Notes: generated by a model not told the origin, from the letters alone. A stretch of 64,000 nucleotides of DNA from Macrostomum hystrix (GCA_950097015.1 CATNEN010000007.1:4898001-4962000), one strand, 5' to 3'. Numbered from the stretch's first letter, positions 1 to 64,000 are shown. Program-made: numbers and translations.

Positions 1-138
1 CTGTCCATTGAGTCTCTACATCCGTCTGTCCATTGAGTCTCTACATCCGTCTGTCCATTGAGTCTCTACATCCGTCTGTCCATTGAGTCTCTACATCCGT
101 CTGTCCATTGAGTCTCTACATCCGTCTGTCCATTGAGT
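1..138. repeat. 25-bp tandem repeat (CTGTCCATTGAGTCTCTACATCCGT), ~5.5 copies, runs off the window start
   Basis: Exact 25-bp periodicity from position 1. Confidence 0.95.
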
Positions 139-2476
139 TCCTATCTGTCTATCATTTGAGTATCTCTCTGTCTATCTAGACAGAATAGGCGAGAGAGACA
201 CTAGTCCATTCTGCACTTTTTGAAGGCCGCGAGACAGAAGGATTAGGTGTTAATGGATTAAGATTGAAGACAGGAAGTCCAGAACTAGCTGCTAGGCGGA
301 GAGGTGGATGATGAAATTGGGTAAAAGACAAGAGAAGAACTAATTGCTGGTTTAGGGGTAGATATATTTTCTGGCTTTGAATTGCAGACAGATCCTTTTA
401 TCCCCAACGGACGATGAAAAGCGATGTAAAGCTTCAGCTCAGAATGTCAGCATGGATTGCACACTAATTATAGGATGGTAAATGGTGCCCCTTAAGGAAA
501 AAATTAAAGAATATTTGAAGGGCTCTGCACCTTTGAGCAGAGATTGTAGTTCAGTAATAACTATCACATTAACTCCCCTTTTGGTGAGTTATTGATTACC
601 AGCACAATTCACCAAGGGCAAGCTACATATACTAGATAGTAGAAAGAGAAGAGGACATACAAGGAAAGAAGATCACAAAAATTTAATCCAAAGGGCTCCA
701 ACAGAGCCTTAAGAATTTATTGAAATTTATATGACATTATCAATAACATGAACTGTTGTAGATATTGCAAATTACATTAGCTGGACAGATATATGTGGGT
801 GGGTGTGGTTTTGATCCCAATCCATTAGCAGTTTATGCAAAATCATTATTACTAGTAGTAGCTAATCTATTCACCTAACTCATGAATATCATGAAGACAT
901 TTATGTCTTTTTCATGTTCACAATGAAAGCTCAAATAATTACTCACGTCTAGTGGGACAAGTGCAGGCTTGGTAAATACTGTTTGAATGTAGGCCCATAA
1001 GAACATTCCAAGAAAAATGTGGTAGAAGACAATAAGTGCCACTGAAAATAAAATTTAAGGAATAATAAACATACATATGTTTATATAGCATTCAGTAGCA
1101 TACATATATGCTACCCTACACTACATGGCTATTGCACTTTCTTGTGTGTAAAAGCTAATAAAATCAAATCTGACTGAAGTATTTTAATACACTGAATTAT
1201 TTAATCCTAAATTTATACCCCAACTTTGGAAAAAAATTCATAGCCAAAACTAAATTATTTAGGCCTAGCAATAACCAAATAGCTCTTAACTTCACCATCT
1301 AACAAGTATGATTTTTGTTCTAGGCCTTTTCTCAAGTTACAATTTTGTTATTTATGATAATAGTATAACATTTAGAAATATTATGGGAGTAACATTTAAA
1401 AATATATATATATATAAATACATTATATATGTAATATATAAATACTTGCTAAATACATTAAATAAGTTATATATAAATCCTTGCATAATAGATAATATAC
1501 TTCGAATAGATATTTACATACTCAATTTCACTAACTTTTGCAGTGACTGGCTTTGGTAAAATATCTTTATACTACGAAAATATTTTTGCTCACCCTTTTC
1601 TCCAATGTTACTGCTTGGAATAGCATCTAAAATGAAAGGAAGAATATGTTCAAACAGACTACATTGCTACATAAACATGCATTTTATTATTTAAAGAAGG
1701 CAAGAAAACACTTACAGATGCACATTGCAACAACATAGGCATAATAAGACCAAGCTATAATCAGGAAAATAAACACAAGAGGTATTGCTCTTGATATGTT
1801 CATGCATAGAAGCAAACATTTATTCATTGCTTACTCACAAATGTAAAAAATCTATATTTTAATAAAGGGCTTACTTAACAAATACTGCTTTTATTAACTG
1901 ACTGTTTTGTTCAATGGGGATTAAAATAATAATGGCTAGTTACCGACCCGAACTAGCCTTCACTCTTAACCGTTTCTTAGAAAATCACTTCTTTTAATCG
2001 GTGCGTTAAGCGTCGTGAACTGTTTCGTAATCGACTTGTCGAAACAAAAGGTAGTGGCTATTCGGACGGCAGAATCTCCTATCTTGCAGTGCATTTCCAA
2101 GAAATGATGAAGCGAGTCATAGCAAATCTAAAATGTAAACTGCGATGCTTGTAGATTTTTCTTATGAATAAAAACTGTTTGATTATTTTCTGCACGGTTA
2201 GATGATAAAATTATACGTGTTCGCCTACCCGCGTGTCGCGGATATCATTATTGTTAAACTGTTATCTATCTATTATCGATTTTTCCCCGTGTCCCTTTCC
2301 ATACTGACCCCCCCTCCAGTCTAGCTTCTGCACCCACCTTGTTTTCTCTCCCTCTACGCACGTTATTGTATGTTAACCCCAATGTACATCCACCCAGGGT
2401 TTCGTACCCTCTTTTGTCTCTCCTCACTGTCGGCCCCAATTCCTTCCTTGCATATCGAAATATAATATAGTTAGAG

Positions 2477-5170
2477 CAGTGGTTCTCAACCTGTGGGTCG
2501 CGACCCCCAGTGGGGTCGCGTGATCATTTTCTGGGGGTCGCAGCAATAAGAAAAATTATTAAAAAATGTATTTTTTATTGGGGAAGAACTCTTTAGAGAT
2601 ATTAGAGTAAAAAATATATAGTCAAAGTAAAATGAAGTGAAGGGCTGTTAGCTACATTGCAAAGGCTAGTACTAGCGGCCTAGCACGTAACTTGAAGTCG
2701 CAACACAAAATACGCACGCAGTCGCAAGCTAAGCCTCTTCTGCTAGATATGGGCTGAGTCACACAACACCACACTACAAGCAAAACAAACTTTTCTTCTC
2801 TGTCTCCCTTCTACCTTACCCCAACAAGTTTAACACGAACGATCGCAACTCCTAACCCAGAGGAGGAACTCCTCTCAGCAACCCACCCCCACATTCAAAC
2901 GCATTCCCATTCCTTTTGGCTTAGCCTTAGCTGATTGGAGGCACTAGAAAGATTAGGGAAAGGATAGACGGAACAAAACATCTGAGGCATAGCCAAGTCT
3001 AGGGAAGGCAAACTGGGATCCTCATATATAATGTCTCTGCTGGGAGAAATACAAGTGTAAGACTGATAAAGTGAATTTACAGACTAACTACAGAGAGGCA
3101 TCTGCTTAGATATTCAATCTCATCTGTTGTTAATGGCATCGTCTGCAAACTCGCGTAAGCGCAGTTATAATGAAGCATTTCTTGAGTTAGGTTTCACAAC
3201 TGCGAATGAAAAACCACAATGTGTTATCTGCGAAGTCACATTGTCAAAGGAGTCAATGAAACCAAACAAACTCAAGCGCCATCTGCAAACCCAGCACCCT
3301 GAAGTTGCGACTAAGCCACGCGAGTACTTTATGGAGAAGCTAAAGGCGTTGGACAGGAAGAAAGGCTGCATGAAGACGGTTTTGGCTAGCAACGAGGCTG
3401 CCGTGAGAGCTTCGTATGTTGCTGCTCTTCACATTGCCAGGAAGATGAAGCCGCACACAATTGGCGAAGAGCTTCTGCTTCCGATGATGAAAGAAGTCGT
3501 TGGCATCATGTGCGGAGAGAAGGAAGCCAAAAAGTTAGACTCGCTATCCATGTCCAATGACACTGTGAGACGTCGTATCCACGACATGTCCGATGACATC
3601 CTATCTCAAATCGTGAAGAAGGTAAGAGAATCACCATTCTTTGCCATTCAATTGGACGAATCAACAGACATCGCTAACCAAGCACAGTTGTTGGTGTATG
3701 TTCGCTACCTTCATGGCAAAGGCTTTGAGGAAAATTTTCTCTGTTGCAAATATTTGCCCGGTCACGTTCGTGGAGAAGACATCTTCAAAGTCATAAACGA
3801 ATTCATGCAGTCAAATTCCATCAGCTGGTCGCACTGTACCGCAGTGTGCACAGATGGAGCGGCAGCGTGCACAGGAAAAAACAGTGGTGCTGTGAAACGC
3901 ATCGAAGATGTCGCGCCTGACGCTAGCTGGACACATTGCTTCATCCATCGTGAAGCACTGGCAGCCAAAGACTTGTCAGCTGACCTCCACGCCGTCTTGA
4001 CAGACGTTGTTTCCGTGGTGAATTTCATCAAAAGTCGACCTCTGAATCATCGACTGTTCACAGCACTGTGCGAGGAAATGGGGGCTGAGCACAGTTCCCT
4101 CCTTCTCCACACCGAAGTTCGCTGGCTATCGCGTGGTCGCGTGCTCAACCGTGTTTTTGAACTGAGAGAAGAAGTTGGTCTTTTCTTGCACAACGAAGAC
4201 CACAAAAAAGCACTGAACTTTAAGGACCGCTGCTGGCTGGCTAAATTGGCTTATCTGTGCGACATTTTCGGCAGGCTGAACAGCTTGAATCTGTCACTTC
4301 AAGGAGCAGAGAAGACCATTGTCGACAGCATATCTGCAATCACTGCCTTTCAGAAAAAGATAGAGCTGTGGTTGAATGCGGCCAATCGCTTCGAGTTTGC
4401 GCCATTTCCAGTCTTTGACAGCTTCACCAAAAACGAAGAGGATCTGCGCAGAGATTTGGCGACAACCATCGTATCACACCTTGAAAAGCTCAGGCAACAA
4501 TTGATGCATTATTTCAGCGAAGCTGGGAGCAAGTACTCGAGTAAATATCCATGGATTGTGTCTCCCTTCACGACTTCTCCCGATGACACTGCCTCGCTGC
4601 CGTTTGCTATTGCAGAGCAGCTGCTTGATTTGTCTTCCGACATCAGCCTCAAGGTGCTGTTTCCCACCATTGCTCTGGTGGAGTTTTGGTGCAGCTTGCT
4701 GCCAAAATATCCAGCTGCTGCTGCCATTGCTGTGAGGCACTTGCTCCCCTTTGCATCCACCTGGTCATGCGAGACAGGCTTTAGTGCTCTCACAGCGCTG
4801 AAATACAAAGCCAGGAATCGTCTACATGCCGAGAGCGATCTGCGTTTGGCATTGACGAAGAAAGTCGTTCCTCAAATCGACTTGTTGTGTGGCAAAATGC
4901 AATTTCAACCCTCTCACTGAAAAGTGCATTTGTGACACTGATCTTAAGCTGAAAACATTTACTTTTTGTTGTTGTTTGTTTGTTTGTTGTTTGTTTGTAT
5001 TCTTGTTCATTGTTTTTCCTGTTTTATTTTAACTCTAAATAGCTCGAATATGATTGTGTGAGTACGTCATGTTGCATGATATTGATTATATTACAAAAAA
5101 GGTCGCAAAGAAAAAAATAGATGCAAGTGAATAAATTAGGGTCGCCTGGAAAAAAGGTTGAGAACCGCTG
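2477..5170 (+). mobile_element. hAT DNA transposon (Buster/Charlie group), apparently intact
   Basis: TIRs CAGTGGTTCTCAACC (2477) and GGTTGAGAACCGCTG (ends 5170). 8-bp TSD AGTTAGAG (2469-2476, 5171-5178) with central TA typical of Buster. Full transposase ORF. Confidence 0.96.
3133..4920 (+). CDS. hAT/Buster transposase (ZBED5/SCAND3-like), ~595 aa
   Basis: BED-type Zn finger (CVIC...HLQTQH); [24 protein letters not shown] and CETGFS motifs give an intact DDE triad. First ATG at 3133. Confidence 0.95.
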
Positions 5171-5844
5171 AGTTAGAGGCCCGGGGCAAGGCCTTTGTCG
5201 GTCGTTCACTTTTCTAGCCCGTTCAAATCAACACCATTAGTTAACCTCATTTTCTTAACATGGCGCCCAATGAAATTGAACTATTGTGAATTTTACGTGC
5301 ATATCGACTGTGTTAGTCGCATTCGTCCTTCGCCATATCGGACTCGTTGGCGCTAGTGTCTCGAATATCATTAGCGTCAGTTTCGACTCGTATCTAGTAT
5401 ATGCCAGCCTATCTTCAGTGAACCCGTTTTCACTTGAGCTGGTTGCTTCGTTAGAATTCTGCTCGCACTAGGACTCAGCTTCGTCGGCCCGATTTCGGAG
5501 TTCTCTGGTCTACTGGTCAACTCTCTCGTCAGCAGCAGTAAGGTTCTCGGATCCGTAGTCATGTCTCGTTCTCGGTGGATCGGGTGACCGGCTGTCTCAT
5601 TCTCTCGTGTCGCCAGGGTGCTCAAAAGCGGTCCGACTGTAATCAACGCGTCCTAAGCTAAGCAAAATTTCGTGCCATTCTGCTATACTAATTCTCTAAT
5701 TGCTCGTTTTCCACTTGTTTTGTTTTCGCTGAACGCTATCCCCAATTATTGTTATTTAAAAATTTCGGTTGTTCTGGGTCCATTGCGCTCCCTCCTTGGC
5801 TCACTCATTGTTGCTACCCGTTGCTGGTCGCGTTTCCGTTCCTG

Positions 5845-8133
5845 ATGTCGTCTCAGATGAAGAAGAGGTCAGTTATTCGTGCAGCAGTCACTCGGACTAT
5901 CAATAGAGCCGAGAAAATCTTGAGTTTGGAATCTCTGGATGCCTGGACATCGTGGCTAAAGTCCTGGTCCAACAGCGTTTTTGAGGTCCCTCGCTACATT
6001 TTTCAGGCGTTAGATTCCTTTCCAAGCAACATCGAACTTCACGGCTTCTGCGATGCAAGTGAGACAGCCTTTGCTGCATGCATCTATGCCCGCGCCAAAT
6101 CTGAATCTGGCGGTATCTCTACGACGCTGCTCTTGGCAAAATCGCGTGTCGCTCCACTTTCGAATCTGTCCATTGCTCGGTTGGAGTTACTGGGTGCACT
6201 CATCTTAGCACGCCTCATGCATCTCACGTCACAGCAATTTCCTGACGCTGCTCGCTTCTTGTGGACAGACAGTTTAACTGCGCTCTGTTGGATTAAAAAC
6301 ACCGACAAGCTACGCAAGTTATTTGTGCAAAATCGGGTCAAGGAAATTCGCAGTCTAACAGCGGTCTCGGAGTGGCGACATGTGCCAGGTGAGCAGAATC
6401 CAGCAGATATCCCATCTCGTGGTTGCTTGCCAGTCAAGCTTCGTGATAATTCGACTTGGTTCCATGGACCGCCATTCCTGCTGACTGACCAATACCCCTC
6501 TGCTGATCTTCCAGCACCCGTTCGCGAAGCCGTTGAAGTCGAATCTGCTAAGGTGCTTAGTGTGACAGCTTCCGACACAGAGCATTCGGATAGCGTGGCT
6601 CTTGACCCACCGGGTTATGGCATCTCAACGCTTCTGGAGATCAGGCGTTTCTCTTCATTCAACAGGTTGCTCCGCGTGACATCATGGGTCAGGCGGTTCA
6701 TCTTTAACATGCGTGCTTCTGTGACGAGTTTGCCACTGCTCCAATCTACGTTTCTAACGGCAGCTGAGCTGAACGAAAGCGAAGTCTTGTGGCTTGGCGC
6801 AACTCAGCGGGCGGCCTTCAGAAAGGAGTTCAACCATTTACTTGGAAAGACAGCGACCACACCGCTTAACAGAGATCTGAACCTGTTCGTTGACAGCAAC
6901 GGCCTGCTTCGTTCCCAAGGCCGCATTGGTGAACTGTTCTCATTTCAAACCAATAATCCCATTCTGATCCCACGGCACAGTCGTCTCGAGCAGCTCGTTA
7001 TTGAGCGAGCTCATCGGTCTGTCGCACATGGGGGAGTGGCGGCTACGCTATGCAAAATCCGAGAGAAGTTCTGGATACTCAAAGGCCGTCAGAGGGTGAA
7101 GCAGGAGCTTTCGCATTGTGTTGTATGCCGGAAGATGCAAGGTCGCGCTTACTCAGTGCCTGTTATTCCCCAATTGCCGCAGTTTCGGTTGTCAGATGTA
7201 CGTCCCTTCCAGACGGTCGGTCTCGACTATTTTGGTCCGATTTTATATCGGACGGGGGAGGGTGATGGCGCTAGCCAGCTGCTGTCTAAGGCGTACGTCT
7301 CACTCTTCACGTGCTCATCCTCTCGAGCAGTGCACCTAGAGCTTCTGCCAGACCTGTCGACTCAGCAGCTTTTGCACGGACTTCGACGTTTCGTAGCGCG
7401 TAGAGGCATTCCTTCCTTAATTAGCGATAATGCGAAGACTTTCCGGTCTGCTGCACGAATCCTCGGTGCAAGCACTAGTGAGCAAGTGCAATCTTTCTGC
7501 GCTGAGAAACGAATTGTCTGGCAGTTTATTCCCGAGAAGGCCCCTTGGTGGGGTGGATTTTGGGAACGACTCGTCGGTGTGGTGAAAAGCGCTCTGAAGA
7601 AAAGCGTCGGTCGCGCACAGCTCGGCTTCGATCAGCTGGCCACAACAACAATAGAAATAGAAGCTGTCGTCAACAGTAGACCGCTGCTTTACGTCTCCGC
7701 AGATGACAAGAGCGAAGTCATTACACCCTCACACTTTCTGAGTGGTGTACGTCTTACTCTTGAGCCTGACAAGTACTCTGAATTTTCGTCCGTTATGCTG
7801 CCACTTTCGAGCCGTCTTAAATTGCTTCGAAAGGCGTTGAATTCATTTTGGGACGTCTGGCACACGTCGTATGTCACAGCCCTCCGGGAGAAGTCGTTAA
7901 AGGTGCAAGGTGGGGGCCCGGAGCCCAAACCTGGCGATGTTGTCGTCGTCAGCGGCGAGCCGCGCCAACCTAGGCTGTCGTGGAAGTTGGGTGTGATTGA
8001 GTCAGTCTGCAGAGGTCGGGATGGTTTCTGTCGCTCGGCTCTAGTGCGGGTAGTCAGTGGTGTAGGGGGTCGAAGGTTGGAGCGCATTAGACGACCAGTG
8101 CGGGCCTTAGTGCCACTTGAAGTCTCTGAATAG
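5845..8133 (+). CDS. BEL/Pao fusion ORF: Gag N-terminal ~30 aa joined in frame to RNase H-integrase-C-terminal domain
   Basis: MSSQMKKRSVIRAAVTRTIN (BEL Gag start). ELHGFCDASETAFAACIY and LSIARLELLGAL (Pao RNase H). H..H..C..C Zn finger, GLDYFGP, ISDNAKTF, PWWGGFWERLV (integrase). No Gag CCHC, protease or RT core. Confidence 0.88.
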   Translation: MSSQMKKRSVIRAAVTRTINRAEKILSLESLDAWTSWLKSWSNSVFEVPRYIFQALDSFPSNIELHGFCDASETAFAACIYARAKSESGGISTTLLLAKSRVAPLSNLSIARLELLGALILARLMHLTSQQFPDAARFLWTDSLTALCWIKNTDKLRKLFVQNRVKEIRSLTAVSEWRHVPGEQNPADIPSRGCLPVKLRDNSTWFHGPPFLLTDQYPSADLPAPVREAVEVESAKVLSVTASDTEHSDSVALDPPGYGISTLLEIRRFSSFNRLLRVTSWVRRFIFNMRASVTSLPLLQSTFLTAAELNESEVLWLGATQRAAFRKEFNHLLGKTATTPLNRDLNLFVDSNGLLRSQGRIGELFSFQTNNPILIPRHSRLEQLVIERAHRSVAHGGVAATLCKIREKFWILKGRQRVKQELSHCVVCRKMQGRAYSVPVIPQLPQFRLSDVRPFQTVGLDYFGPILYRTGEGDGASQLLSKAYVSLFTCSSSRAVHLELLPDLSTQQLLHGLRRFVARRGIPSLISDNAKTFRSAARILGASTSEQVQSFCAEKRIVWQFIPEKAPWWGGFWERLVGVVKSALKKSVGRAQLGFDQLATTTIEIEAVVNSRPLLYVSADDKSEVITPSHFLSGVRLTLEPDKYSEFSSVMLPLSSRLKLLRKALNSFWDVWHTSYVTALREKSLKVQGGGPEPKPGDVVVVSGEPRQPRLSWKLGVIESVCRGRDGFCRSALVRVVSGVGGRRLERIRRPVRALVPLEVSE

Positions 8134-9731
8134 CTATTTGTTGTTTCAGTGTATGCCTTGAAGTTTCCATAATCAATGTGAAATAAACTTCAAGCAAATT
8201 TTCTTGTGCTTTGTCCATTTAAGATTGTAATTCATTCGCTTATCCAGTCTCTCATCCGTGCTTATCTCGTATTAGCGTTAAGTAATTTCGCCTTTGGTGT
8301 TGGTGTATTTATTAAAATTTCTTCACCAGTCAGCAATGGCTACTCACTCTAAACTGTTATGCATGCTTGTTACTTCGCTCGTGTTTCGTCTTGGTGTTGG
8401 TGTATTTTTCCCCATATTTTCTATCCAAAAAAACCATGCCTATTCCCTTTGAACTGTCACGCCTGCTTTTGAGCAAGGTCTCGTTTTATTAAATTTTTCA
8501 TGAAAAATGGTTCCCATTTTTGGGGGAGTGTCGCGGAAATCATTATTGTTAAACTGTTATCTATCTATTATCGATTTTTCCCCGTGTCCCTTTCCATACT
8601 GACCCCCCCTCCAGTCTAGCTTCTGCACCCACCTTGTTTTCTCTCCCTCTACGCACGTTATTGTATGTTAACCCCAATGTACATCCACCCAGGGTTTCGT
8701 ACCCTCTTTTGTCTCTCCTCACTGTCGGCCCCAATTCCTTCCTTGCATATCGAAATATAATATAGTTAGAGGCCCGGGGCAAGGCCTTTGTCGGTCGTTC
8801 ACTTTTCTAGCCCGTTCAAATCAACACCATTAGTTAACCTCATTTTCTTAACACCGCGGCAAGCTTCCTCATGGTGAATTATTGGATTTTATATTTCCGG
8901 ACTGCCGTACGAATAGCCACTTCCGAAAAAAAAGTAAATGTTCCTTTACAAATTCGTTAAAATTACAGTGGCGAAAGTGACTGCTTATATATACATGGTT
9001 ATAAAACGAATTGGTGTTGTCTTTCTCTCAACTAATGGCATTAAAATTATCTAGAGCTCCAAGCAAAACTAGGCTGCAAAAATCTATCGCACAGGCCTGC
9101 TTTGCTTTCACAAACATTCAGCTGATTGCATGATGAACAAAATTACGATATTTAATCGGTAGCGAAATAATGATCTGAAGAGGTTATTATGCGACTAATC
9201 GATTTAGAATCAATCCGTTAACTAGACTGCAAGAAAATTACATGCACGTATGTATATGTAGAACGTTGTACAAGAATACACAAGCAATAGGAATGCTTAA
9301 TAGACTTGAACAATGTTTATTTATTCCCAAAATGCTTGAGAACTCGACCTGTCAAGAACTAATCAGAAACAAGCAAGGGAGTTTTTTATTATGAGAAATG
9401 TAATTAAGTCATTATTCTAAAAAAGGTAAGTGATGAAGCTACTCAAAATAATACCAATTTACCTTTTCGAAAGCTAAAGTTTCCAACGATGCATAATAAA
9501 GGGATAAACAGAGAATCAGGGAGCAAAAGCAGCCTATGTACTTCGAGTTTAAGAGAAAGCCATTTTTCGAGTAAGGGTCCAAGTAGAGAGTTCAATAGAA
9601 AGGTATCAGACGAGAAAAGGCAAGTACGAGTGTTGGAGAAGGAGTAGATGGATAATAATGGCGTCGAAATATTTGACTCTGCGAAGGAGAGCGAGAGCGA
9701 GAGAAAGCAGGAAGTCGGAGAAATCTTGGGG

Positions 9732-10810
9732 TCAGAGATGCAGCACCCGCAAGGTCCGGTAGTGGTAGCCAGGTCTGCAGGATGGCAAAGCCACCAGCAC
9801 GCGACCGTCGCTTCTCAGCCAGGCTGCGGCGGCGCCAGCATCAGAGTCATCCGGCAGCTGGTCAAAGCGGTCACGAAATCGTCGCGTAGAAGCTTGACCG
9901 TTGGTCACCAGCTGACGTCGGCCGCTGACAGTAACCGCCAACGGCTCCGATGTCACCGCCAAGTCGCTGGCCGAGTAGCCTCCACCATCGGCCACCAGCA
10001 GGTGCACAACTGAGGCATGAAATACTGACTGCTGCTGCTGCTGCCGTGGTGATGGTGAGAGCGGCATCGGCGACTGCTGATGCTGCCAATTGAAATAAGT
10101 CAAAGGAAACTGAATGAAAATTCATACAGTAAAGTCTGTTACTTCCTCTAATGGATTGTTTCCGTCGCATTTTTAACTCACATCCTTGCTGGCACTCTCA
10201 GTGACTGGTGCCGCGGTCCCCAAATTCACCGGGACAGACGCCACTGCGGGCACCTCCAGCCGCAGTCGCCCATCGGGCAGCAGGGCAGCCCTCACTCCGC
10301 CGCCGCCGCTGGCTGCCGCGATTGAGGCGACGCTGTTAGCGCCAGGCGGCAATGTCAATCGGCGTTCAAACGCCATACGACGAGGCGGCGTCGACCTGCC
10401 GACAACGCGAATGACGACTCCACCGTCGCCGGTGCCAAACCCAGCCTCCGGCGACACAACAAGTTCCGAAGGCGAGTAGCCGTGGGCGTTCAAATGCGTG
10501 ATGTAGAATCGGCCGCTCGCATCTAGCCTCCATTCGCCTTCGACTTCGGCGTCCCTTTGTGGATGGTCTTCAGGGGCGCAGCCATTGCCATTGGAGCCGC
10601 CATTCGCGCTGGTGAAAAAGCCGTCAGCGGCTGCTCGCACGCGCCTGTTGAGCTGGTCAAGCTCCTGTAGCTGCGCTGCTGATGGCGACGCTGGCGGCGT
10701 GGAACTCGACGGTCGCGGATGCCGCTGACTCTGCTGATGGCTGTCCCCGTCGCTGGCGAAACGGACGGCGAGACGGCGACGGCGTTCTGGGATTGGTCGG
10801 AATCGATTTA
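9732..10810 (-). CDS. Small heat-shock protein with two alpha-crystallin domains (flatworm p40/major egg antigen-like); 5' end unresolved
   Basis: Exons ~10810-10182 and 10082-9732 join in frame over a 99-bp GT-AG intron (...SASKD|HQQSP...). Each exon has a crystallin-like motif ([10 protein letters not shown]...[14 protein letters not shown]; [11 protein letters not shown]...[14 protein letters not shown]). Confidence 0.72.
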
Positions 10811-11023
<213 letters not shown>

Positions 11024-11776
11024 TTTCTTGTTTAATCTGTGTACTAGAAACCGTAGCAAGCATTTTACTATTTCAAGATAAGTTACGAATTTTTGCTAGA
11101 ATATTTTTTACTACCCTCCAATTACAACTCTACTGAGCCATGGGAATAGCTGACCACATGGCGGCAACTTCAAAGGCGGCAATAAAGGAAAAGAATGTAC
11201 AGTAGTTACTATACACTACGAGATGACAATTCTCAGAATCAAAGGAGCAACAACATTATTTTATGCAAAAACAATCGTAGATGTAGAAAATCAGGTAGAA
11301 ATCCAACAGAGCTATTTTATTTTAATTGAAAGAGTCAAATAATTTTAACTAGGACCTTTTATGGAACAGAGTGCCAGAATATGAGATTCGTTCTCAGCAT
11401 TCGAATACAATTAATCCGCCCAGTAGCCTCATAGCTCCACTGTGTGAGTCTGTGTGCTCAAGGAGTAATGAGCCAGTCTGTTCTATTTACACTTCACTTT
11501 GACGTCTATTTTCTCTCCTGGGTCAACCGCAACGCATTGTGGGGCAAAAAGCTAAGTCGAAAACTTAATAAACAGCTATTTCACTTCTTCAAGCGAGCCA
11601 CAATCAACGAGAAATGTTTTCCATTGTGCAAATTTCATGCTATATGAATTCGCTGCGAGTCTGAGTGCAAATTTCTTACTTCTTGCTTTTAGTAATAGCC
11701 AACTCATCCCCCCTACTCATGTCCCCTTCCATTAATTGCTTCTGGATTTTATTCAAATTTTAGTTTTTGGGGTAGA

Positions 11777-12960
11777 GCAGCATTCATCCCTGATGTCACA
11801 ATAGATCCTTACACAGCAGCACTCATCCCTGATGTCACAACAGATCCCCACAGTCAGCAGCAGCACTCATCCCTGATGTCACAGAAGATCCCCACAGTCA
11901 GCAGCAGCACTCAACCCTGATGTCACAGAAGATCCTCACAGTCAGCAGCAGCACTCATCCCTGATGTCACAACAGATCCCCACAGTCAGCAGCAGCACTC
12001 ATCCCTGATGTCACAACAGATCCCCACAGTCAGCAGCAGCACTCATCCCTGATGTCACAACAGATCCCCACAGTCAGCAGCAGCACTCATCCCTGATGTC
12101 ACAACAGATCCCCACAGTCAGCAGCAGCACTCATCCCTGATGTCACAGAAGATCCCCACAGTCAGCAGCAGCACTCATCCATGATGTCACAGAAGATCCT
12201 CACAGTCAGCAGCAGCACTCATCCATGATGTCACAGAAGATCCTCACAGTCAGCAGCAGCACTCATCCCTGATGTCACAACAGATCCCCACAGTCAGCAG
12301 CAGCACTCATCCCTGATGTCACAACAGATCCCCACAGTCAGCAGCAGCACTCATCCCTGATGTCACAGAAGATCCCCACAGTCAGCAGCAGCACTCATCC
12401 CTGATGTCACAACAGATCCCCCCAGTCAGCAGCAGCACTCATCCCTGATGTAGATCCCCACAGTCAGCAGCAGCACTCATCCCTGATGTCACAACAGATC
12501 CCCACAGTCAGCAGCAGCAGTCATCCCTGATGTCACAACAGATCCCCACAGTCAGCAGCAGCACTCATCCCTGATGTCACAACAGATCCCCACAGTCAGC
12601 AGCAGCACTCATCCCTGATGTCACAACAGATCCCCACAGTCAGCAGCAGCACTCATCCCTGATGTCACAACAGATCCCCACAGTCAGCAGCAGCACTCAT
12701 CCCTGATGTCACAACAGATCCCCACAGTCAGCAGCAGCACTAATCCCTGATGTCACAACAGATCCCCACAGTCAGCAGCAGCACTCATCCCTGATGTCAC
12801 AGAAGATCCCCACAGTCAGCAGCAGCACTAATCCCTGATGTCACAACAGATCCCCACAGTCAGCAGCAGCACTCATCCCTGATGTCACAACAGATCCCCA
12901 CAGTCAGCAGCAGCACTCATCCCTGATGTCACAACAGATCCCCACAGTCAGCAGCAGCAC
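11777..12960. repeat. 44-bp minisatellite (CACTCATCCCTGATGTCACAACAGATCCCCACAGTCAGCAGCAG), ~27 copies
   Basis: 44-bp periodicity with few variants. Confidence 0.96.
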
Positions 12961-13344
12961 TAAGTGGTATCCAGCAGCGTTGATGGCACTTACCCATACA
13001 GACCCGCTTGCCAATGAATATAATAATCCAGTAATGTCAGAATCACTCTATGAACCTTTCTTTACAATCAATTTCTTCAAAAGCGTTCGCATGAAAGACT
13101 AAACTATAAACGATTTTCCTACTTACTCTCGATGCAAAGAAAGCTAGAGAGTAATTTTAAGCCGTATTTATATGCGTTTAAGAAGTAAGAAAAATTTTAT
13201 ATTAGTTCTTGGTTGCATGCCGACTATTCATAGTAGCATGTAGCAAAGTTTTTTTTGAGTTTTGCAATCAATTTAGAGAGCAGAGTCAATTGTACGATAT
13301 TCAATTGTACAAGAGATAAGATAGGCGAGAGATGGGACTTGACA

Positions 13345-14190
13345 GATAAGACAAGGGTGAGATGAGACAAGGGTGAGATGAGACTAGGGTGAGATGAGAC
13401 TAGGGTGGGATAAGACAAGGGTGAGATGAGACAAGGGTGAGATGAGACAAGGGTGAGATGAGACTAGGGTGGGATGAGACAAGGGTGAGATGAGACAAGG
13501 GTGAGATGAGACAAGGGTGAGATGAGACAAGGATGAGATGAGACTAGGGTGAGATGAGACAAGGGTGAGATGAGACTAGGGTGAGATGAGACAAGGGTGA
13601 GATAAGACAAGGGTGAGATAAGACAAGGGTGAGATGAGACAAGGGTGAGATGAGACAAGGGTGAGATGAGACAAGGGTGAGATGAGACTAGGGTGGGATG
13701 AGACAAGGGTGAGATAAGACAAGGCTGAGATAAGACAAGGGTGAGATGAGACAAGGGTGAGATGAGACAAGGGTGAGATGAGACAAGGGTGAGATAAGAC
13801 AAGGGTGAGATGAGACAAGGGTGAGATGAGACAAGGGTGAGATAAGACAAGGGTGAGATGAGACAAGGGTGAGATGAGACTAGGGTGAGATGAGACAAGG
13901 GTGAGATGAGACAAGGGTGAGATGAGACAAGGGTGAGATGAGACTAGGGTGAGATGAGACAAGGGTGAGATAAGACAAGGGTGAGATAAGACAAGGGTGA
14001 GATGAGACTAGGGTGAGATGAGACTAGGGTGAGATGAGACAAGGGTGAGATGAGACAAGGGTGAGATAAGACAAGGGTGAGATAAGACAAGGGTGAGATG
14101 AGACCAGGGTGAGATGAGACTAGGGTGAGATGAGACAAGGGTGAGATGAGACTAGGGTGAGATGAGACTAGGGTGAGATGAGATAAGGTG
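13345..14190. repeat. 16-bp minisatellite (GAGACAAGGGTGAGAT), copy 1
   Basis: 16-bp periodicity. Confidence 0.95.
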
Positions 14191-14816
14191 CGGTAGTTAG
14201 TTAGATTAGATGTTGGATGGTTGGATGGGAACTTCGACGGCAGATCTAAGAGTTTGTGCCAGCAAAGGCAATCGCATTTTCCAAGAAAACCAATAATATC
14301 CTTTGTATTAGAGAAGCAATGCTCTCCAAGCCCACAATCGCTGCCCGAACTTCCCCCACGTCAACGAGTATAGGAAATTGTGACATCCCTGATGTCACAA
14401 CAGATCCCCACAGTCAGCAGCAGCACTCAGTTGTATCCAGCAGCGTTGATGGCACTTACCCATACAGACCCGCTTGCCAATGAATATAATAATCCAGTAA
14501 TGTCAGAATCACTCTATGAACCTTTCTTTACAATCAATTTCTTCAAAAGCGTTCACATGAAAGACTAAACTATAATCGATTTTCCTACTTAAGTTTTCTG
14601 CTACTCTCGATGCAAAGAAAGCTAGAGAGTAATTTTAAGCCGTATTTATATGCGGTTTGGAAGTAAGAAAAATGTTATATTAATTCTTGGTTGCATGCCG
14701 ACTATTCATAGTAGCATGTAGCAAAGATTTTTTGAGTTTTGCAATCCTCTTGCAGAGTCAATTGTACGATATTCAATTGTACAAGAGATAAGATAGGCGA
14801 GAGATGGGACTTGACA

Positions 14817-15326
14817 GATAAGACAAGGGTGAGATGAGACTAGGGTGAGATGAGACTAGAGTGTGATGAGACAAGGGTGAGATAAGACAAGGGTGAGATG
14901 AGACAAGGATGAGATGAGACAAGGGTGAGATGAGACTAGGGTGAGATGAGACTAGAGTGGGATGAGACAAGGGTGAGATGAGACAAGGGTGAGATGAGAC
15001 AAGGGTGAGATGAGACTAGGGTGAGATGAGACTAGGGTGGGATGAGACAAGGGTGAGATAAGACAAGGGTGAGATGAGACAAGGGTGAGATGAGACAAGG
15101 GTGAGATGAGACAAGGGTGAGATGAGACAAGGGTGAGATGAGACAAGGGTGAGATGAGACAAGGGTGAGATGAGACAAGGGTGAGATGAGACAAGGATGA
15201 GATGAGACAAGGGTGAGATGAGACAAGGGTGAGATGAGACAAGGGTGAGATGAGACAAGGGTGAGATGAGACAAGGGTGAGATGAGACAAGGATGAGATG
15301 AGACTAGGGTGAGATGAGATAAGGTG
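14817..15326. repeat. 16-bp minisatellite (GAGACAAGGGTGAGAT), copy 2
   Basis: Same unit, shorter array. Confidence 0.95.
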
Positions 15327-16277
15327 TTAGTTAGATTAGATATTGGATGGTTGGATGGGAACTTCGACGGCAGATCTAAGAGTTTGTGCCAGCAAAGGCA
15401 ATCGCATTTTCCAAGAAAACCAATAATATCCTTTGTATTAGAGAAGCAATGCTCTCCAAGCCCACAATCGCTGCCCGAACTTCCCCCACGTCAACGAGTA
15501 TAGGAAATTAAATACAGAATTAGGCTGCCAATAATTAATAACTTCTGATCCCGAAAGAAAATAATGATCCAATCGACGGCAGTTTGTGCATTGCAGCACA
15601 ATGTCTTCACGATTAATTTCCTACGAGTGTTGAGCTGTCACCCAACTCCACAGCAATGCTGCACTGCAGGCCTCTGCTCTGCAAATTGAAACCGGCAATG
15701 AGATCTCTCATTTTGTCTTTATTTTTTGTTTCTTTTAAAACACTTCCTGGTCTCAAAAAAACACACCCTCAAGGCGGAGGGAGGGAGGGGAGTCGCGGAA
15801 GCAGACAGGCCAGGTGCGACAGCTCAGATCGGATACCTGCAGGTGCATTCCAGCTTGCCTCCGCAAGTAAAATCAGTATAAGTATAGGGAATGGAGAATG
15901 CAAAAAATTGAACAACAATGAGAGAAGCTTAACGCTTAAGAATTTGAGCAAACATTTCAGTTAGAACGCCGGCTCATGCTCTATGAGACATTGTTAACCA
16001 GGCCTGTGTCCTCTATTTTATCGAGTTTCTTTAGCAGTTTTTTTTATAAAATTGTCTGAAATTGTTTTTTGAATCAGTGGCCAGTGCAGGCTAAAATACA
16101 GTACAGTAGCTAGAAATACCTGGCCCAACTGATCAAACATTTAAGGCATTCTAATTTTCAATGAGACGAGCTGATTTATGGATTCAAAATGAAATTCTAC
16201 TACTGCGTGCTGGTATTCAATTGGGGTCAAGTGGGACGCTTTAGAGCAAGAGCTCACTGCACCAATCTCATCTGTGT

Positions 16278-16917
16278 CTACCTCTCCCTACTCTCACCCT
16301 ACCTCTCTCCATCCTCAGCCTATACCTCTCTCCACCCTCAGCCTATACCTCTCTCCACCCTCACCATACCGCTATCCACCCTCACCCTACCGCTCTCCAC
16401 CCTCAGCCTACCTCTCTCCACCCTCAGCCTACCTCTCTCCACCCTCACCCTACCTCTCTCCACCCTCATCCTATACCTCTCTCCACCCTCATCCTATACC
16501 TCTCTCCACCCTCATCCTATACCTCTCTCCACCCTCATCCTATACCTCTCTCCACCCTCAGCCTACCTCTCTCAACCCTCATCCTATACCTCTCTCCACC
16601 CTCAGCCTACCTCTCTCCACCCTCAGCCTACCTCTCTCCACCCTCACCCTACCTCTCTCCACCCTCATCCTATACCTCTCTCCACCCTCATCCTATACCT
16701 CTCTCCACCCTCATCCTATACCTCTCTCCACCCTCATCCTATACCTCTCTCCACCCTCAGCCTACCTCTCTCAACCCTCATCCTATCCTCTCTCCACCCT
16801 CATCCTATACCTCTCTCCACCCTCAGCCTACCTCTCTCCACCCTCAGCCTACCTCTCTCCACCCTCAGCCTACCTCTCTCCAACCTCAGCCTACCTCTCT
16901 CCACCCTCACCATACCA
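16278..16917. repeat. Pyrimidine-rich 21/23-bp minisatellite (CCTCTCTCCACCCTCAGCCTA variants)
   Basis: Visible periodicity with two unit lengths. Confidence 0.9.
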
Positions 16918-17651
16918 CTCTAAGTAAATTTTAAAGGCTCGAGTAAATGGAGCTTGACTATTCGAGCTGAAATGGCATTCTAATTGACCGTGAATAGCAA
17001 AATAGTGGGCTCATTTATCAAAAAGGGAACATTCTGCGAATTGCTATCATTTTAGCCGCCCTAAAGTCAAAGGGTGTTCAACTATCAATGCTAGGCGCCC
17101 TCATTTTCCTTTGATTTTAGTTCTCACGGTTGCACTGAGGAAAACTTGTTCCTAGAGATCTGTGAGCTTCCCCGGGCTGGTGGAGTCTAGACTGGCCCAA
17201 CTTATCACTTCATGCAATCGGGCCCACAGACTGCAATCATTAATCATTGTTTAAGAGATTCATAAACAGGCCCGAATGTGTTCTGAGATATGTATTCTTG
17301 GCTTGTACATTTCTAGACAAAATTCTTTCTTAATTATCTGGGGGAATCATCGGGACTCCCCATTCAAATTGTGCTGGTATCCGAGAGATAAAAGCACGGT
17401 TTTCAAGTCTTTGTCCGCTAATTACTTGCTTAGGAATGACTCAGCACTTCCTGAGATCCTCGTGAAATCTGAACAAGGATGTCACAACTGTATTCGGATC
17501 CTTGCTGCTCACTTGTTTGTGCTGCAGATCAGATTTCCTGTTACCTTTTTTGTCACAGCTACATAGAAAAATATGTAAACATGTTGTAGGGCAGTAAAAA
17601 TAGAATATTTTGTAAAAATAACTTCAAGCCTATCAACCGCAACATAAATTC

Positions 17652-18205
17652 CCACAATCCTTCACAATCCCCAGCTCTTCACAATCCCCAGCTCTTCACA
17701 ATCCCCAGCTCTTCACAATCCCCAGCTCTTCACAATCCCCAGCTACTTCTTCACAATCCCCAGCTATTCACAATCCCCAGCTCTTCACAATCCCCAGCTA
17801 CTTCTTCACAATCCCCAGCTACTTATTCACAATCCCCAGCTCTTCACAATCCCCAGCTACTTCTTCACAATCCCCAGCTACTTCTTCACAATCCCCAGCT
17901 ACTTCTTCACAATCCCCAGCTACTTCTTCACAATCCCCAGCTACTTATTCACAATCCCCAGCTCTTCACAATCCCCAGCTCTTCACAATCCCCAGCTACT
18001 TCTTCACAATCCCCAGCTATTCACAATCCCCAGCTCTTCACAATCCCCAGCTCTTCACAATCCCCAGCTCTTCACAATCCCCAGCTCTTCACAATCCCCA
18101 GCTCTTCACAATCCCCAGCTACTTCTTCACAATCCCCAGCTATTCACAATCCCCAGCTCTTCACAATCCCCAGCTCTTCACAATCCCCAGCTCCTCACAA
18201 TCCCC
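17652..18205. repeat. 17/21-bp minisatellite (CACAATCCCCAGCTCTT / ...CTACTTCTT)
   Basis: Interspersed long and short units. Confidence 0.93.
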
Positions 18206-18673
18206 AAATCATCAACATTGAAAAGTGTTCGCAATTTCACAAGATGCCCATCTCCCAAACTCCGGAATGCAGACATTAAAGTCACTCAAGCTATCTCGCT
18301 CCCATTCATTGAACAAACCGACGCTATAAGTTCATTGAAGCGGATTTTTTATCGTCCACGCGATTCAGACAGAATCTGGGAGGGCTAGTAATTTCCTCTG
18401 CGGTTCGATTGCAACAATGCCTCCTACAATTGTCTAGAAGACGACACACTGAGAGCAGCACGCGACACCTTGCTGCCGGAGCCGAAAGTATTATAGGAAA
18501 TCTCCTATCCTATAGGCTGCGCTACTCAAATCAGATGTGAACCGATACAAGACGCGTCGAAACGTGAAATTTTTTTTCAATGTCTTGAAAAACTAAGCAA
18601 ATGTTTTCTTTCAAAAGGGCCGCCTTTACTGATTGAAAGTTTTCAATGCACCTGCTCGGGGTAGGTGATAAAA

Positions 18674-19025
18674 TGAATGAATGAATGAATGAATGAATGA
18701 ATGAATGAATGAATTAAAAAAATGAATGAATGAGTGAATGAATGAATCAATCCGACAATCAATCATTCAACAACTAAGCCACTAATCAACTAATCAAACA
18801 ATATATTAATCAATCAATTAGTCAGTTTATCAATCACCAATCAATAGGTTATTTTACTTTCTCAATCAATTTGCTTAATCAATCAATCGATTTTCATAAT
18901 CGATCAATCATTATGCTTAATCAATCAATCAATACACTTAATCGATCAATCTATTTGCACAATCAATCAATCGATTTACTCTATCGATCGATTAATTGAG
19001 CAAGCGACCAATCAATCAATCAATG
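18674..19025. repeat. (GAAT)n followed by degenerate (CAAT)n simple repeat
   Basis: Direct inspection. Confidence 0.85.
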
Positions 19026-19917
19026 CATAGGCTAGAGGTTAACAAACGGAGTGATGAAGGGGCTGATGATGGGTGTGCAAACTTGTATCAGCAAGTCGGT
19101 GTGTAAAGCAATTGAAATCGCAGCAGTTTATCAGCAGTATCAGCACTCCACATAGGGCGGTTGTTTGAAACCATTTGTTGCCCCGTGTTTGCACAGATGC
19201 ATTGTGTGCAAACTGTTGCATTGTGACGAGTGAATGAGGGGAGGGCAATATGGGAGAAATCTATCTAATATCCCACTCCTCCGCAATCCGTGTTTGAGCA
19301 GCGGTTGCCCACTTGAAATCCTGCCTGCAGACGGCGGAAATCCAACTCTCGTTACTCCTCACAAGGAGAAAATTTGATTTTGAAATTCGCCCGACAGCCA
19401 GTCAGAAATGATCCTCAGCTCAGATCCCCAAAAAAAGTGGAATTGTTGGCGTCTGTTTACCCAAGCCACCCACAGCAAATTTGCGCCGACTATAAACAAA
19501 CCCGCTTGAATATCAGCTCTCCGCATCCAATTCACTTCTCCAGGCGGGGTGGCACGGCATAATCAGCTGCCTGAGGACAATTCAAGTGGGAATTGATAGC
19601 TCAGAAATGGCTATAGAAGGCCCGCGAGTTGATCTCAATGCGGGGATTTACTTTCTGATTAAATCTTGCGCTCAAACATTCGGCCCCAGTTTGACTGCAG
19701 GTTTGTTCACCTTGGCGATTCTGTTGCATTCAGCTGCAGGCTTTGGTTATCGATCTGAGGCGAAATGCTATTTAGAATGCGCCCTCATAGAGAAATCATT
19801 TAAGCAACTCCTCGTTCAGAACTGTGCAACGACTTTTAAGATTAGGATTTGTTAATTTTTAGATCGATTTATACAGATTCGGATATTATCTTTCCCGTGT
19901 CTCATAACTTCTTGTTT

Positions 19918-21617
19918 CCCCTGTCTAATCTCTCCCCTGTCTCATCTCTCCCCTGTCTCATCTCTCCCCTGTCTCATCTCTCGTCTGTCTCATCTCTCGT
20001 CTGTCTCATCTCTCGTCTGTCTCATCTCTCGTCTGTCTCATCTCTCCCCTGTCTCATCTCTCCCCTGTCTCATCTCTCCCCTGTCTCATCTCTCCCCTGT
20101 CTCATCTCTCCCCTGTCTCATCTCTCCCCTGTCTCATCTCTCCCGTGTCTCATCTCTCCCCTGTCTCATCTCTCCCCTGTCTCATCTCTCCCCTGTCTCA
20201 TCTCTCCCCTGTCTCATCTCTCCCCTGTCTCATCTCTCCCTTGTCTCATCTCTCCCCTGTCTTATCTCTCCCCTGTCTTATCTCTCCCCTGTCTCATCTC
20301 TCCCCTGTCTCATCTCTCCCCTGTCTCATCTCTCGTCTGTCTCATCTCTCGTCTGTCTCATCTCTCGTCTGTCTCATCTCTCGTCTGTCTCATCTCTCCC
20401 CTGTCTCATCTCTCCCCTGTCTCATCTCTCCCCTGTCTCATCTCTCGTCTGTCTCATCTCTCGTCTGTCTCATCTCTCGTCTGTCTCATCTCTCCCTTGT
20501 CTCATCTCTCCCCTGTCTCATCTCTCCCCTGTCTCATCTCTCCCCTGTCTCATCTCTCCCCTGTCTCATCTCTCGTCTGTCTCATCTCTCGTCTGTCTCA
20601 TCTCTCGTCTGTCTCATCTCTCGTCTGTCTCATCTCTCGTCTGTCTCATCTCTCCCCTGTCTCATCTCTCCCTTGTCTCATCTCTCGTCTGTCTCATCTC
20701 TCCCCTGTCTCATCTCTCCCCTGTCTCATCTCTCCCCTGTCTCATCTCTCGTCTGTCTCATCTCTCGTCTGTCTCATCTCTCGTCTGTCTCATCTCTCGT
20801 CTGTCTCATCTCTCCCCTGTCTCATCTCTCCCCTGCCTCATCTCTCCCTTGTCTCATCTCTCGTCTGTCTCATCTCTCCCCTGTCTCATCTCTCCCCTGT
20901 CTCATCTCTCCCCTGTCTCATCTCTCCCCTGTCTCATCTCTCCCCTGTCTCATCTCTCCCCTGTCTCATCTCTCCCCTGTCTCATCTCTCCCCTGTCTCA
21001 TCTCTCGTCTGTCTCATCTCTCGTCTGTCTCATCTCTCCCCTGTCTAATCTCTCCCCTGTCTCATCTCTCCCCTGTCTCATCTCTCCCCTGTCTCATCTC
21101 TCCCCTGTCTCATCTCTCGTCTGTCTCATCTCTCGTCTGTCTCATCTCTCGTCTGTCTCATCTCTCGTCTGTCTCATCTCTCGTCTGTCTCATCTCTCCC
21201 CTGTCTCATCTCTCCCTTGTCTCATCTCTCGTCTGTCTCATCTCTCCCCTGTCTCATCTCTCCCCTGTCTCATCTCTCCCCTGTCTCATCTCTCGTCTGT
21301 CTCATCTCTCGTCTGTCTCATCTCTCGTCTGTCTCATCTCTCGTCTGTCTCATCTCTCCCCTGTCTCATCTCTCCCCTGCCTCATCTCTCCCTTGTCTCA
21401 TCTCTCGTCTGTCTCATCTCTCCCCTGTCTCATCTCTCCCCTGTCTCATCTCTCCCCTGTCTCATCTCTCCCCTGTCTCATCTCTCCCCTGTCTCATCTC
21501 TCCCCTGTCTCATCTCTCCCCTGTCTCATCTCTCGTCTGTCTCATCTCTCGTCTGTCTCATCTCTCGTCTGTCTCATCTCTCGTCTGTCTCATCTCTCCC
21601 CTGTCTCATCTCTCCCC
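19918..21617. repeat. 16-bp minisatellite (TGTCTCATCTCTCCCC / TGTCTCATCTCTCGTC), ~105 copies
   Basis: 16-bp periodicity; related to the reverse complement of the 13.3-15.3 kb unit. Confidence 0.95.
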
Positions 21618-22157
21618 GCGTTCCTCCTGTGGCATACGGTGAGGTAAGTGAATACAATAGATGATTAGTTTCCTTTCCACCACTTTTTAACGGATAGTTC
21701 GTGTTCCATAGAGATTCTAACTGGCAACTCAATTTATAAAGAAACTGAAACCATCTCCAAAACGTTTTAGGAATAAAAAATCCTCACCCCCTACACCAAG
21801 GTACGCCAGGGAAGCTATTACGAAATGGATTTACACGCATCGGTAATGACCTTTCACACAAAGGTAAATGCTAACTGTTGTAGCCGTTGGTAGGCAAATC
21901 AGAATTTCGGTAGAATGAAGGTGAGCACGGAATTGTGTTTAATTGCATTTGAAGCGAGCTCTCTGATTGGTTGAGATGGTCGGCGGGGCGCTCCCGACCC
22001 GACCCCGTTGGCGGAGGCGGCGGAGGCACCGGGGGTGGGTGGCAGGGGGCAGGCCGGATATGAGGACAATTTGCTCGCCACCTAGGCCTGGCCCCAAAGC
22101 AATTTTCTCCTAGTTTGAGCGCAGTTTCAGAGCACTAATTAGCAACTGGGCAAAGCC

Positions 22158-22840
22158 ATGGCATCGTCAAAATCATTTCTCGTGGACAGCCTGGTCTCCA
22201 CTGCAGGCAGCGGCGGTGGCGGTGGTAAGGGCAGCTCCGTGAAGCGGTCTGGGGAACGCCTGGCCCCGCCGACACAGCTGCTACCTCAGTCCTCGGGACC
22301 TTCTGCCTCCCTTCAGCAACTGCAGCAGCAGCAGTCAGTAACAATGTCAGCTGCCGGCTTTCCAACGGACTTCCATTCCGCCCTGCTTGGACATCAGCTG
22401 CAGCAGCAGCAGCAGCAGCATCAGGCGCTGCCGCCGCTCTCCCTGACCATGGAAATGCAACGGCATCACTTTCTGAATAGCATTCACTATCAGCAGTCTC
22501 ATCAGCACCAGCCGCAACCGCACCTGCCGCCGCTTCTGCCATCCTGGCTGGCAGCCGCTGCCTATCCCTACCTGCCATTCATCGCCCTGCCGCCTTCGAC
22601 TGCGCCACCGCCGCCGCCGCTGCCACCGCCGCCGCCGTCGTCGTCGACATCGCCACCGTCAGTATCGCCGATAGCAGCGGCTGCGGTATCGGCAGTGCAA
22701 ACTCGGCATTCCCAAATGCCTGCGGCTGCCTCTTCGCCTCACCATCACTTTCAGCAGCAGCAGCAGCATCAGCAGCAACAGGAGCAGCCGCCGAGTCTTC
22801 TGCGTGTTCGAGATACTCTAAAGAGGCCCTCAAATCATTC

Positions 22841-22871
<31 letters not shown>

Positions 22872-24970
22872 TCATCGGAATCGCCTTCTGAAGATGGTAA
22901 GAATAAACACAATGTTTATATGAGAAATTCTTGAGTTTTAACTGTATTTTTTCACACAAGAATTTTGGTCCTGAAGCCGTGAGAGCCATTCGAGAATTTC
23001 TGTCCAATGAAAAAAAGTGAAAAATGGGAGAAAATAGAACATGCAACAAGCTGGCCTCTTATGCTCAACAACAAAGTTTCTTGGAATTAACATCCGGGCC
23101 ACCCGCTGATAAAGTGTCCTTGATGCACTAAGCCGAGGAGAGACAATGAAATTTTTTGTGAACAATAAATAATCATTGAACAAGTCCCAGCCCAGCTCAC
23201 AGGCACCCACTCTGCTCAGTCAACAGTTCAGCTCCTGGGCTGGGTGTCTGGCAAGCAGGCAAGAATTTTGAGCAAATGCAGGTGAGACAAGGGGGTCGCG
23301 TGCCCCCTCAGCTCTGGAGCACGCAGCAGTTGTTGTGCTCAACTAATTGGTACCGAGAACAGCCCATTCTCAGCTTAGAGCTGGTACTATCAAGCCGGGT
23401 TTCTTAGAAAGAGGATAAAAATCCCATTCGATTCATCTGAGTGAAACCCGTGGCCACTTGACCCACTGCTGGGTCTGGTGTGAGAGCTGTGATACCCCTC
23501 ACTCAGTGAGCATGCAGTCACCTAGCGACAGCAAGAACTACTGCTGCGTCACACCGCCTTGCTTCACGGCTGAGCTAGAGTAAATTGAATTGAACTGCGG
23601 GTGGAATCGACACTTGAAGACCTGCAACAATTGCGGTGAGAGGGCCTGTGACGGCTGCTTGAGTTTTTTCCGGCAGTGGCGTATTCTCAAGGCTTTAATA
23701 AGTCGAACTTGGGTTTGAGTTGTGAGCAGACTCAGGGGATATTCTTAAACAAGCGGCCCGGAACAACAATTATTGGGCTGGGAACTGGGAAATTGATTGT
23801 GAAGAGGTGAGAGAAACCCTAGCAACAGCGTGGTAACAGTTCTTATCACTTTCTCCAGTTGCTCTCCTTCAAAATATTGGTGTTATTCCTTAGCATAAAA
23901 ACAGTTTTCTGAGTGCCAAGCGACAAGAAAGTAATATTTGTTTAGTTGACCCACCGCCACTCAACCCTGCATGCATTGTGTCACTTCAATTTAACAACAA
24001 TCAATATGAAAATGAAGCTCATATATAACAGCGTCGAGTGGAAACGAACGGCCTCAGCGTGCAATATGAGCCACATTTAACCAGTCAGACTCTTGCTGGA
24101 ATATTTCGATTTCGACGAAAAAACTGTTATTTAAAAGGCCTTATCGAAATTGGATTAAAATTAATATACAATGACTTTGTATAGCGAAACACTTAGGACA
24201 CTTTCTTCTTCCGACGTTTGTTTTGGACCAGTCGACTGTTAGGTTCCTGTTTCAACTAAATGATGATTTGCGCTTAGGTGAAATTAGTTCAATGTTAAGA
24301 TACCCTTGAATCGGAAGAGCAATTCGTAGTTGCTATGAATTTTGTCATTTATAGTTTTAACTTCGAAAATTCCGAAATAACTGGGGAAACAGGATTTTGC
24401 GAAGCACAGCCTGCACAGTCCAGATTTAAGTGAACCCACCTGAGCCAATCTGAACCCACCTGAACCCACCTGAACCCACCTGAGCCAATCTGAACCCACC
24501 TGAACCCACCTGAGCCAATCTGAACCCACCTGAACCCACCTGAACCCACCTGAGCCAATCTGAACCCACCTGACCCCACCTGAACCCATCTGAACCCACC
24601 TGAACCCACCTGAACTCACCTGAACCCACCTGAACTCACCTGAACCCACCTGAACCCACCTGAACCCACCTGAACTCCCGCAGACGCAGCCGGTGACGAC
24701 AAGAACTCGAAGCGGATGCGGACAGCCTTCACCAGCGAGCAGCTGCTAGCGCTGGAGCGGGAGTTCGCTAGCAACATGTACCTGTCGCGGCTCAGGCGCA
24801 TCGAGATTGCCCGCTACCTGCGCCTCTCGGAGAAGCAGGTGAAAATCTGGTTCCAGAACCGGCGAGTTCGCTACAAGAAGGAGACGGCCGGCGGTGGTCA
24901 CGGGTTCGAATCGGTCGCTGCGGGCGACGTGTCCTGCCGTTGCTGCTTGAAGTCCGCCACCAATGCCACC

Positions 24971-25003
<33 letters not shown>

Positions 25004-25123
25004 ATGGCCGCGGCGGAGTTCAAAGAGGACGCGGAAGAAGCCGATCGCGAAGTGAAATTCGAGCAGCCGTCTGAGGCCACCGATGAGTTTGTCGGCGATA
25101 TCGAAGCCGGGGACAGTCCTTGA
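22158..25123 (+). CDS. Gsx: Gsx/Ind ParaHox homeobox gene, 2 exons (22158-22896, 24684-25123)
   Basis: N-terminal SNAG-like [13 protein letters not shown]. Phase-1 intron (G|GTAAGA...CCCGCAG|AC) restores the frame. Homeodomain [58 protein letters not shown] carries the Gsx-diagnostic [23 protein letters not shown] at 25172. Confidence 0.93.
24431..24678. repeat. 10-bp minisatellite (TGAACCCACC) directly upstream of the Gsx exon 2 acceptor
   Basis: 10-bp periodicity ending a few nt before the AG at 24682-24683. Confidence 0.93.
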
Positions 25124-25171
25124 CGCCGAGACAGCCAGCGGCTACTGCTATTCCTGTAGAATTACTTGTGC

Positions 25172-25177
25172 AATAAA
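25172..25177 (+). terminator. Putative polyadenylation signal of Gsx
   Basis: AATAAA ~50 nt after the stop codon. Confidence 0.5.
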
Positions 25178-25616
25178 TGTACTGCAAATTGAATACCATA
25201 TTATATAAATGCGTAGCGAAGCACTAACTGCTTGTGCTGTCATATTTACAAATGGATCCTGCTGCTAAACTGACTGTACTTATTAGCACTTGCTGCTGTG
25301 CCGAAATGTGTTTTTTCTTGTGTAGCATTTTTGTTAGGAATTGATTTCACCTAAGTGACATTGTGCTTGGTACACTGGTCCTGTACGTTCTAACAGGCCT
25401 ATGAAAGAGGTCGAATTGTTTGTTTACACTGTCCGAATTGACAGCGTTTGTGCGAATGTTTAGTTTGTTTGTGATTGCCTGTCCTGTTAAATATAATTTA
25501 TTGTGCAACTTCATGATGAATGTCTAAAAGACCATCGAAATGGTTTTTCATTGCCCTAAAATGCTATTTAAAGCTTGTTTTCTACTTCAATCAGTTTGGG
25601 AGTTTCTGCTTACAGG

Positions 25617-25951
25617 ATGGGTCATATCAGGAATGTCAATGGGTCATATCTGGAATGTCAATGGGTCATATCCGGAATGTCAATGGGTCATATCTGGAAT
25701 GTCAATGGGTCATATCTGGAATGTCAATGAGTCATATCAGGAATGTCAATGGGTCATATCTGGAATGTCAATGGGTCATATCTGGAATGTCAATGGGTCA
25801 TATCTGGAATGTCAATGGGTCATATCTGGAATGTCAATGGGTCATATCTGGAATGTCAACGGGTCACATCTGGAATGTCAATGGGTCATATCTGGAATGC
25901 CTATGGGTCATATCTGGGATGTGAATGGGTCATATCTGGAATGTCAATGGG
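25617..25951. repeat. 22-bp minisatellite (ATGGGTCATATCTGGAATGTCA)
   Basis: 22-bp periodicity, ~15 copies. Confidence 0.93.
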
Positions 25952-27674
25952 TCAGTGGGTCATCCTTAGATCATCGAGATGTTGATGGGCCATCGAGGAT
26001 ATCTGTGAAAGTATATCTACCGCAGTAAAATCCCTCTTGCCAAGAAGACTGCTGTGCAATTCAACAAGTGGCATTTAGAAAGCAATTTTCTTTTCTAATA
26101 GATCTTTATAGGTTATGATTTGCCTCTGCCAATTTGCAGATTAGGTCTCGTGTGGCTTAGCTTTTCTCCTAATCTCTACCACCAATTAAATGCAGTCCAT
26201 GACAGTACATTCCCAAATTAACGAGAAATTAGCCTATAAGCTGCCGAGACTTATCGCACTTGGAGGATTACGAAAATGTCAGCGCCTCTCAGTCAAGGTT
26301 GGAACTTGGAAGCAGGGGGTTTGCAACATCGGCGTTGCCATCCGCCACTTCAAGCCGAGTATTTTAATGCAATCTTATAACATTTCCGAATCGGTGCCCT
26401 CATGCAACTGTGATTACAGAATACACTTTTCCGGACTTTAATTACCATGGTTTAAAATGTTGCGATCTGTCAGTCCCCAATATTCTATTGGCGTTCCGAA
26501 TGTCACATCACTCCCCAGTAAGCCGGGTCCAATGTCAATCATTCAAAAGCGCATATGTTTCGTCCCATATTTGCCCACTTTCAATTATCCTTGGCAACAA
26601 TAACCGCTGTACGACTCCATCTCAATAAACATGGAAATCAATGTCCCTTCTAAAAACTAGTTTTACTTGATTGCATATAGTGCTCTGCCTCAATCCATAG
26701 ATTAGTCTATGGCAAACACTGACAACATGCTTTAGTTGCTAGGCATAGCTAACAACAATCCACTCAAACTCGGATACGGATGCCGATGGAGGTGAGGGGA
26801 AGCTTGCAATGATCGACTCAATATTTGTTAATCGGTGAAAAAAACAATTAAAAGCAAACTTTGCGCGAACCAAAATCACCGACTGCTGGTGGGTCAAGCC
26901 GTGCAGACGAGACCTATTGGCAAACACCGATGGATGATCACGTGGCCGCCAACCAACAAGTTCTCTGCTATTATTGGTACAGTTATTGGGAAGCAGATCA
27001 CTGTCTTGATGTTAGAACTTGAGTTCAGAAAATGGAATAATAAAAAAACTAATGCAGCCCACCAACTGGGAAAATTGGAGCAAATTGACGACTCTCAACA
27101 GGAGCGTGAAGACAAAAAAGCAAACATGGCGCGTAGGAAGATGCTTTTGTCTATGGAGACCACGCGAGCAATCGGGGGGCGCCTGTCAACCAAGCCGACC
27201 CGACCCGCAAAGCACAAGCGGAGTTTGCATAGTCTATGGCCCAAGCGCCAACTGACACCGCGACAAAGATAATTGATAGTCTCGCCAGCAGGGGCGTTTG
27301 TTTTAACTGTTTAGATTGTGAGTAAAGCAGGCTATAACAATGAATCCTTCTCTGCTATTCTCAAGCTCATAAATTTATTTTAAAAGCTAAGATGACACTT
27401 CTCTGCTTTCACAGCTCGGGTCCGCCTTGTAGCCTGGGGGGGCTCAGCGCTAAACTATTAGTGGCCTAACATCTGGCAGAAAAATTTCTATAAATTTCAA
27501 GTGTATTGGATTTGAAATATACTTGACCTGAATGTTGTTGCTGGTTCAATAACATTCAAGGCACTACATGCCATGAGTAGTAGATTGTCATGCCAATTGT
27601 CCACATTTGAATTTTTAATCAACTATGAGCACCAGGAAACCAGAGCCAAGTAAGTGAGCAGGGTGTAGTGGATG

Positions 27675-28360
27675 GAGTGGAGAACAGAGTAGACAGGGAG
27701 AGTGGAGAACAGGGTAGACAGGGAGAGTGGAGAACAGAGTAGACAGGGAGAGTGGAGAACAGGGTAGACAGGGAGAGTGGAGAACAGGGTAGACAGGGAG
27801 AGTGGAGAACAGAGTAGACAGGGAGAGTGGAGAACAGGGTAGACAGGGAGAGTGGAGAACAGAGTAGACAGGGAGAGTGGAGAACAGGGTAGACAGGGAG
27901 AGTGGAGAACAGGGTAGACAGGGAGAGTGGAGAACAGGGTAGACAGGGAGAGTGGAGAACAGAGTAGACAGGGAGAGTGGAGAACAGGGTAGACAGGGAG
28001 AGTGGAGAACAGAGTAGACAGGGAGAGTGGAGAACAGGGTAGACAGGGAGAGTGGAAAACAGGGTAGACAGGGAGAGTGGAGAACAGGGTAGACAGGGAG
28101 AGTGGAGAACAGGGTAGACAGGGAGAGTGGAGAACAGGGTAGACAGGGAGAGTGGAGAACAGGGTAGACAGGGAGAGTGGAGAACAGGGTAGACAGGAAG
28201 AGTGGAGAATAGAGTAGACAGGGAGAGTTGAGAATAGAGTAGACAGGGAGAGTGGAGAACAGGGTAGACAGGGAAAGTGGAGAACAGGGTAGACAGGGAG
28301 AGTGGAGAACAGGGTAGACAGGGAGAGTGGAGAACAGGGTAGACAGGGAGAGTGGAAAAC
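27675..28360. repeat. 25-bp purine-rich minisatellite (GAGTGGAGAACAGGGTAGACAGGGA)
   Basis: 25-bp periodicity. Confidence 0.94.
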
Positions 28361-28969
28361 GGTAGAGTGGGCGACAGAAAATTGGTCCGTGAAGTGATAA
28401 TTGGAGATGTATTCGATAGGTGAGGAAGAGGGAAAGAATGAGAACAGGGATGAACTACCGTGCAACCAGCCGCTCCAAGCGTCCCTATGGTTCGCTGATC
28501 AACGCCCCTCCTGCGCAGACAATTTTACAATCAAGAGTCAGCGGACATCTGCTAAACTGAGTCAGAAAGCTTTCGTGACTCTCAGCGGGTCACATCTGAT
28601 CACCTGCTGCTCAGAAATGCCTGCCATGCCTCAAAATCAGTTTTTTTTCACCGGTGCAGTCAGCTCCGTATCAGGTTTTTTATCCTTCACAAACTAAGCG
28701 GAAAATTTAGCGGTATTTTTTTAAAAGATTTGCTGAACTGGTTTTATTTCCGCGCCAAAATTAAGTGTCGCGTGTGAGAGCTAAAAAAGCAGCGAAAGAA
28801 TGAGTTGCGTCTGCTAATGACTTAAGAGGTCTAACAGGGTTCCACTGCTGCGTGTGGGTGGAATGGAGGGCCAAAGTTACTCTGCGGAATTTGAAATATG
28901 TGACTGGTTCGGACAAGTCAGACTAAGCATTGAATATTAAACAATTTTGTGGGATATGTAGTTTCACTT

Positions 28970-29289
28970 TACCTCTTTTCCTCTCACTCTACCTCTCTTC
29001 TTCTCACTCTACCTCTCTTCTTCTAACTCTACCCCTCTTCCTCTCACTCTACCTCTCTTCTTCTCACTCTACCTCTCTTCTTCTCACTCTACCTCTCTTC
29101 CTCTCACTCTACCTCTCTTCCTCTCACTCTACCTCTCTTCCTCTCACTCTACCTCTCTTCCTCTCACTCTACCTCTCTTCCTCTCACTCTACCTCTCTTC
29201 CTCTCACTCTACCTCTCTTCTTCTCACTCTACCTCTCTTCCTCTCACTCTACCTCTCTTCTTCTCACTCTACCTCTCTTCCTCTCACTC
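28970..29289. repeat. 20-bp pyrimidine-rich minisatellite (CTCTCACTCTACCTCTCTTC)
   Basis: 20-bp periodicity. Confidence 0.94.
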
Positions 29290-30224
29290 CGAAGTGTTGC
29301 CGCAAAATGGCAGAGTTGGACAAAGTCCAGGAGAATTATAGGAAAGCTACAGAATGATGATGTAGTGAGGCTGGAGTCAGAATGCCCGGAAAATGTTTTA
29401 GAAAAAATAAACAATGGCTTCGGTGCCGAGCGCTTGAGCGAAGAACGGAATGTCTGCCATTCGAATTATTCGAAAACAGAGGCGAGCGACTCAGCAGGCG
29501 GGTTGGGGTGGGCGGGAACTCAGGCAGAAAAATGAAGCCTGCAGTCAGAGGCCGAGCTCCAGGGAGCCACCGCGAGGGAAAGCGGGCGTTGGCCCGCGGC
29601 CTTCTGGAGAGCGGCGCCCGAAGCAGCCTCCCGCACCCGCTGTTGTCAATCCGAGACGAACACGCGAGCCCACAATTGTGAGCTCCTTCCGCTCAGCTTC
29701 CGCTTCAGAGTCGGCCGTCAATGATATCGAGTTGCGCAATTCCTCCCCGCCGGCACGGGACGTCACACCATTTTCGCAGGTGTTCACAGGTGAGCCGTTG
29801 CTTGCGGTTGATGAATACAACATCCACTTGAGTTAGTTAGTTAGTTTGCCTTGATTTATATAAAAATCTAAACCCAACACCTAAAAATTGCGTAGCGTAA
29901 ATAAGTTAAAAATGGTGGCGCTTTAGTAAGTAAAAGTAAATCAATTAGCTTGTTTTCTCTCACTCTCAGCAGGCAAAACTAACATGACAGGGGATATGGA
30001 AGATGTTTACATCAGCGAAAGGGTACTGAGTTGGAATACGAAATATGGTCACAACAGTTTTGTGGTGCAGTGAATCGAGACTTCGTTTGGAACTTTATTG
30101 CAGCAAAATTTTGCGACGGTATTCAACGCCTAAGCGAGAGAGACTAAGATAAAGACTGAGCGAGATGGTACACAGTCTAACTGCCAGACAGAAAGTTACG
30201 GCAGATTGTACCGACTAGATACTG

Positions 30225-30748
30225 AGGGAGAGGGAGAGACAGCCAGAGAGAGATAGAGAGACAGAAATGAGATAGAGATAAGAGACAGACAGAAAGAGAG
30301 ATAGATAGAGAGAGATAAGAGAGATAGAGAGAGATAAGAGAGATAGACAGAGACAGAAAGTGAGATAGAGAGAGACACATAGAGAGAAGAGAGAGACAGA
30401 GACAGAGAGAGACAGACAGAGAGACAGAGACAGAAACAGAGAGAGAGACAGAGAGAGACAGAGACAGAGAGAGACAGAGAGAGACAGAGAGACAGAGAGA
30501 GACAGAGACAGAGAGAGACAGAGACAGAGAGAGACAGAGAGAGAGACAGCGAGAGACAGAGAGAGAGACAGAGACAGAGAGAGAGACAGAGACAGAGAGA
30601 GACAGAGAGAGAGACAGATACAGAGAGACAGAGAGACAGAGAAAGACAGAGAGACAGAGAGACAGAGAGAGAGAGACAGAGAGACAGAGAGACAGTGAGA
30701 CAGAGAGACAGAGAGACAGGGACAGCGAGAGAGGCAGAGACAGAGAGC
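30225..30748. repeat. Degenerate (AG)n/(GAGACA)n simple repeat
   Basis: Direct inspection. Confidence 0.9.
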
Positions 30749-30756
30749 AGTTATTG

Positions 30757-33700
30757 TCAGGCAAAGTCGCGCCCCTCAATCTCGAGCAGCAACCGGCTGA
30801 TCCGAGACTCCAGCCGGTCCAGCAGTCCTTCCATGGCCGACAGACGGGCTGCCGCAGCCAAGTCGCCGCCTATCGCCTCGATATTTGTGGCCGGTTTTCT
30901 GTCTGTCGGCGGCGCCTGAGGCTCCGAGCCGGCCCTCTGATGTCGACAGGCTGGCCGGCGCAGCGGGAAGCTGATGTCGAGTTCGGCGACGAACTGCTCG
31001 GCGAACTCCGGATAGGCGTCGAAGACTTCGCGCAGATCGCCGCAGGAAACCCGGTGCAGCTCGCAGTGAGCCAGCGAGCGGACTGTGAAGCCGGAGCGGC
31101 CCATTGGCGGGCAGGCCGCGGCGGGGCAGGCGGGGAGTCCACCGGGCACCTCGCCGAAGACGTCGCCAGTTGCCAAGACAGCCAGAAGTGATTCGCCCTC
31201 CGACAGGACCTCGAGACTGCCGCTGGAAATTCGGGCGTGAGAAATAAATCTCATGGCTGCTCAAGTGGCGAAACCAAAATGCGTGGGAGACTACTTCAAA
31301 TATTTAGCTAGTAGTATTACAAGAAAGCTGGCAAATATAACCTTTAAATAAAAAGTCCATTAATTTGGAATTTGTCACAATTATACACACTCGTATGTTG
31401 CGTAGACGAAACATTTATAAAGATTTAAAAATCATTTTAAAGTACACTATTTCATTGAAATCCTTGCCTGGCAACAAAGTAGACGCTAGACAGGAGGTCA
31501 CCCCGGTGCAATATGACATCACCGGGCGGTGCGTTGCTGGTTCGAATCCGGAGCGCCAGAGCGCGCAGGCAGCCGGGCCCGGCAGCTGCGAAGGCGCGGC
31601 AGCTGGCAAGGAGGCGGCTGTTCAAGTGCAGGCAGATATCCGCCTGAAGCGAGGGTCCCAACATCGGGTGGGGCGATTCCATGCGGGCAATGGCACATCA
31701 TTTGGCGACACTAGACCCGCAGCCAGCGAGGAGGCAGTTCTGCCAATTCCACTAACTCGTGAACACACACACGCAGATAGTGTACGCAGGTAGTGTACTT
31801 TCTCATCGTCAGGCAGTGTGCACTCTCACTGTGCCTTGGAGGTTGGCCCTCAAGGGCGTAAATTGCACGACAAGCCCCCAAGCCTTCTCTCCGCGGCTGC
31901 GCCCCAATTTAATGCGGCCTCGCCGCGGAATCGAGCCCAGAAACAGTCCGAATTTCTCCACCCAATTTCACGTAAGCCTTCTAAAGTTTCCGAAAAGCTA
32001 TTATTCGCAAGCGATGACTGACCTGCAGGCATTCTGGAAAGCCGCGCAGCACCAGGTCCATGTCGATGCCGTTGGTGCGCGCCCAGTTGTGCTGAAAGAA
32101 CTCCTCCAGCCTGTCGCGCAGCGGCACCGGGATCTGGTGAAATCTGGCGAACTCTCGCACCCGCATCAGTTGAGCATGGTAGCGCGCGCTGCCGCTGTAC
32201 AGCCGTTGAATGATGGCCGCCACGTTGCCGAAGATGCTGGCGTACATCAGGCTGCCGGCTACCATAACGAAGATGCTGAACACCTTCTCGGAGTTGGTGT
32301 TTGGCGACACGTTGCCGAATCCGACCGAGGTTAGACTCGAGAAGGTGAAGTACAGCGCGGTGATGTACTTTGACCTGAGACTGGGGCCGGAGCTGGAGTT
32401 GCCGTGTATGTAGGGCTCATGCAGCTAAGGAGAAAATAGTACATAAGGAACTTTATTTACTGTTGCGTATAATCGCATTATCGGCCCGGTACTACAAAAG
32501 CTATATTCTAACACATGAGCTTTCCGAATGTCATGGCTTCCCATAATACGAGCATTACAAAAAATTCAAAGAAATATTTCAAGTGGCTATCGTCACCTGG
32601 TGGCTATCGTCAACCGTAGCCGGCGAGGAGGCAACTCTGCCCATTTCGTTAACCAAGAGCACACAGTCACTCAGATACCGCAAGCAGGCACACACTAACA
32701 CGCGTGTACTATGAATTAGTTATCATGGGCTTAAATTGCACATGCACCCAAGCCGTCTCTCCGCTCTGTGCTTGGAGTCGGTGTTATACCAGCTCGTATG
32801 AACGAGTGTACTTCGGTGCGAACTGACAACGCATCGTCATGTACCCCACCTGAGCGGCCAGAGCGTCGAGCCAGCCAACCAGCTGGTCAGGCTGCTCCAG
32901 CCGGCCGATGGCGTACCAGATACAGGCCAGCCAGTGCGCCACCAGCACGAAGAAGGCCATCAACAGGACCAGCACCGCGGCGCCGTACTCAGAGTAGCGG
33001 TCCAGCTTTCTGGCGACGCGCACCAGCCGGAGCAGGCGTGCGGTTTTAAACAGGCCAATCAGAGTTGTGGACTGCGTGGTGGGTCAGCAAATGATAATAA
33101 CTATTTGTTATATCAAATTTCCAAAGATTTATAGCAAAGGTTTTCGGAACTACGAGTAATTAACTTCGGTTATAAGTTCGCAAAAGCTGTTGCGCAATAC
33201 CTCATCAGAACCGGTCTCGTAACTGAGCAGCATGATGTCGAACGGTAGAGCTGCTGCCAGATCTATCACAAACCAGCCCTTGAGGTAATGCAGGGCTATT
33301 TTTCTGGGCTGGCAGACCACTTCGTCATTTGAGTTCACGTAGGTCGTGCGAAAATTGATGAAAATATCGATAATGAACATGACGTCAACAACGGCGTCAA
33401 CTATGCTCATTGGGTCTCGGTAGTCAATTGAGTTCTGAAATTTATTTTAAACAGCCATCACTTAGGAATTGTACAGTGTGGAATTTCATAAATGGGAAGT
33501 CGGTGAATCATTGAAAATTATAATGGGAAACTCAATGAACTTTGAGAACCTGGCTCGCACCCCAGCTCGTCGAACTCTTCGCTCATCGGCAAGCAAGAAG
33601 GTCGCAAAGTAGGGCGTGTACACAGCGGTGTACATTACCAACAGCAGCACAAACCAGTCCCAGGCGGCTTTGAACGGTGAATAGTGAAGAATGATGGATT

Positions 33701-36700
33701 CGCATTGAGCTCGATGCTGAGTCGACTGCCTGTGGCCGTGCTGACGATGATGCGGTCCGGCAAGCCCAGACCCGGAGCCCAGTGAGAGCACGTGCGCCAC
33801 AGTCTCCGTTACGTTGCGTCTTGACCTGCCGTGGCCAACGCTGGTTGAGATTACAATGCTCTCCGCTGGCCAAGGGCGCGCTGCCGATGTGGCGCTCTCT
33901 TCGTTTAGAAGGCGGTACTTTTTATTCGAATTTATTTGCTCACTCGTTCGTTCAGTTAAAAATCAAACGCGTCTGACGCTGCTCAACACTGACAATGGAA
34001 CCCACAAGCCATATAGCACTGGCACAACAGCGCACGGGGTTGAGAGCAGGCACATGAACACGAAAGACTAAACAACGAACTGGCAAAACAATACACTGAT
34101 CCAACAACACTGGCACTAAAACGTACTGATGCATTAGCATTAATACAACTATGCACAGGCAGAACACGCACTGACACAGGAACACGAAACAGACGAACAG
34201 ACGTGCCATCGATCACGGAGACAATGGATACAAAAGCAATGGCACTATCGCTTACCAATCGTTAAAGATTTCCCCCCAGTTCCGGCGCCCGTCTCCTCTC
34301 CTCCAACAGGACCTGCCATTGCCGCTGCGGTGCCAGCAGTTTGGGTCCGTACGGAGGCCTCGGCCCCTACTGGCGCGATGAAGCTTCGCAGTCGCTGCAA
34401 CAGCGGATTCTCGCCTACAGGTCACCCCGGTGCAGTTGTAAATATAAATAGTTTTTCAAGGCACGCAGAGTTATTTCAATTGTGGCCTGTCTTAATTGCT
34501 TACTGTTAGTAGTGCCTAATGAGAATTGGAATACTGAGAATTATTGTCAAACCACTAGAACGAGCGTGGCTTCACATTTTGTACTTTCAGCCTTTGAAAA
34601 GAATTCGAGTTCACATAGTTGAATATTGACAGACACTTTAAACTCATCAGTCATCAAAAGCCACTGACAGTTTTACTGCACAAAGCAGTCTGACAATTAA
34701 CTACCAAAACGGGGCGATTATGCTGTCTCGTCGAAGTACGAGCAAAAGTTGTGTAGCTTTCAGAAGCAAAATTTATTGCATTTATCCGCTGACTTCAATT
34801 TGTCTGACTTCATCCACTAATTCTCAATGGTTTAATGGATATATGCGTTCATTGAGTGCATCTGAAAGTTAATAAATAAATAAAATATAGGGTTCAAAAA
34901 CTTTGATACACCAACGTTGCCTATTCTGTACAAGTTTATTTACTATCATAAATACCCTCCCTCCCAGTGTGCTCAACAACACTAAACTCCATCACAAACG
35001 CTGTACACAAAACCCTATAACTTCATCAGAGTGTACACGAAATTGTTAGACCGATCTAATTCCAATATAAACAACAACACTAAAGCCTCTATTGCCAGTG
35101 TACTAAACATCCTTAAGCCCCTCCAATCCCAGTGCACGCATCATCCCTAGACCCCTACATCCCAGTGCACGCATAATCCCTAGACCCCTACATCCCAGTG
35201 CACGCATCATCCCTAGACCCCTACATCCCAGTGCACGCATAATCCTTAGACCCCTACATCCCAGTGCACGCATCATCCCTAGACCCCTACATCCCAGTGC
35301 ACGCATCATCCCTAGACCCCTACATCCCAGTGCACACATCATCCCTAGACCCCTACATCCCAGTGCACGCATCATCCCTAGACCCCTACATCCCAGTGCA
35401 CACATCATCCCTAGACCCCTACATCCCAGTGCACACATCATCCCTAGACCCCTACATCCCAGTGCACACATCATCCCTAGACCCCTACATCCCAGTGCAC
35501 ACATCATCCCTAGACCCCTACATCCCAGTGCACACATCATCCCTAGATCCCTACATCCCAGTGCACGCATCATCCCTAGACCCCTACATCCCAGCGCACA
35601 AAACAGTTTCTAAGCTTCACTCACGCAGCTGCGAAATAACCGACTCTCTTCTAATATAGCACTCGTCGCCTCTCTCCTGCGTGTGCTGATGAAAGCTGAC
35701 GATGAAGAAGGCAACCTCGCCGAACTCGTCTTGAATCGGTGTCACTATACAGTCGGATTCGAACTCGATGCCTGCATCGAAAATCTTATCATTTGCATGG
35801 AAACATTAAAGTAAATGTAAAAAATCGAAGTACGAGCTCATGAGTTTGTTGGAATTTAAACCACTGTGATTATACTGCGCATGCAAATTTCAGTTTGCAG
35901 ATTTCATACTTCGGAACTATCGAACAATGGTGTGTGCATCAAGAGAGCTCATGCGGATATGGCTTGTCAAGCAACTTAAATATTGCGTCATCAACAGATC
36001 GACAATTAAAATTAGAATAAGTTTCAACTAAAAAGAAAGAAAAGTAACATTTTACGCCTCACCGTCTTTACGACACAGTACAAGGTGCTGTTGTAAATGA
36101 ATAGTAGCGAGTCAGCCAAGTTAGTATCCGAAACTTTCACGCCAAGTTGGCTCTCAGTATTTGGAATATATATATTCTGCGCCAATCGATATCAGAGGTG
36201 TACATGTACGAACTATGTACGTGCATTAATCAACTGCACAACATTCACCTTCCCTTTCAAAGGATAGAGCAACGAAAATAATTATGCAAATATTGAGCAG
36301 GAAATAAAAGTGCATTACCAAGCATCGAAGGAGTAAAATGATCATTTTATGCAACAGGTACTTCAAAGAGAATTAAATCGAAACAGCTGATCGCTAATAA
36401 CAGCTGAATAACCGTCACTAATAAACGAGTCAGTGAGTCACGATTTCACCGTACCATTGCGGCGGCGCTCGCGGCCTTGAGCTCACTCGGATCGCTGTCT
36501 GGGCTGGCTGCTGCTGTCTCGCTGGGTCTGCCGCCGTCGCCGCCTCCGCGGCTGTCCCGGCTGCGCTGGGAGCCGGCGCTGGCCAGTGCGGCAGCGCTCC
36601 GGCTGGCCGCGGTACCCGGACGCAGTTGTCGACGTGCCAGCGGGAGCCATCGCTGAGGATGACGGTGGTCGCGCTCGCAATCCGGGAGATCTGCCGTGGC

Positions 36701-39700
36701 TCGGACAGGCGGCTGCTCAGCTTGCCGCGGGCGAACGGTCGCTTCACGCGCACCCAGTCGCCGACTATGAACGTGGGCGGCGGCCTCCGGGTCGTGTTGA
36801 GCTGATCGAAAACGCGCTGCTGCCTCCGCTTGATGCTGGCCGCCAGTCTGTGCCGCGCTGTTGTCCTTGGCTGCAGAGCTGTCAACGGGGTGCTGATCTT
36901 CCGGCCTGTCATGAGCTCCGCCGGTGACACTCCAGTCAGTGCATGTGGGGTGGCCCTGTACGACCACAGCAGCGTCTTCACCGCGTCCTTGAAGTCGTAG
37001 CCCTCCTCTAGGTGCGTCTTTAGGCCGTCCTTGAGAAAACGGTTGAAGCGCTCTACGGCCGCGTTGCCCTGGGGGTGGTAGTGCGGTGACTGCCGGTGCC
37101 GGATGCCGCAGCGCTGAAGAAAATCCTCGAAATCGCCGGACACGAACTGCGGACCTCCGTCTGTTTTAATGCTCTTCGGCAGGCCCCAGCGGCTAAACCA
37201 CGTTGTCAGGGCGTCGATGACATCCGCGCTTGTGACAGTCGACATGCAGGCAGCCTCCGGCCACTTTGAATGCAAATCGTACAGCACCAGGATGAAGCGA
37301 CAGGAGTTCGGTGCAGAGTGCAGCTTCCCGAAGATGTCGAGCTGGAGTTCCTCCCATGGACGCGTCGGCCACTTCGTAGGGGTCAGGACCGTCTTGGGTG
37401 GCTTAAAGTTCTTCTCGCTAAGCAGGCAGGCCTCGCAATGTCGCACAAATTCCTCGATATGCTGATCGATTTGCGGCCACCAGACTGCGTCCCGGCAATG
37501 CTGCTTCATTTTGCTCACGCCGAGGTGCCCGAAATGCGCCAGCTGCAGCGTCTTCTCCCTCAGGGATGCGGGGATTACTGCTCGGGTGCCGTTGGCCAGG
37601 CACTTGCCGTCATTCCAGAGCGCCAGTTGCGTCCGCATCCTCCAGAACGGCTGCAGCTCCGGCTTCAGCTGCTTGATGGAGTTAGGCCACCCCTGGAGCG
37701 TCATTGTGACCGCATCATTGATCACCGGGTCCTGCAGGGATGCCTCGGCCAGTTCGCTTGGACTGACAATCTCCAGCGCGCCCGACAGCAGTACGGCATT
37801 CACTTGGAGCTCGGTCGAGTCCTCTTCGCTTTGCCTTGGGCATTTTGCTCCATGAGTGCCGTGGCGCGACAAAAAATCTGGCACGATGTTCTTCTTGCCA
37901 GGAACGTGGCAGACTTGGAAGTCGTACGCGAGCAGGCGGTCGGCCCATCGATGAAGCCGCAGAGGCCGGTGGCCGCTGCCTTGAGCCGTCAGCAGCGTCG
38001 TCAGAGCCTGGTGGTCCGTGTGCAGCTCGAATCTCCGGCCGAACAGGAAATAGTGCCATCTCTCGCACGCGAAGATGCACGCGAGAGCCTCTCTCTCTGA
38101 TGCGGAGTACTTGCGCTCGGTCGCTGACAGGGTCCTTGACGCGAAAGCGACTGGTCTTCGAACCCCGGCGCTGTCGTCTTGCATCAGCACGGCCCCCAGA
38201 GCGTGCGCGGAGCTGTCGCAGGCCACGATGATCTTGTCGTCGGGACTGAAGAATCGCAAGCATGTTGGGGACACCACCATCTTCTTGAGCCTCCAAAAGG
38301 CCTTTTGGCAATCTGTTGTCCAGTTCCAGGGCTGCTCTTTGCGAAGTAGCAGCAGCAGCGGCTCGGCGATGTCGGACAGGTTGTGCAGAAAGTTGGAATA
38401 GAATTTAACCATTCCCAGAAATGAGGCCACTGCCTCGGCGTTCTGGGGCTCCGGCACCGCCTCGATGTCTTCAACGTTAGACTGCATCGGCTGAAGTCCT
38501 CTCGCGGAGACGATGTAGCCCAGGAACTGCACTGTCTCTGCAGCCCACTGGCACTTTGAGGCGTTGAGCGTGACGCCATGGGCGAGCAGCTTGTCCAGCA
38601 CTGTCGTGAGCCGCCGCAGGTGCTCCGCCTCGTTGGCAGCGTGCACCACTATGTCGTCGATGTAGTGCAGCGTCCCGGAACAGCCATGGAGAATCTTGCT
38701 GAGAACTTTCTGGAAGGCCGCCGGGGCGCTGTTTAGGCCATAGCATACGCGCTTGTACCGGTACAGCCCTTTCTCCGTAATGAAGGCCGTTAAGTCCCGC
38801 CTATCTTCTGCTAGCTCCAACTGCAGATACGAAGAATTTAAATCCAGCTTAGTGAACACGGTCGAGCCCTTGAACTCCGTTGTCAGCTCCTCGAATGTCG
38901 GCAGCGGCTGCTTATCCGGAACTATGGCCTTGTTTGGGCACCTGAGGTCATTGCAGACCCTGATTTTGCCATCAGGCTTCGGGACGATCACCAGGTTCGA
39001 AATCCACTCTGAAGCCTGGATCTCCTCGATGATGTCATCCTCCAGCAGCTGGTCAATCTCCGCCTGGACTTTGTCTTTGATGCTAAGTGGGATGCGGCGT
39101 AGCGATTGCGCCACCGGGGGCACGGCGGGGTTCAGCCTGGGCCGGTGCTCGAATCCTCGGATCCGCCCGAGTCCCTGCGTCAGTGGCTTGAAGCGCTCGG
39201 CCAGCCAGACCGGTAGCTCTGCCGTTTTTTCGACTGTGCGCACGAGGTCGCCGTCCTTGTCCACCACCTGGAAGCTGAGGTGCTGCATCAGATCCGTTCC
39301 CATGATGTCGGAGCCTTGCCGTACCACGGTAAAGCAGAAAAATGGCACCAGCTGGCCGCGATAGCTGACGGACAGCACCGCCTCGCCGACGACATCGATT
39401 GCCTTGCCGTTGTACGCGATGAGTTTCTTGGTCGACGGCTGGAGTGGCGACCGGTTTCCGAGCTTCCTGAAGGTCCTCTCTGACAGGATGGACACCTTGG
39501 CTCCCGAGTCTACAAGCAGATTCAGCCAGATGCCATGCACCTTCAGCCGGCAGCGGATGTCGGGACTAGCGGCGCCGCGCACCATGTACACGGCTTGGCC
39601 GCTCTCGTCCATGACCTCGGCGACCTTGTCGCCCTGCGACCTGCACATCCGGCCGAAATGGTTCGCCTTCCCGCAGACATGACAACTCTTGCCTTCAGCT

Positions 39701-41315
39701 GGACACCGGGCTCGTCTGTTGTGCCCGCCTCCGCACTTGGAGCATGACTCTCGATCTGGTCGCCCTTGTCCCGTGTTCTTCCTGTCTGGTTGTAGTCGGA
39801 CTCTCTTCACCTCTTCTTCCAGCTGTGCTCCGGCCGCGGCTGCGCCTTCCGTCTCTATCGCGCTGGCCTCAGCGATGCTGGTCTCCCATTGCTGGCTCAG
39901 CGTCACTGCCTTCTGCAGCGTCAGGCCGTCCTCGATCAGCAAGCGCTCTCGAATTCGCCTGTCGCTGACCTTCTCCACGATCTGGTCGCGGATCATTTCT
40001 TCCATCATGTCGCGGAACTCACATGAGCCAGCCAGAGCATACAGAGCCGCCACGAAGTCCGCAATCTTTTCACCCGGACGCTGACTGCGCTGCCGAAACT
40101 TGTGGCGCTCCGCCACCACGTTGACTTTGGCTCCGAACTGCTCGTCCAGAATCGCGACTGTCGCCGCGAGTTCTGTCGGACTCGGCCTCTTCGTTGCTGC
40201 CACAGCCGCAAAGACTCGCTGCCCTTCCGCGCCAAGGCAGTGCAGCAACAGCGCGCGCCTCCTCGCTTCCGGCAAAGTGTCGTAGCCGGCCGCAAGTAAG
40301 TAGTTCTCAAAGAGGGCCTTCCACTCTTTCCACGGCCTCGCCGGTCGGCCCGGCTGCGGCAGGAATTGATCCGGCGGCGATACGCTGATCCGCGGCGCTT
40401 CTGCTGAGTTGCTGTCACTCGTCATGTTTCAGTTTGCACTTTTGCAGTTTGGCGCTGTTGTTTACGCTTGGCTTGGCAGGCTTGCAGTCACTTCACTTCA
40501 GTCTACTCCGACCCCGGCTTATTGGGGTGGGTGTTCGCTTGAGCTTGCGATGCCAATGTTGTAAATGAATAGTAGCGAGTCAGCCAAGTTAGTATCCGAA
40601 ACTTTCACGCCAAGTTGGCTCTCAGTATTTGGAATATATATATTCTGCGCCAATCGATATCAGAGGTGTACATGTACGAACTATGTACGTGCATTAATCA
40701 ACTGCACAACAGGTGCACTCTCTGATCCCTCCCATCCTCATCCTCTGGATTCTCTGGAACTGCCTCTCTGGTTGACAGCGCCGCATCTAACGCAGCCGCC
40801 GCTTCCTGGGAGGTCGATGAGCAGCGCAGGAAATTGCAGGCAGCCGGAAGCCCAGTCAGCTCGCCTCGTGCGTAGCCAATGAGCTCGCGAAAGCTGGAGC
40901 TGCTGAAGACAATGGGCCGATCGGGAAGACGGGCGTTGGCCACGCAAAAGGCCTGACCTGACAGAAGTGCAAGATGGTGAATCGAATTTGGAACACGCGC
41001 TTTCACCAAGATTCATCTGCGATTATAAGTTCCCATTCCTACATTCTTACAGGACGCTGGCTCATGATCCCATTCCTACAGGACACAAGCTCAAGATCCC
41101 ATTCTTACAGGACACAAGCTCAAGATCCCATTCTTACAGGACACAAGCTCAAGATCCCATTCCTTCAGGACTCTGCTCATGATCCCATTCCTTCAGCACA
41201 CTGACTCATGATCCCATTCCTACAGGAAGCTCAACTCACTCTGTGCCTCCAGCCTCCTGATCAGATTTTCGATGAAGACATTCTGCGGTGCCACGTGACC
41301 CCTGCGCACCGGCAT
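30757..41315 (-). CDS. erg (KCNH2-like): ERG/KCNH2-type voltage-gated K+ channel, 10 exons, exon 2 interrupted by Gypsy
   Basis: Exons: 41315-41240 ([21 protein letters not shown]); 40957-40712 + 36083-36063 (PAS); 35771-35625; 34414-34256; ~33900-33561 ([13 protein letters not shown], acceptor unresolved); 33434-33201; 33071-32850 (S4 [22 protein letters not shown]); 32424-32023 ([11 protein letters not shown] pore); 31643-31468; 31222-30757 (CNBHD, coiled coil). Splice phases are consistent wherever boundaries were resolved. Confidence 0.95.
31682..31965 (-). mobile_element. SINE copy (same body as 51548-51916) in erg intron 8
   Basis: ~250 bp alignable by eye with the 51.6-51.9 kb element (GGGGCGCAGCCGCGGAGAGAAGGCTTGGGGGCTTGTCGTGCAATTTACGCCCTTGAGGGCCAACC...). 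Tail missing. Confidence 0.8.
35120..35597. repeat. 33-bp minisatellite (CCCAGTGCACGCATCATCCCTAGACCCCTACAT) in erg intron 3
   Basis: 33-bp periodicity, ~14 copies. Confidence 0.94.
36089..40711 (-). mobile_element. Full-length Gypsy/Ty3 (Mag-like) LTR retrotransposon
   Basis: 155-bp LTRs (36089-36243, 40557-40711), TG...CA, identical by eye. 5-bp TSD GGTGC (36084-36088, 40712-40716). TGG-starting PBS after the 5' LTR; PPT GAAAGGGAAGGTGAA before the 3' LTR. Confidence 0.97.
36430..40425 (-). CDS. Gypsy Gag-Pol polyprotein, 1331 aa, uninterrupted
   Basis: Gag with CCHC ([14 protein letters not shown]), protease LVDSGA, RT (LDLNSSY, YIDD), RNase H ([18 protein letters not shown]), integrase H2C2 and DDE, in Gypsy order. 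Confidence 0.96.
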   Translation of the reverse strand: MTSDSNSAEAPRISVSPPDQFLPQPGRPARPWKEWKALFENYLLAAGYDTLPEARRRALLLHCLGAEGQRVFAAVAATKRPSPTELAATVAILDEQFGAKVNVVAERHKFRQRSQRPGEKIADFVAALYALAGSCEFRDMMEEMIRDQIVEKVSDRRIRERLLIEDGLTLQKAVTLSQQWETSIAEASAIETEGAAAAGAQLEEEVKRVRLQPDRKNTGQGRPDRESCSKCGGGHNRRARCPAEGKSCHVCGKANHFGRMCRSQGDKVAEVMDESGQAVYMVRGAASPDIRCRLKVHGIWLNLLVDSGAKVSILSERTFRKLGNRSPLQPSTKKLIAYNGKAIDVVGEAVLSVSYRGQLVPFFCFTVVRQGSDIMGTDLMQHLSFQVVDKDGDLVRTVEKTAELPVWLAERFKPLTQGLGRIRGFEHRPRLNPAVPPVAQSLRRIPLSIKDKVQAEIDQLLEDDIIEEIQASEWISNLVIVPKPDGKIRVCNDLRCPNKAIVPDKQPLPTFEELTTEFKGSTVFTKLDLNSSYLQLELAEDRRDLTAFITEKGLYRYKRVCYGLNSAPAAFQKVLSKILHGCSGTLHYIDDIVVHAANEAEHLRRLTTVLDKLLAHGVTLNASKCQWAAETVQFLGYIVSARGLQPMQSNVEDIEAVPEPQNAEAVASFLGMVKFYSNFLHNLSDIAEPLLLLLRKEQPWNWTTDCQKAFWRLKKMVVSPTCLRFFSPDDKIIVACDSSAHALGAVLMQDDSAGVRRPVAFASRTLSATERKYSASEREALACIFACERWHYFLFGRRFELHTDHQALTTLLTAQGSGHRPLRLHRWADRLLAYDFQVCHVPGKKNIVPDFLSRHGTHGAKCPRQSEEDSTELQVNAVLLSGALEIVSPSELAEASLQDPVINDAVTMTLQGWPNSIKQLKPELQPFWRMRTQLALWNDGKCLANGTRAVIPASLREKTLQLAHFGHLGVSKMKQHCRDAVWWPQIDQHIEEFVRHCEACLLSEKNFKPPKTVLTPTKWPTRPWEELQLDIFGKLHSAPNSCRFILVLYDLHSKWPEAACMSTVTSADVIDALTTWFSRWGLPKSIKTDGGPQFVSGDFEDFLQRCGIRHRQSPHYHPQGNAAVERFNRFLKDGLKTHLEEGYDFKDAVKTLLWSYRATPHALTGVSPAELMTGRKISTPLTALQPRTTARHRLAASIKRRQQRVFDQLNTTRRPPPTFIVGDWVRVKRPFARGKLSSRLSEPRQISRIASATTVILSDGSRWHVDNCVRVPRPAGALPHWPAPAPSAAGTAAEAATAADPARQQQPAQTAIRVSSRPRAPPQWYGEIVTH
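41030..41227. repeat. ~29-bp degenerate tandem repeat (CCCATTCCTACAGGACACAAGCTCAAGAT) in erg intron 1
   Basis: Recurrent GATCCCATTC(C/T)T core. Confidence 0.85.
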
Positions 41316-44300
41316 GGGCTGACTTTGTGAAGGAGAGAAGGGATTACTGAACCGGTCCGGGCAGGATTCTGGAGAGCTGCATGCGCTCCGCTGCTGAAGC
41401 CAGATCGCCTTGGGAATTTATAGGCTATCGCGCTTCAGTCCCAGGCGATTTTGAGTTTGGGATTTTTGTTTGAAGCGTTTTAGTTGTGGCGTTGGTGGGT
41501 TAGAATAAGGTTGCACATTTATTTCAGCTCGACTGTCGATTTAGAGACCAGAGGCTCGTCCTGACAAAGGCCTCCCCCTCCTGGGATTGGTCACAGAGAC
41601 CCTAGCAGTGTATACAGCCAATAGTTTTGCACTGCTATCAGCTAGCTATAGATGCTGATTCAAGTCGGACGGGTATCAGAGGCATAGATTATCGTGAAAT
41701 GCAGTTTCCAGTGCAAATTCACGGAATCAATACAATTGACTACTATATAATCAATTTTGTGCAGCAGACAGTTTCCAGTCTGCATTTTCCAGTACTCAAT
41801 ATTCTAGCGTACTTATCAACTAAAGGTTTTTATTTATAGCAAGTTGGTATATAGAGCGCTGCTAGGGGACTGCGAGGGATCGCTGGTTTTGTCAAGGGAT
41901 ATCAGGTCAACTGTATGATTTCCTCAACTTATTCGTATAAACTTATTTTGCTCATCTATCCCATCTAAAATTTCTCTAACTGCTTAAAATTAAATTGTCA
42001 ATACGATATTATCTTTATACCTCGCACATTAGAGTCATAGTTTAAGTTTTTGAATCTCTGTGTGTCTTTTAGAGTGTATCGCTCTACTTTCCTAATTTGC
42101 AGCTTTTCCGTTATTCCTCCAGTCCTCCAGATTTTGCACACTCCATTTTCTCACTTCTCAATAAAGTGCAACTGTTTGCGCCCAAACTGCTAAATTTGAA
42201 GTGCCCGGAGTAAGTAAGTACAGTACGGAGTAAGTACGGAGTAAGTAAGTACGGAGTAAGTACAAACTTGTTTACGCGGAAGATTCTTGAAGCTGTGCGA
42301 AGGGTGCCACAGAACACTAAAAGCTGTTTACCGACTAGAACTTCAACGGAAAAATTAAAGATTTTTTTCGCTTTCCACATCTATCTATGGAATATATGAA
42401 ACACATCAGCTTCGTTGAAGACTTGCGTCTGACACAAAAGTTAATTTGTCTTTCAAATTTATTCCAAAGCATCGCTGGTTGCGAGTACAAGCCAATACTG
42501 GGTCAGAGGGTGTGCCTCCAGGCTGCTAGGGTAGAAGTGCGAGGGCATTTCACATTTTAAAATTTTGTAGTCTTATGTGCGTCACTGGCATTCTGAGGAA
42601 AAGGTCAACAGCAGCAGGTACGCCACTACTGGTAAAAAACTGGAAAAATATATCGCGGCAATAATTTAGTACACACGATCCAGTTTCACATAGCAGTTCA
42701 TGCCTGACTTAAGAGCGCTACGAGTAAGCGCTAAGAGCGCTCGTAATGGACTAAATCATTTAAAAAGCGAATATGTAGTACTCAATATATTATGTTTGAT
42801 GACGGAAAAGTCAGGTTTACAACTTTGAAATGATTTTTCAAGTTTATTACTTACTGTAGCGAATGCTTCTGTACAAAACTGATTACGAACTAATCGTATT
42901 GCTTCTGTTGCAGGCCTTTCCTCTTATTCAATATTAATCCCACCGCTGTTACCAAAGTTGTTGCAGGCCTTATTTAATAAGTTTAACTTTTATTCTATCG
43001 CTGACGCTGACACCGAAGTTGTTACAGGTGGAAATTAACTATCCCACCGCTGTTACCAAAGTTGTCGCAGGGCTTTACTTCTTTTTACTTAATTCTACTG
43101 AATGCCACCAAAGTTGTTCTTGGGCTATTTGATAATTCCACTGCTGTTTGACTCAACTAATAGATAATTTTAAATGGCGGTCCTTAAATGGGCCGTTTTA
43201 ACTTCTCAAATGGTAGCGTTTATATATGCACGAGCGGTAACTAGGCAACTGTACACGTTTCCAGTCAATTAGGCGTCCCCGAGATTAGAGTTTAGCAGTT
43301 TCTCTTCTGTAATATTCTTAGTATAATTCCTGAGTATAATTCTGATTTTATCTCTCACTGCTATTTCTTCTTAAAATGAATAACACAATGCAATACCTTC
43401 GGAAATTTGCTTTTTAACACACTTAAAAACTCTTTTTAAAAACACACGAAAACTCCTTCAATTTCAACTCTTTACACACTTCAAATTATCTCACTTTAAA
43501 CTCACTCTTTAAACTCTTGAAAACACCTTAGAACACTTGTCTTTAACTTCAACTTCTTACAAGAAAACTTCAGAGACACTTTAGACTCTTTAACACTCTG
43601 GTTTGTTTGTCCCAACCCTTTATTTTTCCTGGTCAAAACTCGCGGCTATTTATACAGAGCAAATTGACATTTTGTTAAAACGATAATATTTTACAAAGTA
43701 TTATTTACAGGATACAGTATTAAAACAAAATTATTTACATAAGCATTACTTTCAATACGGTACAAAGATAAACAAAAATTATTTTTTTTTGGCGCATTTT
43801 TGATTTTATTTATTTTTACAATTTTTATAATAGAAAGAACGTATTTATAAAGTGGCTAACTGTTACACTTCTAAGAACGTACAAAACATGTTTTAAATCG
43901 CATGCTCATGAATCTCATAAAATTTAGTCTTTGTCTTCTCGATGGCTTGGAAAAAACTGCGCTTTTAAGCTGATTCGTCTTCTACACGATTTCTGAACTC
44001 CGATCTATGCTGGGCTCAATGTGTTTAGAGTAAATCAAGGACTTCTATCAATAGCATATTAAATTCAAATGCTTATGTTCAGAGATCCTTGAGTGTAAAT
44101 CTCCAAACCCAAGACTTTAATAACCCTCCAAACTTGTTGACACCTCGCTTTCAAATTCCAACTCCACAGGCGCGATGCTGTAAACCGATCAATAAAATAT
44201 TCTGGGTTATGCGCATAGAAGGAGCGAAGGCGCGTCGTGCAGTGGTGACGTTCCTTAATGCTTAAGTAGAGAATAAAGCAGGTCCTTAATTCCCTCGCAC

Positions 44301-45569
44301 CCCAAGCCTCAAGCCCTGGGAAGCTGTGCGCATGTGAAAGATCGGTTGAAATAGTTTTGGGGCGGGGCAGAAAGGAAAGCAGACATAAAAAGCGTATTTT
44401 AAGTGATTTTAACATAGACAGAAATTTTTCCTACCCCGTTCTTTTTCTAGCCAATCAGAATCTGACACAAAAATCTGCGATTTCAGGGAGGGGTCTATGA
44501 CTCTACGAGTAGAGTTGGATTAGGCGTCAGGAAAAAAGATCCTGTGCTTTTAGACTTCAGAAGAAGTAACAGACGTAGCAATTTATTATACTCTCGGGCA
44601 TCAGCTGCATGGCGGTCCGACTATCTTTGTTGTTTTTTTCGTTTTTTTATATTTTTTTCATCTTTTTTATACGAGTCTTTTTGTTTTCGAAACGCGAGGT
44701 AATTTGGTAAGTAAAATTTTATACTACTTAATTGTCTTCCAGGAATGGGTACAATAAATGAGTAATTATGAGTTATATTATGAGAAGAAATAAGTTAGAA
44801 ATTCGTAAGTTATTATGACATTAAAATAGTTTTTGTCCTTTTATACTTTGTCATGTTGTTTAAATTACGTTTCCTATTGAACGCATTTTTGAAGACAACA
44901 CATGTACGCCTGCCTACATGTACCATTTTAATAGCTAGTCAGTCGCCCCAGGTTGCAGGTATTTGAATAAAACTAATAATTTTATGGTAGTTCACTTATG
45001 AAATCATTTATTTTTTATCTGGCTATTTGTTTTCACTGTAGCGTCATTCGAAGACATGAAGCAAGGGCAGCTACTCGTATTCACAATATACGAGCTATCT
45101 TCCCGAATGCTGTCTAATAACTGAAATCTAATAATGTAAAATCTAAAAACTGACACCATACCCTACTCCACTCTATAAGATTATGCACTGTCAGGCTTGT
45201 CTCGTCGAAATTAATACAAAAATTATGCAAAAATTATGAATGAAACAACAATTATGTAACGACGTAATAGTACATGCAAGAGTACAAGTGCGAGTACATT
45301 GACATATAACCAAGTGTGCGTAAACGTCTCAAGCTCGTGTATAGTTTATGGCCCAAAGGCCATCAAAGAAATAGATTGAAGTGTGCAGTAAATTCCGCAA
45401 CTGTGCGGTAAATGACATGACTATGCGGTAAATACCGCATGAACTGTAGGAATTTATTAAACAAGGTTAATTCCAAAGCACAATAAACAAACAAACAAAG
45501 TTGAACTCACAAAAATGTAACACATTAAGATGGAGACGAAGTCTAGAATGTTAATCGGCAATAGTCAGT

Positions 45570-46470
45570 TCAAAGGTCACATCTTACCAAATGTGCAGTT
45601 GGAAACCTGGCCATGAAAATTGAAAACCACCTGTATCTTCTCATTGCTTGATGATCCTTCCTGCGTCTTCTCCGCGTGGAACAAGACTTCTTAGGTGCTG
45701 GCTCCCCTGCATTCAGTGAGACGTGCAGAGACTCGCTCATGGCTTGCATTTCCCCAACGTAGCGAGACCCAAAGCGCAGGTATCGCTCGACTGTCTTGGT
45801 CGCTTTGTGGCCTGTTACTTTACAAATGTCAGCGACGTTGTATCCAGCGGTGGAAAGCTGCTTGATGACCGTTGGTCTGATGCAGTGACCAGTGTAGCGC
45901 TTGCTCAATTTGGCGTCCTCACTGATGCGAGCCATCATGCCCGTCAAGGCATTGGCGCCGAGAGGCTGCTTTCCAAAAAACCAGCCGGTGTTCTGGAAAC
46001 CGGTCAACCGGGGCTTCAGGAAAAATGCAGTCTCATTCGCACTGGAAGTGCTGGAAGTGCTGGGAATGCACTCTTCCCTCTTCTGGAGGTACATCCGCAG
46101 ACATTGCACTGGACACTGGCTGTCTGCACTCGTCATTACGGCTTCCTTCACATTGCACGCCGATTGCTTGTCTAGGTCTTTCCCCACATTCTTTACTTTC
46201 TTCTCCCGAAAGCGTACCACGTCTCTACCTGTGAATAAATCGTAAATCTGTGACTCTACCTGTGCGTAAATCTGTGAATGCTTGCCCGAAAGCCCCGAAT
46301 CGTATCCGGTGCATAGGTCTTCGTGCCGAGCTCGGGGTTCGCTCGCAGACTTACGTACTAGAGGCGCAGATAGCCGTCTAAGTAGCGCAATGGCATGCTT
46401 TCAATGTCATCAGGAATGTTTTTTTCTCGAAGAAATCTTTTGAGCTGCTCCACGTAACTCTTAGTCATTG
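45570..46470 (-). pseudogene. Crypton-like tyrosine recombinase (DUF3504-type), internally deleted, HxxR subfamily
   Basis: N-terminal part ...EQLKRFLREKNIPDDIESMPLRYLDGYLRL*YVSLR...YAPDTIRGFRASIHR. C-terminal part CPVQCLRMYL...KQPLGAN...RYTGHCIR...VTGHK...VERY. Duplicated TCTACCTGTG motif at the junction near 46225-46270. Confidence 0.8.
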
Positions 46471-46479
46471 CAACGGTGG

Positions 46480-47620
46480 ATGGTGACTTGGACATCGGAG
46501 CCATTCGCAAGATGGGATTGCGTGTGTGCAGTGTGCATTTTAGTGACAATTATTATAGCTGTCCCTCTTTGTGGCATGAATATACGTACGACACGTTTAC
46601 ACTGGAATGCCGTTCCAGAAAGGGAGCTGACTCTACCCCGTCTAATCGCGCTTGACCTGACACATTTGGTTGTTCGCAGTGACGAAGAGACTGACAACAT
46701 CTATCCACCTGAACTGCAGCCATTCAATAGCACTGATGGTGACAACTTGGAGCCGCCACAGGCCGGGCAATGCCAACAGCCCACAGCTCAGCCAATCAAG
46801 CATATAATGAGCAGCGAAGCAATAACATCATCGCCCAGCTGCGCTGCAAAGCCCGCCACGAAAAAGCCGCCATTCGACAGATGCAAGCTCGACAGATACA
46901 AAAAGCAAGGGCAATCCAGACAGGTGGCAGTTCAATAGCAGGTCGTCTGATGCAGAAGGTCAGGCGTGATGCTTGCAGCCGCGGTATGCGCTGGACTAAG
47001 GAGGACGTTGCGTGCTCAATTCAGCTGCATCACAAAAGCTCGTCCGCAATGAGTGGAAGATGCCGATACCATTGGAGTCGATGATTAGACGGTGAATCGA
47101 CAGTATTTCGTATTGCCAGGAATATGTAAATTGACAATGCTATCCTTGCAGACCAAGTAGTATGGATTATCGACCAATCAGCTCTGGATCGCTATACCCT
47201 TTGTTTCGATGGAATGAGCCTTAAACCCAGCCTGCGCTACCAGCAGCATCGTGACATGGTGGTCGGCTTCGATCCACGGACCGCTAGTGAAAGCCAGGAG
47301 CAGTTGCCCAGGCCTATAAACGAGGCAATCGTCGCTGTGCTCCGAGGCATCTTTCAGGACTGGATTTTCCGAGTCAAATGCTTTCGGACAGCCCAGCATA
47401 TTGAGCAGCCGGTCCGCCACAAACTCTATGTAGCGCCGTTGTCAGAATGCTCTGATCGATACGCATCGCGTCGCACACGATCTCCAAGATGCGCTGCCGA
47501 CTGGGCGGCCGCTCTGTGGAAAGGCATCGGAGTATTCCCAACATATCCTTTTTTCGTAGCTGCCACACAGCCGCCGGCAAAGGAAAAGAGCCGACGGCTG
47601 TCGTGAGTCACGAGCCATAT
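46480..47620 (+). pseudogene. Degenerate P-element/THAP9-like transposase
   Basis: THAP remnants RVCSVHF and RLHWNAVP (frameshifted). LCFDGMSLKPSLRY...DMVVGFD...AIVAVLRGIFQDW resembles the P-transposase catalytic N-terminal region. Confidence 0.7.
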
Positions 47621-49999
47621 ATGCTTTTCAGGCGGACAGACTCGCCAACAGGCTGTAACAGCACGCGACTAAAATGTTAAGATGGCATTAGGCTACTTGT
47701 AGTAGCAGTTTGGTAGCAGCACGCATTTTCAAAAACTAAAATTAGCCACACTTAAATGCAGCAAAGAACATCACACCCACGCTCGAACGCCTCCCGCGAC
47801 GGTACGGTAGAAACCAATGTTCGAGGCGAAAAATGTACCAACTCGAAATTCGGCAGCCAAAGGCAGGTCCTGAGAATCGCATAGTCTCTGTCGCGGAGGA
47901 ATAAGCGGCATCTCCGTCCCTCCTCATCGGCAGGGTTTCGAAAATAAGTAACAAACCTTATTTGGATTCCTGGTCAGAGGTTAGGAGACCATTTACCGAG
48001 CATCCAGGAAGGCATCTGGATGCGTCGGACACGCAAGTAAAGTTTTGATTTCATGACGTGTACCACGAAGAAGGCCCCGTTGTCGGCACTGGTCAAGTGA
48101 CTGAGTTGCTCTGGCCGAACAACAGTGGATGGTTCAAGAACCCTATCATTAAATTCGAGGCATATCTCAAACAGCGAAATTTGGCTGAAAAGTAAATGAG
48201 TGGTTTGTGCAAAACAATTTTTTTACTTGTGGAGGCATATATTTATCTCTTAAGCCACACTGTACTCAAACGCTCATCGCTAAACCGCTAAACCGCTCAT
48301 CGCTATCACAGTGCAGCCATCTCTGCGTTACGCTTTCTGTTGCTCCGAATGTACCTTTGTGTAGCCGTGTCCGATTTGTGTCCCGTTACAGCATCGATAT
48401 CTCGCATGGACACTCCAGATGCACTCAACTCGATTGCCAGGGTGACCCTTAGATAGTGGCCAGTATATACGACTTGCTCAAATTGGCCGCTTAAGAAAGC
48501 GGCTACTACACCTTTTCACTTTCTATTTTGATCGAATTCCAGTTCTAAAAGAACTAGCGGAAATTCAATTCAGAAACTTTGAGCTATGGTCAGTGCTAAC
48601 AGAAAATCAATAAGAAACAAGCACCCTTTCAAAAGCAACAAAGCCCGTTCAATTCAAACTCGGCTTTTTGTTTCTGGCAAAATCTCTCTTACTGGAAGGC
48701 GAAAGGATGCTTTGAAGAACTTCAATAGAAACAGAGCTGTTTCAAAAGAAACTTAACCATGACATAGGCACATGTCAACGAAAAACTGTACAACAGAAAC
48801 TGAAGGAACGAGTGAGCGAATAAATTAATTAATGAATAAATGAACAACCAATAGAATGAAATAAGACATTCTGTCAGCTACATTTTGTCAAGTTGTACGC
48901 ACATAACCAGCTACCCATCAATAGGTTGTCGAGCCAGGCACCGTAGCACGTAAGTGAACACGTAGTTAAACCAAGCGGTGCACTTCTCAGCAGTAATACA
49001 ATCGGACGTTTGATTAATTTTGGTCAGTAGCATGTCTCGCCGGTGGGCAGTCAGCGTCCGACCTTGGAGCTATTCGACAGTCGACGCGATAAACAGCTGC
49101 TGCAGTTGGGCTAACTCACGCTTCAAAGCAGCCTTCCAGCATGCAATCGAGTTCTCTACAGGCGTGAGGAAGGGGCTGTATGGCGGCAGGCGTCTGATTT
49201 CGACACTGCCTGGAATCTCGTAGTCTTCGGCATCATTATGGGATGAAACATTTGGTAGCTTTTCCAGCCTTCCAGATCGCAAAATCGTGTACGCAGTTGT
49301 CCGCTTTACAAATAAGTGCCGGGCCAATTCAACAAAATCTTCTCCTCGCTCAAAAGCTCCAATAATCCTAGCTCTATCAGCATTGCTGATCCTGTCGTTC
49401 GTTCGTTGTTTTGACCGTTTGGCTCGCCATTTTAAACGTCATTCGCACCGTCTTCGCCATCCTCCTCCATTAGATCGTCTGTGTCTTCTTCGTCGATGTC
49501 AGCAAACATATTTCAGAATTTTTTTGATTCTTTAGAAAGTGAGATTTGTCTTTTTTTTATTTCTTCTAAGCCAAACCAGTCACATATGCAAGAAAGTTTT
49601 GACCATAGAGCATTGCATAAGTTTTTATTGAAACTACCGTGACTCATTTAAAGACAGTTTGTTTTTATTGATTTTCTGCCAACATTCTAGCTGGTGATAA
49701 TTTGCCAGAGACAAAAAGCAGAGTTTGAATTGAACGGGCTCTGTTGCTTTTGAAAGGGTGCTTGTTTTTAGGTATCCCCCACTTGCCCCGGGCAGTTGTC
49801 TATGTTTTTAAGCTTTTAATTTGCACTTTTAACTAGTGCAATAAGTTATTTATTTCACTTTGCATCGATGCAAATAAATTAACTATAACACAGAACTGTA
49901 ACACAATAATAGACAAACAGAATTAAACGAGCGAACGAATCAATAATCAGTAATGTAGTTATAGTAGTTAGTAGTTAATGAACTTATTAGTTCTTCTAG

Positions 50000-51262
50000 C
50001 TATTTGAACTCAATTTTCACAGTGTTGGTTTCGCCATCCGCCATGATTTATCATTCGTTTGCTAGTCGGTGGAGCCACAACAATTTCGGTATCGGTATCA
50101 GACACGGTAATCGTCCTTTGCGACACGATACTGGTAGATGCACAGACAGTAGTCGTATCTCCACTTAGTACAGCAGACTGCCGCTTCTGCCGTTCGGTTG
50201 ACGGCGAGATGTACCCCTCCAGTGCCTTGGCCGTCGAGTGCCCAGTGATTCTGGCGATGTCCCCACGTTCAACACCAGCATCGTGGATCTGGGTAGCGCA
50301 GGATTTTCTAAGGCTCTGGTTAGTAAAGTGAACGGCACTGTTCGGACGGACTTTAGCAACGGTATCCTTGACTAGCGTAGCGAGAACATTCCTACCAATG
50401 GGTTGGACGCTGTACCAGGCCTTACCATTGGAATCCGACCAGTTGTTATTGGCAGATAGAAACAGTGCGGTAGAGCAGTTCTCAGGACACAGTGAGACAT
50501 AATTTTAATAGAGGCAGACAACGCACCTCTCAGGATCTGCGGAATGGTACGCCTTGACCAGTTTGGGTTGCTTTAGATGGCCCTTCAAACCGCCCTGGTT
50601 TGCTTTGGTGCGCTTGCGCTCTTCGTAGACCAGACACTCTTCATCACCGGCAACACTGTCAAGAGTAATCTCGCGCCTGTATTCCAAGTCGCGCAACTCG
50701 GTGCCACCACGTAGTACGAAATGCTTTGCAACTAGCCAAACAAGAGTACTTACTAGCTGCCTTGGATTGGCTGATCCTAGAATGCCAGCACTCCAGAGCT
50801 CTTCTTCGATAGTTCTTGATACAGGTTCGGACTTGTTGAGGCCGACTCCCTTGCCTTCTGCTGTGGACAATTTCATCGATGCGTCTAGAGCCTTTCTACT
50901 TTCGGAAAAGGCGGGATCGGTCCACAGACACCAATCCTTAGAATAGGTGTTGCGCACTTCATACTGAAGCATTGAAAAAAAATCCTTCAGCGTTCCAGCA
51001 GAGTATCTTTCGTTAGCTCTCGTCCTAACCTCCAGAATAAATAACTTCAACAGGTAGTTCAAATCGGTCTTCTCAAACTCGTCCATTCAGCACCATTAGT
51101 GATGACCCACCGTTCCTGGCCCATTCGTTCTTTTTATGCTGGTGCCAGAGCTTGAATGTCGAAATCATCCACTATTTTTACGAGTGTTTTGTGGAGTCGT
51201 ACCATCCACGATTGCAGCGGCCTGCTCCTCAGTCAGATTAACAAACCGATTTAGAATGACAT
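50000..51262 (-). pseudogene. Crypton-like YR gene, unit A, full length but disrupted
   Basis: LKLFILEVR, LRGGTELRDL, KRTKANQGG, FTNQSLRK, ITGHSTAKALEGY. In-frame TAA near 50505 plus frameshifts at both ends. Confidence 0.85.
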
Positions 51263-51547
51263 GGCAATTCTTCGCTTAGTCTGAACTATTGACGAGTTCT
51301 CTGTGTTGCTCTCTCTTATACTTCGATTGGTACAGTCAACTCCTTCAGACTCTTTAACCATAGACTAGAAATTTTCTGACCCCGTCTGTTTGCCCGTTTC
51401 AAGTAAGGGATACATATCATATTCCCCACTCATTCCCATATTTAATATGGGAAATATTATACACTCAGCAACATTTAAAACGCAACACTCTAACTAGAAG
51501 AAAAATCAACTCACTCAGAAGAGTCAAAGCGCATAGTCTATGGTTCA

Positions 51548-51916
51548 GGGGGTCGGTGGCAGAGCGGTTAACGCGTTTGCCACTCGCACCACAGTCCCTA
51601 AGTACGATTCCACGGCGAGGCCACATTTATTTGGGGCGCAGCCGCGGAGAGAAGGCTTGGGGGCTTGTCGTGCAATTTACGCCCTTGAGGGCCAACCTCC
51701 AAGGCACAGTTCGAGTGTACACTGCCTGACGATGAGAAAGTCAGGGCAGATGTACACACCTGTGTGAGCGTATGCCTGCGTACGGTATCTGTGTGCGTGT
51801 GTGCTCAGGAGTCAGCGAAATGGGCAGAATTGCCTCCTCGCTGGCTGCGGGTCTAGTGTCACCAAATGATGTGCCATTGCCCGCAGCCCTCCTGCAATTA
51901 TTATTATTATTATTAT
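51548..51916 (+). mobile_element. tRNA-derived SINE with (ATT)n tail
   Basis: A-box-like TGGCAGAGCGG, B-box-like GTACGATTCC, (ATT)n tail, 14-bp TSD TAGTCTATGGTTCA (51534-51547, 51917-51930). Second copy at 31.7 kb. Confidence 0.88.
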
Positions 51917-51939
51917 TAGTCTATGGTTCAAATCGAGCT

Positions 51940-52977
51940 TCAGAAACGCGTGTAGCCTCCTCTCGCAAGTAACAGGGCGTTGACTCGACGTGGCATTCCC
52001 AGAACAAGGCGTCGAAAAAAGTCCTGGGGAATTTCCTGCCACGCGTTAGCAACAGCGTTTCGCAGTTCAGCGACTGTCTGCGGCGGATTCTGCCGTTGAA
52101 CACTCCGCTTGATAAAGTCCCAGACATGTTCAATTGGGTTCATATCAGGGGATCTTGAAGGCCACCGAAGAGTACGCAGGTGCAGCTGGTCCTTGAGTTC
52201 GCTGACAGCTGCTGCCCGGTGCGCCGGTGCATTATCGTCCTGCAGTATGCAGTTTGCGACGCCACCAAAGTGGTTGTTAACAAAAGGGAGCAGATGCGTC
52301 TGCAGCAAACGAGCGTACTCATCGCCGTTCACGTTTGCGTCTAAGAAAACCAGCTGGGTCCTGCCTCGCATTGAAATCCCTGCCCACACGTGTACGGAGG
52401 GTCCCTGCCCATCGCAGCTTTGCACGTGCTGCTGCAGAAGCTCTTGCCGTGGCTCTCGCCAGACGCGAATTCGGCCATCACTGCGAAAAAGACGAAACCG
52501 ACTCTCGTCTGTAAAGATAACGCGCTGCCACTGTCCTTGCCGCCAGTGCGCCCGCTGCATGGCCCACAGTTCCCTGTTAGCGACATGTGCAGGACTCAGG
52601 CGCGGCCTCCTCCGCATTTTTCTTGACCGCAATCCTGCAGCGTGAATCCTGCGGCGAATCGTCTGCGCGCTGAGAACGTTGCCTCTGCGGCTTCTCTCTG
52701 CCCACATCAATCGCAGGAGTGTGGCAGGCAGTGTGGGGTTTCCACGCACTATTCTCAGCAGGCGTCGATCTGCCCTCGCTGTTGTACTGCGAAGTTGGTG
52801 AAGCACCGTACCTTTTCTCGCGTGAGCCACGCTTCCAGTGGCTCTGCTCTTCTGTAGCAGACGTAAAACTGTTGAAGGCGACCTCCCGAAGTGGTTCGCA
52901 ACTGTTCGAAGAGTACAACCTGCTTCCAACATTCCGACTGCTCGCCATCTTTCCGCGTCTGTCATCTGTTGAACCAT
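51940..52977 (-). CDS. Tc1 transposase, 345 aa, intact
   Basis: Paired HTH N-terminus; FTDESRF, LQDDNAPAH, SPDMNPIE with 34 residues between D and E. Confidence 0.95.
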   Translation of the reverse strand: MVQQMTDAERWRAVGMLEAGCTLRTVANHFGRSPSTVLRLLQKSRATGSVAHARKGTVLHQLRSTTARADRRLLRIVRGNPTLPATLLRLMWAERSRRGNVLSAQTIRRRIHAAGLRSRKMRRRPRLSPAHVANRELWAMQRAHWRQGQWQRVIFTDESRFRLFRSDGRIRVWREPRQELLQQHVQSCDGQGPSVHVWAGISMRGRTQLVFLDANVNGDEYARLLQTHLLPFVNNHFGGVANCILQDDNAPAHRAAAVSELKDQLHLRTLRWPSRSPDMNPIEHVWDFIKRSVQRQNPPQTVAELRNAVANAWQEIPQDFFRRLVLGMPRRVNALLLARGGYTRF

Positions 52978-53317
52978 TCTCTCAGCTGGATCACTCTATC
53001 TGAAAACAGTCCATAGTCATCGCCCTGTTACTTGCGAGAGGAAGCTACACGCGTTTCTGAAGCTCGATTTGAACCATAGACTATGCGCTTTGACTCTTCT
53101 GAGTGAGTTGATTTTTCTTCTAGTTAGAGTGTTGCGTTTTAAATGTTGCTGAGTGTACATGTATCCCCCTTTTGCCCCGGGCGAGTGTCTATGTGACGCA
53201 TGTTTTCATGTATCCCCCACTTGCCCGCCAACATTGTCTATGTCGTAACGCGTTTCATTTATTTGCCCTAGGGCAATAAATCATTTATTTCCCGCGCCCC
53301 CGCGCGAAACAGAACTT

Positions 53318-53881
53318 TTACCACAGACATAAGTCACACCCGTCTGGGGAAATAAACAAAGAAAGTGCAAAACGAGAACGCTCGGAACCAAACACACCCT
53401 CCGTCCAGCAGTCATCTTCGATGGGCTTTGACACCGGGTCAGACTTCTTGAGCCCGACGCCCTTGCCCTCAGCAGTTGATAGCTTCATAGCAGCGTCCAA
53501 CGCTCTTCTGCACTCGGCAAACTCGACATTCGTCCAGAGGCACCAGTCCTTGCGATGCACGTTGCGCATTTGGTATTGTAGCATTGAGAAGAAGTCCTTC
53601 AGGGTACCAGCCGAGTACCGTTCGTTCCGTTTTGTCCGGACCTCCAGGATAAACAACTTCAGGAGAAAGTTCAGGTCCGTCTTGTCAAACTCATCCATGT
53701 CCTTGATAACCATGATGGATGGTCCACCATTCGTCGCCCATTCTTGCTTCTTAAACGCGTGCCATTCATTGAAAGTAGACAGCATCCACTCGCATTTCTT
53801 TACGGTGTTCGGAGGGACCGTGCCGCCAATCATGGCCTCCGCCTCGGCCTCAGTCAAGCTTTCAAATCGAGGGCTAGACAT
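53318..53881 (-). pseudogene. Crypton-like YR gene, unit B, N-terminal half
   Basis: MSSPRFESLTEAE...LLKLFILEVR...MKLSTAEGKGVGLKKSDPV; homology to unit A stops after EGVFGSE. Confidence 0.85.
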
Positions 53882-54040
53882 ATACAAGCGTCTGCTATTC
53901 TGTCCTGTTCTGTCTTTTTCGCATAAAGGCTGTCTTTTTTAGCGTCTACCCTCCTCTCGGATTTTGATTTTCACCATAGACTACAGACAGAGCGTAGCAA
54001 GAAACAGAAGATTTAAAGTGCAATGAAAGTCGGCAGCCAA

Positions 54041-54210
54041 GTGGGGGATACATACCATCTCTCCCACTTATTTCGGCTGTCTAGGGTGCAAAGGCACTCG
54101 GCGCGAATTTCATTGACCTCGGCTTCGCCTCGGTCAATAAATTTGCGCCTCGAGCCTTTACACCCTGGCAGCCGAAATAAGTGGGAAAGATTATACATTT
54201 ATTTCCCTAG
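54041..54210. repeat. Long imperfect palindrome with central GGC-TTC-GCC hairpin
   Basis: CCCACTTATTTCGGCTG...ATTGACC pairs with GGTCAAT...CAGCCGAAATAAGTGGG around CTCGGCTTCGCCTCG. Confidence 0.85.
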
Positions 54211-54220
54211 GTGAATAAAT

Positions 54221-54354
54221 CATTGACATATAACCAAGTGTGCGTAAACGTCTCAAGCTCGTGTATAGTTTATGGCCCAAAGGCCATCAAAGAAATAGAT
54301 TGAAGTGTGCAGTAAATTCCGCAACTGTGCGGTAAATGACATGACTATGCGGTA
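54221..54354 (+). repeat. 134-bp direct repeat of 45297-45430
   Basis: Identical by eye from CATTGACATA to ATGCGGTA. Confidence 0.9.
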
Positions 54355-54355
54355 G

Positions 54356-55330
54356 TATACCTTTTCCACTCCAAGTCTGTCACAAGTAACTTCAAATCTG
54401 CCGTAGATAGCAGAAAGGCATACATTCAGCTCGCAAGCCGAGCGCCAACTTAAGAGTCTATGGTTAAAGCTCAGATCAATTCTGTCATAAGTAACTTCAA
54501 ATCTGTCCACTGAACAGATAGGGAATTGGAACCAAAGCAGTAAAGACTAGAAAACTTCTTTATAGACAGACCCAGATTTTAACAGTGAAACTTATTCGTC
54601 TATGGCAATCTTACATATAAATTCTGTCACAAGTAAGTTCAAATCTGTCAGAGATATATATGTTGACAGCAATGCGAGTTCAGAACAATTTTTTCTTGCC
54701 ATACCTACCATGCCCTATGCAAGAATATGCTTAATAGACAGGCAGCGCCTGGTTAACAGCTACAACACTGGACGGGACTGGAGGAGACTGGCCATTGACC
54801 TCGGAATCAAAAAGACCACCGCAAACTTGATCCTAAAGCGCTATCTAGAGGAAAACCGGACAGAATACAGAACAAGAGGAGGGGCTAGACACATGAAAGT
54901 AAGTGAACAGATGCTTCAAGCACTTCACCGGTATGTTGCTGAGAAGCCGACCATCACATTGAGTGAAATGCGAGAGAGGCTGACTGTTGAATTTCACGAC
55001 GCACCCGCTGTTTCTACTCAATGCCTGAGCAAGAAGCTAGACGGTACTCTGATAACCTTAAAGGACGTCAGGCATGTGCACGCGGGCTGGAATGCGCCAG
55101 GCACCATGGATGCGCGAGCGATGTACTAATTTAAGAGAACTGTTCAAAATAAACCTTTGTTTCGTTATCTGTTCAGTGGACAGATTTGAAGTTACTTATG
55201 GCAGAATTGATCTGAGCTTTAACCATAGACTCTTAAGTTGGTGCTCGGCTTGCGAGCTGAATGTATGCCTTTCTGCTATCTACGGCAGATTTGAAGTTAC
55301 TTTTGACAGACTTGGAGTGGAAAAGGTATA
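54356..55330 (+). mobile_element. IS630/Tc1-like non-autonomous element with 165-bp TIRs and transposase N-terminus only
   Basis: Inverted repeats 54356-54520 and 55166-55330 including TA ends. ORF from ATG 54710 with HTH and RGG motifs (YVAEKPTITLSEMRERL); no DDE domain. Confidence 0.85.
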
Positions 55331-55612
55331 GTAGACCTGCAGCTACTATGCAGTAAATCCCAGACGGGTATTGTCTATGGGCCGAAGGAGCTGGTCTTGC
55401 GCACACACACTTGGTCATAAATCAATGCACTTATGCTAGGCTTCCTAGTGCGTAAATCTACCATTTATTTCCCGCTGCCCCGCGGGCTGATAAATTCGAG
55501 ACAACAACCATAGACTAACAAAAACTAGCAAAAAAGTGTAGCACACAAAAGCTTAATTACAACTGTAGGACACAAAATGTGTGATATAAAGTTCGTTTCG
55601 GACTTATAATGA

Positions 55613-56482
55613 CTAACAGAATGTGATTTTCACAACGTTTTTTTCACCGTCTGCCTCGATGAGCATGCGCTTACTAGCAGGTGGTTCGATAGAAACCTCG
55701 GTATTGACGTCGGACACGGTAACACGAGACTGTTGTATGATACTTGCAGCAGAAGCCTCGGTGGCGTCTCCACTCAAAATAGCACTTTGGATCTTCTGTC
55801 GCGTTGTTGATGGCGCTATGTATTTCTCCAGAGCCTTGGTAGTAGCGTGACCAGTGATCCGAGCAATGTCTCCGCGTTCGACACCAGCCTCATGGAGTTG
55901 AGTAGCACATGCTTTTCGCAGGCTCTGATTCGAGAAACGAGCAGTGCTGTTTGGCCGAACTTCAGACACTGCGGCCTTCACAATTGTCGAGATAGTGTTC
56001 TTCCCAATAGGCTGAACACTATACCAGGCTTTTCCGTTCGATTCCGTCCAGTGCTTATTGGCGGCAAGAAACAAAGCTTTTGAACAATTCTCGGGGCGCA
56101 ACGAAACGTACTTGATGTATAGGCACACAACGCATTGCTCCGGATCTGCAGCATGGAAAGCTTTGACTACTTTCGGTTGTTTCTGAATTCCTTTCAGGCC
56201 ACCTTGATTCGTCTTGGTCCGCCGACACTCCTCGTAAACAAGGCACTCTTCAATCCGACTGCCATCCAAATTGATCTCGCACTGGAATTCCAAATCACGT
56301 AGCTCACTACCACCCCGCAGACCGAAGTGCTTGCCAATTAGCCTAATTACGGTGCGAACTAGTTGCTCAGGATTGTGGGAGCCTAGCACACCAGCATTCC
56401 AGCAATCATTTTCGATAGATTTCGTCACAGGCTCTGACTTTTTTAGCCCGACTCCTTTTCCTTCCGCAGTTGATAGCTTCAT
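55613..56482 (-). pseudogene. Crypton-like YR gene, unit C, complete catalytic C-terminal two-thirds
   Basis: FGLRGGSELRDL, RRTKTNQGG, FSNQSLRK, ITGHATTKALEKY. The 5' end stops abruptly at the CTCGGCTTCGCCTCGG hairpin. Confidence 0.88.
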
Positions 56483-56803
56483 AGCTCGGCTTCGCCTCGG
56501 TCAATAAACGAGACACCTCTTGCTTTTGCCCGCTAGACAACAAAATAAATGGGGAATATTATACATGTATCCCCCAGTTGCACTGGTGCAGTAGTCTATG
56601 TTCTAATGGTTTATTTCGTTTATCTGCACCGGTGCAGATAAATGATTTATTTGCACCGGCACAGAGTGCAAATAAACAAGAACTTTATATTTTAAAATGA
56701 AATCGATTCAACATGAAATTTTAACCATTTAACAGTTGCACTTGTGCAATAGTCTATGTTCCAGTGATATACGCAGACGCAGATATGACGCAGATAACAG
56801 TGA

Positions 56804-57133
56804 TTAGTCCTTGTTTACGAATGTGATTGTCACCGTATTAGTGTCACCATAAGCCTCAATCCGCATTAGTTTGTGCGGTATTCCTTGAACCACAGTTGTT
56901 TCACAGAAGTCCGTCCCGGTTGTAGCAGTACTGCCATCGGGTGTAGTCACAGTTGACATGGTCCTTGTACTGATCTCACGAGTTTGACTGCCGACTTGAC
57001 CGCATAGAATTGCGCTTATGGTTTTCTGCTTCGTGATAGATGGCGAGATATAGCGCTCAAGGGCTTTAGAACTGGAATGGCCTTTGGCGATGTCACTACG
57101 CTCAATTCCAGCCTCATGCAACTCCGTGGCGCT
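56804..57133 (-). pseudogene. Crypton-like YR gene, unit D, C-terminal fragment
   Basis: ATELHEAGIERSDIAK-GHSSSKALERYISPS...NTVTITF, homologous to the ends of units A and C. Confidence 0.82.
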
Positions 57134-57412
57134 GGTCAGTGCTAACAGAAAATAACTGTTAATATTTACTTTAACTCGGCTTCGCCTCGGTCAATAAACG
57201 ACGCACTCAAGCATTTATTGCCCTAGCCCTGGTATAAATGGGGAATATTATTAACTGGGGGATGTATCCCTCAGTTGAATAGCATAAAGTACAAAGCTAA
57301 AAGCAAAAATGGCCATAGACACTAGCATTAAGGTACTGTACCGCTAAATGAAAGACGCGCTCGTAAAAAGAAGAGAGGCAGCGCGAGTGCTTGGCTTAGC
57401 TAGCTATTTAAA

Positions 57413-57550
57413 ATGGCTACCGAAAGCTTTGTCAATCTGACTGACGAAGAAGTCAGTTCACTCATCGAAGGAACGGTTCCAACAAACACGCTAAAGAAAT
57501 GTCGCTGGATGTTTTCTACTTTCCAAGAGTGGCATGTGGCGAAGAAAGTA
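57413..57550 (+). pseudogene. Crypton-like YR N-terminal fragment (unit E; probably the inverted 5' end of unit D)
   Basis: Manual translation MATESFVNLTDEEVSSLIEGTVPTNTLKKCRWMFSTFQEWHVAKK aligns with the N-terminus of unit B. Confidence 0.8.
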
Positions 57551-57702
57551 CTCTGGTTTTCGGATAACAAACTTTTTTGAAATATAATTTGACATAAAAA
57601 CGGATAACAAACTGTTCTGAAATATGACATACACTTTAAGCAGAGTTTGTGCTTAAATACTTGTAAAGCTAGCAGCTTAAAACATGTCATTGCTGAGGTA
57701 CA

Positions 57703-58761
57703 TCACAGCTGGTGGTTCTCGTGCCGACGACGGAAAATTATCTCGGCGATTTCCAACCGACGCTGCCTGCCAGCAGCTTGCTGTTGAGCGTCGCCTGCGT
57801 CAATCGTGACGGGTGGTAGTTCGGTCACCTCTTCCATCTCCCCTTCAATTACTTCGTCGTCGACTGCTGTGTCATTTAACTCTTTCGCCACATTGTGCAG
57901 AACGCAGCATGCGATGATGTAGGTTGGAACCCGCTCCAACTTCACGCGTATCATATAATTGAGTATTGGGAAGCGTCGCTTCAACTGACCATATGCATTT
58001 TCAATGACAACTCGAGCTTTCGAGCGCTTGCGATTGAACAAAATCTCCTCCGGCTGATTGTGCTCCTTGAAAGGCTTCATCAGGAAGGGCGAAATGCCAT
58101 ATCCCTCGTCTCCAAGCAGCACAGTGCCCAATTGGTTTGACAGATCAGTGTAGATTTCAGAATTATTGAAAATTCTGTTGTAATGTACAGAGCCTGGCCA
58201 CGATGCATCCACGCTTGTAAGCTTGAAATTTCCGTCACATGTGGCTTGAACATTGATTGAGGCGAACCCCTTGCGATTCACGTACTCGTTTCCCACAGCA
58301 CCAGCGGGCTCCTCTATTCGAACATGAGTGCAATCGATTGCACCAATCGCCGATGGGTATTGGAACTTGATGTACCAGTCCTGCTTGGCTTCCTGAAACA
58401 TCTGGTCGCACTGAGTTGGCCATTTGATCCAATCTTGTGACCGTGAACAGATGCCTTGTACAACCTGCCAGGCAGTCTTCGACACAGTTGTTTGATGAAT
58501 GCCAAACTCCCTCGCAATTCCTGTTTGAAATCCGGGATTTGAAATGTACCTTAGAGCGACCTCCATTCGCACTGAAGGTGACAAGGCACCGCCCCGGAAT
58601 TCCTGACTGTCGTCAAGGAAGTGCGACGCCAGGAACTGCACACTGTCGCGGGTGAACCTGAAATGTCGCTGATACTCGCAGTCTCGGAGTACATCAGATG
58701 AAAGCCTCTCTAAGTACATCTTGCGTCTTGCAGGAGCGATCTCGGGCATGAATTCAGCCAT
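57703..58761 (-). CDS. PIF/Harbinger (HARBI1-like) transposase, 352 aa, probably inactive
   Basis: GAIDCTH, YVNRKG, WPGSVHY (conserved D replaced by Y), LLGDEGY, VIENAYGQLKRRF. One terminus ...TTCATACGGCC at 59027 and a 16-bp inverted repeat at 58923-58960. Confidence 0.9.
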   Translation of the reverse strand: MAEFMPEIAPARRKMYLERLSSDVLRDCEYQRHFRFTRDSVQFLASHFLDDSQEFRGGALSPSVRMEVALRYISNPGFQTGIAREFGIHQTTVSKTAWQVVQGICSRSQDWIKWPTQCDQMFQEAKQDWYIKFQYPSAIGAIDCTHVRIEEPAGAVGNEYVNRKGFASINVQATCDGNFKLTSVDASWPGSVHYNRIFNNSEIYTDLSNQLGTVLLGDEGYGISPFLMKPFKEHNQPEEILFNRKRSKARVVIENAYGQLKRRFPILNYMIRVKLERVPTYIIACCVLHNVAKELNDTAVDDEVIEGEMEEVTELPPVTIDAGDAQQQAAGRQRRLEIAEIIFRRRHENHQL

Positions 58762-59367
58762 CGTGCATCAGTTGCATACGGTTGAGGAAGCTACGTAGCT
58801 GCCTCAACACTTTCCGAGTAAATGCTCAACTGTTTCGTCTATGGCCTGGATTTTATTCTTACTGGCTGGAGCAATTGCTTAGCTACACAGAATTTACTCC
58901 GAGATTTGATATTCGACTCAGGAGCAAATGCTCATGAGCAAATTCTCATGAGCATTTGCTTCGTTTTTTCATGCTGACCTGAGTATTTACTCCAGTTCGA
59001 GAATTTCCTCACTTAATTCATACGGCCTCATAGTTCAAAGTGTCTGAATTGAATTTCCGCTAGTTCTTTTAGAACTGGAATTTGATCAAAATTGAACGTG
59101 AAAAGGTGTACTACACGACTACTGCCTGCTTAGCAAAGTAACATGACTCAGTCAATCCGCGCACTCGAGGACGTAGGAAAACCACAGAGCTCGTTTCCGT
59201 TTAGGATAGAATGTAAAATTTCCATTAAGGAAAGAATGTTGTATTATTATTTCTAATTACAAATCACAAAAAAAATTAATATAATAATAATAATAATATT
59301 CTTATATTATTAGTATATAATAATTTTATTAATATAATATTAGTATTATTATTATTATTATATTATT

Positions 59368-60801
59368 TGTATTTTAGCGACTCGCAAAATGAAATGGCGC
59401 GAGAGAAAGTCAACTTTTATTTTTTACAATCGCATATAAATACTGCGCGACAGAGAGGCATGGGGAGGTGCGCATAGTCCGTGCCAGACCCTGCGGCTTA
59501 GCGCGCCGGCCGTCTGGGTGCACCCACCCCCCGGGCAGGGTGAGTCAGGCCGATTGAGTGCAGGTGCACTGCCCGCGCCAGCAGCGTGCTGGTCTGGCCG
59601 CCACACAGCTCCCCCCAGCACCGAGCTATGTATCGAGAGTTGTCGGGCGACACCGGCGAGGCGGCTGGCGGCGGCTGGGGAGGGCAGCGGCGGGCTGGGC
59701 TGCTGTCGAAGGGCCGCCAGCTGAGGCCGCGGGACCGGCGGCAGGCGGCTCTCGAGGCGGACGGCCTCTCGGTCGCAGCGCCGGCGTTGGGATTGGGCCG
59801 TCGGCGTCGATGACGGCCGGCTTCAGCCTGTCGACGGTCACGTGGTCACGGCGAGTGCCCAGATCCAGCAGGAAGGCCTTGGCGTCCCGCTCGAGCACTT
59901 TGAACGGGCCGTCGTAGGGCCGCTGCAGCGGAGGTCGGTGGCCGTCGCGCCGGACAAACACGAACGGGCAGGTGTCGAGAGCGGCGGGCCAGGCGGTGGG
60001 GCGGCTGCCATGCTGAGACGTCGGCGTCGGCCGGAACGCCTGTACGGCACCGTGGAGCCGGGCGAGGAACTGGTCGTTGTCGCCGGCGGCCGGGCTGGGC
60101 TGCAGGCACTCGCCGGGCACGCAGAGCGGCGCTCCGTAGACCAGCTCGGCCGATGATGCCGGCAGGTCCTCCTTGGGGGCCGTCCGGATGCCGAGCAGCA
60201 CCCAGGGCAGCTCGCTGACCCAGGCCGATCCCGCCAGGCGCGCCATGAGGGAGGCCTTCAGCTGCCGGTGGAACCGCTCGACCAGCCCGTTCGCCTGCGG
60301 ATGGAAGGCCGTTGTCCGGTGCAGCTGCATGCCGAGGAGCCGGGAGACGTTGGACCACAGCTGCGACGTGAACTGGGGGCCGCGGTCCAAGGTGATGTCG
60401 CTTGGCACGCCGAACCTGGCGATCCAGTGGGCGATGAAGGCGGAGTCGCAGGATGCAGCGGAGGTGTCGGCCATCGGGATCGCCTCCGGCCACCTGGTGA
60501 AGCGGTCCACGATCGTCAGCAGGTGCGTGAAACCCTGCGAAGTCGGCAGCGGCCCCACCAGGTCGACGTGCACGTGGGCGAAGCGCTGGTCCGGGACGCG
60601 GATGCCGACCACCGGGGCGCCGACGTGCCGCTGAACCTTGGCCGTCTGGCAGGCGACGCAGGACCGGGCCCACTGGCTGATGTCCTTGTTCATGCTGGCC
60701 CACACGAACTTGGCGGCCACGAGGCGCCGCGTGCTGCGAACTGACGGGTGGGCGAGGCCGTGGATGGCGTCGAAAACGGCGCGGCGGAAGTCCGGCGGCA
60801 C
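59368..60801 (-). mobile_element. 5'-truncated GC-rich Gypsy: integrase ORF (59626-60801), PPT and putative 3' LTR (~59368-59607)
   Basis: H..H..C..C Zn finger, HVDLVGPLP, TIVDRFTRWPEA, HPQANGLVERFH, GPY/F motif. GGGGGGAG before TG; TATA- and AATAAA-like signals in the LTR. Confidence 0.82.
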
Positions 60802-61101
60802 CAGCGGGTGGAGCCCACCTAGGTGGAGCCCACCTAGCCACCCAACTGCTCACCTAGCCACCCAACTCGCTAATTCGCTAACTACGCGCTAGCGAGTTTT
60901 CAAGTCTTTTCAAGCTAGTCGTCATTTTCTGTCTTTTCCACAATTTCTGTCTTTGCCGCCCTGCCTATATATACACTCCCTAATTCTCGCTCATCGAGAG
61001 TTTATAGCAATGACCACGACACGACGCTGACGCTAACGACGACCTACGCGCATTGAAAAGGGGAAGGTCTGAGAGTCCAGGGGGGCTGTTTCGGTACGAC
61101 G

Positions 61102-61255
61102 CTAACGACGACGTCGCTTCTTTGCAGGTGATTTCTTTTTTGGCGGAGCCTTCTTTCGTGGAGCCCTGATCTTCTTCTCCAGCTTTTTCCCTAAAGAACA
61201 TGGTGTGCTGAATGATATTTCCACTTTCCGCCTCTTCGGAGGCTGCTCGTCGTTG

Positions 61256-61286
<31 letters not shown>

Positions 61287-61953
61287 GGTCGTCGTTCTGC
61301 ATCGCCTGCGGCGCCGACGGGCTGGGACCCGCCCCGCCACGACCGTCCGGTGCGATGGCGTCGGCGGGGGCGGGATCGGCGTCGGCGTCGGCGGGATCGG
61401 CGTCGGCGTCGGTGGGATCGGCGTCGGCGTCGGCGGGATCGGCGTCGGCGTCGGTGGGATCGGCGTCGGCGTCGGCGGGATCGGCGTCGGCGTCGGTGGG
61501 ATTGGCGTCGGCGTCGGCGGGATCGGCGTCGGCGTCGGCGGGAGCGGCGTTCCCGGGACCACGAAGTTCCTCCGACGCCGAGGACACAGCCAAGGCCGCC
61601 ACTTCGGCAGCGGCCTTGGCCAAATACAGAAGTCGTTGCGCATCTTTTCGCTGCAGACACATTGCCACAGCTCGTAGCATATCTGCTACGGGCTGCGAAA
61701 GAGGAGGCATTAATCCACCGAATTGCACCCGAGAAGCATCCGCAAATGCCGTCAGAGCAACATTTAAACCCCGGGACGCCCGACGCCCAGGTGTGTCGTC
61801 TTCGTCAGGGGCGGCAGGGTCGGCAGCGGCGGCAGGGGCGGCGGCGGCGGCGGCAGGGGCGGCAATGCGCCCCAGTGCACGCAACAACTGCTTGCACGAT
61901 CCGATTCCATGCCGGAATAAGCAGAACTGTTGATCCGGAAAGTACTGAAGCAC
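61102..61953 (-). CDS. Putative terminal exon of an unknown acidic/basic low-complexity protein
   Basis: Strong acceptor TTTCTCCTTTAG immediately before 61953. 18-bp repeats encode ADADP(A/T), followed by poly-Asp and NLS-like PPKRRKV / [12 protein letters not shown]. Confidence 0.45.
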
Positions 61954-62070
61954 CTAAAGGAGAAAGGCAAGAAAAAGTTAGGGCTTCTATTTTTCAAGTC
62001 TAAGAAATCCAGGGCTTTGACTTTGTGTTGCTAAAAGTCTAAATTCTCCTTTTAAGTCTAAGAAATCCAG

Positions 62071-63851
62071 GGGGTGTTTCATAAATGACTTGTAGAAGGT
62101 ACAAGTGGGATCAGTGACAAGTTACAAGTGAATTTTGTTTCATAGACTTTAACGAAACTACAAGTTCCTACAAGCTACAAGAGAGTAGCTACAAGTACTT
62201 GCTACAAGCATTTCGTTTCATGAAGCGTCTATGTCTACAATCCCAAACACTTGTAATTGCTGACAAGTTGAATAGTCGCCTTCTTTTACTCGCACTTGTA
62301 AACTAAAAGCACAGTTTTCAAAGAACACTTTCTTCTAACCTTTCTCAGCCACCTCTAACCGTATTATAGTAGTATTATATCGCTTAATTGTGACGATGAG
62401 AGCGACGGTTCTGTCGAACCCAAGCGACGACGCAAATTGTGCTAGAAAGGTTTCGGCTACGGGAGGAACATGTGCTAGAACTGTGCCCAACACAGATGTG
62501 GATGGACTAGAAGACTACGGCGCTGAAGACGAGGACTACACGGAAGAAGTGGACGATGCCGCCGAGGAGGGAAGAAGACAACAAATTGTGCAATTAATGC
62601 AATGAACAACTCGAAAGTGTAGTTTCTAAAGATAGTTGCCAGTTACAAGTTGCGCTGAATGTATTTAGTAACCCGTGCATCATTGAACTGAACTTCAACT
62701 TCAACTTCAACATAACAAAAATTTTTCAACCGTGTTTCTAAACGTGACCATGTCAATGCTGCTGAAATAGACTGGAAGCACAGTGAAGCAACTCATTACT
62801 CCGAACACCTACTACAGCTGATTAAAAAGCGTACCAGGTGCACAATTACCTGTCCAGTTGCGCTGTGCTTGGAGATTTTCAATCTCGATCCGTAGCTTTT
62901 CGTTTCGCAGTCTCCAGTTTTCTGATCGCATTTCTAGCTCGGTGATTTGCAACTCAATCGTTCTTCTCTTGAGTGCAGCTTCGTCCACAGTAGCTTTGCC
63001 ACTAGAAGCCGTCGAAGTAGATCGCTTAGGCGTCGATTGCGTCGATCCAGAACTTGTGCTCGTTCTCGCCCCGGGCGACTTGCTAGCAGCGGGCGTTTGT
63101 ACGTCACGATAAATTGTACTCTCCAGTAGATGATCATCATTGGCGTGGTGGTCCCTAGCATTGTTCTTCGTGCCTTCGTACGTCTCCGGGACATCCAGAC
63201 CAACCACGATGGCGGACGTCTTGTCGATGATGTCTAGAACCAAATTATCAACTTCGGTTAGTTGCTTGTCCTTTCCACCATCTGCTCCTGTCTTCTTATT
63301 GGCATCCACCTTCTCAATTGTTCGGCGCTTAATATTTGGCCAAACGGTGTCACGCAAGTAGGAAAAGTCTTTGCCGGGACACGGATCGAAACCATATTCC
63401 TCACGGCAATTCCTGACGACATCCTTCCATGCGTTTGTTCGTTTCTCTTTAGTTAGCACCGAGGTGAACTCGCCAAATAAAGTTCCCTTGACGTCGCGAA
63501 TCTTCTCTAACAGAAGCGTCTTCTCACTTGCAGAGAGAGGCATCGTAAGCAAAAGCGAATTGACGAATGTAAGAAGCTAGAGTGGATGAAATGAGTTTTG
63601 TTTTTTAGCTTCGAGTCGTTACCACCTACCACTCTATCTCTCTACCACTCCAAATAGGTAGGTTTTTACCATAGACGATGAAGTGAATGAAGATGAAGAC
63701 GACGAAGACGCACAAGCTTGTCAAACTTGTACGATTCTTGGCTGAAATCTACAAGCAGTGTTGTGAAACACTTTTGCTTGTAGCTTGTAGCTTGTAGCTA
63801 TTAAACTTGTAGCTTGTAGCTTGTAACTTGTAAATTATATGAAACACCCCC
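62071..63851 (-). mobile_element. Non-autonomous Harbinger retaining the Myb/SANT gene
   Basis: TIRs GGGGTGTTTCAT / ATGAAACACCCC(C), 3-bp TSD CAG (62068-62070, 63852-63854), subterminal CTACAAG/CTTGTAG repeats. Acidic transposase-tail-like remnant at 62390-62605 (+). Confidence 0.85.
62812..63543 (-). CDS. Harbinger-associated Myb/SANT-like DNA-binding protein
   Basis: EKTLLLEKI...KEKRTNAWKDVV...LRDTVWPNIKRR, followed by a low-complexity linker and C-terminal coiled coil. Confidence 0.85.
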   Translation of the reverse strand: MPLSASEKTLLLEKIRDVKGTLFGEFTSVLTKEKRTNAWKDVVRNCREEYGFDPCPGKDFSYLRDTVWPNIKRRTIEKVDANKKTGADGGKDKQLTEVDNLVLDIIDKTSAIVVGLDVPETYEGTKNNARDHHANDDHLLESTIYRDVQTPAASKSPGARTSTSSGSTQSTPKRSTSTASSGKATVDEAALKRRTIELQITELEMRSENWRLRNEKLRIEIENLQAQRNWTGNCAPGTLFNQL

Positions 63852-64000
63852 CAGGGCATTGACTTTGTATTGGCAAAAGTCTAAATTCTACTTTTTAGAT
63901 CTAAGAAATCCAGGGCTTCGACTTTTTATTGCTAAAAGTCCAAGCTCCACTTTTTAAGTCTAAGAAATCCAGGGCTTAGACTTTGTATTGCCAAAAGTCT

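Follow-up and report, generated by a model that had tools for sequence, protein, structure and literature searches.

The stretch of DNA analyzed here (the window) comprises 64,000 nucleotides of the Macrostomum hystrix genome. A single family of DUF3504-type tyrosine recombinase (YR) genes is represented between 49.8 and 57.6 kb by five fragments, of which four are on the minus strand. The seven YR fragments found by tblastn in the 64-kb window all lie within 12 kb, six on one strand. The fragments and the elements around them are listed below, with the evidence in brackets.

51248..50049, minus: YR fragment A (tblastn)
53887..53321, minus: YR fragment B (tblastn)
56485..55616, minus: YR fragment C (tblastn)
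57145..56807, minus: YR fragment D (tblastn)
57413..57556, plus: YR fragment E (tblastn)
45297..46549, minus: Unit Z, a distant-lineage Crypton (Pfam, tblastn)
48309..48503, minus: Fragment Y, from a further Z-like YR, C-terminal catalytic part (Phage_integrase E = 3.5e-8; tblastn)
48613..49769, minus: decayed Tc1-like element with 83-nt TIRs, adjoining the 3' end of A (repeat search; weak DDE_3 match)
49771..51459, minus: Unit A, the sole near full-length Crypton, ~1.69 kb (tblastn, frame analysis, motifs)
51460..53157, minus: Tc1/mariner element (repeat search, 100%; Pfam DDE_3/HTH_Tnp_Tc3_2)
53158..53206, minus: last 49 nt of Unit C, AAAACATGCGTCACATAGAC...GGGGGATACATG (de-nested alignment; joint 53206->54196)
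53207..54195, minus: Unit B, 989 nt, nested in the 3'UTR of C (contig skipping 989 nt, fold, tblastn)
54196..54220, minus: second hairpin in the 3'UTR of Unit C, ATTTATTCACCTAGGGAAATAAATG (right arm targeted by B)
54221..55461, minus: Element X including a Tc1-like insert, between the two hairpins of C (joint 54220->55462; identity to Z)
55462..56484, minus: body of Unit C, YR ORF and 3'UTR with the first hairpin (ORF, Pfam, tblastn, near-identical contigs)
56485..56563, minus: 5' terminal piece of Unit C (site and palindrome motifs)
56564..57133, minus: Unit D (tblastn, motifs, contigs bridging 56732/56733)
57134..57174, minus: 41-nt linker between the apex and the ORF of D (sequence)
57175..57556, plus: Fragment E, inverted (tblastn, motifs)
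57557..59028, minus: Harbinger/PIF-type element (Pfam)

The preliminary description had assigned the copies to DUF3504-type YRs, and the HMM search confirmed this: the fragments match Pfam DUF3504 (E = 4e-22), Phage_integrase (E = 2e-7), and a QRICH1-type N-terminal domain. The catalytic Arg (LRGG), Arg (SLR), His (GH), and Tyr (LEKY) are kept in C. The histidine of the HxxR motif is replaced by Gln in C, A, and the homologues P0001 and P0002, and is His in P0004 and Z. A protein word search yielded four relatives, the best of them with 45% identity. No ORF for a reverse transcriptase, RNase H, or methyltransferase was found within any unit, and retroelement proteins are represented nearby solely by an rve integrase beyond the array, at 59.6-60.8 kb. 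The three peptides quoted earlier to illustrate divergence are present in the ORFs, and the copies are truly divergent, with amino acid identities of 69% (A-C), 49% (D-C), and 52% (E-B). The DNA identity of A and C is also 69%. Synonymous sites are saturated and nonsynonymous sites are not (pS 0.80 and pN 0.18 for A-C; 0.81 and 0.19 for A-B), and the lineages therefore split under purifying selection long before coming to lie here. By this sequence measure, the units are separate arrivals and not in-place duplicates.

In the sense (minus) orientation, the units follow a common plan. The 5' side consists of TATAATATTCCCCATTT (site G'), a long palindrome of up to 137 nt with a conserved apex, and site G. 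Next come ATGTATCCCCCACTTGC (site T') and the single YR gene, whose start codon is preceded at ~90 nt by GTCTATGG; the 3' side carries two TTTAT...ATAAA hairpins, CATAGAC, and finally GCAAGTGGGGGATACATG (site T) at the 3' end. Sites T' and T form a 17-nt inverted pair, and the units have in common the 3' end motif GCAAnTGGGGGATACATG, the inward GTCTATG word, and the TTTAT/ATAAA hairpins. The shared motif was located correctly in the preliminary description: ATGTATCCCCCACTTGC occurs seven times (0.11 expected), including at 49770, 53159, 53208, and 56565. Two further site motifs also exceed chance (5 versus 0.37 and 3 versus 0.00 expected). GTCTATGG is not confined to the units and occurs 16 times in the 64-kb window (1.3 expected), also in the Tc1 TIRs and upstream of the Harbinger gene. 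GTCTATG was ruled out as the recombination seam, being located 18-60 nt inward of the ends and present also in the Tc1 and Harbinger elements. Folding calculations indicate that the palindromes fold strongly as single strands, as seen for the 5' palindrome of B (-53 kcal/mol, z = -13). The 3'UTR hairpins, which had been described as conserved in structure, gave z values of -2.6, -3.1, and -5.9, and only the first hairpin of C is not significant alone (z = -0.3).

Every copy in the array is defective. Unit A (1.69 kb), in which the YR is the sole ORF, has a 5' TATAATATTTCCC, a shortened palindrome, the inner T' (51399-51415), GTCTATGG (51358-51365), and the 3' end site T (49770-49786). Its decayed ORF contains at least three in-frame stops and 2-3 frameshifts as judged by frame analysis, and its 3' end is GATACC rather than GATACATG. 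Unit B has complete 5' and 3' ends, the former with the 137-nt palindrome, and ATG on both flanks; its YR keeps the N-terminal 170 aa, has an internal deletion, and lacks the C-terminal half. Units C and D are missing parts of the N-terminal side. C carries an open 289-aa YR ORF (55613-56482) that begins at residue ~133 of the full protein, and its 5' piece starts at site G', proceeds along the left palindrome arm to the apex 21-mer, and passes directly into the ORF, with an estimated ~650 nt missing between the two. Contigs of another organism, a possible RNA run among them, contain the C-type ORF at 98-99% identity; there it extends beyond 56485 into different sequence, as fits a longer copy. 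Unit D comprises the C-terminal ~110 aa of a third YR lineage and a 243-nt 3'UTR, which contains the 24-bp palindrome at 56619-56642, perfect as had been reported, and ends in site T (56565-56581). One contig of another organism has a D-type 3' end that meets unrelated sequence precisely at 56565. That the piece at 56564-56732 is a solo unit (D') was considered and rejected because contigs of two organisms bridge 56732/56733, so that D and this 3' piece are one unit.

The 41-nt linker next to D includes the 20-mer ATTTTCTGTTAGCACTGACC, which is again present at 48588-48607. This direct repeat brackets the D-C-A block, and our model gives no explanation for it. Fragment E contains, in order, the apex 21-mer and one arm of the palindrome, site G (57236-57251), TAACTGGGGG as 10 extra nt, site T' (57262-57278), the 5'UTR, and YR residues 3-50, and is then cut by the Harbinger-type element. 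Element X (~258 nt; 55461->55334 and 54352->54221) belongs to a different Crypton lineage. Over its final 132-134 nt it matches the 3' end of Unit Z (45297-45430) at 100% identity, and it is interrupted by the Tc1-like insert (54353-55333, 173-nt TIRs). Unit Z shares ~30% aa identity with C, has the same orientation, and reads ...GTCAATG at its 3' end; Fragment Y is also oriented like the minus-strand units of the array.

Several other transposons lie at the locus. The Tc1/mariner element has perfect 88-nt TIRs and an intact 345-aa transposase; it occupies the C|A junction, where it entered the spacer and duplicated a TA. The Harbinger/PIF-type element encodes an intact 352-aa DDE_Tnp_4 transposase (57703-58761), and a search for its TIRs found none. 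An inverted repeat (48504-48588 / 59029-59113), considered as the TIRs of the Harbinger element or of a 10.6-kb composite that would include the array, has no clear duplication at its flanks, and its outer ends resemble the Tc1-like element at 54353-55333. Altogether, the same 15 kb holds two Tc1-like elements, the intact Tc1, the Harbinger element, and a P-element-like fragment, and an LTR-retrotransposon integrase lies next door.

The ends of the units are defined to the nucleotide by empty sites in contigs of other organisms. One such contig joins 53206 to 54196 and skips exactly B (989 nt), with ATG fitting both sides, and contigs of two organisms join 54220 to 55462, skipping X with its Tc1-like insert (1241 nt), with AATG fitting both sides. 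These contigs may come from C-type paralogues instead of the orthologous locus; what they establish is the position of the boundaries and not the history here. The absence of target site duplications noted earlier thus stands as regards staggered cuts, and is qualified by the 3-4 nt overlaps at the nested inserts. B and X were both inserted directly after AAATAAATG. The hairpin-arm word GGGAAATAAATG has three exact copies in the 64 kb (0.31 expected at one mismatch or fewer), two of which have an insertion immediately after them. When B and X are removed in silico, the de-nested alignment shows that C regains the hairpin1-hairpin2-AAAA..CATAGAC..T architecture of A, B, and D. The supposed unit at 53158 is therefore the last 49 nt of C itself (53158-53206), cut off by the insertion of B. 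Because the empty-site joint places the 5' end of B at TATAAT, outside the whole palindrome, a model in which elements end at the palindrome centre, with ~100-nt TIRs and all junctions nested, was rejected for B.

True head-to-tail junctions number two, D|C and C|A, the latter split by Tc1 in its TA. The head-to-tail arrangement of the preliminary description holds for these; B and X are instead nested in C, B in its 3'UTR, and nested insertions, as opposed to cassette additions, make up half of the events that can be resolved. Both D|C and C|A (rebuilt without Tc1) read AAGTGGGGGATAC-ATGTATA-ATATTCCCCATTT, i.e., two 13-nt inverted arms around a 7-nt spacer (13-7-13). Once Tc1 and its TA are removed, the layouts are identical and the arms match at 10/13 positions. 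A mirror image of this site lies just inside the 5' palindrome. All four resolvable Crypton-Crypton junctions are nucleotide-precise and follow the ...(A/C)ATG that ends T or a T-like arm.

We conclude, with a probability of roughly 0.75, that the array is a pile-up of a family of compact (~1.7-1.9 kb) CryptonA-type DNA transposons that target their own kind. In this reading, broken Cryptons of several distinct lineages were inserted exactly at or just inside one another's ends; the preliminary observation itself largely holds. The core idea of the preliminary description, repeated site-specific integration of circular units at the end of a resident unit, is supported by the two nucleotide-precise junctions, by the divergence of the units under purifying selection, and by the two elements that directly follow one shared end-like 9-mer and whose empty sites were matched in other runs.

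Here, we propose how such an array could arise. An excised circle would carry the 13-7-13 site, and the recombinase of the element would exchange strands at the spacer ATG with any target that consists of a T-like arm followed by ATG. Other Cryptons would be the best such targets genome-wide. Integration at a Crypton 3' end (GGGGGATACATG|) would produce head-to-tail junctions such as D|C and C|A, and integration at the right arms of the 3'UTR hairpins (GGGAAATAAATG|) would produce nested insertions such as B and X in C. Rounds of integration over time by members of several lineages would build a co-oriented array. After assembly, the copies presumably decayed by stops and frameshifts; deletions in two copies start exactly at the palindrome apex, probably through breakage of the hairpin tip and end joining. 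One 5' part was apparently inverted, and the Tc1 and Harbinger elements probably entered the array later. Among the 15 of 626 joints listed, which derive from contigs and not raw reads, neither a circular form or circle junction nor an empty site for D|C or C|A was seen. Heteromultimer circles, or ectopic recombination between the ends that the units share, could also have produced the head-to-tail junctions. Further points against the proposal are the Gln in the HxxR motif of this subfamily, the defective state of every copy, the GATACC end of A, the 10 extra nt at the E|D junction, and the 20-nt direct repeat.

A passive transposon graveyard in heterochromatin or under low selection, where Cryptons became adjacent by chance and without site specificity, would fit the death of all Crypton copies and the richness of the same 15 kb in other transposable elements. 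We consider it unlikely because random landing is not expected to align a 5' end exactly with a 3' end on two occasions or to bring two different elements in behind one and the same 9-mer, and all four resolvable junctions are precise. Slightly less probable still is that host repair joined conserved Crypton ends by ectopic or homologous recombination or gene conversion. The nested inserts overlap their targets by 3-4 nt, too short for homologous recombination, their hairpin-arm targets merely resemble ends, and the inserted elements are complete end to end; this outweighs the conservation of ends across lineages, the 134-nt block 100% identical between the Z 3' end and X, and the other repair-type scars at the locus (the apex deletions and the 20-nt repeat). 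Tandem duplication of a single ancestral unit in place with later divergence, suggested by the same orientation, common end motifs, and adjacency of the copies, is very improbable and was rejected, as in the preliminary description: neutral decay should have brought pN near pS with many more stops, B and X have empty sites, and C-type copies are 98-99% identical in another organism as against 69% DNA identity of A and C. An integron-like platform, with one resident recombinase and an attachment site collecting cassettes, would explain a unit array with palindromic, foldable sites and a tyrosine recombinase, and is as improbable, since there is no platform gene, unique attI-like site, or common promoter, each unit encodes its own YR with its own promoter-like upstream motif, no cargo ORFs were found in the array units, and nested insertions occur as well; the earlier label "integron-like" is not supported.

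The self-targeting reading can be extended to a safe-haven strategy with hairpin landing pads and a recombinase acting on folded DNA; taken jointly, these proposals are doubtful. If they hold, the TTTAT...ATAAA 3'UTR hairpins would imitate the end site and serve as landing pads built into each element, a folded strand of the long terminal palindrome would reproduce the complete 13-7-13 site as a hairpin, and the recombinase could act on folded single-stranded or cruciform DNA. Recombination of folded DNA has precedents in integron attC sites and the CTX phage. Such an element would be the first among eukaryotic transposons to combine a defined lox-like site with a folded-DNA substrate and a programmed build-up of arrays.

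Of all classes of eukaryotic DNA transposons, Cryptons are the least understood. The array offers animal Cryptons a concrete candidate for a lox-like docking site, and the self-targeting model accounts for the co-oriented arrays of these elements in this genome. With nucleotide-fixed ends, an inverted-arm core, and end-like targets, the transposition chemistry becomes open to direct test using a single small protein and a 33-nt site, a compact candidate for an animal site-specific recombinase system.

The array resembles integrons in its tyrosine recombinase, its arrays of units, and the imperfect palindromes between them, and differs in that every unit is a transposon: the intI/attI/Pc platform and promoterless cargo cassettes are absent, no unique recombinase or site was found at either array end, and all YR genes lie inside repeated units. 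Closer analogies are the insertion of DIRS-1 into DIRS-1 and the tandem accretion of integrative elements at att sites. In prophage and integrative-element accretion at attL/attR, the resident keeps a half-site and the overlap, and a second circle integrates beside it. The 13-7-13 site has the layout of loxP/FRT-type core sites, in which two inverted 13-nt arms surround a 6-8-nt spacer; those sites belong to bacterial, phage, or plasmid systems. To our knowledge, neither such sites nor att accretion is known for animal transposons.

Like the CryptonA elements of animals (Kojima and Jurka 2011, PMC3212892; Glomhopper, PMC13465315), the units are compact, have a single DUF3504-type YR gene and no reverse transcriptase, and lack a staggered-cut target duplication, with short direct repeats at their boundaries (ATG for B, AATG for X); non-autonomous and deleted derivatives occur in both. 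Animal Cryptons have been described without terminal inverted or long direct repeats, and no defined ends or recombination site have been reported for them (PMC3212892, PMC13465315). The array elements differ in their nucleotide-defined ends, the 17-nt T'/T inverted pair, the 5' terminal palindrome, joined ends that form the 13-7-13 site, and insertion into one another; this departure is compatible with CryptonA membership. No comparable end architecture was seen on a metagenome contig (L001) that carries a distant Crypton of 34-35% identity, and our literature search found no published tandem or head-to-tail arrays of Cryptons.

In Chlamydomonas, CryptonF-1_cRei was observed to insert when a short sequence at its terminus recombines with a matching target (PMC9977147). 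As in that element and the Goodwin model, the proposed exchange is between a short end sequence and a nearly identical short target, CACCG/CAYCG there and ATG/AATG after a T-like arm here, and inversions are likewise associated with the element. CryptonF-1_cRei belongs to a different Crypton group and is without reported self-targeting or arrays (PMC9977147), and its activity was observed directly, whereas that of the array elements is inferred. DIRS-1 of Dictyostelium inserts preferentially into its own copies and builds clusters (Cappello et al. 1984, cited in PMC5633606). According to that secondary account, it is also a eukaryotic YR element thought to integrate from a circle; unlike the DNA transposons here, it is a retrotransposon that has inverted LTRs and encodes RT/RH, and its insertion into itself is given as without apparent sequence preference, whereas the insertion points here are sequence-defined. 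The array may thus represent a DNA-transposon counterpart to the long-known self-insertion of DIRS-1.

The window consists of TE-rich animal DNA, and a search of its whole length found seven fragments of tyrosine recombinase (YR) genes between 45.3 and 57.6 kb and no further ones in the 64 kb.

YR gene fragments in the window
Fragment A, 51248..50049, minus strand, family of five
Fragment B, 53887..53321, minus strand, family of five
Fragment C, 56485..55616, minus strand, family of five
Fragment D, 57145..56807, minus strand, family of five
Fragment E, 57413..57556, plus strand, family of five
Fragment Z, 45573-46549, distant lineage, ~30% identity
Fragment Y, 48309-48503, distant lineage, ~30% identity

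The profile search proposed in the preliminary description matched Pfam DUF3504 and Phage_integrase, together with a QRICH1-type N-terminal domain, and the three peptides quoted there are present in ORFs. The sole named protein relative is a DUF3504 protein of Macrostomum lignano (42% identity). Every copy of the YR family in the window is defective: A is almost full length and carries at least three in-frame stops and 2-3 frameshifts; B, D, and E retain only YR residues 1-170, the last 110 residues, and residues 3-50, respectively; and C is an open 289-aa ORF starting at residue ~133. The first His of the HxxR motif is replaced by Gln (NQSLRK) in this Crypton subfamily, as found in C (55880-55940), A (50300-50350), and two relatives from other assemblies; the His is kept in more distant relatives. 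A plus-strand ORF between Z and Y (47214-47606) shows a weak match to the TNP-like RNase H N-terminal domain, as would a fragment of a P-element/THAP9-type transposase.

On the minus strand, a unit starts at its 5' end with TATAATATTCCCCATTT (site G'), followed by a palindrome and by site G, the mirror of G'. Then come ATGTATCCCCCACTTGC (the inner site T'), GTCTATGG at ~90 nt ahead of the start codon, and the YR gene. Two neighbouring TTTAT..ATAAA hairpins, CATAGAC, and GCAAGTGGGGGATACATG (site T, the 3' end) lie 3' of the gene. Sites T and G represent a single 13-nt word in two versions, with 10/13 positions identical. The features first described from the sequence alone hold up: the end motif ATGTATCCCCCACTTGC occurs seven times in the window against 0.11 expected, the conserved TTTAT/ATAAA hairpins fold more strongly than shuffles in three of the four units, and 56619-56642 forms a perfect 24-bp palindrome. 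The palindrome of B is 137 nt long (fold -53 kcal/mol, z = -13). The 21-mer at the palindrome centre (apex), CTCGGCTTCGCCTCGGTCAAT, is the same in three units (56485-56505, 57175-57195, and 54118-54138), with arms only 74-75% alike, and may have a function or be prone to breakage.

Two junctions join these units.

Head-to-tail junctions between units
D|C, 56564/56563, head-to-tail
C|A, 53158/51459, head-to-tail after removal of an intact Tc1 (51460-53157) and one TA copy

Both read ...GGGGGATACATG|TATAATATT(C/T)CCCAT... and form AAGTGGGGGATAC-ATGTATA-ATATTCCCCATTT, i.e., a pair of inverted arms of 13 nt each, separated by a spacer of 7 nt. This core has the same layout as the YR sites described by Kojima and Jurka, with arms of 11-13 bp and spacers of 6-8 bp (PMC3212892). 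The 13-7-13 sequence is the joint of two elements and not the interior of one, because an empty site fixes the ends of B. In a contig of one other organism (organism B), a D-type 3' end adjoins unrelated DNA precisely at 56565. D and an additional 3' piece (56564-56732) are one unit, and contigs of two organisms bridge the point. No empty site for D|C or C|A was seen among the joints listed (15/626; contigs of four runs). The E|D junction (57252-57261) has ten additional nucleotides between T and G', CCCCCAGTTA on the minus strand, which are palindromic and the inverted complement of the neighbouring T arm; by analogy, they resemble a long P-nucleotide tract from an opened hairpin end.

The empty sites came from contigs of four public runs aligned to 51350-57349 (contigs only; 15/626 joints listed). 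In a contig of another organism, 53206 is joined to 54196, and the 989 nt absent are exactly unit B; ATG fits both sides (3 letters). Where contigs of two organisms pass from 54220 directly to 55462, exactly 1241 nt are lacking, and AATG fits both sides (4 letters); this block comprises X, a small Crypton-type element of 258 nt, and a Tc1-like insert. Taking the two blocks out of the 3'UTR of C yields the hairpin1-hairpin2-AAAA..CATAGAC..T layout of A, B, and D. The contigs, which skip exactly these blocks, independently confirm the restored layout, and both B and X thus represent insertions into a unit of C type; the empty-site contigs may come from paralogous copies. Each of the two inserts is immediately preceded by AAATAAATG, which forms the right arm of a hairpin in the 3'UTR. 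GGGAAATAAATG, which is similar to the end word GGGGGATACATG, has only three exact copies in the window, and an insert follows immediately after two of them. The last 132-134 nt of X are 100% identical to the 3' end of Z (45297-45430 versus 54221-54354, a 134-nt block). The contig depth of this block in one run is several-fold over that of neighbouring sequence, so it probably marks the terminus of a non-autonomous family that is abundant and was active recently. The array at 49771-57550 had been described as head-to-tail, which is correct for D|C and C|A; B and X are nested in C. The supposed separate unit at 53158 is instead the 49-nt tail of C itself, as seen from the 53206/54196 joint.

In-place duplication followed by neutral decay is excluded by the substitution pattern, in agreement with the earlier view that this is no simple tandem duplication: synonymous sites are saturated in A-C and A-B (pS 0.80-0.81) versus pN of 0.18-0.19. 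For the same reason, sequence comparison indicates that the lineages of A, B, and C diverged as working genes. C-type sequence occurs at 98-99% identity in contigs of another organism, among them contigs of a possible RNA run. That organism's C-type contigs run past 56485 into other sequence, which would fit a longer copy elsewhere.

Here, we propose an integration route around the established termini, 3-4-nt overlaps, end-like targets, core layout, and independent origin of the units. An element would be excised to a circle bearing the T|G' core of joined ends, whose junction would read GGGGGATACATGTATAATATTCCCC. The putative recombinase would then exchange strands at ATG with a target having a T-like arm and ATG. 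The 3' end of a resident Crypton as the target would give the tandem product, and its 3'UTR hairpins the nested product. Circle integration at the end of a resident unit had been suggested before; precise T|G' joints and end-like targets support it, and we infer the circle excision and strand exchange. No circle junctions were present among the joints listed (15/626) in the contigs of the four runs.

Later decay includes breaks in the palindromes, for which breakage at the centre is a known route. C and D break immediately past GCCGAG at the apex and are fused to internal sequence (GCCGAG|CTA.. and GCCGAG|TTA..), so that two independent deletions begin directly after this word. We read these breaks, by analogy, as probable hairpin-tip breakage and end joining. 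E is inverted relative to the other units, as would be expected either from an inversion by the YR between T' and T or from a rearrangement centred on the apex.

GTCTATGG occurs 16 times in the window against 1.3 expected (26705, 27149, 27232, 51358, 51536, 51919, 53074, 53974, 54456, 54598, 55223, 55373, 55508, 57313, 58837, and 63669), lying 76-140 nt ahead of Crypton, Tc1, and Harbinger start codons in both orientations. Tc1 TIRs and the region ahead of the Harbinger gene also contain this word, which thus looks like a promoter-proximal element common to the TEs of this genome and not the seam. The Tc1/mariner copy at 51460-53157 has 88-nt TIRs that match perfectly and a transposase of 345 aa without interruption, and it is probably very young. 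Part of its interior (51550-51949) reaches an extremely high copy number in the public runs aligned. The Harbinger/PIF transposase ORF (57703-58761) is intact (352 aa; DDE_Tnp_4, E = 5e-35); TIRs and a second Myb-like ORF were looked for in this element, and neither was found. The entire D-C-A block (~8.5 kb) lies between the copies of an exact 20-nt direct repeat, ATTTTCTGTTAGCACTGACC (48588-48607 and 57134-57153); the first of these to be met by the ORF of D adjoins it, and the other lies between the 3' flank of A and a Tc1-like TIR arm beside Y. The array, together with the Harbinger gene, is flanked by an 85-nt inverted repeat (93%; 48504-48588 and 59029-59113, 10.4 kb apart). This repeat has outer ends (TAsTAyACCTTTTC) similar to the ends of the Tc1-like element at 54353-55333 and could represent either one large composite or a pair of solo ends.

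The array is not an integron, although an integron-like arrangement had been suggested. An integron has a platform gene, an attachment site, and a promoter, whereas the array lacks all three; unlike in an integron, every unit comes with a YR and an upstream motif of its own, and cargo ORFs are absent. No description of head-to-tail Crypton arrays was found in the literature searched, and in a 2026 study of Glomhopper the element boundaries could not be fixed (PMC13465315). The proposed integration route agrees with the Goodwin model of Crypton integration. The active CryptonF-1_cRei, which has CACCG at its terminus and CAYCG as its target and with which inversions are associated, behaves in agreement with the proposed end/target exchange (PMC9977147). 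The closest precedent for self-targeting is DIRS-1, a retrotransposon with a YR whose insertion into copies of itself shows no apparent sequence preference (PMC5633606).
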